Positions 1 to 33,507 of a DNA stretch of 33,507 nt are shown here, piece by piece; the first letter of the stretch is position 1; every line of letters begins with the position of its first letter. The stretch comes from Kofleriaceae bacterium (lineage in GTDB: Bacteria; Myxococcota_A; Polyangia; Haliangiales; Haliangiaceae). The translations under genes and the position numbers were made by a program. The notes below the pieces were generated by a model. That model was not told the DNA's origin. It saw only the letters and a list, made by a program, of their open reading frames with translations, and ran no database searches. Where the stretch lies: positions 1-33,507 of the forward strand of contig JBKJLC010000125.1 of the NCBI GenBank assembly GCA_046597055.1, given 5' to 3'.

Positions 1-155
1 AGCCCGGCCTCGCGCAGCCCGGCCATGGTCCGGCGCACCACCGCCGCGTTGCCCCCGCCCTGCTGGGCCAGCTCGTCGGACGTGAGCGGCCGCCCGGCCT
101 CGGCCATGTGCAGGAGCTCGTGGAGCGTCATCGACAGCCGCGAGTCGCGTTTCAT
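1..155 (-). CDS. Rrf2-family transcriptional regulator, 5' part only (runs off window start)
   Basis: Not in the ORF track. Manual translation from ATG at 155 gives MKRDSRLSMTLHELLHMAEAGRPLTSDELAQQGGGNAAVVRRTMAGLREAG, matching the Rrf2 winged-HTH N-terminus (SxxLHxLLHM...TSExLA...NxxVVRRxMAGL). Confidence 0.85.
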   Translation of the reverse strand, partial: MKRDSRLSMTLHELLHMAEAGRPLTSDELAQQGGGNAAVVRRTMAGLREAG

Positions 156-175
156 GTTACCTGGTTTGCTACATG
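153..175. promoter_or_regulatory. Imperfect palindrome overlapping the Rrf2 start codon; putative autoregulatory operator
   Basis: The minus strand reads CATGTAGC-N7-GTAACATG, an AT-richer dyad in GC-rich DNA. It resembles the TGTAAC-Nx-GTTACA dyads bound by HypR/YwnA-type Rrf2 proteins. Confidence 0.5.
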
Positions 176-410
176 AACCGGCCGTCGTCAAGGGCAGCCA
201 GTCGCGGCGGTCGGGCCGGCGCGCCGATGGCGCCGCCTCCCGGCGGTCCGGAGTCGAGCCGGCGGTGAGGCTCCTGCCGCCCGAGGTGCTGGCACCCGGG
301 TGGGCTCGGCCCGTGCGCGGTCATACGCGCTGTCTGCAAAAAAGCATAAATCGTCACTCCCGAGGAATCTCGCGGCGGGGACGCTCGTAGACTGGAGCCG
401 GGAGGGAACC

Positions 411-2417
411 ATGGGATCCAGGGAGTGGACGCTGGCAACGGAGGCGGGCGGGAGCGGGGCGGAGCCGGCGCGACGGAGCATCGCGCCCGGGAAGGTGACC
501 CGGCGGGGCGCCTACCGGTCGCCGGCCCGACGCGCGAGCGACGACGGGCGCGGGGTCGCCACCGGCGGCCTCGACGACGGGCGCGACGAGGCGGGCCCCC
601 CGCCGACGATCCACGACGTCGCCACCGTCGCGGTCGAGCGCAAGGGTGGCGGCGCGCCGGTCGACGCCGGCGTGGCGACCCAGGTCGGCGCGCACCTGGG
701 CGCCGACCTGTCGGGCGTGCGCGTGCACACCGATCCGATGGCGCAAGGCGCCAGCGCCGCGATGGGCGCGCGCGCGTTCGCCTACGGCAACGACGTCTTC
801 CTCGGCGCCGGCGAGAGCGGCGGCGACCTCGGGCTCATGGCCCACGAGCTGACCCACGTCGTGCAACAGGGCGCGGCCGGTCGGCTCACGCCGCAGCGGC
901 GGGTCGAGGTCGGCGATGCCAACAGCCCGGCCGAGGCCGAAGCCGACGCGGTCGCCAGCGCGGTCACCGCCGGCCCGGCGGCGCCGACCGCGCTCATCGT
1001 CGACGACGGCCCGGTCGCGCCGGGGCAGATGCTCAAGAGCACGTTCATGGAGGTGCTCCGGACCGCGGTGTCGGCCGCCGCCGCCGACGAGCTCGGGCCG
1101 CTGGGCTCGGTGGTCGGGTGCCCGTACATCGATCAGTACTTCGCGCGCTACCGCGGGCTGCCGGCGTCGCAGGGCGAGGCGCTGCTGAAGCGGTTCGCGC
1201 CGGCCACCCGGAGCGCGCGGACCGCCGAGGACATGATGGCGCCGGTGGTCGCGCGCGTGCGCGACGGGGTTCGGCAGTGGAAGGACACCGGTCAGCCGCC
1301 GGCCGACCTGGTCGCCGCCGAGCCCGAGGCGGCCGCGGCGGCGGTCGCAGCCGCGCCGACCGCGACGCCGTCCGGGCCCGGGGCCGCGCCCAAGCTCGCC
1401 GAGCCCGGCAGCCCGGCCGATCAGGTCAGCCGGCTCGGGACCGGTCAGGCGCTCGACGGCGCGACCGCCGCCCGCATGGAGGACGCGTTCGGCGAGAGCT
1501 TCGGCGCGGTGCGGATCCACACCGACCCGCGGGCGGCCCGGCTGGCCGACGAGCAGGACGCCCACGCCGTCACGATCGGGCAGCACGTCGCCTTTGCCAG
1601 CGGCGCGTTCCGGCCGGGCACGGTCGAAGGCGACGCGCTGATCGCCCACGAGCTCGCCCACGTCAGCCAGCAGGCCGGCGCCGGCCAGGCCGAGCACGCG
1701 GTCCAGCGCAAGGTCACCGACGACAGCGCCGCCGAGGCCAGCGCCGACGGCGCGGCGCGCGGCGTGCTGTCGATGCTCTACGGCGGGGCGTCGCGCGCGA
1801 TGCGCTCGGTCCGCGACGGGCTGACGACCGACGTCGGGCTCAAGCGCTGCAGCAAGAGCGGCGGCGGCGGGGCCGCGGCGGCGCGACCGACGCCGGTCGC
1901 CGTGCGCAACGGCCCCACCCACGCGCCGATCGACAGCGGCGACCGGGTCGGCATGGCCATCGCAATCACCATCACCTCGTCGACCGGCGTCGACGCCGAC
2001 ATGGCCGGGATCGAGGACAGCGAGCAGGTCGGCCTGTCGTACAACCACACCGGCTCGTGCGCGACGCTGCCGCCGCTGCCGTCCAACCAGAGCGGGTTCA
2101 TGCCAGGCCATCCGATCCCGGACGACCAGCACGGCTGGTCGCGCGCCGCGGTGCTCGACCGCGCCGACAACCACGGCGGCACCGGCAGCTTCGAGAAGCA
2201 GCAGCTCGACATCTGGAAGGACCCGACCGGCGGCGTCACCACCCCGGTCGCGATCCCGAGCTCGGGCTACATCATCAAGCGCATCATCACCAAGCTGGCG
2301 GGCACCAAGGTCATGTTCCGCACCGAGAAGCGCCCGGCGGCGGTCACCGTGAACGGCTACAGCACCACGGCCGGACCGTCGGCGACCCAGGGTGACGACG
2401 TCGAGGCGCGGGCATGA
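411..2417 (+). CDS. Tandem DUF4157 (eCIS-core-like) domain protein with unrecognised C-terminal domain, 668 aa
   Basis: ATG at 411 follows GGAGGG. Two DUF4157 copies: GADLSGVRVHTD...ARAFAYGNDVFL...LMAHELTHVVQQ and GESFGAVRIHTD...AHAVTIGQHVAF...LIAHELAHVSQQ, each followed by an ExxAD motif. An LKRC junction precedes a beta-rich C-terminal tip. Confidence 0.85.
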   Translation: MGSREWTLATEAGGSGAEPARRSIAPGKVTRRGAYRSPARRASDDGRGVATGGLDDGRDEAGPPPTIHDVATVAVERKGGGAPVDAGVATQVGAHLGADLSGVRVHTDPMAQGASAAMGARAFAYGNDVFLGAGESGGDLGLMAHELTHVVQQGAAGRLTPQRRVEVGDANSPAEAEADAVASAVTAGPAAPTALIVDDGPVAPGQMLKSTFMEVLRTAVSAAAADELGPLGSVVGCPYIDQYFARYRGLPASQGEALLKRFAPATRSARTAEDMMAPVVARVRDGVRQWKDTGQPPADLVAAEPEAAAAAVAAAPTATPSGPGAAPKLAEPGSPADQVSRLGTGQALDGATAARMEDAFGESFGAVRIHTDPRAARLADEQDAHAVTIGQHVAFASGAFRPGTVEGDALIAHELAHVSQQAGAGQAEHAVQRKVTDDSAAEASADGAARGVLSMLYGGASRAMRSVRDGLTTDVGLKRCSKSGGGGAAAARPTPVAVRNGPTHAPIDSGDRVGMAIAITITSSTGVDADMAGIEDSEQVGLSYNHTGSCATLPPLPSNQSGFMPGHPIPDDQHGWSRAAVLDRADNHGGTGSFEKQQLDIWKDPTGGVTTPVAIPSSGYIIKRIITKLAGTKVMFRTEKRPAAVTVNGYSTTAGPSATQGDDVEARA

Positions 2418-3022
2418 CGAGCGGCGCCGTCACGGCCGCGGCGTGGGCCCGGTGGATCTGGTGGATCGCCGTCGGCGCCGCGGGCTGTAACTCGGGAACC
2501 AAGCCGACCACGGCGGAAGGGACAGCGATCATGACGCAACCGAAGGACGCGGGGACCACGGGACTGGCTGTACGCGAGGGCGATCGGATCGTGCCGGCCC
2601 CGGCCGCCGACGAGGCGGTCGCGCGCGGCTATCCGCAGTGGGCCGACAAGGGCGCGGTCCACGACGGCGCGCGCCTGACGGTGATGACCGGCAGGCTCGC
2701 CACCACGGTCGGTGAGCCGGTACGCATCATCCACGTCGCCGAGGTGACCACGCCGGGGCGCTCGGTCTACGTCATGGGCCCCAAACCGATCCTCGGCGAG
2801 CACGTCGACGGCACCCTGGTCACCCCGTCGGCGCCGGCGACCGGCGATCCCCTGGCGCCCACCGGCGTGTACGACGGGCGGGTCCAGCCGTCACCCGCCG
2901 TCGATCACAACTACGAGATCACGACGTACACGTTCGACACGCCGGGGGCTCACACCGTGTACTGGCAGATGGGGCCACTGCGCTCGAACACGCTCACGTT
3001 CGACGTCGCCCCGCGGACGTAG
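2414..3022 (+). CDS. Hypothetical lipoprotein translationally coupled to the DUF4157 gene (candidate immunity/partner)
   Basis: ATGA overlap at 2414-2417. Hydrophobic N-terminus with lipobox-like AAGC. Beta-rich body ending YTFDTPGAHTVYWQMGPLRSNTLTFDV (Ig-like). Confidence 0.7.
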   Translation: MTSGAVTAAAWARWIWWIAVGAAGCNSGTKPTTAEGTAIMTQPKDAGTTGLAVREGDRIVPAPAADEAVARGYPQWADKGAVHDGARLTVMTGRLATTVGEPVRIIHVAEVTTPGRSVYVMGPKPILGEHVDGTLVTPSAPATGDPLAPTGVYDGRVQPSPAVDHNYEITTYTFDTPGAHTVYWQMGPLRSNTLTFDVAPRT

Positions 3023-3230
3023 GTCGGCAACCGCCGGGCCCGCGCGGGCGCGCCGAGGCCGACGCCACGGCGGGCGCAGCCCGACGCCGCGCGCGACGAG
3101 GACCCGCGCCCGGCCGCCTGCACGGGGAACCCGGCGCTGGGTCGCCAGGGAAGTACGTCCCCCAGCGGACACCGGCTATAGTCCGCCGGTAGGCAGGTCG
3201 TCGCCGCGGGGGCGGCGGTCGCCGGGACGC

Positions 3231-4622
3231 ATGCTGACCGACGAACAAGAGACCGAGCGGATGGGGGAGCTCCTCCGTTACGACGTGCTCGATACCGAGG
3301 CCGAGCCGAGCTTCGATCGAGTCACCCAGCTCGCCACCCACATCTTCGGGGTCCCGATCGCGCTGGTATCGCTGGTCGATCACGAGCGGCAATGGTTCAA
3401 GGCGTGCATCGGGCTGCCCCTGCGGGAGACGACGCGCGAGGTGGCGTTCTGTGCCCACGCGCTCGGGCGGTCCACCCCGCTGGTGATCGAAGACACCCAC
3501 GCCGATCCGCGCTTTCGCAACAACCCGCTGGTCACCGGCCCGCCGTTCATCAGGTTCTACGCCGGTGCGCCGCTCACGACGCCCGCTGGCCACGACCTGG
3601 GGACGCTGTGCATCATCGACCGGGCGCCGCGCGCGTTCGACGAGCACGCCCGGACGCTGCTGATGAGCCTCGCGGCCGTGGTGATGGACGTGCTCGAGCT
3701 GCGGGTGCGGACGCGGGAGCTCGACAGCGCCCGCGCGGCCCTGCAGCAGACCACCGACAAGCTGACCACGGTGCTCGACAACATGAACGAGGCCGTCGTC
3801 GCGATCGATAGCGAGCGCCGGACCGTGCTGTCGAACCGGGCGGCCCGGAACAGCCTGGGTGACGTCGGCCAGTCGTCCGACCCGGACCGGTGGCTGGCCC
3901 GCACCGACGTGTTCTTGCCCGACCAGATCACGCCGTACCCGGCCGAGCGCCTGCCGCTCATCCGGGCGCTCGCCGGTGAGAGCACGCGCGGCGAGCTGCT
4001 CTGTGTCCGGGGCCCGGACGGCGCGCGCTGGCACAGCGTGAACGCCAGCCCGCTGCGCGACGCGGGTGGCGCGATCGTCGGCGGGGTCTCGGTCGGGCGC
4101 GACGTGACCGACGCCCACGAGCTCGCCCGCAGGCTCGAGCACGCCGCCATCCACGACGAGCTGACCGGCGTCCTGAATCGCCGTGGCTTCATCACGCTGG
4201 CGACGCCGATGCTGGCGATGGCGCGCCGCACGCGCCGGCCCTTGCTGCTGCTGTACTTCGACCTCGATGGGCTCAAAGCGATCAACGACGAGCTCGGCCA
4301 TGCCGCTGGCGACCTTTTGATCCGCGACGCCGCGCAGGTCCTGCTCGGCACGCTGCGGGATGTCGACCTGGTTGCGCGCATCGGCGGCGACGAGCTGGTC
4401 GTGCTGTGCGCCGAGGCGAGCGTGGCGAGCGCCGCCGCGGTGATGGCGCGCCTGGCCGAGGTGCTGGCCACGGCCAATCAAGCGCCGCGACCGGCGCCGA
4501 TCTCGTGGAGCGTCGGCATGGCGACCTTCGATCCCGACCGGCCGGCCACGCTCGACGAGCTGCTGAGGACTGCCGATCGCGCGATGTACGCCGAGAAGCA
4601 GCGGCGCCCGCCCCGACCCTGA
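3231..4622 (+). CDS. GAF-PAS-GGDEF diguanylate cyclase
   Basis: GAF (YDVLDTEAEPSFDRVT...RQWFKA...FYAGAPL...LGTLCIID), PAS (LDNMNEAVVAID), and GGDEF domain (HDELTGVLNRRGF, DLDGLKAINDELGHAAGD, RDVD I-site, RIGGDEL). Confidence 0.92.
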   Translation: MLTDEQETERMGELLRYDVLDTEAEPSFDRVTQLATHIFGVPIALVSLVDHERQWFKACIGLPLRETTREVAFCAHALGRSTPLVIEDTHADPRFRNNPLVTGPPFIRFYAGAPLTTPAGHDLGTLCIIDRAPRAFDEHARTLLMSLAAVVMDVLELRVRTRELDSARAALQQTTDKLTTVLDNMNEAVVAIDSERRTVLSNRAARNSLGDVGQSSDPDRWLARTDVFLPDQITPYPAERLPLIRALAGESTRGELLCVRGPDGARWHSVNASPLRDAGGAIVGGVSVGRDVTDAHELARRLEHAAIHDELTGVLNRRGFITLATPMLAMARRTRRPLLLLYFDLDGLKAINDELGHAAGDLLIRDAAQVLLGTLRDVDLVARIGGDELVVLCAEASVASAAAVMARLAEVLATANQAPRPAPISWSVGMATFDPDRPATLDELLRTADRAMYAEKQRRPPRP

Positions 4623-4633
4623 CCGGGTGGTGC

Positions 4634-4664
4634 CGGCCCCCAGGCGGCGCCACCCTGGGGGCCG
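4634..4664. terminator. GC-rich 11-bp inverted repeat after the diguanylate cyclase
   Basis: CGGCCCCCAGG (4634-4644) and CCTGGGGGCCG (4654-4664) with a 9-nt loop. There is no U-tract, so terminator function is uncertain. Confidence 0.4.
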
Positions 4665-4701
4665 AGGGCCCCCAGGCCGGGATGGATCCGCGGCCAAGCA
4701 C

Positions 4702-4733
4702 TTGACATCGCAGCGCGATGCGTTGGTACGCAT
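4702..4733 (+). promoter_or_regulatory. Putative sigma70-type promoter for the CAP gene with overlapping dyads
   Basis: Perfect TTGACA at 4702-4707 with only a weak -10 candidate. Dyads CATCGC-AGC-GCGATG (4706-4720) and ATGCGT-TGGT-ACGCAT (4718-4733). Confidence 0.35.
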
Positions 4734-4754
4734 GCTGCTCGTGTCCAGGCGGAC

Positions 4755-5288
4755 ATGCTCCCGTCGATGTCGGTGGTTCACGCTCCTTCCGGTTCAACCG
4801 TCCCTGCCCGCCGCGGCCGCTCGGTGACGACCCTGGCCCTGGCCGGGTTGATCGCGGGTCTGGCCGGGTGTGGCAGCGACGATGGCGGCACGGGAGGGGA
4901 ATCCAGTGACCTCGCGTTCTGCGTGGAGGAGACCAATCGCCTGCGCGCCACGGTGGGACGGCCGGCGGTGACGCGGTCGAGCGCGCTCGAGGCCTACGCC
5001 GCGACGGGGGCCCAGCAGGACACCGACAACATGGAGGCCCACGGCCACTTCGGCGACACCAACGGGGGCGGCATCGCGTTCGCCGAGAACACCTGCCCGG
5101 CCTGGCTGGGCTGGAACGTCCAGGGCACCGTGCGCGACACGGTGGCGGCCTGCCTCGAAGCGTTCTGGAGCGAGGGCCCCGGCGGCGGGCACTACGACAA
5201 CATGGTCGGCAACCACGGCGCGCTCGGCTGCGGGATCTACCTGACGCCGTCGGGCGGCATCACGATCATGCAAGACTTCGGGCGCTGA
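4755..5288 (+). CDS. CAP/SCP-domain lipoprotein (true start may be slightly downstream)
   Basis: Lipobox LAGC. CAP motifs CVEETNRLRA, HGHF, AEN and GGGHYDNM...LGCGI. Confidence 0.8.
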   Translation: MLPSMSVVHAPSGSTVPARRGRSVTTLALAGLIAGLAGCGSDDGGTGGESSDLAFCVEETNRLRATVGRPAVTRSSALEAYAATGAQQDTDNMEAHGHFGDTNGGGIAFAENTCPAWLGWNVQGTVRDTVAACLEAFWSEGPGGGHYDNMVGNHGALGCGIYLTPSGGITIMQDFGR

Positions 5289-5299
5289 GCGCAGGGCTG

Positions 5300-5333
5300 C
5301 GGTCCGGCGCGGCATCCAGGCCGCGCCCGACCG
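5300..5333. terminator. Hairpin between convergent genes; probable bidirectional terminator
   Basis: CGGTC-C-GGCGCGGC [ATCCAG] GCCGCGCC-C-GACCG, located between the stops at 5288 (+) and 5396 (-). Confidence 0.5.
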
Positions 5334-5395
5334 ATCGAAGGGAGGGTGGGATTCGAAAGAATCACAGCCGCTGACCGGGCCGCCGACGGGCTCGA

Positions 5396-6961
5396 TCAGC
5401 GCAGGTAGGCCGGGGCCTGGACCGCCGAGCGACACTGCCAGTTGAAGCTGCGCAGCTGACCGGCCTCGCCCTTGCTGGCCAGGCCGGCGAGGAGCTGGTC
5501 GGCGGCGGTGCGGAGCGCGCCGTCGGTGCGGCCGCTGTAATGCCACGCCATCGCGACCAGGTAGACCGACTCGCCCCAGTGCTCGTCGTACTCGTCGGGC
5601 TCGCTGGTGCCGCCGAGCGCCATCCAGTAGTACGGCTTGCCGGTCGAATCGCGGCCGTTGCGGGCGACCGCGCGACCGAGCTGGACGAGGTGGCTGCGGA
5701 CCGCGGTGGCGCGGGCGCCGCCGATCCGCAGGGCGTGGGCCTCGAGACCGTCGGCGAGGATCGCGCTCATCCACGGGCTGCACCCGGTGGTGCCGTAGGA
5801 CTCGCCGTGGGCCTCGGCGGTGTGGGTGAAGCAGCGCGCGGTGGCGTCGGAACCGCTGCGGCTGTGGTCCTGCATCGCGAGGTACGCGTCGACGGCCTGG
5901 TTGGCCCAGCCAGTGAATGTCGCGGCCTCGTCGTCCGAGACGATCGCCGCCCACTCGTACGCGAGCAGGCTGAAGCCGGCGTGGCGCTCGGTCCAGAAGT
6001 CGGCGGCGCCGGCATAGCCGGGGTCGGTCCACAGGCCGTGGGCGCGGGTCGCGACGTCCTCGGCGGCCTCGCGGAACCGGTCGTCACCGGTCAGGAGGTA
6101 GTGCAGCGCCATGCCCTGGCTGTAGTGGTACTTGAGGTCGTCGGCGGCGCCGGGCACGCCGATGCGGGTCGCGGTGCCGGTGCCGGTGATGCCGGCGCGG
6201 TAGATCGCGGCCTCGCGGTAGGCCGACGACAGCGGCGCCGGATCGGCGGTGATGGCGTAGCCGCGGTACATCGCGGTGGTGCGATCGAAGAGCCACACGT
6301 CGCGGCTGGCCTGACCGGCGAGGAAGGCCTCGGTGTTCCAGCGCGCGTAATCGCAGACGCCGCGCCACGCGTCGAGCGCGGTGCCCTGGGTCTGCGCCTG
6401 CGCGAGCAGCGGTCCCATCACGCCGCTCGCCGCCAGCCAGGCCGCGGGCAGCACCGCCCACACCTTGGGACCGGCGGTGCCGTCGGCGGCCACCAGCGTG
6501 TCGGCTACCGGGACCGCCGCGCGATCGCCGCCGCCGGCCTCACCGACCGCGATCGCCAGCGAGGTCTCGCCGGCGAGCGCGAGCTGGACCTGGATCTGGA
6601 CGCTGCGCACCGAGCCGTCGGGGTGCATCGCCAGCGCGCGCCGGTGGGCGGCGAGGTCGGTGCCGCCGTGGACGACGCGGACCTGGCTGGCGTCGTCGAG
6701 CATGCCGACCGGCAGCGGGATGGCGAAGTTGACCACCTGGGTGCCGCTCTGGCCGGAGGCCGGGACCAGGCGGACCGTGAGGTTGGGATCGATCGGCGTG
6801 CCCGGTGGATCGCCGGGCGGATCGCCAGGGCCGACATCGTCGTCGCCAGCGCCGGGATTGCTGACGTCGTCGCCACCGTTGGTGATGACGCCGGTACACG
6901 CGCCGCTCAGCGCCATCACCGACAGGAGCAAGGCCGCGCCGGGCGCGTGGTTGGTTCTCAT
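5396..6961 (-). CDS. Secreted lipoprotein, PcRGLX/YetA-like N-terminal beta domain plus helical toroid; putative carbohydrate-active enzyme (lyase-like), 521 aa
   Basis: Start MRTNHAPG with lipobox SGAC. VNFAIPLPVG...LAMHPDGSVRSVQI resembles the N-terminal RIFT barrel of PcRGLX-like proteins. Helical repeats YSQGMALHYLLTGDDRFREAA and W/Y/E-rich motifs (FWTER, SPWM). Confidence 0.6.
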   Translation of the reverse strand: MRTNHAPGAALLLSVMALSGACTGVITNGGDDVSNPGAGDDDVGPGDPPGDPPGTPIDPNLTVRLVPASGQSGTQVVNFAIPLPVGMLDDASQVRVVHGGTDLAAHRRALAMHPDGSVRSVQIQVQLALAGETSLAIAVGEAGGGDRAAVPVADTLVAADGTAGPKVWAVLPAAWLAASGVMGPLLAQAQTQGTALDAWRGVCDYARWNTEAFLAGQASRDVWLFDRTTAMYRGYAITADPAPLSSAYREAAIYRAGITGTGTATRIGVPGAADDLKYHYSQGMALHYLLTGDDRFREAAEDVATRAHGLWTDPGYAGAADFWTERHAGFSLLAYEWAAIVSDDEAATFTGWANQAVDAYLAMQDHSRSGSDATARCFTHTAEAHGESYGTTGCSPWMSAILADGLEAHALRIGGARATAVRSHLVQLGRAVARNGRDSTGKPYYWMALGGTSEPDEYDEHWGESVYLVAMAWHYSGRTDGALRTAADQLLAGLASKGEAGQLRSFNWQCRSAVQAPAYLR

Positions 6962-7079
6962 CGGGGGACATTGTTGTAACGAGTAGCGCTCGGCGCCAGT
7001 GACCGCATGACAATTCATATGTGGTCAACGCATTTCCCACACACACACCCACAGCCCTCGCCCGTGTAACCATGCCGAC

Positions 7080-7442
7080 ATGCTGCGCTCGACTGCGCTC
7101 GCGTTGGGGTTGCTCGGACTCGCCGCCGCCTGCGGAGGTGACGGCGAAGACGTCCAAGATGGTGTGGTGATAGGTCCCGGCGGGCCCTACTTCCCGCCCG
7201 GCATGTTCTGCGATCAGGACGTGACCGGCCGCGCCCGCCGCCGACTCCGACGCGATCATCGGATCACTCCGCCGGGGCGGTGGCTGGGGCAATGGCGACG
7301 TGTTCCAGATCGACTTCGGCGGGGTGAGGCCGACCTGGCTAGCCCGCGCTGGCGCAGGCAGAGCGCCGTTCACACACCCTGCGGCGAAGGACAGACCGGG
7401 CCAAGCTACCGCGCTCCGGACCGCGACTGCCGGGCTGAATGA
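7080..7442 (+). pseudogene. Frameshifted and truncated remnant of a lipoprotein gene (or local sequencing error)
   Basis: Frame 0 gives signal/lipobox LAAAC...PYFPPGMFCDQDVT. A +1 shift near 7227 continues AAPAADSDAIIGSLRRGGGWGNGDVFQIDF, a coherent motif I recall from a family of myxobacterial/proteobacterial secreted hypothetical proteins. Protein-like sequence degrades after about 7320. Confidence 0.55.
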
Positions 7443-7492
7443 GCCCGTGATCGTTCCCCGGCCGGGACACGGCGCATGGTATGGGGGGGGCC

Positions 7493-9214
7493 ATGGCCTT
7501 CCCCCCGGCCCACCCCGCCCTCCTCCGCGCGCTCGAGCAAAAAGGTTACACCGACCCCACCCCTGTCCAGGCGGCGGTGCTGGCGCCCGACGCGATCGGC
7601 CGCGATCTCCTGGTCTCGGCCCAGACCGGATCCGGCAAGACCGTCGCGTTCGGGCTATCGCTCGCCCCGACCTTGCTCGGCGAGGCCATGGCCATTCCGC
7701 GCGGCACCCCGCCGCGCGCGCTGGTGGTCGCGCCGACCCGCGAGCTCGCCATGCAGGTCCAGCGCGAGCTGCTGTGGCTGTACGCACCGACCGCCACGAC
7801 CATCGTCGCCTGCGTCGGTGGCATGGACATGCGCCGCGAGGAGCGCCTGCTCTCGCAGGGCGCCGCGATCGTGGTCGGCACGCCCGGCCGCCTGCGCGAC
7901 CACCTCGACCGCGGCAACCTCGACCTGTCGGGGCTGGTCGCGGTGGTGCTCGACGAGGCCGACGAGATGCTCGACCTCGGGTTCCGCGAGGACCTCGAGG
8001 CGCTGCTCGACGGGACCCCGGCGACCCGGCGCACGCTGATGTTCTCGGCCACCCTGCCGCGCCAGATCCTGGCGCTGGCCAAGCGCTACACCAAGGACGC
8101 GGTCCGGATCGCCAGCACCGAGGGCGATGCCCCCCACGGCGACATCGAGTACCGCGCGATCGCGGTCGCCCCGCGCGAGCGCGAGCACGCCGTGGTCAAC
8201 CTGCTCCGGCACCACGACGTCGGCACCGCGCTGGTGTTCTGCGCGACCCGCGACGGCACCAGCCACCTCGCGGCCAACCTGCTCGAGCGCGGCTTCTCGG
8301 TGGTGGCGCTGTCGGGTGAGCTGAGCCAGGCCGAGCGCACCCGGGCCCTGCAGGCGCTGCGCGACGGCCGCGCCCGCGCCTGCATCGCGACCGACGTCGC
8401 CGCGCGCGGCCTCGACCTGCCCGACCTCGGCCTGGTCATCCACGCCGATCTCCCGCAGAACTCGCAGGTGCTGCTCCACCGCAGCGGTCGGACCGGCCGC
8501 GCGGGCCGCAAGGGGATCTCGGTGGTGCTGGTGCCGGCGCCCGGGCGCTACCACGCCGAGCGCATGTTCTACGACGCCGGCGTGAAGCCGACCTGGTTGC
8601 CGGCGCCGTCGGCCGAGGAGATCCGGGCCGGTGATCGCGCCCGGCTCGCGACCGAGGTCGAGGCGCTGGCCAAGGAGCCCGCCGAGGACGAGCTGGCCGC
8701 CGCCCGCGCGCTGGTCGCCGAGCGCGGCGCCGACGCCATCGCGGTGGCGCTGGTCCGCCTGCATCGCAACAAGCTGCCCGCGCCCGAGGAGCTGACCGTG
8801 ATCGGCCCGTCGCCGCGGCGCGTCGCGCCGGGCGCTGCTGGTCCCGGCACGTCGTCCCGACCGGGTGGTCCGATCCGCTCGGGCGACGGCGGCGTGTGGT
8901 TCCGGATCGATCTCGGCCGCGCTCGCAACGCCGATCCGCGCTGGCTGATTCCGGTGCTTTGTCAGCGGGGCGGCATCACCAAGGCCGACATCGGCGCAAT
9001 CCGCGTGATGTCACACGATACGCGGTTCGAGATCGCGCCGCAGGCGGCGGAGCGGTTCGAGGCCGCTGCGGCGACGCCACCCAAGGATCATCCTGATCGG
9101 ACCGTGCGCACGGCGCGCATCGAGCGCCTGCGCACGGAGGATGACGGCCCGCGACGGGCTCATTCGGTCCCTTCGGCGACGCCGAAGAGCCGCGCGCCCG
9201 TTCGTCGGACATAG
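7493..9214 (+). CDS. DEAD-box RNA helicase (DeaD/CsdA-like) with C-terminal DbpA-type RNA-binding domain
   Basis: Q-motif GYTDPTPVQ, AQTGSGKT, PTRELAMQ, TPGR, DEAD, SAT, ATDVAARGLD, HRSGRTGRAG. C-terminal WFRIDLGR...ITKADIGAIRV. Confidence 0.95.
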   Translation: MAFPPAHPALLRALEQKGYTDPTPVQAAVLAPDAIGRDLLVSAQTGSGKTVAFGLSLAPTLLGEAMAIPRGTPPRALVVAPTRELAMQVQRELLWLYAPTATTIVACVGGMDMRREERLLSQGAAIVVGTPGRLRDHLDRGNLDLSGLVAVVLDEADEMLDLGFREDLEALLDGTPATRRTLMFSATLPRQILALAKRYTKDAVRIASTEGDAPHGDIEYRAIAVAPREREHAVVNLLRHHDVGTALVFCATRDGTSHLAANLLERGFSVVALSGELSQAERTRALQALRDGRARACIATDVAARGLDLPDLGLVIHADLPQNSQVLLHRSGRTGRAGRKGISVVLVPAPGRYHAERMFYDAGVKPTWLPAPSAEEIRAGDRARLATEVEALAKEPAEDELAAARALVAERGADAIAVALVRLHRNKLPAPEELTVIGPSPRRVAPGAAGPGTSSRPGGPIRSGDGGVWFRIDLGRARNADPRWLIPVLCQRGGITKADIGAIRVMSHDTRFEIAPQAAERFEAAAATPPKDHPDRTVRTARIERLRTEDDGPRRAHSVPSATPKSRAPVRRT

Positions 9215-9221
9215 TGGGAGG

Positions 9222-12200
9222 GTGTCCGACTCCGTCCACCGCTCTCCGCCCCGCGCGTCCGGCGGTGGCGGTGGCGGTGAGCTGACCGCGCGAATCGCAG
9301 CGTTCGACTGGGCGTCGACCTCGCTCGGCGCGACCCAGAGCTGGCCGGCGAGTCTCTCGGTGGTGGTCGGGGTGGTGCTTCGATCGCGGCAGGCGATGTG
9401 CGTGCTGTGGGGCCCCGAGCAGCGGCTCCTCTACAATGATGCGTACCGGGAGCTGCTGGGCGACCGCGACCGCGACCCCGAGGCCCTGGGCGCGACCGCC
9501 GGCGAGGTGTGGTCGGAGCTGTGGGACCACACCGGGCCCCGCGCGCTCGCGGCGCTGGCGCGGGGCACTGGCTTCGAGGAGCGGCGGCGCCACGTGGTGG
9601 AGCGTGACGGCACCACGGAGGAGCGCCACACGTCGTTCTCGTACAGCCCGATCCTCGACGAGCACGGCCGGGCGGTCGGCCTGCTGTGCAGCTGCCACGA
9701 CGACACCCGCCGGCTGGTCGCCGAGCGCCGGCTGGCGCTGGTCCGCGACCTGGCAGCGACCGTGGCCACCGCCCGCACGTTCGAGCACGCGTGCACGCAG
9801 GCGTCCGCCGCGCTCGCCCGTCATCCCTGCGACCTGCCGTTCGCGATGCTGTATCTCGGCGAGCCCGGTCGCGGCCGCGTCGTCCTGGCCGGGACCGCCG
9901 GGATCGAGCGCGGTCACCCCGAGGTGCCCGAGGCGGTGATGCCGGACCGCCTGTCGGCGTGGCCCTTCTGGACCGTGATCGACAACGACGCGCTCGAGGT
10001 GATCCCCGAGCTGGCGGCTGGCTCGGGCACCTGGCCCCGGGGTGGCTGCGATCGACCGCCGTCACAGGCGGTCGCGGTGCCGATTCCGTCGCGCGCCACC
10101 GGTCGCTCGGCGGTGATGATCGCCGGGCTCAATCCGTGCTGCCGGTTCGACGACGACTATCGCGAGTTCGTCCAGCTGGTCGCCGCCCAGGTCTCGGCCG
10201 CCCTCAGCCACGCCCACGCGTGCGCGGCCGCCCCGGCGGTCGCCCCCATCGAGCGTCCGCGGCGACGCGCGCTGTCGCGCCGCGATACCGCCGACCTGGT
10301 CGCCAGCGAGCTGCCGCTCGAGGTGGCCGGCGGGGACGCGCTCGGCGCCGACGATCCCGGCCAGGCCCGCCTGATGTGGGCCGACAGCACGCCGCCGCCC
10401 GGGGTCCGGGCCACGCTGGTGCTGATCGACGACAACCCGGCGATGCGCACGTACCTCCACGGCCTGCTGGCCGACGCGCACGACGTGATCGTGGTGACCG
10501 ACCCCCGCGATGCCCGGGCCGTGGTCCGCGACCGCGCGCCCGATCTGATCGTGGCGGATGCCGCGCCGGCCACCGATCGCTTCGAGCTGCTGCGCGGCCT
10601 GCGCGCCGACCCGGTCACCGCACTGGTGCCGATCCTGCTGGTCTCGACCCGGGCCGGCGAGGACCTGCGCGGCGAGGGCCTCGCCGCCGGCGCCGACGAC
10701 TGCCTGGCGATGCCGTTCGGCGAGCGCGAGCTGCTGGCGCGCATCGCGGGGCTGCTGGCGCTGGCGCGGTTCCGCCACAACGCCCACGCGGTGATGCGCG
10801 AGAGCGAGGCGCGCTTCCGTCACCTGGCCGACCACGCGCCGATGATGGTGTGGGTCACCGACGCCGAGGGCCGTTGCACCTTCCGCAGCCGCTCCTGGTA
10901 TCAGTTCACGGGCCAGACCCCCGAGACCGCCCTGGGCGACGGCTGGCTCGACGCGATCCACGCGGACGATCGCGCGGTGGCGCAGGCGACCTTCGGGTCG
11001 GCCAACGCCGATCGCGATCCGTTCCGGATGGAGTACCGCCTGCACCGCGCCGACGGCGCCGACCGCTGGGCGATCGACGCGGCCGCGCCGCGCTGGTCGT
11101 CCGACCGCCACTTTCTCGGCTACGTGGGCTCGATCATCGACATCACCGAGCGCAAGGAGGTCGAGCAGCGACTCGAAGAATCCGACCGGCGCAAGGACGA
11201 GTTCCTGGCCACGCTCGCCCACGAGCTGCGCAACCCGCTGGCGCCGATCCGCAGCGCGCTCGACGTGCTGGCGATGGGCACCACCGATCGCGGGATCGCC
11301 GCGCGCGCGTGCGCGGTCATGGAGCGCCAGCTGCGCCACCTGGTCCGCCTGGTCGACGACCTGCTCGACGTCAGCCGGATCACCCGCGGCCAGATCGAGC
11401 TGCGCAAGGAGCGGGTCGATCTGGTCTCGGTCATGCGCAGCGCGATCGAGACCACCGCCGCGCAGATCGACGAGCTGGGCCACCGGCTCACCGTCCAGGT
11501 GCCGACCCGGCCGATCCACGCCGAGGTCGATCCGACCCGGATCGCGCAGGTGCTCGCCAACCTGATGCAGAACGCGGCGATGTACATGGCGCCTGGCGGC
11601 GACCTCCGGGTGACGCTGACCAAGGTCGATGGCGACGCGGTGGTGTCGGTGCGCGACCGCGGCGTCGGCATCGCGCCCGCGATGCAGGCGTCCATCTTCG
11701 AGATGTTCACGCAGCTCGATCGCGTCCACGGCAACACCCACGGCGGGCTCGGCATCGGCCTCACGATCGTGAAGCGCCTGGTCACCATGCACGGCGGCAC
11801 CATCGAGGTGCGCAGCGCCGGCCTCGGCCACGGCAGCGAGTTCCTGGTCCGCCTGCCCACCGCGACCGACGCCGCGCCCGCGGTGGCGCCGGTCGCGGCC
11901 GCCCCGCGCCGGTCGCGGCCGCCGAGCCGGCGGGTGCTGATCGCCGACGACAACGACGAGGCGGTCGAGACCCTGGCCGGCCTGCTCGGCCAGATGGGCC
12001 ACGACGTCCAGGTCGCGCGCGATGGCGTGGAGGCGATCGAGGTCGCGACCCGGTTCCGGCCCGACGTGATCCTGCTCGATCTCGGCATGCCGCGCATGGA
12101 CGGCCTCGAGGCCTGTCGGCGGATCCGGCGGCTGCCATGGGGCGGCGACTTGATGATCGCGGCGCTGACCGGGTGGGGCCACGCCGACGACAAGCAACGG

Positions 12201-12317
12201 ACCCACGCGGCCGGCTTCGATCGCCACCTGGTGAAGCCGATCGGGCGCGCGATGCTCGAGGAGCTGCTCGCGACCTGTGGTGATGACCGCCACGTGCGCG
12301 ACGACGAGCCCAGCTGA
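9222..12317 (+). CDS. Hybrid sensor histidine kinase (PAS-GAF-degenerate REC-PAS-HisKA-HATPase-REC)
   Basis: GTG at 9222 after GGGAGG. N-terminal FDWASTSLG...WP. H-box FLATLAHELRNPL, N-box NLMQNAA, G-boxes DRGVGI and GGLGIGL. C-terminal REC with DDN, LLDLGMP and LVKP. Confidence 0.92.
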   Translation: MSDSVHRSPPRASGGGGGGELTARIAAFDWASTSLGATQSWPASLSVVVGVVLRSRQAMCVLWGPEQRLLYNDAYRELLGDRDRDPEALGATAGEVWSELWDHTGPRALAALARGTGFEERRRHVVERDGTTEERHTSFSYSPILDEHGRAVGLLCSCHDDTRRLVAERRLALVRDLAATVATARTFEHACTQASAALARHPCDLPFAMLYLGEPGRGRVVLAGTAGIERGHPEVPEAVMPDRLSAWPFWTVIDNDALEVIPELAAGSGTWPRGGCDRPPSQAVAVPIPSRATGRSAVMIAGLNPCCRFDDDYREFVQLVAAQVSAALSHAHACAAAPAVAPIERPRRRALSRRDTADLVASELPLEVAGGDALGADDPGQARLMWADSTPPPGVRATLVLIDDNPAMRTYLHGLLADAHDVIVVTDPRDARAVVRDRAPDLIVADAAPATDRFELLRGLRADPVTALVPILLVSTRAGEDLRGEGLAAGADDCLAMPFGERELLARIAGLLALARFRHNAHAVMRESEARFRHLADHAPMMVWVTDAEGRCTFRSRSWYQFTGQTPETALGDGWLDAIHADDRAVAQATFGSANADRDPFRMEYRLHRADGADRWAIDAAAPRWSSDRHFLGYVGSIIDITERKEVEQRLEESDRRKDEFLATLAHELRNPLAPIRSALDVLAMGTTDRGIAARACAVMERQLRHLVRLVDDLLDVSRITRGQIELRKERVDLVSVMRSAIETTAAQIDELGHRLTVQVPTRPIHAEVDPTRIAQVLANLMQNAAMYMAPGGDLRVTLTKVDGDAVVSVRDRGVGIAPAMQASIFEMFTQLDRVHGNTHGGLGIGLTIVKRLVTMHGGTIEVRSAGLGHGSEFLVRLPTATDAAPAVAPVAAAPRRSRPPSRRVLIADDNDEAVETLAGLLGQMGHDVQVARDGVEAIEVATRFRPDVILLDLGMPRMDGLEACRRIRRLPWGGDLMIAALTGWGHADDKQRTHAAGFDRHLVKPIGRAMLEELLATCGDDRHVRDDEPS

Positions 12318-12413
12318 GGCCCCGATCACGCGCGCCGGTGCCGCACGCGCCGCGGCGCCGTGCGCCGACGTCACATGCCACGGCCGCAGGTACCCGTTCC
12401 GCCTCCGCCGGCG

Positions 12414-12429
12414 TGGCACGAGCCTGGCA
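12414..12429 (+). promoter_or_regulatory. Putative sigma54 (-24/-12) promoter
   Basis: TGGCACG-AGCC-TGGCA has the exact GG-N10-GC spacing. It lies 32 nt upstream of the ATG at 12462, which has an AGGAGA RBS. Confidence 0.65.
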
Positions 12430-12461
12430 GTACGTCCGGGCAGCTGTTCAAGGAGACTCTT

Positions 12462-12896
12462 ATGCGTATCACCACCGGTTCCCTCATGGCTGCGCTCGTC
12501 ATCAGCGCCGCGTCCACCGGCTGCGTCATCTCGTCGGACGACGATTTCGGATCGGAGCTGACCGTCGCCAACCGGAGCAGCTACGTTCTCACCGAGGTCC
12601 ACCTGGCCGAGCTCGGCGACGACAGCTGGGGACCCGATCTCCTGCCCGACGTCCTCTACCCGGGTGAGGACCTGCTGATCGTCGACATCCGCTGCGGCGA
12701 CTACGACGTGCTCGTCGTCGACCAGACCGGCGTCGACTGCGTGCTGGCCAACGTCGATCTGTGCCTGAACTCGGATGTGTGGGTGGTCGACGACGTCATC
12801 CTCGACACCTGCGCGTTCAACCCGCGCCTGGCCCCGCCGACCCGGCCGACCCAGACCGACGCGACCAGCACCGCGGCGACCGCGAGCTCGCGCTGA
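12462..12896 (+). CDS. Small Cys-containing beta-rich lipoprotein, hypothetical, 144 aa
   Basis: AGGAGA RBS and lipobox STGC. LTVANRSSYVLTEVHL...WGPDLL.DVL.PGE...C.YDV...DLC matches a widespread small secreted family of unknown function. Confidence 0.75.
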   Translation: MRITTGSLMAALVISAASTGCVISSDDDFGSELTVANRSSYVLTEVHLAELGDDSWGPDLLPDVLYPGEDLLIVDIRCGDYDVLVVDQTGVDCVLANVDLCLNSDVWVVDDVILDTCAFNPRLAPPTRPTQTDATSTAATASSR

Positions 12897-12914
12897 TCTG
12901 ATCTTGGATCAGCG
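12891..12914. terminator. Inverted repeat spanning two convergent stop codons
   Basis: CGCTGATC (12891-12898) and GATCAGCG (12907-12914). Confidence 0.35.
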
Positions 12915-13529
12915 ACCAGGCCGGTCGTCGGCGGCGGGGTCCGCCTGCGGTCCGACCGGGGGCACCAGCCCGGGCCGCAGCGGCGCCGGGATCCGCTGCT
13001 CGTAGTCGAGCCAGACCCGGGCGTCGTGGCGGCAGTCGTAGGCCCGGCAGGTGCCCGGCCGATCGTCGTAGACGGTGCACCCGCCATCCGCGCCCATGCA
13101 CCCGCAGTACCCGGTGGCCGGGTTCTTGGGCAGCATGTAGGGCTCGGACAGCACCCACGGCAGCCGGCGCTCGACCACGTCCTGCGCCGACAGGGTCACG
13201 TCCATGCTGCAGCAACGCGCGCGGCACAGCGGGATCAGGCTCGCACAGTCGACGTCGGGGCTCCGCATCGCGCGCTTGTCGCGGAACATCGCCAGCCGCA
13301 CCGAGCTGCGCTCGCCCTTGATCTTGCCGATCAAGCGGCGATGGCCCTCGGCGAGGTGCCCGCGCATGATCAGCACGTCGATCAGCCACTCGAGCCGCCG
13401 GGCCAGATCGTCGCTGTCAGGCCGGGCCTCCAGGTCGTGGGTCAGCCGCTCGATCGCGGCCAGCAGGTCGGCGGGGACCTGATCGCCGGCGAGCGGGCCG
13501 TGGGCCGGCGGATCGTCGGCGGTGGTCAC
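12909..13529 (-). CDS. YkgJ/CxxCxxCC-family cysteine-cluster protein with N-terminal helical extension
   Basis: CASLIPLCRARCC and CGCM...CTVYDDRPGTCRAYDC. The GTG start overlaps the upstream stop (GTGA at 13529-13526). Confidence 0.8.
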   Translation of the reverse strand: MTTADDPPAHGPLAGDQVPADLLAAIERLTHDLEARPDSDDLARRLEWLIDVLIMRGHLAEGHRRLIGKIKGERSSVRLAMFRDKRAMRSPDVDCASLIPLCRARCCSMDVTLSAQDVVERRLPWVLSEPYMLPKNPATGYCGCMGADGGCTVYDDRPGTCRAYDCRHDARVWLDYEQRIPAPLRPGLVPPVGPQADPAADDRPGR

Positions 13530-13819
13530 GGTCGGCCGGCTCCGCTACCGACGGCGCGCAGCGCGGCCTCGAGCTCGACGATGCGGCCGCGGGCCTGGGC
13601 CAGCTCGTCGCACAGGCGGAGCACGACCTCGAGCCCGGGCCAGTCGATCTCGAGCTCGCGCCAGAGCGTGCGCGCGACCAGCACCCGGTCGACGTCGACC
13701 AGCACGCGATCGTCGTCGCGCCGCTCGATCACGCCCTCCTCGACCAGGCGCGTGATCAGCTCGTCGTCGCCATCGACCAGCTCGACCAGCCGCTGGTAGG
13801 TGAAGCGGGTCGTCGTCAT
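13526..13819 (-). CDS. cbpM: CbpM-like chaperone modulator (MerR-like), 97 aa
   Basis: ATG at 13819 overlaps the stop of the J-domain gene. LITRLVEEGVI...DVDRVLVARTLWRELEIDWPGLEVVLRL plus a coiled coil; canonical position downstream of cbpA. Confidence 0.8.
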   Translation of the reverse strand: MTTTRFTYQRLVELVDGDDELITRLVEEGVIERRDDDRVLVDVDRVLVARTLWRELEIDWPGLEVVLRLCDELAQARGRIVELEAALRAVGSGAGRP

Positions 13820-14703
13820 AGCGTCAGCTCCTGCCGCACCGGCGCGCTGTAGGCGGCCCGGCTGGCGCGCAGCGCGGCGGCCAGCTCGTCGTCGGCCTGG
13901 TCGGGCATGCGCACGTCGAGCTCGACCAGCAGATCGCCGCGCACCTCCTTGCGCTTGATGCCCTTGCCGCGCAGGCGCAGCTTGGCGCCGGCCTGCGACC
14001 GCGGCGGCACCTTGAGGACCACGTTGCCGTCGAAGGTCGGGATCTCGATGCTGGCGCCGTTGTAGGCCTCGTCGAGATCGATCGGCAGCTTGAACGACAG
14101 GTCGAGCCCGTCGCGCCGCAGCCACGGGTGCGGCCGCACCGAGGTCTCGATGACGAGATCGCCGGGCGGACCGCCGCGCCCGCCCGGCGCGCCCTTGCCC
14201 GGGATCCGGATCACCGAGCCGGTGTCGGCGCCCGGCGGGATCCGGACCCGCACGGTGCCCTGCCCGGGCACGTCGAGCGCGATCTCGGCGCCCTCGATCG
14301 CCTGGCGCAGCTCCATCTCCACCATCGCCTGCAGGTCGGAGCCCCGGCTGGGTCCGCGCGCGCGGTTGAACAGCTCGGAGAAGTCGAACTCGGCGGGACC
14401 CTCGGAGAAGCCGCTGCCGCGCTGCTGACGGGTGTTCTGCCAGCGCGCGTACTCGCGGGCCTTGACCGCATCGAAGCCGCCCTGCAGCGACGCGTCGCCG
14501 AACTCGTCGTAGGCGGCCCGCCGCTTGTCGTCGGACAGGACCTCGTACGCCGTCGAGGCCTTCTTGAACTTCGCCTCGGCGTCGGCGTTGCCCGGGTTCA
14601 CGTCGGGGTGGTGCTTCCGCGCCAGCTTGCGATAGGCCTTGCGGATCGCATCGCTGGTCGCGTCCCTGGGCACGCCGATGATGTCGTACAGGGATTCGGC
14701 CAT
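13816..14703 (-). CDS. cbpA: Class II J-domain co-chaperone (CbpA/DnaJ-like, no zinc finger)
   Basis: J-domain with HPD (RKLARKHHPDVNPG), short G/F region and DnaJ C-terminal domain (VRIPPG...GDL...LRLRGKG). No CxxCxGxG repeats. Confidence 0.88.
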   Translation of the reverse strand: MAESLYDIIGVPRDATSDAIRKAYRKLARKHHPDVNPGNADAEAKFKKASTAYEVLSDDKRRAAYDEFGDASLQGGFDAVKAREYARWQNTRQQRGSGFSEGPAEFDFSELFNRARGPSRGSDLQAMVEMELRQAIEGAEIALDVPGQGTVRVRIPPGADTGSVIRIPGKGAPGGRGGPPGDLVIETSVRPHPWLRRDGLDLSFKLPIDLDEAYNGASIEIPTFDGNVVLKVPPRSQAGAKLRLRGKGIKRKEVRGDLLVELDVRMPDQADDELAAALRASRAAYSAPVRQELTL

Positions 14704-14724
14704 GGGGGAGCACCTTGCCGCGAC

Positions 14725-14740
14725 TGCCAGGCAGATGCCA
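14725..14740 (-). promoter_or_regulatory. Putative sigma54 promoter for the cbpA operon
   Basis: The minus strand reads TGGCATC-TGCC-TGGCA with GG-N10-GC spacing, 21 nt upstream of the ATG at 14703. Confidence 0.5.
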
Positions 14741-14768
14741 GGGGGCGGCTGGCGGGTATGCTCGCCCG

Positions 14769-15560
14769 GTGCAAGTCGACGTCCTGACCAGCGGCATCTG
14801 GCAGACCACCACGACGGTCCTGTCGGGCGGCGGTGGCTGCGTCGTGGTCGACCCGGCCTACTTCCCGCGCGAGCTCGACGAGATCGCGGCCCGGGCCGCC
14901 GCGCTCGGCGGCGCCGCCGCGGTCGTGTTCACCCACGGCCACTGGGACCACGTCATGGGCCATGCCGCACTCCCGGCCGCCCCGGTGTGGGTCAGTCGCA
15001 GCCTGGCCGACGCGGTCGCCGCCGACGATCCCCGCGCCACGCGCTACCTCGACGACGCCCGCGCGTTCGACTCGCGCTGGTACGTGCCGCGGCCGGACGG
15101 CCATCGCTGGCCAGCGCAGCTCCGCGGCCTCGCCGACGACGAGGTGACCGAGCTGGGCGGCCTCGTGGTGCGCGCGCTGCACCTGCCCGGTCACAGCCCC
15201 GACGATCTCGGCCTGCTGGTCGAGGCCGCCGGCCTGCTGCTGGTCGGCGACTACCTGTCGCCGTGCGAGATCCCGTTCATCGACGACGCCGGCGCCTATC
15301 GCGCCACCCTGGTCCGCCTGCTCGGCGTGCTCGCCGACGGCGTGCGGGAGGTCATTCCGGGTCACGGCCCCCGGCTCACCGCCGCCGCGGCGCAGGGCAT
15401 CGCGCGCGCCGACCTCGACTATCTCGACCAGCTGCTCGCGGCCGCCGGGCGTGGCGACGCCGCCGGCGCCGACCCGATCGCGCTGCCGCGTGCTGCCGAC
15501 GTGGTCGGCATGCGCGACCACCACCGCGCCAACTGGGCGAAGATGGTGGCACCCCGATGA
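14769..15560 (+). CDS. Metallo-beta-lactamase-fold hydrolase
   Basis: VVVDP, THGHWDH, PGHSPD, GDYL and PGHG metal-binding motifs. The GTG start at 14769 is inferred. Confidence 0.9.
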   Translation: MQVDVLTSGIWQTTTTVLSGGGGCVVVDPAYFPRELDEIAARAAALGGAAAVVFTHGHWDHVMGHAALPAAPVWVSRSLADAVAADDPRATRYLDDARAFDSRWYVPRPDGHRWPAQLRGLADDEVTELGGLVVRALHLPGHSPDDLGLLVEAAGLLLVGDYLSPCEIPFIDDAGAYRATLVRLLGVLADGVREVIPGHGPRLTAAAAQGIARADLDYLDQLLAAAGRGDAAGADPIALPRAADVVGMRDHHRANWAKMVAPR

Positions 15561-15922
15561 GCGAACCCGATGACCTGCGCACGATCGCCCGGCAGTGGCT
15601 CGACTGCTTCGCCCGCCACGATCTCGAGGGCCTGCTGCACCTGTACGCCGAGGCGGCGGTGCACAGCTCGCCGAAGATCCGGGCCCGCCACCCCGAGACC
15701 GGCGGCGTGCTGAGCGGCAAGCCGGCGCTGCGGGCGTGGTGGGCCGACGCGTTCGCCCGCCTGCCGGGGCTCGGCTACGAGCTGGACGCGCTGACCGCCG
15801 ACGGCCACCGCGTGTTCATGGAGTACGTGCGGCGCGCACCTGGTGAGGCCGACCTGCCGGTGGCGGAGGTGCTGGTGGTTGCCGGTGGGTTGATCGTCGA
15901 GAGCCGCGTCTATCACGGCTGA
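15557..15922 (+). CDS. SnoaL-like / NTF2-family protein
   Basis: ATGA overlap with the MBL gene. [26 protein letters not shown]...[13 protein letters not shown]...IVESRVYHG. Confidence 0.85.
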
Positions 15923-15990
15923 TCGGCACGGCTGATACGACCGCGCCGCTCCCGCCCGCCGACCCCGGCGCGAGGTTACGCTGGGGGTGG

Positions 15991-18900
15991 ATGGCGACTC
16001 GCGACGCCGCGGTGGCGTTTCCCGGCGGCGACCGCTTCCAGCTGGTCGGCGAGCTGGGCCGCGGCGGCATGGGCGTCGTCTACGAGGTGCTCGATCGCGA
16101 CCGGCTGGTGCGGCTCGCGCTCAAGGGCCTGCGCCGGGTGGGGCCGCGCGCGATCCTGCGGCTCAAGCACGAGTTCCGCGCGGTCCGAGATCTCCAGCAT
16201 CCCAACCTGGTCAGCTTCCACGAGCTGTTCGAGGAGGACGGCGCCTGGTTCTTCACGATGGAGCTGGTCGACGGGGTCGACTTCCTGCGCTGGGTCCGGC
16301 CCGATGATCCGGGCCGCACGCCGGGCCTGCTCGGTCCGACCCTGACCGCGGCCACCGTCGCCGACGCGGCCGCGGCCCGGTCGGCGCGGACCGGCCACGG
16401 CGAGCCGACCGAGTCGACCGATGGCAGCGAGCCGCCGACCTGGGATGACGTGACGTCGCGATCGATCGGCTGGCGCGGGGTCGACGAGCCCCGGCTGCGC
16501 GCCGGGTTGCGCGGCCTGGTCGCGGGGGTCGCCGCGCTGCACCGCGGCGGCATGGTCCACCGCGACATCAAGCCGTCGAACATCCTGGTCGAGCCCGACG
16601 GCCGGGTCGTGCTGCTCGACTTCGGCGTGGTCGCCGAGATCGCCGGTGACCACGACGATCCGCAGACCCGCGGCCGCGAGGTGGTCGGCACCGCCGCCTA
16701 CATGGCGCCCGAGCAGGTGATCGCGACCGAGATCGGGCCGGCCGCCGACTGGTACGCGGTCGGCGTGGTGCTGTTCGAGGCCCTGACCGGCGAGCTGCCA
16801 TACCCGAGCGGGCACGGGCTGGAGGCCAAGGTCACCGTCGACGCGCCGTCGCCGCGCGAGCGCACCGCCGACCTGCCGGCCGATCTGGTCGAGCTGTGTG
16901 AGCGGCTCTTGCGCCGCGAGCCGGGCCGGCGCCCGGGCGCGGCCGAGCTGCTGGAACGCTTCGGGCTCCACGACGCCGGCCCGGTGCCGTCGTTCGTCGG
17001 CCGGGCCAGCGAGCTCGACGCGCTGCGCGCCAGCTTCGACGCCGGGCTCGCCACCGGCAGCGCGCGCGCGGTGGTGATCACCGGTGAGTCCGGGATCGGC
17101 AAGAGCGCGCTGGCCCGCCGCTTCCTCGACGAGCTCGGCGCGGTCCGGACCGATGTGCTGGTGCTCACCGGCCGCTGCGACGAGCGCGAGCTGGTGTCGT
17201 ACAACGCGCTCGACGGCGCGGTCGACGCCCTGGCCCGCTACCTCGCCGGGCTGCCCAGCGACGAGGTCGAGGCGCCCGGCGGCACCCGCGAGCTCTTGCA
17301 GATCTTCCCGGTGCTGCGCGGCGTGACCGCGCTGGCCGCGGCCACCCGGCGCGAGCCGGCCGCGACCGGGCTCGATCCCCGGTCGCTCGCGTTCGCGGCG
17401 CTCGCCGATCTGCTGGCCGACGCGGCGGCCCGCCGGCCGGTGATCCTGCTGCTCGACGACGTCCACTGGGCCGATGCCGACAGCCTGGCGCTGCTCGGCG
17501 AGCTGTTCGCCGGCGCCGACGCGCCGCCGGTGCTGCTGGTCGCGACCGCGCGCGCCGGGCCCGGCGGCGCGGTGCCGATGCTCGCCACCGACGCGGTGCT
17601 GCGGGTCCCGGTCCACGTGATCCGCCTGGGCGGGCTGGCCCGCGCCGAGGCCGAGGCGCTGGTGCGCGCGGCCGCGCCCGGCGCCGACGTCAGCCGGCTC
17701 GCGATCGACACCGGCGGCAACCCGATGTTCCTCGCGGTGCTGGCGCGGCGGCTGGTCGACGGCGGCGCCCCGGTGCACCGCCTCGACGACGCGCTGTGGC
17801 AGCGGATCGGCGAGCTCGAGGACGACGCCCGCGCGCTGCTCGAGGTGGTCGCGCTGGGCGCGGCCGCGCTGCCGCTCGGCACGGTGCGCGCGGCCACCGG
17901 CCTCGATCGCCAGGCCTTCGCCCGCACGCTGGCCGGGCTGCGCGCGGCCCGGCTGGTTCGCGTCACCGGCTCGCGCGATCACGACCGGACCGAGCCCTAC
18001 CACGACCGCGTGCGCGAGACGATCGCCAGCCGGCTCGGCGCCGACCGCCAGCGCGCGCTGCATCGCACGATCGTCGCCAGCCTCGAGGCGACCGGGGCCA
18101 GCCTCGAGGTCCTCGCCTATCACGTCGCCAAGGCCGGCGACAGCGCCCGCGCCGGCGTGCTGGCCGAGGCCGCCGCCGATCGCGCGATCGAGGCGCTCGC
18201 GTTCGATCGCGCCGCCGAGTGGCTGCGCCTCGCGCTCGAGCTGGCCGAGCTGGCGCCCGATCGACGCCACGCGCTGCTGGCCGAGCGCGCCGACGTGCTG
18301 GCGCGCGCCGGCCGCACCGCCGAGGCCGCCGACGCCTACCTCGCCGCCGCCGACGACCAGCCGATCGACCTGGCGCGCGAGCTGCGCCGACAGGCGACCG
18401 AGCAGCTCCTGATCGGCGGCCACCTGACCCGCGGGCGCGCGCTCGCCCGCGAGCTGGCCGCCGAGGTCGGGCTGACCCTGCCGCAGTCCAACGCCGGCGC
18501 GATCGCGTGCCTGGTCTGGTACCAGACCCGCCTGAGCCTGTCGCGGCTGCGCTGGGTCCGCCGCGCCCCCGAGGAGGTCGCCCCGCGCGACCGCATCCGC
18601 ATCGACGTGTCGTGGTCGGTGGCGACCGGCCTGTCGATGGTCGACTCGACCCGCGGCGCGTGCTTCGGCCTGCGGCTGCCCCTGCTCGCGATGCCGGCCG
18701 GCGATCCGGTGCGGATCGCCCGCGCGATCTGCGCGGCCGCGGTCGCCGCGTCCGGCATGGGCCGTGGTCGGCTCGCCATCCGGCTGTGCGAGGCGGCCCA
18801 CCGGGCTGCCAGCGAGACCGACGCGCCCGACGCGCGCGCGTTCGCCGCCTTTGCCGACGTCGCATACCAGTTCTACGTCGTCAACGACTGGCGCGCGGCC

Positions 18901-19746
18901 CGCGCCGCGTGCGACCAGGCCGCGGCGCTCCTGCCCGATCGCGGCAGCCACACCTTCGAGGCCGACGTCATCGAGCAACACCACGTGTGGTCGCTCCACA
19001 TCCTCGGCGAGCTGCGCGAGCTGCGGCGCCGGGTGCCGGCGACGATCCGCAGCGCACACCGCATCGGCAACCGCTTCGTCGAGATCTCGCATCGCACGTT
19101 CTTCGGGCTGGTCCACCTGATCGGCGATCGGCCCGGCGAGGCCCTCGACGACCTCGCCGACGCGGTCGCCAGCTGGCAGCCGGTCGACAGCGAGCTGACC
19201 AACCCGTTCTTCTTCGCGCTCAAGAGCCGCAGCCTGGTCGCGATGTACCAGCGCAGCCCCGACGCCGATCCGACCCTGGCCACCGACTGGGCGCGCCTGC
19301 TCGGGTCGCTCCTGTTCCGCATCCCGATGATCCGCACCGAGACCGCGCAGCACCTCGGCGCGCTGGCGGTGACCCGGGCCGCGCTCGCCCGCGACGCGGG
19401 GGACCAGGGCGCCCGCGGTCGCCACCTGGCCGAGGCCCGCCGCTGGCTGGCCGAGCTTCGCCGCATCTCGCTGCCGGCCGCGCGCCAGCTCGGCGCCACG
19501 CTCGCGGTCTCGGTCGCCGCCGCCGCCGGCGCGCTCCCCGACGCCGTGGACCGCCTCGGCCCCTTGCTGGTCCACCTCGACGCCACCGGCCAGCGCGCGA
19601 CCGCGGCCGCCGCCCGCTGGCGGCTGGCCCGGCTGGTCGGCGGCAGCACCGGCGAGGCCCACCGGCTCGCGGCCGACCGGTTCTTCGCCGACGAGGGCGT
19701 GGTCCGCCCCGATCGCCTGGTCGACGCGCTGCTGCCTGGCTGGTGA
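15991..19746 (+). CDS. Hanks-type Ser/Thr protein kinase fused to AAA/STAND-like ATPase and helical (TPR-like) C-terminus
   Basis: [33 protein letters not shown] and [14 protein letters not shown], Walker A GESGIGKS, Walker [11 protein letters not shown], and GGNPMF. Confidence 0.93.
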
Positions 19747-19776
19747 CCGACGATCGCTCGTCGGGGGTGACGCGGG

Positions 19777-21477
<1,701 letters not shown>

Positions 21478-21561
21478 GGCCGACGGATACCTCCATCGGT
21501 CGATGTGACCTGCCCGTGGCGAGCGGCGCAAGGCGGCGCGCGCACTTGTTGCCCGTCGGCG

Positions 21562-23601
21562 CTACTTCGCCGCGGCGAGCCCGAGCTGGCGGTCGAAGAA
21601 CGTGTACTCGAGTGCGCCCATGTACGCGGACTGCTTGTTGTCGGCCGCGCCGCCATGACCGCCCTCGATGTTCTCGTAGTAGAGGACCGGCTGGCCCAGC
21701 TCGAGCATGCGCGCGACCATCTTGCGCGCATGACCGGGATGCACGCGGTCGTCGCGCGTCGAGGTCATGAACAGCGTGGGCGGGTAGCTCACGTCCGGCC
21801 TCACGTTCTGGTACGGCGAGAACGCCGACAGCGCGGCCCACTCCGCGGCGTCGTCAGGATCGCCGTACTCCTCCATCCACGACGCCCCGGCCAGGAGCTT
21901 GTGGTAGCGCTTCATGTCGAGCAGCGGCACCTGGCACACCACCGCGCCGAACAGCTCGGGCCGCTGGGTCAGCATGACGCCGACCAGCAGCCCGCCGTTG
22001 GAGCCGCCGACGATGCCGAGCTTCGGCGTGGTCGTGACCTTGCGCGCGACCAGGTCCTCGGCGACCGCGATGAAGTCGTCATAGGCGCGCTGCCGCTTCT
22101 GCTTGAGTGCGGCCTGGTGCCAGCGCGGTCCGTACTCGCCACCGCCGCGGATGTTGGCCACCACCATCACGCCACCCCGCTCGAGCCACGCGGCGCCGCT
22201 GGTCGCGCTGTAGCCCGGCGTGAGCGAGACCTCGAAGCCACCATAGCCGTTGAGGATCGTCGGCGCCCCCTCGGCGAGCCCGCGCTTCGCGATCTGGAAG
22301 TAGGGCACCCGGGTGCCGTCCTTGGACGTCGCGAAGTGCTGCGTGGTCTCGATCCCGTCGGCGGTGAAGAACCCCGGGTTCTGCTTCAGCTGGGTCCGGG
22401 ACTGCTGGCGGATGTTGCCGAGCGACAGCGTGGTCGGCGTGGTGTAGCCGCTCTCGATGAACCAGTAGTCGTCGGACGTGTCCTCGTCGTACGCGCTGAC
22501 GCCGAGCGCGCCGACGTCGGGTGTCTCGACCCGCGTGCGGCGCCAGCCACCGGCCTGGGTCCGCTCGTGCAGGTAGAGCCGGCTCGTCACGTCCTCCAGC
22601 TCGAGCACGAGGATCGCCGTCTTGGTGCCGGCGTACGAGGCGAGCGAGGTGGTCGGCGTCGGCTCGAACAGCGCCGTGAACGCGCGCTTGCCGGCCTGGT
22701 AGTCGAGGAGCGGCGTGATCAGGAGCGCGCCCGCCGGCCAGGTCTGGTCGCCGATCTGCCACGCGCTGCGCAGCGAGATCAGCGCCTGATCGTCCCAGAC
22801 GTCGACGCTGGCGTCGTCGGGCTTCTCGAGCTTCTCCAGCTGATCGCCGGTGCGGAGGTAGCTGACGCTGGTGAAGAACGACGGCGTGCGCACGACCCAG
22901 TCGCGGACCTTGCCGTGATCGTGCTCGCGCATGGCCGCGACCGCGACGTCGCTCGCCTGGCCCTCGAAGATCGTCCGGGCCTCGGCCAGCGGCGTGCCGC
23001 GCCTCCACTCCTTGATGATCCGCGGATAGCCCGAGGCGGTCATCGAGCCGGGCCCGAAGTCGGTGCCGACCGTGATCGTGTCGAGGTCCTTCCAGCCCAC
23101 GTCGTTCTTCGCCTCCGGCAACGTGAAGCCGTCGACCACGAACTTCCTGGTCTTGACGTCGAACTCGCGCACGACGTCAGCATCGGCGCCGCCGCGCGAC
23201 AGGCTGATCAGGCAGCGCTCGTAGTCGGGATGCAGGCAGGTCACGCCATGCCAGACCCAGTTCTCCTGCTCGGCGGTGCCCAGCGCGTCGAGGTCGAGCA
23301 GGACCTCCCACTTCGGGGCCGCCGTCTTGTACTCGGCCAGCGACGTGCGCCGCCACAGGCCGCGCGGGTTGGCCTCGTCGCGCCACAGGTTGTACAGCCA
23401 CTTCCCGCGCGCGCTGACGTACGGGATCTGCGCCTTCGAGTCGTAGATCGCGAGCAGCCGCTCGCGCAGCGGACCGAAACCCGGCACCGCCTCGAGCTCG
23501 CCCTGGGAGCGCGCGTTCTGCGCCATCACCCAGGCGAGCGGCTTCTCGCCGGTGACGTCCTCGAGCCAGAGGAAGGGATCATCGGAAGTCGCCAGGGCCA
23601 T
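21562..23601 (-). CDS. Prolyl oligopeptidase (peptidase S9A)
   Basis: DDPFLWLED, NPRGLWRR, SKDGTRVPYF, GYGGF, nucleophile GGSNGG, DDRVHP and GGHG. Confidence 0.95.
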   Translation of the reverse strand: MALATSDDPFLWLEDVTGEKPLAWVMAQNARSQGELEAVPGFGPLRERLLAIYDSKAQIPYVSARGKWLYNLWRDEANPRGLWRRTSLAEYKTAAPKWEVLLDLDALGTAEQENWVWHGVTCLHPDYERCLISLSRGGADADVVREFDVKTRKFVVDGFTLPEAKNDVGWKDLDTITVGTDFGPGSMTASGYPRIIKEWRRGTPLAEARTIFEGQASDVAVAAMREHDHGKVRDWVVRTPSFFTSVSYLRTGDQLEKLEKPDDASVDVWDDQALISLRSAWQIGDQTWPAGALLITPLLDYQAGKRAFTALFEPTPTTSLASYAGTKTAILVLELEDVTSRLYLHERTQAGGWRRTRVETPDVGALGVSAYDEDTSDDYWFIESGYTTPTTLSLGNIRQQSRTQLKQNPGFFTADGIETTQHFATSKDGTRVPYFQIAKRGLAEGAPTILNGYGGFEVSLTPGYSATSGAAWLERGGVMVVANIRGGGEYGPRWHQAALKQKRQRAYDDFIAVAEDLVARKVTTTPKLGIVGGSNGGLLVGVMLTQRPELFGAVVCQVPLLDMKRYHKLLAGASWMEEYGDPDDAAEWAALSAFSPYQNVRPDVSYPPTLFMTSTRDDRVHPGHARKMVARMLELGQPVLYYENIEGGHGGAADNKQSAYMGALEYTFFDRQLGLAAAK

Positions 23602-23716
23602 GGCGATGGCATACGCCGCCCGGCGCCGCGGTGCCAGCGCTCGCGCTGACCACCATGGAGCGGCCCGCGGCTCGGGCGATGGCGCGAGGCGACGACCGCC
23701 CGACGACTCCGGCGGT

Positions 23717-25639
23717 TCAGGGAAACGCGTCGACCGGGGGCGGCTCGGCGGAGGTGTACGCGCTCGCGAGCCAGGCGAGATCGCCGAACCGCTTGCGCAG
23801 GTCGTCCGCCAGCGCTGACGGCACGAGGCCATAACGACGCCCGTCTTGCTCGTCGAACCTCGGATTGACGTCGCCGCATGGGTTGTCCGTGAGGCGCAGG
23901 TAGCGCAGCCCTGGCAGGTTGTTCGCCGCGCACAGCGCCTCGAGTCCCGCGTCGGTCAGCTGGTTGAACCCCAGGTCCAGGTAGGCGAGCCGCTCGAGGT
24001 ACGGCGACGCGGCCAGGTGCCGTACGTCCTCGTCGGTGAACTGGGTATTGTACAGTCGAAGCGAGCGCAGCTGCTTGAGCTGCGGTGACGCGACCAGCGC
24101 CGCCGCCCCGGTGGTTCCCAGGCTGGTGATCTCCACGTCGATGATCGGCGCCAGGAGGTAGAAGCTCGCCGCCTGCGTGACGAACTGCGGCGCGGTCAGC
24201 GCGAGGCCTTCGATGAAGCCTCTCCGGAAATTGAGCGGGGCGTGTGCGTTGCTGCTGAGCGCGTCGACCCCGCCGCACCAGGCCTTGAGCTTGCCCTCCT
24301 TGGCGAGCAGGGAATAGCTCGTGACATCGTGCTCGAGGGCGTCCTTCGCACGGCCCAGCCGGCGCAGGCGGGCCGCGGCCAGCTGCGCCTCGATGAACGT
24401 CGCGCGGTCGGGGTCGAAGGGCACGACCAGCTTGCCGTAGCGCATCCGGGGTGCGTCCGAGCGAGGGTCCCGGAGCACCTCGGCAAGGGCGAGCTCGAGC
24501 GCTTCGTCGGCCGGGGTGGTGCGCGACGCTGGCGATGCCTCCGGCGTGGCTGGCCGCGCCCCGGCTTGGGTCCGCATCCACGCGGCGACGACGGCGCGCA
24601 AGGCGGGGCGAAAGACCGCGAAGTCTTCTCGACAGGAGGGGCACCGGTGCATGGTGTAGAGGTCGGCGCCTCGGGCCTCGACGCGCTCCGCGAACGGACT
24701 TCGGGTCTCGCACGCCGCGCACTCGTCGTCCGGGATCCCATGGGCCGGCTGCGCTCGCGGCGGGGGACGCGCCGGCAGCGCCTCGGCCGGCCGCGGTGGC
24801 GGCGGCGGCGGCGGTCCCTGAAGCGGACCCTCGATGGGGCGCGGCCTGCCGGCCGTCGCGCTCGTGCGCTCCGGGTTGGGCACCGCGGCCGCGTGCGGGC
24901 TCGCGCGCATCTGCTTGCACAACGCAGCCAGGCTGCCGGCGACCTGTGCCAGGCCAGGCGACGCCAGGGTGACCAGGGAGCTGAACTGAACGATGAGCCT
25001 TCCGTCCGGGTGCTCCAGCGCGGCGCACGGCGTGAAGGACCCTTCGGTGGGATTCATGTCGTACGGGGGCGAGGGGATGCACTCCCGTGCCAGGACCGTC
25101 ATCACCGGACCGACCATGTCTCGCACCGACCTTCGCCAGATGCGGATCTCCTTCGGAGCCTCGCGATAAACCTGCCCGCGCGAGTACAGCGCGTGGGCCA
25201 GCTCGCGAAGCTCGGCGTTGCCGTGGCCGTCGATGGTCAGGCTCCCGTCGTCGCTGTCGTAAGAGATCTTGACTCGGTTCACGTCGCGAAGGCGCCTGCG
25301 CCAGGCCGCCCGTTCGGGCTCCAGCGCGGCGATCCGCGGTGTCGACGCCAGGCCGCAACGACGGCAGCGCGGCTCGCGGTCGAAGAGGAACGTGCCGCAC
25401 CTCACGCACGCGGAGGACATGGCGAGCTCGACGCCGCTGGGGCCGCCGAACGGCGTGAGCTTCGCAAACGTGGCCGCGGTCTTGGTCGTGCCCGTCGGGG
25501 CGGTGCCATCGTGCCCGCACCATGGACACTTTCCGGGCTGGTGGGGCTCGCCCGGGAAGTCGCGGCAGAACAGGTGGACGGTGAACGAGCGACGACACGC
25601 CGGGCAGCCGAGCTCGGCGATGACCGGAGGGCCGGTCAT
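23717..25639 (-). CDS. Multidomain protein: three CxxC-CxxC zinc ribbons, Pro-rich linker, TIGR02996-like domain and leucine-rich repeats, about 640 aa
   Basis: CPAC/CPWC, CVRC/CRRC and CAAC/CPSC pairs. LAEVLRDPRSDAPRMRYG...RATFIEAQL...FRRGFIE is TIGR02996-like. LRRs LRSLRLYN, LAYLDLGFN and LRYLRLTDN. Confidence 0.75.
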   Translation of the reverse strand: MTGPPVIAELGCPACRRSFTVHLFCRDFPGEPHQPGKCPWCGHDGTAPTGTTKTAATFAKLTPFGGPSGVELAMSSACVRCGTFLFDREPRCRRCGLASTPRIAALEPERAAWRRRLRDVNRVKISYDSDDGSLTIDGHGNAELRELAHALYSRGQVYREAPKEIRIWRRSVRDMVGPVMTVLARECIPSPPYDMNPTEGSFTPCAALEHPDGRLIVQFSSLVTLASPGLAQVAGSLAALCKQMRASPHAAAVPNPERTSATAGRPRPIEGPLQGPPPPPPPRPAEALPARPPPRAQPAHGIPDDECAACETRSPFAERVEARGADLYTMHRCPSCREDFAVFRPALRAVVAAWMRTQAGARPATPEASPASRTTPADEALELALAEVLRDPRSDAPRMRYGKLVVPFDPDRATFIEAQLAAARLRRLGRAKDALEHDVTSYSLLAKEGKLKAWCGGVDALSSNAHAPLNFRRGFIEGLALTAPQFVTQAASFYLLAPIIDVEITSLGTTGAAALVASPQLKQLRSLRLYNTQFTDEDVRHLAASPYLERLAYLDLGFNQLTDAGLEALCAANNLPGLRYLRLTDNPCGDVNPRFDEQDGRRYGLVPSALADDLRKRFGDLAWLASAYTSAEPPPVDAFP

Positions 25640-25806
25640 GGCTGGCGCCGCTCGTCCACGTCGAGCAGCGCCAGCAGCTCGCCGACCGGCCGCGCCTGAT
25701 CGACCACGCCCGTCACACAATGACGGTACCACGCACCGCGACGGCCCCAGGGCCGCCCCGCGAACCGCGCCTTGTACGCGCCGCCGCCAGTGTAGGATGG
25801 CGCCCA

Positions 25807-28077
25807 GTGCGCACCTTGTCCTCTGTGTGGGTAGTGCTGGCAGCTTGCTGCGTCGTGGCGTGCACGGGCACGATCACGCAGGGCGGGTCAGGCGACGACG
25901 TCGGCGGCGACGACGATACCGACCCGGGGATCGGGCCGCTCACGGTGAGCCCGTCTCAGGTGACGCTCGGCCGCGAGGGTCAGCAAGCCTTCACCGCGGC
26001 CCGGTCCGGCGCGGCCGCGGTCACGGTGACCTGGTCCGTGCAAGAGGGCGCCGGCGGCACGGTCACGGCCGGCGGCCAGTACACGGCGCCTTCGACCGAC
26101 GGGACGTACACCGTGGTCGCGCTCGAGGTGGGCTCCGGCGCCCGGGCCGAAGCGACCGTGACGGTCGCCGAGCTGGTCGCGACCACGCACGGGATGGCGA
26201 TCCCGGCCGCCCACCCGCGGCTGTGGTTCAACCCCAGCCGGCTGAGCCGGGCCCGCGCCTGGTTCGCGGCCAACCCGTTCACCGCGCCCACCAGCGAGGA
26301 CAGCGGGGGTGGCTACGGCGACGTGGCGCTGCACGGCCTGCTGTCGAACAACGCCAGCGGCTCGTGCACGCGCGCGATCACCTGGGGCCTGTCGCGACTC
26401 GGCGATGTCGACGACAGCGGCGGCACCGCCTGCGACTCGTGCCGATGGACCGGCGAGCAGCTCATCCTCATCTTCGACTGGTGCTACGCCTACTTCACGC
26501 CGGCGCAGCGCGCCACCTACGTGGCCGGCGTGTCGACCGGCCTCCAGGCGTGGAGCCGAAAGAGCTGGGGTGGGCCCGGGATGTTCCAGAACAACTACTA
26601 CTGGGGCTACCTGCGCAACGAGCTCGAGTGGTCGATCACGGCCTACGACGAGAACGTGCCGTGGGCCGAGGCCATGCTGACCTGGGTCTTCACCAACCGG
26701 CTCCAGAATGGCTTCAACCCGTCGACCCTCGCCGCGGGCACCAGCCGCGGCGGCATCGCGAGCGAAGGCTCCGAGTACGGACCGGTGGTGGGCGCCTACC
26801 CGCTCGTCCCGTTCGTGACCGCGAACCTGCTGGGCCGCAACCTCTACGAGGAGACCGACTTCTGGCGCGAGGCCGTCTACGCGGTCATCTACTCGACGAC
26901 GCCGGCGCCGACCACGGTCCCCGACGTGACCGGGACCGGCTACACCATCTTCCCGTTCAGCGACGACGAGGGCTGGAACTCGCGGTTCCAGGCCCAGACT
27001 CACTACTTCCCCGACTTCATGACCACGATGGCGTCGTACTGGCCGACCCAGAACGTCGGCCGACATGCGCGCGAGTGGGCGAACATGGTCGGCGTCCGCC
27101 CGTGGCGGCACGTGCAGTCCGTCGATGTGCCCAGCACGCCGCTCGGGTTCAGCGGGCTCCCGCTCGACTTCTATGCCTCGGGTCCGCGTTACCTCTACGG
27201 CCGCAACGTGTGGGGCCCGAGCGCGACGACCTTCATGCTGCAGCTCGGGGATGCGGCGGAGAACACGATCGGCCATCAACACGGCGACTACGGCACGTTC
27301 CAGATCTGGCGGAACGGTCGCTTCATCTCGCACGAGTCGGCCGCCTACGCCGGCTCGGACGACAGCGCGGTGACCGGCTACGCCGGCACCGGCACCGTCG
27401 ATGGCGCGCTCGGCATCGCGCACAACACCGTGCTCGTCAACGGCGCGAACCCGGGTCCCCAGTACTCGGGCCCCGAGGCGATCGTGGAGCGGCTCGAGTC
27501 GACCCCGGGCTACACGTTCGCGGTCGTCGACCTGGTCCCGCCCGCCACCCGCATGCAGGAGTGGCGGCGCGAGTTCGTGTTCGTGCGGTCGCTCGAGACG
27601 CTGGTCGTCCTGGACCGGCTGCAGACGGCGGACGCCGGCGCGACGAAGACCTTCATCAACCACTGCGAGACCGTCCCGGTCGTCGCGGCGAACAACAGCG
27701 CCACCTGCACGGTCGCCACCCAGGCGCTCACGATGACCACGCTGCTGCCGGCCCAGCGGACCTACCGCGTGGTCGACGAGGGCGCGCGCGTGTACAGCCA
27801 GCACCGGATCGAGGTCGACACCCGGCCCGGCACCGCGCAGAGCTACATCCTCACCGTGCTCGAGGCGAAGAACGCCGGCGACGCGAGCCTCACGCCGACG
27901 GTCGTCGACAACGGCGCCTCGTACACCGTCACCCTCGACGCCGCGACCACCATCACCTTCCAGAAGGGCATGGCGTCGGTCGGCGGGTCGATCCGGATCG
28001 GCGGCGCCGACACCCCGTTCCGGACCGGCGTCCAGACCATGTCGGTGACCGGCGACGGCCCGCGCTGGGCGCCGTAG
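25807..28077 (+). CDS. Secreted lipoprotein with Ig-like domain and heparinase II/III-like (polysaccharide lyase-type) architecture
   Basis: Lipobox VVAC. Ig-like segment (VSPSQVTL...VTWSV...GQYTAP), HPRLWF, NNY, EGSEYG, GHQHGDYGTFQIWR and AHNTVLVNG, typical of HepII/III alpha-toroid plus beta-sandwich proteins. Confidence 0.7.
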   Translation: MRTLSSVWVVLAACCVVACTGTITQGGSGDDVGGDDDTDPGIGPLTVSPSQVTLGREGQQAFTAARSGAAAVTVTWSVQEGAGGTVTAGGQYTAPSTDGTYTVVALEVGSGARAEATVTVAELVATTHGMAIPAAHPRLWFNPSRLSRARAWFAANPFTAPTSEDSGGGYGDVALHGLLSNNASGSCTRAITWGLSRLGDVDDSGGTACDSCRWTGEQLILIFDWCYAYFTPAQRATYVAGVSTGLQAWSRKSWGGPGMFQNNYYWGYLRNELEWSITAYDENVPWAEAMLTWVFTNRLQNGFNPSTLAAGTSRGGIASEGSEYGPVVGAYPLVPFVTANLLGRNLYEETDFWREAVYAVIYSTTPAPTTVPDVTGTGYTIFPFSDDEGWNSRFQAQTHYFPDFMTTMASYWPTQNVGRHAREWANMVGVRPWRHVQSVDVPSTPLGFSGLPLDFYASGPRYLYGRNVWGPSATTFMLQLGDAAENTIGHQHGDYGTFQIWRNGRFISHESAAYAGSDDSAVTGYAGTGTVDGALGIAHNTVLVNGANPGPQYSGPEAIVERLESTPGYTFAVVDLVPPATRMQEWRREFVFVRSLETLVVLDRLQTADAGATKTFINHCETVPVVAANNSATCTVATQALTMTTLLPAQRTYRVVDEGARVYSQHRIEVDTRPGTAQSYILTVLEAKNAGDASLTPTVVDNGASYTVTLDAATTITFQKGMASVGGSIRIGGADTPFRTGVQTMSVTGDGPRWAP

Positions 28078-28096
28078 GGCCAGCCCGCCGCGGCCG

Positions 28097-29215
28097 ATGA
28101 TGGACACCCTGTACCGGCGCCCCCTGCCCGCCGACGCGGTCGCGTTCTCGTCGGCGCCGGGGCGCGCGCTGTTCGCCGAGGCGCTCGCCACCGGCGGGCT
28201 CGACGGCTACTTCCCGCTGGCCGAGCAGTTCCACACCCAGGCCGATCCGGCGTTCTGCGGGCTCGGCTCGCTGGTGGTCGCGCTCAACGCGCTGGCGATC
28301 GATCCGGGCCGGCTGTGGAAGGGCCCGTGGCGGTGGTTCGCCGAGGATCTGCTCGACTGCTGCGTCCCGCTCGACGAGATCCGCCGGCGCGGCCTCGATC
28401 TCGACGAGCTCGCGTGCCTGGCCCGGTGCAACGCCGCCGAGGTCGAGCTCCATCGCGCCGAGCACGACGGCGTCGAGGCCTGGCGCGCCGCCCTGGCGAT
28501 CGCGGCCGCGGGGTCCGCGGTCGTCATCGCCTCGTACGATCGCAGCGCGCTCGGCCAGACCGGCGCCGGCCACTTCTCGCCGGTCGGCGGCTACCACGCC
28601 GGCCACGACCTCGCGCTCGTCCTCGACGTGGCGCGCTTCAAGTATCCACCGCACTGGATCGGGGCCGAACCGCTGTGGCGCGCGATGCAGCCGGTCGATC
28701 CGGCCACCGGCCGCTCGCGGGGCTGGCTGGTGATCCGCGCGCGTGCGCACGGCGGCGCCGTCGGCTTCTCGCTCCGCTGCGACGGCGCCGGCTGGCAGGC
28801 GCTCGCCGACCGGCTGGCGAGGGTGGTCACCGAGCTGGCCGACATCGTCGACGTCGCCGCGCTCGCCCGCGCGGTCGTGCCGCTCGCCGGTCACCTGACG
28901 ATCCGCGCCGCGGGCACCGAAGCCCACGCCGACGCACTCGCGAGCGCCCGGACCGGCGTGGCCCGCCTCGCCCTCCATGCTTACATCGTCGACGCGGTTG
29001 GCCCCACCCACGCCGAGGGCGTGGCGCTGCTCATGCTCGCGATCGCCGATCGCCTGCCGCCGCCGTGGCGGGCCGCGCTCGCGCCGCTGGTCGCGCTGAC
29101 CGAGGTCGACGACGCGCTCGCCGGCGAGCTCACCAACCTGCGCGCCCAGATGGCCGCGGTGTGGACGCTGGGCGCGACCGGTCCCGGCTGCGCCGGTGCC
29201 GCGGGCTGCCGCTGA
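28097..29215 (+). CDS. pcs: Phytochelatin synthase (glutathione gamma-glutamylcysteinyltransferase), eukaryote-like with C-terminal extension
   Basis: TQADPAFCGLGSL (catalytic Cys), IDPGRLWKGPWRWF, LDCC, GQTGAGHFSPVGGY (His) and LDVARFKYPPHW (Asp). Confidence 0.93.
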   Translation: MMDTLYRRPLPADAVAFSSAPGRALFAEALATGGLDGYFPLAEQFHTQADPAFCGLGSLVVALNALAIDPGRLWKGPWRWFAEDLLDCCVPLDEIRRRGLDLDELACLARCNAAEVELHRAEHDGVEAWRAALAIAAAGSAVVIASYDRSALGQTGAGHFSPVGGYHAGHDLALVLDVARFKYPPHWIGAEPLWRAMQPVDPATGRSRGWLVIRARAHGGAVGFSLRCDGAGWQALADRLARVVTELADIVDVAALARAVVPLAGHLTIRAAGTEAHADALASARTGVARLALHAYIVDAVGPTHAEGVALLMLAIADRLPPPWRAALAPLVALTEVDDALAGELTNLRAQMAAVWTLGATGPGCAGAAGCR

Positions 29216-29241
29216 CGCCCAGCTGGTCGTCGAGTAGGCGA

Positions 29242-30534
29242 TCACGAACCGGCGGCGGTCCGACGGGTCTGCCGCAAGAAGTAGACGCAGCTCACCGTGA
29301 AGCACGTGGCGCACACGAGGCTGGCGACGTACGAGAAGTGACGGAAGAACACCAGCTTCGAGGTCTCGGCCTGCCCGAACACCTTGTAGAGCACCAGCGC
29401 GACCGAGCCGCCGTAGGCCACCGCGTCACTGATGTAGATCAGGAACACCGCGGTCGCGACCACGCCGAGCGCCGCGATGGTGCGGTCGAACAGCACCGAC
29501 CCGTACGGGACGTAACCCAGGTAGAGGCCGAGCCCGACCAGGATCATCCACGTGCGCGGCCCGATCAGGCCCAGATCGAAGCTCAGCGTGCCCACGCCGA
29601 TCATCACGCTGCCGACGATCATGATGACGTACGTCAGCAGGAGGCCGCGCCGGTTGTCCTTCACCAGGTAGAGCAGCGCGAGCACGACCATCACCGACAG
29701 CGCGATCGGGATCTCGGTCAGCGTGAGGTTGCTCGCGCTCGGCGCCGACCCGAGGTCGGTCCAGATCTCGGCCGCGTAGTTGTCGCGAAAGTCGCGGTAC
29801 GCGGTCAAGAACAGGTAGACGAGCACCAGCAGGACCAGGCCCGGCAGGTACCGCCAGGTGAACGCGCGCCGCTCGGGCGCCGACATCGGCTCGCGCTCGG
29901 TGCGGGCGGCCACGTCGGCCGGGCTCGGCGGCGGGATCAGCGACAGCCCCCACACCGCCAGGAAGAACATGGGCAGGAACAGGAGGCCGGTGGTCGCGGG
30001 CATCCACGCCTCGCTCACGCCCTCGCCGAGCAGGGTCACGCCGACCGACTTCACCGCGCCGCTCGCGACCACGTAGGCGCAGCTGAGCCCGGCGCCGAGG
30101 ATCTCCGAGGTGCGCCGGCCCTCGAGGAAGCTGAACACCACGCCCCACACGGTGCCGAGCGGCAGCCCGTTGAGGAACAGCGCCACCACCTTGCCCTCGG
30201 GCGGCACCACCGCGAACAGCACCAGCGCCGCCTCGGCCCACACGATCAAGAGCACCAGCGCCCACGCGCGCCGGCCCGGCTGCATCTCGGAGTTGAACTT
30301 GACGCCGAGCATCTTCGACAGCGCGTAGCCGGCGAGCTGGCTGATGATGAGCGCGCTCTTGAGATCGAGATCGCCGAGCGTCTCGCCGGCGTAGGTCGCC
30401 GCCGCGAACGGCTTGCGGAACGCGTACATGCAGAAGTAGGTCGTGAACGCCACCACGACCGCGTAGGTGGCGAACCAGCCCGGCGAGGCGCGGCCGAGCC
30501 AGCGGGTGATGCCCGCCCGGGTCGCGGCGGTCAT
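29242..30534 (-). CDS. DUF5690-family multi-pass membrane protein (MFS-like)
   Basis: AFTTYFCMYAFRKPF, SQLAGYALSK, FLNGLPLG.VWG.VFSFLEGRR and LTAYRDFRDN. ATGA overlap with the upstream MFS gene. Confidence 0.8.
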   Translation of the reverse strand: MTAATRAGITRWLGRASPGWFATYAVVVAFTTYFCMYAFRKPFAAATYAGETLGDLDLKSALIISQLAGYALSKMLGVKFNSEMQPGRRAWALVLLIVWAEAALVLFAVVPPEGKVVALFLNGLPLGTVWGVVFSFLEGRRTSEILGAGLSCAYVVASGAVKSVGVTLLGEGVSEAWMPATTGLLFLPMFFLAVWGLSLIPPPSPADVAARTEREPMSAPERRAFTWRYLPGLVLLVLVYLFLTAYRDFRDNYAAEIWTDLGSAPSASNLTLTEIPIALSVMVVLALLYLVKDNRRGLLLTYVIMIVGSVMIGVGTLSFDLGLIGPRTWMILVGLGLYLGYVPYGSVLFDRTIAALGVVATAVFLIYISDAVAYGGSVALVLYKVFGQAETSKLVFFRHFSYVASLVCATCFTVSCVYFLRQTRRTAAGS

Positions 30535-31793
30535 CGGGTCGCGGCCTCCGCGGGCGCCGCGCGCTCGGCGATCGCGTTCCACAGCGGCAGCGCGACCACG
30601 GCCGCACCGAGCGCGCACGCCGACCAGAAGTAGAGCGCGGTGTGCCAGTCGTGATGGTCGACGATGTAGCCGGTGAGCTGATCGCCGGCGGCGGCGCCGA
30701 GATAGCCGACGAAGTTCACGAAGCCGACCGCGGCCGCCGCGCTGCCCCGCCGCGCGAGATCGACCGGCGCGGTGCCGACCAGCAGCACCTGCGGCCCGAA
30801 GATCATCGCGCCGATCAGGGCGAGCGTGACGATCGACAGCGGCAGGTTGGTCTGCACGATCGCGTCGTAGCCGATCGTCAAGAGCGCGAGCATCACCAGC
30901 ATCGCGCAGATCGCGGGCACCCGCCGACCGCCGAGGAAGCGGTCGGTCACCCACCCCGCCAGCAGGGTCCCGGTGATCCCGCCGAGCGGCAGCACCGAGT
31001 ACTTCAGCGCCGACTTGCCGATCCCGCCGGGCTGCACCTCCATCAGGTGCGCGACGCCCCAGTCGAGGAAGCCGAACCGGCACGCGTTGAGGAGCCCGAG
31101 CGACAGCGCCAGCAGCCACAGCTGCGGCGTCGCCAGGGTCAGGCCCAGGGTCGCCAGCCACGAACGCGTCGGCGCCCCGGCCACCCGCGCCACCGGCACC
31201 ACCGGCGCGTCCGGCTGCTCGCGCAACGTCGCCAGCATGAAGAACGCGGCGGCGGTCAGCAGCACCGCCGGCACGTACAGCGCGCCGCGCCAGCCCAGCC
31301 ACTCGGCCGACCAGCCCGACACGACGAACGTCAGGGCCCCCGCGAGCTGGTAGCCCGTGCCGATCACGCTGATCGCGCGGCCGCGCTGCACCGGCGGGAA
31401 CCAGGCGGCGGCGACCCGCATCGTCGGCGGCCAGCCCAGCGCCTGGAAGTAGCCGTTGCACGCCCAGATGAAGAGCAAGAAGTAGAAGCCGGTCACCAGC
31501 CCGAACAGCACGTTGAGCGCGGCCGACACCAGCATGCCGACCGCGAGCAGCCGGCGCGCGCCGAACCGCTCGGCCAGCTGGCCGTTGACCAGCTGGCCCA
31601 CGCCGTAGCTGAGCTTGAGCGCGCCGAGGATCCAGCCGACCTCGGTGGCCGTGAGGTCGAGCTCGGCCCGCATCCCGGGCACCGCCGCCGACAGGTTGCT
31701 CCGGCAGAAGTAGAAAGCGCCGTAGGTGAGCCACAGGACCCACATCACCTGCGACTGCGCGCGATCGAACCGAACCTGCCTGTGCCGGGTCAT
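30531..31793 (-). CDS. MFS transporter, organophosphate:Pi antiporter (GlpT/UhpC-like) family
   Basis: LTYGAFYFCRSNLS (conserved Arg in TM1), NGYFQALGWPP, WFPPVQRG, GWVTDRFLGGRR and FGPQVL; about 12 hydrophobic segments. Confidence 0.85.
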   Translation of the reverse strand: MTRHRQVRFDRAQSQVMWVLWLTYGAFYFCRSNLSAAVPGMRAELDLTATEVGWILGALKLSYGVGQLVNGQLAERFGARRLLAVGMLVSAALNVLFGLVTGFYFLLFIWACNGYFQALGWPPTMRVAAAWFPPVQRGRAISVIGTGYQLAGALTFVVSGWSAEWLGWRGALYVPAVLLTAAAFFMLATLREQPDAPVVPVARVAGAPTRSWLATLGLTLATPQLWLLALSLGLLNACRFGFLDWGVAHLMEVQPGGIGKSALKYSVLPLGGITGTLLAGWVTDRFLGGRRVPAICAMLVMLALLTIGYDAIVQTNLPLSIVTLALIGAMIFGPQVLLVGTAPVDLARRGSAAAAVGFVNFVGYLGAAAGDQLTGYIVDHHDWHTALYFWSACALGAAVVALPLWNAIAERAAPAEAATR

Positions 31794-31912
31794 CGCGTCG
31801 GGAGTTGTCCTACGGCACGCCGCCGGCGACAACCGAGTGGCGACGCATTACGGGTGACGGCGGAGCGGCGGCCCGGTGACGCCGGTCGCGGTCAGCGCGC
31901 CTCGGCGCCGGC

Positions 31913-32596
31913 TCACTGGCCGCAGGAGACCAGCACTTCGACCTGGCTGTCGCCGGTCTCGCGGATCTTGCCGATGCCGCGCGCGAAGAAGAACTCCTTC
32001 ACCGCCACGCCGCCGGCGGTGCGGGTCCGGCGCAGCTGGACGCACGAGAACGTGCCCAGCGGCGACTCGCACGGCGCCGCGGCGTTCACGACCAGCCAGC
32101 TGTCGGTGTTGGGCACGGTGGTCATGACCCCCAGGGCGTCGGTCGAATTCTCGACGTACGCTTCGTCCCAGGTCGCGCCCGTGACCAGCCGGGCCGGCGT
32201 CTCGTCCAGGCGGAGCTGGCTGGGGTCGTAGGTCGTGGTCCGGTCGACCGCGCCGGTGTCGGTGATGTCCTCCTGCTTCAGGCGCACCACCCGGTCGCCC
32301 TCGAGGCGAAGCAGGCTGCGGGTGCTGCCGGCCAGCTTGCCCGTGGTCTGGACGATCACCGCGCCGAAGGTCGGATCGGTGCCGGCCGCCAGCGACTGAG
32401 CCTTGGTCTTCCGCTGGCCGGTCTGGACGTTGGTGACCTGGTAGCTCCACGTCAGGCCGGCCTCGAACGGCAGCAGCCGCGCGCTGCCGAACCCGCACAC
32501 GTCGTCCCCGGGACCGATCACGCCGCCTCCTTCGGAACCACCACACGCCGCGAGCGAGAACGCGAGCACCAGCGCACCGAGCTTGTTCGAATACAT
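31913..32596 (-). CDS. Hypothetical beta-rich lipoprotein
   Basis: MYSNKLGALVLAFSLAAC lipobox. LLPFEAGLTWSY...SPLGTFSCV...FFARGIGKIRE is a common secreted beta-sheet motif set. Starts 2 nt after the porin stop. Confidence 0.75.
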   Translation of the reverse strand: MYSNKLGALVLAFSLAACGGSEGGGVIGPGDDVCGFGSARLLPFEAGLTWSYQVTNVQTGQRKTKAQSLAAGTDPTFGAVIVQTTGKLAGSTRSLLRLEGDRVVRLKQEDITDTGAVDRTTTYDPSQLRLDETPARLVTGATWDEAYVENSTDALGVMTTVPNTDSWLVVNAAAPCESPLGTFSCVQLRRTRTAGGVAVKEFFFARGIGKIRETGDSQVEVLVSCGQ

Positions 32597-32598
32597 GA

Positions 32599-33507
32599 TC
32601 ACTTCAGCTCCGTTTCTGATTTGAAAGCCACGCCGAGTTGCAGACGCACGATGGTCGCGTCGCTGCTCGCCGCGGCCGTGTCCTGCGCAAGCCGCCGGCC
32701 GCCCTCGAGCTGCAGGCGGAGCTTGCCGGTGATCCACAAAGCGGCGCCGCCGGTCACCTCGGTGATCCGGTCGCCGGCCTGGTCGGTCGACGGCTCGTAC
32801 CAGCCGAGCGCCGCGTACGGCTCGATCATCTTCAGGGGACCCGCGAGCTCGAGCCGAGGCGCGGCCAGCGCCTGCGCGGCGATGAACTGGCCGGTCTGGG
32901 CCCCGTTCACGTAGGTGGTGGCGTTGGCGCCGGCCATCGCTTCGAGCCACACGCGCAGCGGCTCGAGCTCGAGGAAGCCCTCGAGCGAGCCGAACGCGCG
33001 GTGACGGTAGCTGTCGGGGGCGGCCTGACGGCCCAGCGTGCCCATCCAGCCGCCGGCGACCGCGACGTGGAGGCCGGGCGTCGGCTCGATCTCGAAGCGC
33101 GCGAGCAGGTCCTGGTTCACCTCGGACGCCGGCAGCGCCAGGTCGCTCGCGAGGTCGCTCTCGTGAACCGTGAACGTCAGCGCGGGGTTCATCGCGCCCG
33201 GCAGCTCGAACGCGAGCGAGACGCCGTCGCCACGACCGCCGGCGAACAGCAGGCGCCGATCGTCGATGCGGAGCTCGGACAGCAGCCCGCGATCGACCCG
33301 CGGCAGGTCCCACGTCGATGCGAGGCCGATGAAGCTCACCGGGCGCTTGAAGCGGCCGGCGGTGACCGCGAGGAACGGGACGGGTTTGTAGCGGATGAAG
33401 GTGTCCTTCAGCTCGGGCTGCGCGCCCGCGAAGTCGACCTCGAGATCCATGCGGAGCCGCTTGTTGGGGCGGTACACGAGAAAGGCGCGGGCGCTGTCGA
33501 TCGAGCG
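32599..33507 (-). CDS. Outer-membrane porin, OprO/OprP (phosphate-selective) family-like; 5' end outside window
   Basis: The frame is open to the window end. SARAFL...LEVDFAG...LKDTFIRY...AGRFKRP.S resembles the Porin_O_P N-terminal motifs. Amphipathic beta strands, ending RLQLGVAF. Confidence 0.65.
   Translation of the reverse strand, partial: RSIDSARAFLVYRPNKRLRMDLEVDFAGAQPELKDTFIRYKPVPFLAVTAGRFKRPVSFIGLASTWDLPRVDRGLLSELRIDDRRLLFAGGRGDGVSLAFELPGAMNPALTFTVHESDLASDLALPASEVNQDLLARFEIEPTPGLHVAVAGGWMGTLGRQAAPDSYRHRAFGSLEGFLELEPLRVWLEAMAGANATTYVNGAQTGQFIAAQALAAPRLELAGPLKMIEPYAALGWYEPSTDQAGDRITEVTGGAALWITGKLRLQLEGGRRLAQDTAAASSDATIVRLQLGVAFKSETELK

Follow-up and report, generated by a model that had tools for sequence, protein, structure and literature searches.

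Does a myxobacterium carry a complete eukaryote-type phytochelatin synthase (PCS), and if so, what is its C-terminal part, where did the gene come from and what would it do? The question is raised by the open reading frame at positions 28097–29215 of the forward strand of a 33,507-nucleotide contig of a Kofleriaceae bacterium (the window, meaning this whole stretch of DNA), in which an earlier sequence-only reading had seen a plant-type, two-domain enzyme. In the literature searched, whose coverage leaves out most subscription journals, we found no report of a myxobacterial PCS; Olsson et al. reportedly published in 2017 a PCS phylogeny that includes bacteria and may contain myxobacterial sequences. 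Cyanobacterial group-2 enzymes with four cysteines and a longer C-terminus have been described in silico (Ferrari et al. 2024, PMC11314372), in a study that sampled cyanobacteria and algae only and that, in the text describing these enzymes, draws no homology to the plant C-domain. The novelty claimed for a C-extended bacterial form thus narrows to the myxobacterial case, and the protein is a group-2 PCS of the most compact two-domain kind, with published cyanobacterial precedent.

The gene and its catalytic domain

The reading frame encodes 372 amino acids counted from the first ATG (28097) or 371 from the second (28100), and residues are numbered here from the second. It holds the single PF05023 match in the host genome, spanning residues 5–209 (28112–28726, forward strand, as are all features below unless noted) at 270.6 bits against a cut-off of 24.9 (E 8.8e-81). 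This papain-like Phytochelatin domain, matched by Foldseek to Nostoc Alr0975 at E 1e-15, contains the Cys-His-Asp triad that had been announced, as Cys53/His158/Asp176, so that both marks of the PF05023 superfamily, a domain above cut-off and the triad, are present. The whole-protein structure model has a pLDDT of 82.7. The claim that there is no signal peptide agrees with a domain that begins at residue 5 and with relatives that begin at the same place. Likewise, the surmise of a myxobacterium-like host is borne out by nearest named relatives within Myxococcota and by a genome of 72% GC and 8.4 Mb (94% complete), and that of native codon usage by a GC3 of 0.946 and a CAI that rank in the 60th and 87th percentiles, respectively, among 3805 long ORFs called crudely. 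A contaminant contig or eukaryotic DNA is ruled out by the adjoining genes, which are 76–84% identical to those of congeners at the nucleotide level.

All motifs quoted from the sequence occur in the expected order, with LYRRPLP at residue 4, DPGRLWKGPWRWF at 68, CC at 87–88 and CxxxC at 106–110. B-loop 1 (28235–28258; definitions from PMC11314372 and PMC3855540) comprises Thr46, Gln47, Asp49-Pro50, Phe52 and the catalytic Cys53, and the segment 28571–28645 comprises His158, Asp176 and the Arg179-Phe180-Lys181-Tyr182 loop. Group-2 ('E/D') enzymes are defined by Glu/Asp-Pro four residues before the catalytic Cys and by a Thr in [ST]-x2-[DE] context (PMC11314372), a signature present here as Thr46-Gln-Ala-Asp49-Pro50; the group-2 CC/CxxxC motifs between the catalytic Cys and His are present as Cys87, 88, 106 and 110 (28358–28429). 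The triad and these four cysteines are spaced exactly as in AtPCS1 (triad at 56, 162 and 180, cysteines at 90, 91, 109 and 113; positions from PMC11314372). In our alignment the four cysteines are invariant in 71 other group-2 rows and missing in 4/4 rows of half-size N-type enzymes, which also lack the DPGRLWKGPWRWF loop (28301–28339). None of the marks of group 1 ('N'), namely Asn at the signature position and the lack of CC/CxxxC and of a C-domain, is found in this protein.

The residues that line the second substrate site of AtPCS1 (list from PMC3855540) are kept in eight of eight cases, two of them as tolerated substitutions, Glu52 to Asp and Tyr55 to Phe; in AtPCS1 itself, Glu52Asp shows comparable activity and Tyr55Phe is the most active Tyr55 mutant (PMC3855540). 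The Thr46/Arg179 pair is kept as well and is missing in the four N-type rows aligned. Together with the group-2 signature and the four cysteines, these residues uphold the eukaryote-type assignment of the N-domain. The second-site Gln, Arg, Lys and Tyr do not discriminate, because they are conserved also in the weakly synthesizing Nostoc enzyme (PMC3855540). Among solved structures, the N-domain retrieved Nostoc Alr0975 chains only (~30% identical). This half-size group-1 protein, NsPCS (PDB 2BTW, 6TH5), has the same catalytic fold and triad but lacks the WKGPWRW loop, the four cysteines and the C-domain, and is mainly a hydrolase. In the host phylum, another group of short group-2 enzymes (L083, L084, L087–L090) has Trp at the plant Tyr55 position in 5/5 rows aligned.

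The C-terminal extension and its relatives

The extension of ~160 residues begins near residue 212, and profile comparisons indicate that it is homologous to the plant C-domain, a relationship seen only via its family. Searched alone, the extension of this protein gave no match to PF09328 (Phytochelatin_C), the check that the earlier note had proposed, and it reached 4.3 bits with a profile built from 40 plant C-termini, equal to the best reversed control. The family gives another picture. In alignment A2, consisting of this extension and 39 non-redundant extensions from 67 long loci (40 rows), PF09328 is the top family by count, matched by 10/40 rows at E ≤1 (best 1.3e-7; the query row is not among them). 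When 119 long homologues are scored over their C-terminal parts, the A2 profile gives named land-plant entries 17–59 bits, against ≤5.7 bits for reversed and ≤7.3 bits for tenfold shuffled sequences, and a close-clade profile made of the first 16 rows, each at least 38% identical to the query, gives 8.4–20.8 bits on 40/40 plant C-termini, against ≤2.7 bits on the same termini reversed. Comparison of A2 with the plant alignment by hhalign yields 97.5% at E 4.9e-12 over 150 columns. Because the family profiles are positive in both directions, the single-protein Pfam negative is not a refutation: the proposed homology stands at the level of the family and is undetectable from the one sequence, which ranks among the most diverged of its family in this region. 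Against 1.84 billion representatives, the A2 profile finds 185 proteins at E ≤0.001; among the 150 matches listed, 49 longer proteins were scanned, of which 47 carry PF05023 or PF09328 (11 with PF09328 over cut-off), one is a kinesin false positive and one has no family.

The plant match falls in two pieces, plant residues about 217–325 and 425–490. At the site of the Cys-rich insert, 4/5 plant rows have 115–121 residues with 7–11 Cys, cyanobacteria have 33–42 residues, and this protein has 16 residues and no Cys, with three Cys in the whole extension; the Cys-rich middle is missing, as had been noted. The three proposed pairings with Arabidopsis PCS1 share their alignment columns with the plant rows (Lotus, Ginkgo, Citrus, Urochloa and Ranunculus). 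Positions 28733–29176 would thus encode a compact, all-helical C-domain that is homologous to both ends of Phytochelatin_C, is without the insert and has Cys227 in common with plants. Modelled alone, this domain is all-helical with a pLDDT of 88.6, and three of its residues, His276, Glu343 and Gln350, recur in 90% or more of the 40 A2 rows. A fold search against 48,161 solved representative chains returned nothing above Z 3.3, which does not establish a new fold, and the one ESM Atlas match, a eukaryotic PCS cluster at 0.79, lies below the tool threshold of 0.9 and serves as a lead only. The domain is followed by a tail (29177–29212) with two Cys and low model confidence (pLDDT <50 at residues 362–371). 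Its CAGAAGCR ending, quoted in the sequence-only reading, is indeed present at 364, but the tail is unconserved in close relatives, and a terminal Cys pair acting as a family metal site is ruled out on that ground; scattered tail cysteines are frequent in distant members of the alignment.

Outside the land plants, the A2 profile scores Physarum at 42.9 bits (one stretch), Diphylleia at 28.4, Polysphondylium at 21.0, cyanobacteria at 29–32 and green algae at 14–16, and two proteins from cyanobacteria score above the PF09328 cut-off. Homology to an animal C-domain, suggested by alignment alone, was not upheld, the one scallop protein scoring 7.0 bits, within noise. Since the C-core is found in myxobacteria, cyanobacteria and slime moulds, it predates land plants, whose novelty is the Cys-rich insert.

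Compared with land-plant PCS (AtPCS1 type, PF05023 plus PF09328), the protein shares the catalytic and second-site residues, the four Cys and both C-domain ends, with about 46–53% identity across the first 252 residues, but it is about 120 residues shorter, falls below the PF09328 cut-off and has no Cys-rich middle with twin-Cys motifs. The cyanobacterial group-2 ('E') enzymes (Aulosira BAZ78561, Scytonema BAZ19144, Microcoleus) have the E/D-Pro signature, CC, CxxxC and an extension that matches the myxobacterial profile, and are about 56% identical in the N-domain; they differ in phylum, in forming a separate clade, in their longer linker at the insert site, in having Glu instead of Asp in the signature and in the lack of Cys227 in 7/7 rows. 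Amoebozoan PCS (Physarum, dictyostelids) has the compact C-domain and short linker, but also long N-terminal extensions, Cys-containing tails and a separate clade. The label 'plant-type' therefore holds for the eukaryote-type features, and 'eukaryote/group-2 type' is the better term, as slime moulds share the compact C-domain.

It has been written that cyanobacterial enzymes are without a C-domain and that, among land plants, liverworts may have been the first to gain one (PMC7586750). A C-core in myxobacteria, cyanobacteria and slime moulds is at odds with acquisition of the domain in land plants. A bacterial version of 360–390 residues, present in cultured Nannocystis, gives a simplified system in which to study a plant domain of debated structure and origin: it makes a C-domain structure feasible and the long-debated role of the domain testable, with scaffold and metal sensor separable.

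Distribution, transfer and origin

Of 8000 scored candidates, 2532 passed as relatives; the best 120, the protein itself aside, are 62–70% identical and mostly about 362 aa long. In the genome loci examined, the best 80 of 126 confirmed, most records are titled Myxococcota or deltaproteobacteria (four Nannocystis strains included) and about ten Pseudomonadota. The extension is present in 67/80, two are cut by contig ends, and 11 end soon after the N-domain in ORFs that look complete, though some may be frameshifts. The two-domain form is thus no isolated case, and among myxobacteria it is common. Within the host phylum, PF05023 occurs in 28 of 401 sampled genomes, as four two-domain group-2 enzymes, six short group-2 enzymes, one fragment and, for the remainder, half-size N-type enzymes; two genomes (G181 and G284) contain both group-2 and N-type enzymes.

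Eight Pseudomonadota-titled records (L033, L035, L036, L037, L047, L049, L053 and L063, at about 5001–5750) encode single-domain group-2 enzymes with a short Cys-containing tail that nest among two-domain myxobacterial relatives; they are natural C-domain deletions. Several of these genes adjoin genes for a small membrane protein and a DUF3703 protein, fused in L033 and L035. In protein P0126, a two-domain PCS of bacterial type carries an AHSA1/START-like domain fused to its C-terminus, and P0351 (348 aa, on a 1.6-kb contig), which joins a LacI helix-turn-helix, a homoserine succinyltransferase piece and the PCS C-domain end, is probably a chimeric assembly.

Among congeneric genomes, 10/16 have the gene, nine of them at full length and 52–56% identical to this copy, a discrepancy with the far more similar adjoining genes given above. 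In a quick tree, all ten congener copies form one clade (SH-aLRT 100) with this copy outside, grouped with Polyangiaceae-, Haliangiales- and Gammaproteobacteria-titled sequences. Because this copy differs from those of its congeners, it was probably acquired from another bacterium. The disagreement between the PCS gene and its neighbours would be explained by replacement with a copy from a different GC-rich bacterium or by hidden paralogy. The conclusion drawn earlier from codon usage, that the gene is no recent import, is too strong, since codon usage does not exclude a GC-rich bacterial donor and the gene tree points to one.

The deeper history was examined with a 75-row tree built on 371 columns of N-domain and C-core after removal of one row that looked like a duplicate; it has no fungi, nematodes, red algae or diatoms, its bootstrap is not fully converged, and four N-type rows, NsPCS itself not among them, serve as outgroup. 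Group-2 rows, eukaryotic enzymes included, split from N-type rows at 100/100 (SH-aLRT 99 in another tree), and the protein falls on the group-2/eukaryotic side instead of among half-size enzymes, the placement that had been proposed as a check. Within myxobacterial lineages whose branching is unresolved, the 29 eukaryotes and seven cyanobacteria form a group with a single Minicystis-titled protein (100/95). That the latter is a mis-binned cyanobacterial gene is ruled out: it is the best match for 31/73 mid-length relatives, which share its GC-rich composition. Since it represents a sizeable GC-rich family, composition does not explain its join with the eukaryotes. Constraining the 35 myxobacterial-side rows to monophyly is not rejected (p-AU 0.346), nor is eukaryote monophyly (p-AU 0.532), whereas grouping cyanobacteria with plants and green algae is modestly rejected (p-AU 0.033) under a constraint that also forces plants together with chlorophytes. 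Plant PCS has been called plastid-derived and formed by fusion (PMC9917255); on these sequences a plastid origin is disfavoured and weakly rejected.

As to the suggestion of a bacterial sister clade or an ancient transfer, eukaryotes nest within myxobacteria in the free tree, but a sister relationship is not rejected and transfer may have run in either direction. An ancient gain of the two-domain gene by myxobacteria from a eukaryote, instead of donation or shared ancestry, would fit its patchy distribution in the host phylum and the unrejected myxobacterial monophyly, and the root is unsafe given the great length of the outgroup branch (2.5 changes per column on each side). Yet no myxobacterial row lies within any eukaryotic clade, and the free tree nests eukaryotes and cyanobacteria in myxobacteria with a GC-rich Minicystis-like sister against compositional pull, so that we rate a eukaryotic donor as unlikely. 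As a tentative scenario, itself more doubtful than not, the two-domain PCS arose in Myxococcota; eukaryotes would have inherited it early from a myxobacterium-related donor and not from the plastid, cyanobacteria would have acquired it separately, and the Cys-rich segment would be a later land-plant addition to a helical domain that was by then ancient. In that case myxobacteria would have a working minimal PCS and would make phytochelatins.

Proposed function and genomic setting

We consider the protein to be probably a cytoplasmic, eukaryote-type (group 2) glutathione gamma-glutamylcysteinyl transferase that builds phytochelatins upon metal-glutathione complexes. In the step established for the family, Cys53, aided by His158/Asp176 and Gln47, would cleave glycine off glutathione and be acylated by gamma-Glu-Cys. 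A pocket of Asp49, Phe52, Arg148, Gln153, Phe180, Lys181 and Tyr182 would then bind a thiol-blocked acceptor, either Cd(GS)2 or the growing chain, to which the dipeptide would pass in a ping-pong transpeptidation, an activity predicted from the residues. Plant work has assigned metal range and a brake on over-activation to the Cys-rich insert. Because the C-domain here is without that insert, it may act as a stabilizing scaffold and not as a metal sensor, and Cd-activated synthesis with a metal range narrower than that of plant enzymes would be expected. The peptides would buffer cytoplasmic metal alongside the host efflux pumps; if the enzyme is active, phytochelatins join the metal defences of abundant soil bacteria.

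This reading is favoured by the triad and Cys spacing, the complete second site, the Thr46/Arg179 pair, the group-2 placement, the C-domain homology and the glutathione genes. The check for the latter that had been proposed turned up gshB above cut-off and a glutamate-cysteine ligase resembling that of plants, which scores 196 bits with PF04107 and 392 bits with TIGR01436, short of the 463 bits that the latter requires. No E. coli-type GshA was found in the 94% complete genome; gshB is present in 5/5 other myxobacterial carriers tested. Also counted in its favour are two cyanobacterial plasmid copies, each lying between two cation ATPases, which in the Aulosira plasmid (L113) are typed heavy-metal P1B with a MerR regulator nearby. 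The plant N-domain alone suffices for catalysis (PMC7586750), and a cyanobacterium makes PC2–PC4 under Cd, an activity not tied there to a group-2 gene (PMC7411734); the literature searched yielded no assayed bacterial group-2 enzyme. Counted against phytochelatin synthesis are the non-discriminating second-site residues, the lack of a flanking metal gene, exporters at only 4/74 loci, a host already equipped with three P1B ATPases and five CusA/CzcA pumps (all above cut-off; Acr3 was not found in the genome as assembled), and the patchy occurrence of the two-domain form (4/401 phylum genomes). Bacteria, moreover, have no vacuole in which to store phytochelatin-metal complexes.

The same wealth of pumps, the unconserved metal-gene context and the single conserved Cys of the C-domain would also suit an enzyme whose physiological job is turnover of glutathione or its conjugates by glycine removal, for instance to recover prey thiols, and which makes little phytochelatin in vivo; glycine removal needs no metal and is what Nostoc NsPCS mainly does (PMC9917255, PMC3855540). 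We regard this main alternative as improbable, though worth keeping in mind, as the protein has group-2 features that N-type hydrolases are without, and a separate N-type enzyme in many genomes of the phylum, with both kinds together in two of them, suggests different jobs. Somewhat less credit goes to an active enzyme whose C-domain is a dispensable remnant of no functional effect. The short loci, three of which nest among two-domain relatives, the 6/10 complete group-2 genes of the phylum sample that are short and the divergence of this extension all speak for such decay, but the extension is retained in most loci, with lengths near 362 aa in the best relatives, three of its residues are conserved almost throughout A2 and it folds confidently alone in the model. 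For phytochelatin synthesis, our preferred reading, gene context adds little. The nearest neighbours (223 ORFs at 74/80 loci, six near-duplicates dropped, E ≤1e-14) include metal exporters at four loci, a rate that has no formal control: CusA/CzcA at L020 and L048, Acr3 at L042 and a truncated P1B ATPase at L040. Acr3 is found also at L080, one of the near-duplicates left out, and the RND pumps beside L004 and L009 are not assignable to a substrate class. The metal-exporter neighbourhood is thus a weak signal across the family, and no conserved metal operon was found among the nearest genes of the 74 loci; an apparent neighbour cluster at 39 loci came from antisense frames of the PCS gene itself and was artefactual.

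On the conjugative plasmids of Aulosira (L113:4312–13413) and Scytonema (L114:4313–14120), the two-domain PCS gene and two YdcZ-type exporter genes lie between the two P-type ATPase genes, a region that by its gene content appears to be a mobile metal-resistance island. In the window, no metal gene flanks the PCS gene, which starts 19 bases beyond the end of a heparinase-like gene and faces the convergent DUF5690 and GlpT-like MFS transporter genes. The upstream gene (25720–28077, forward strand) encodes a protein of 785 aa, probably secreted, that shows Ig-like similarity and, weakly, similarity to heparinase II/III; the gene has orthologues in several congeners, and in G406 and G417 it is not on the same contig as the PCS gene. 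Downstream (29242–31832, reverse strand), the DUF5690 gene is coupled to that of the GlpT/UhpC-like transporter, a pair matched at 79–82% in 2/16 congeners. Farther upstream (23717–25732, reverse strand), a 671-aa protein combines N-terminal Cys-rich, zinc-ribbon-like motifs with a C-terminal leucine-rich repeat region.
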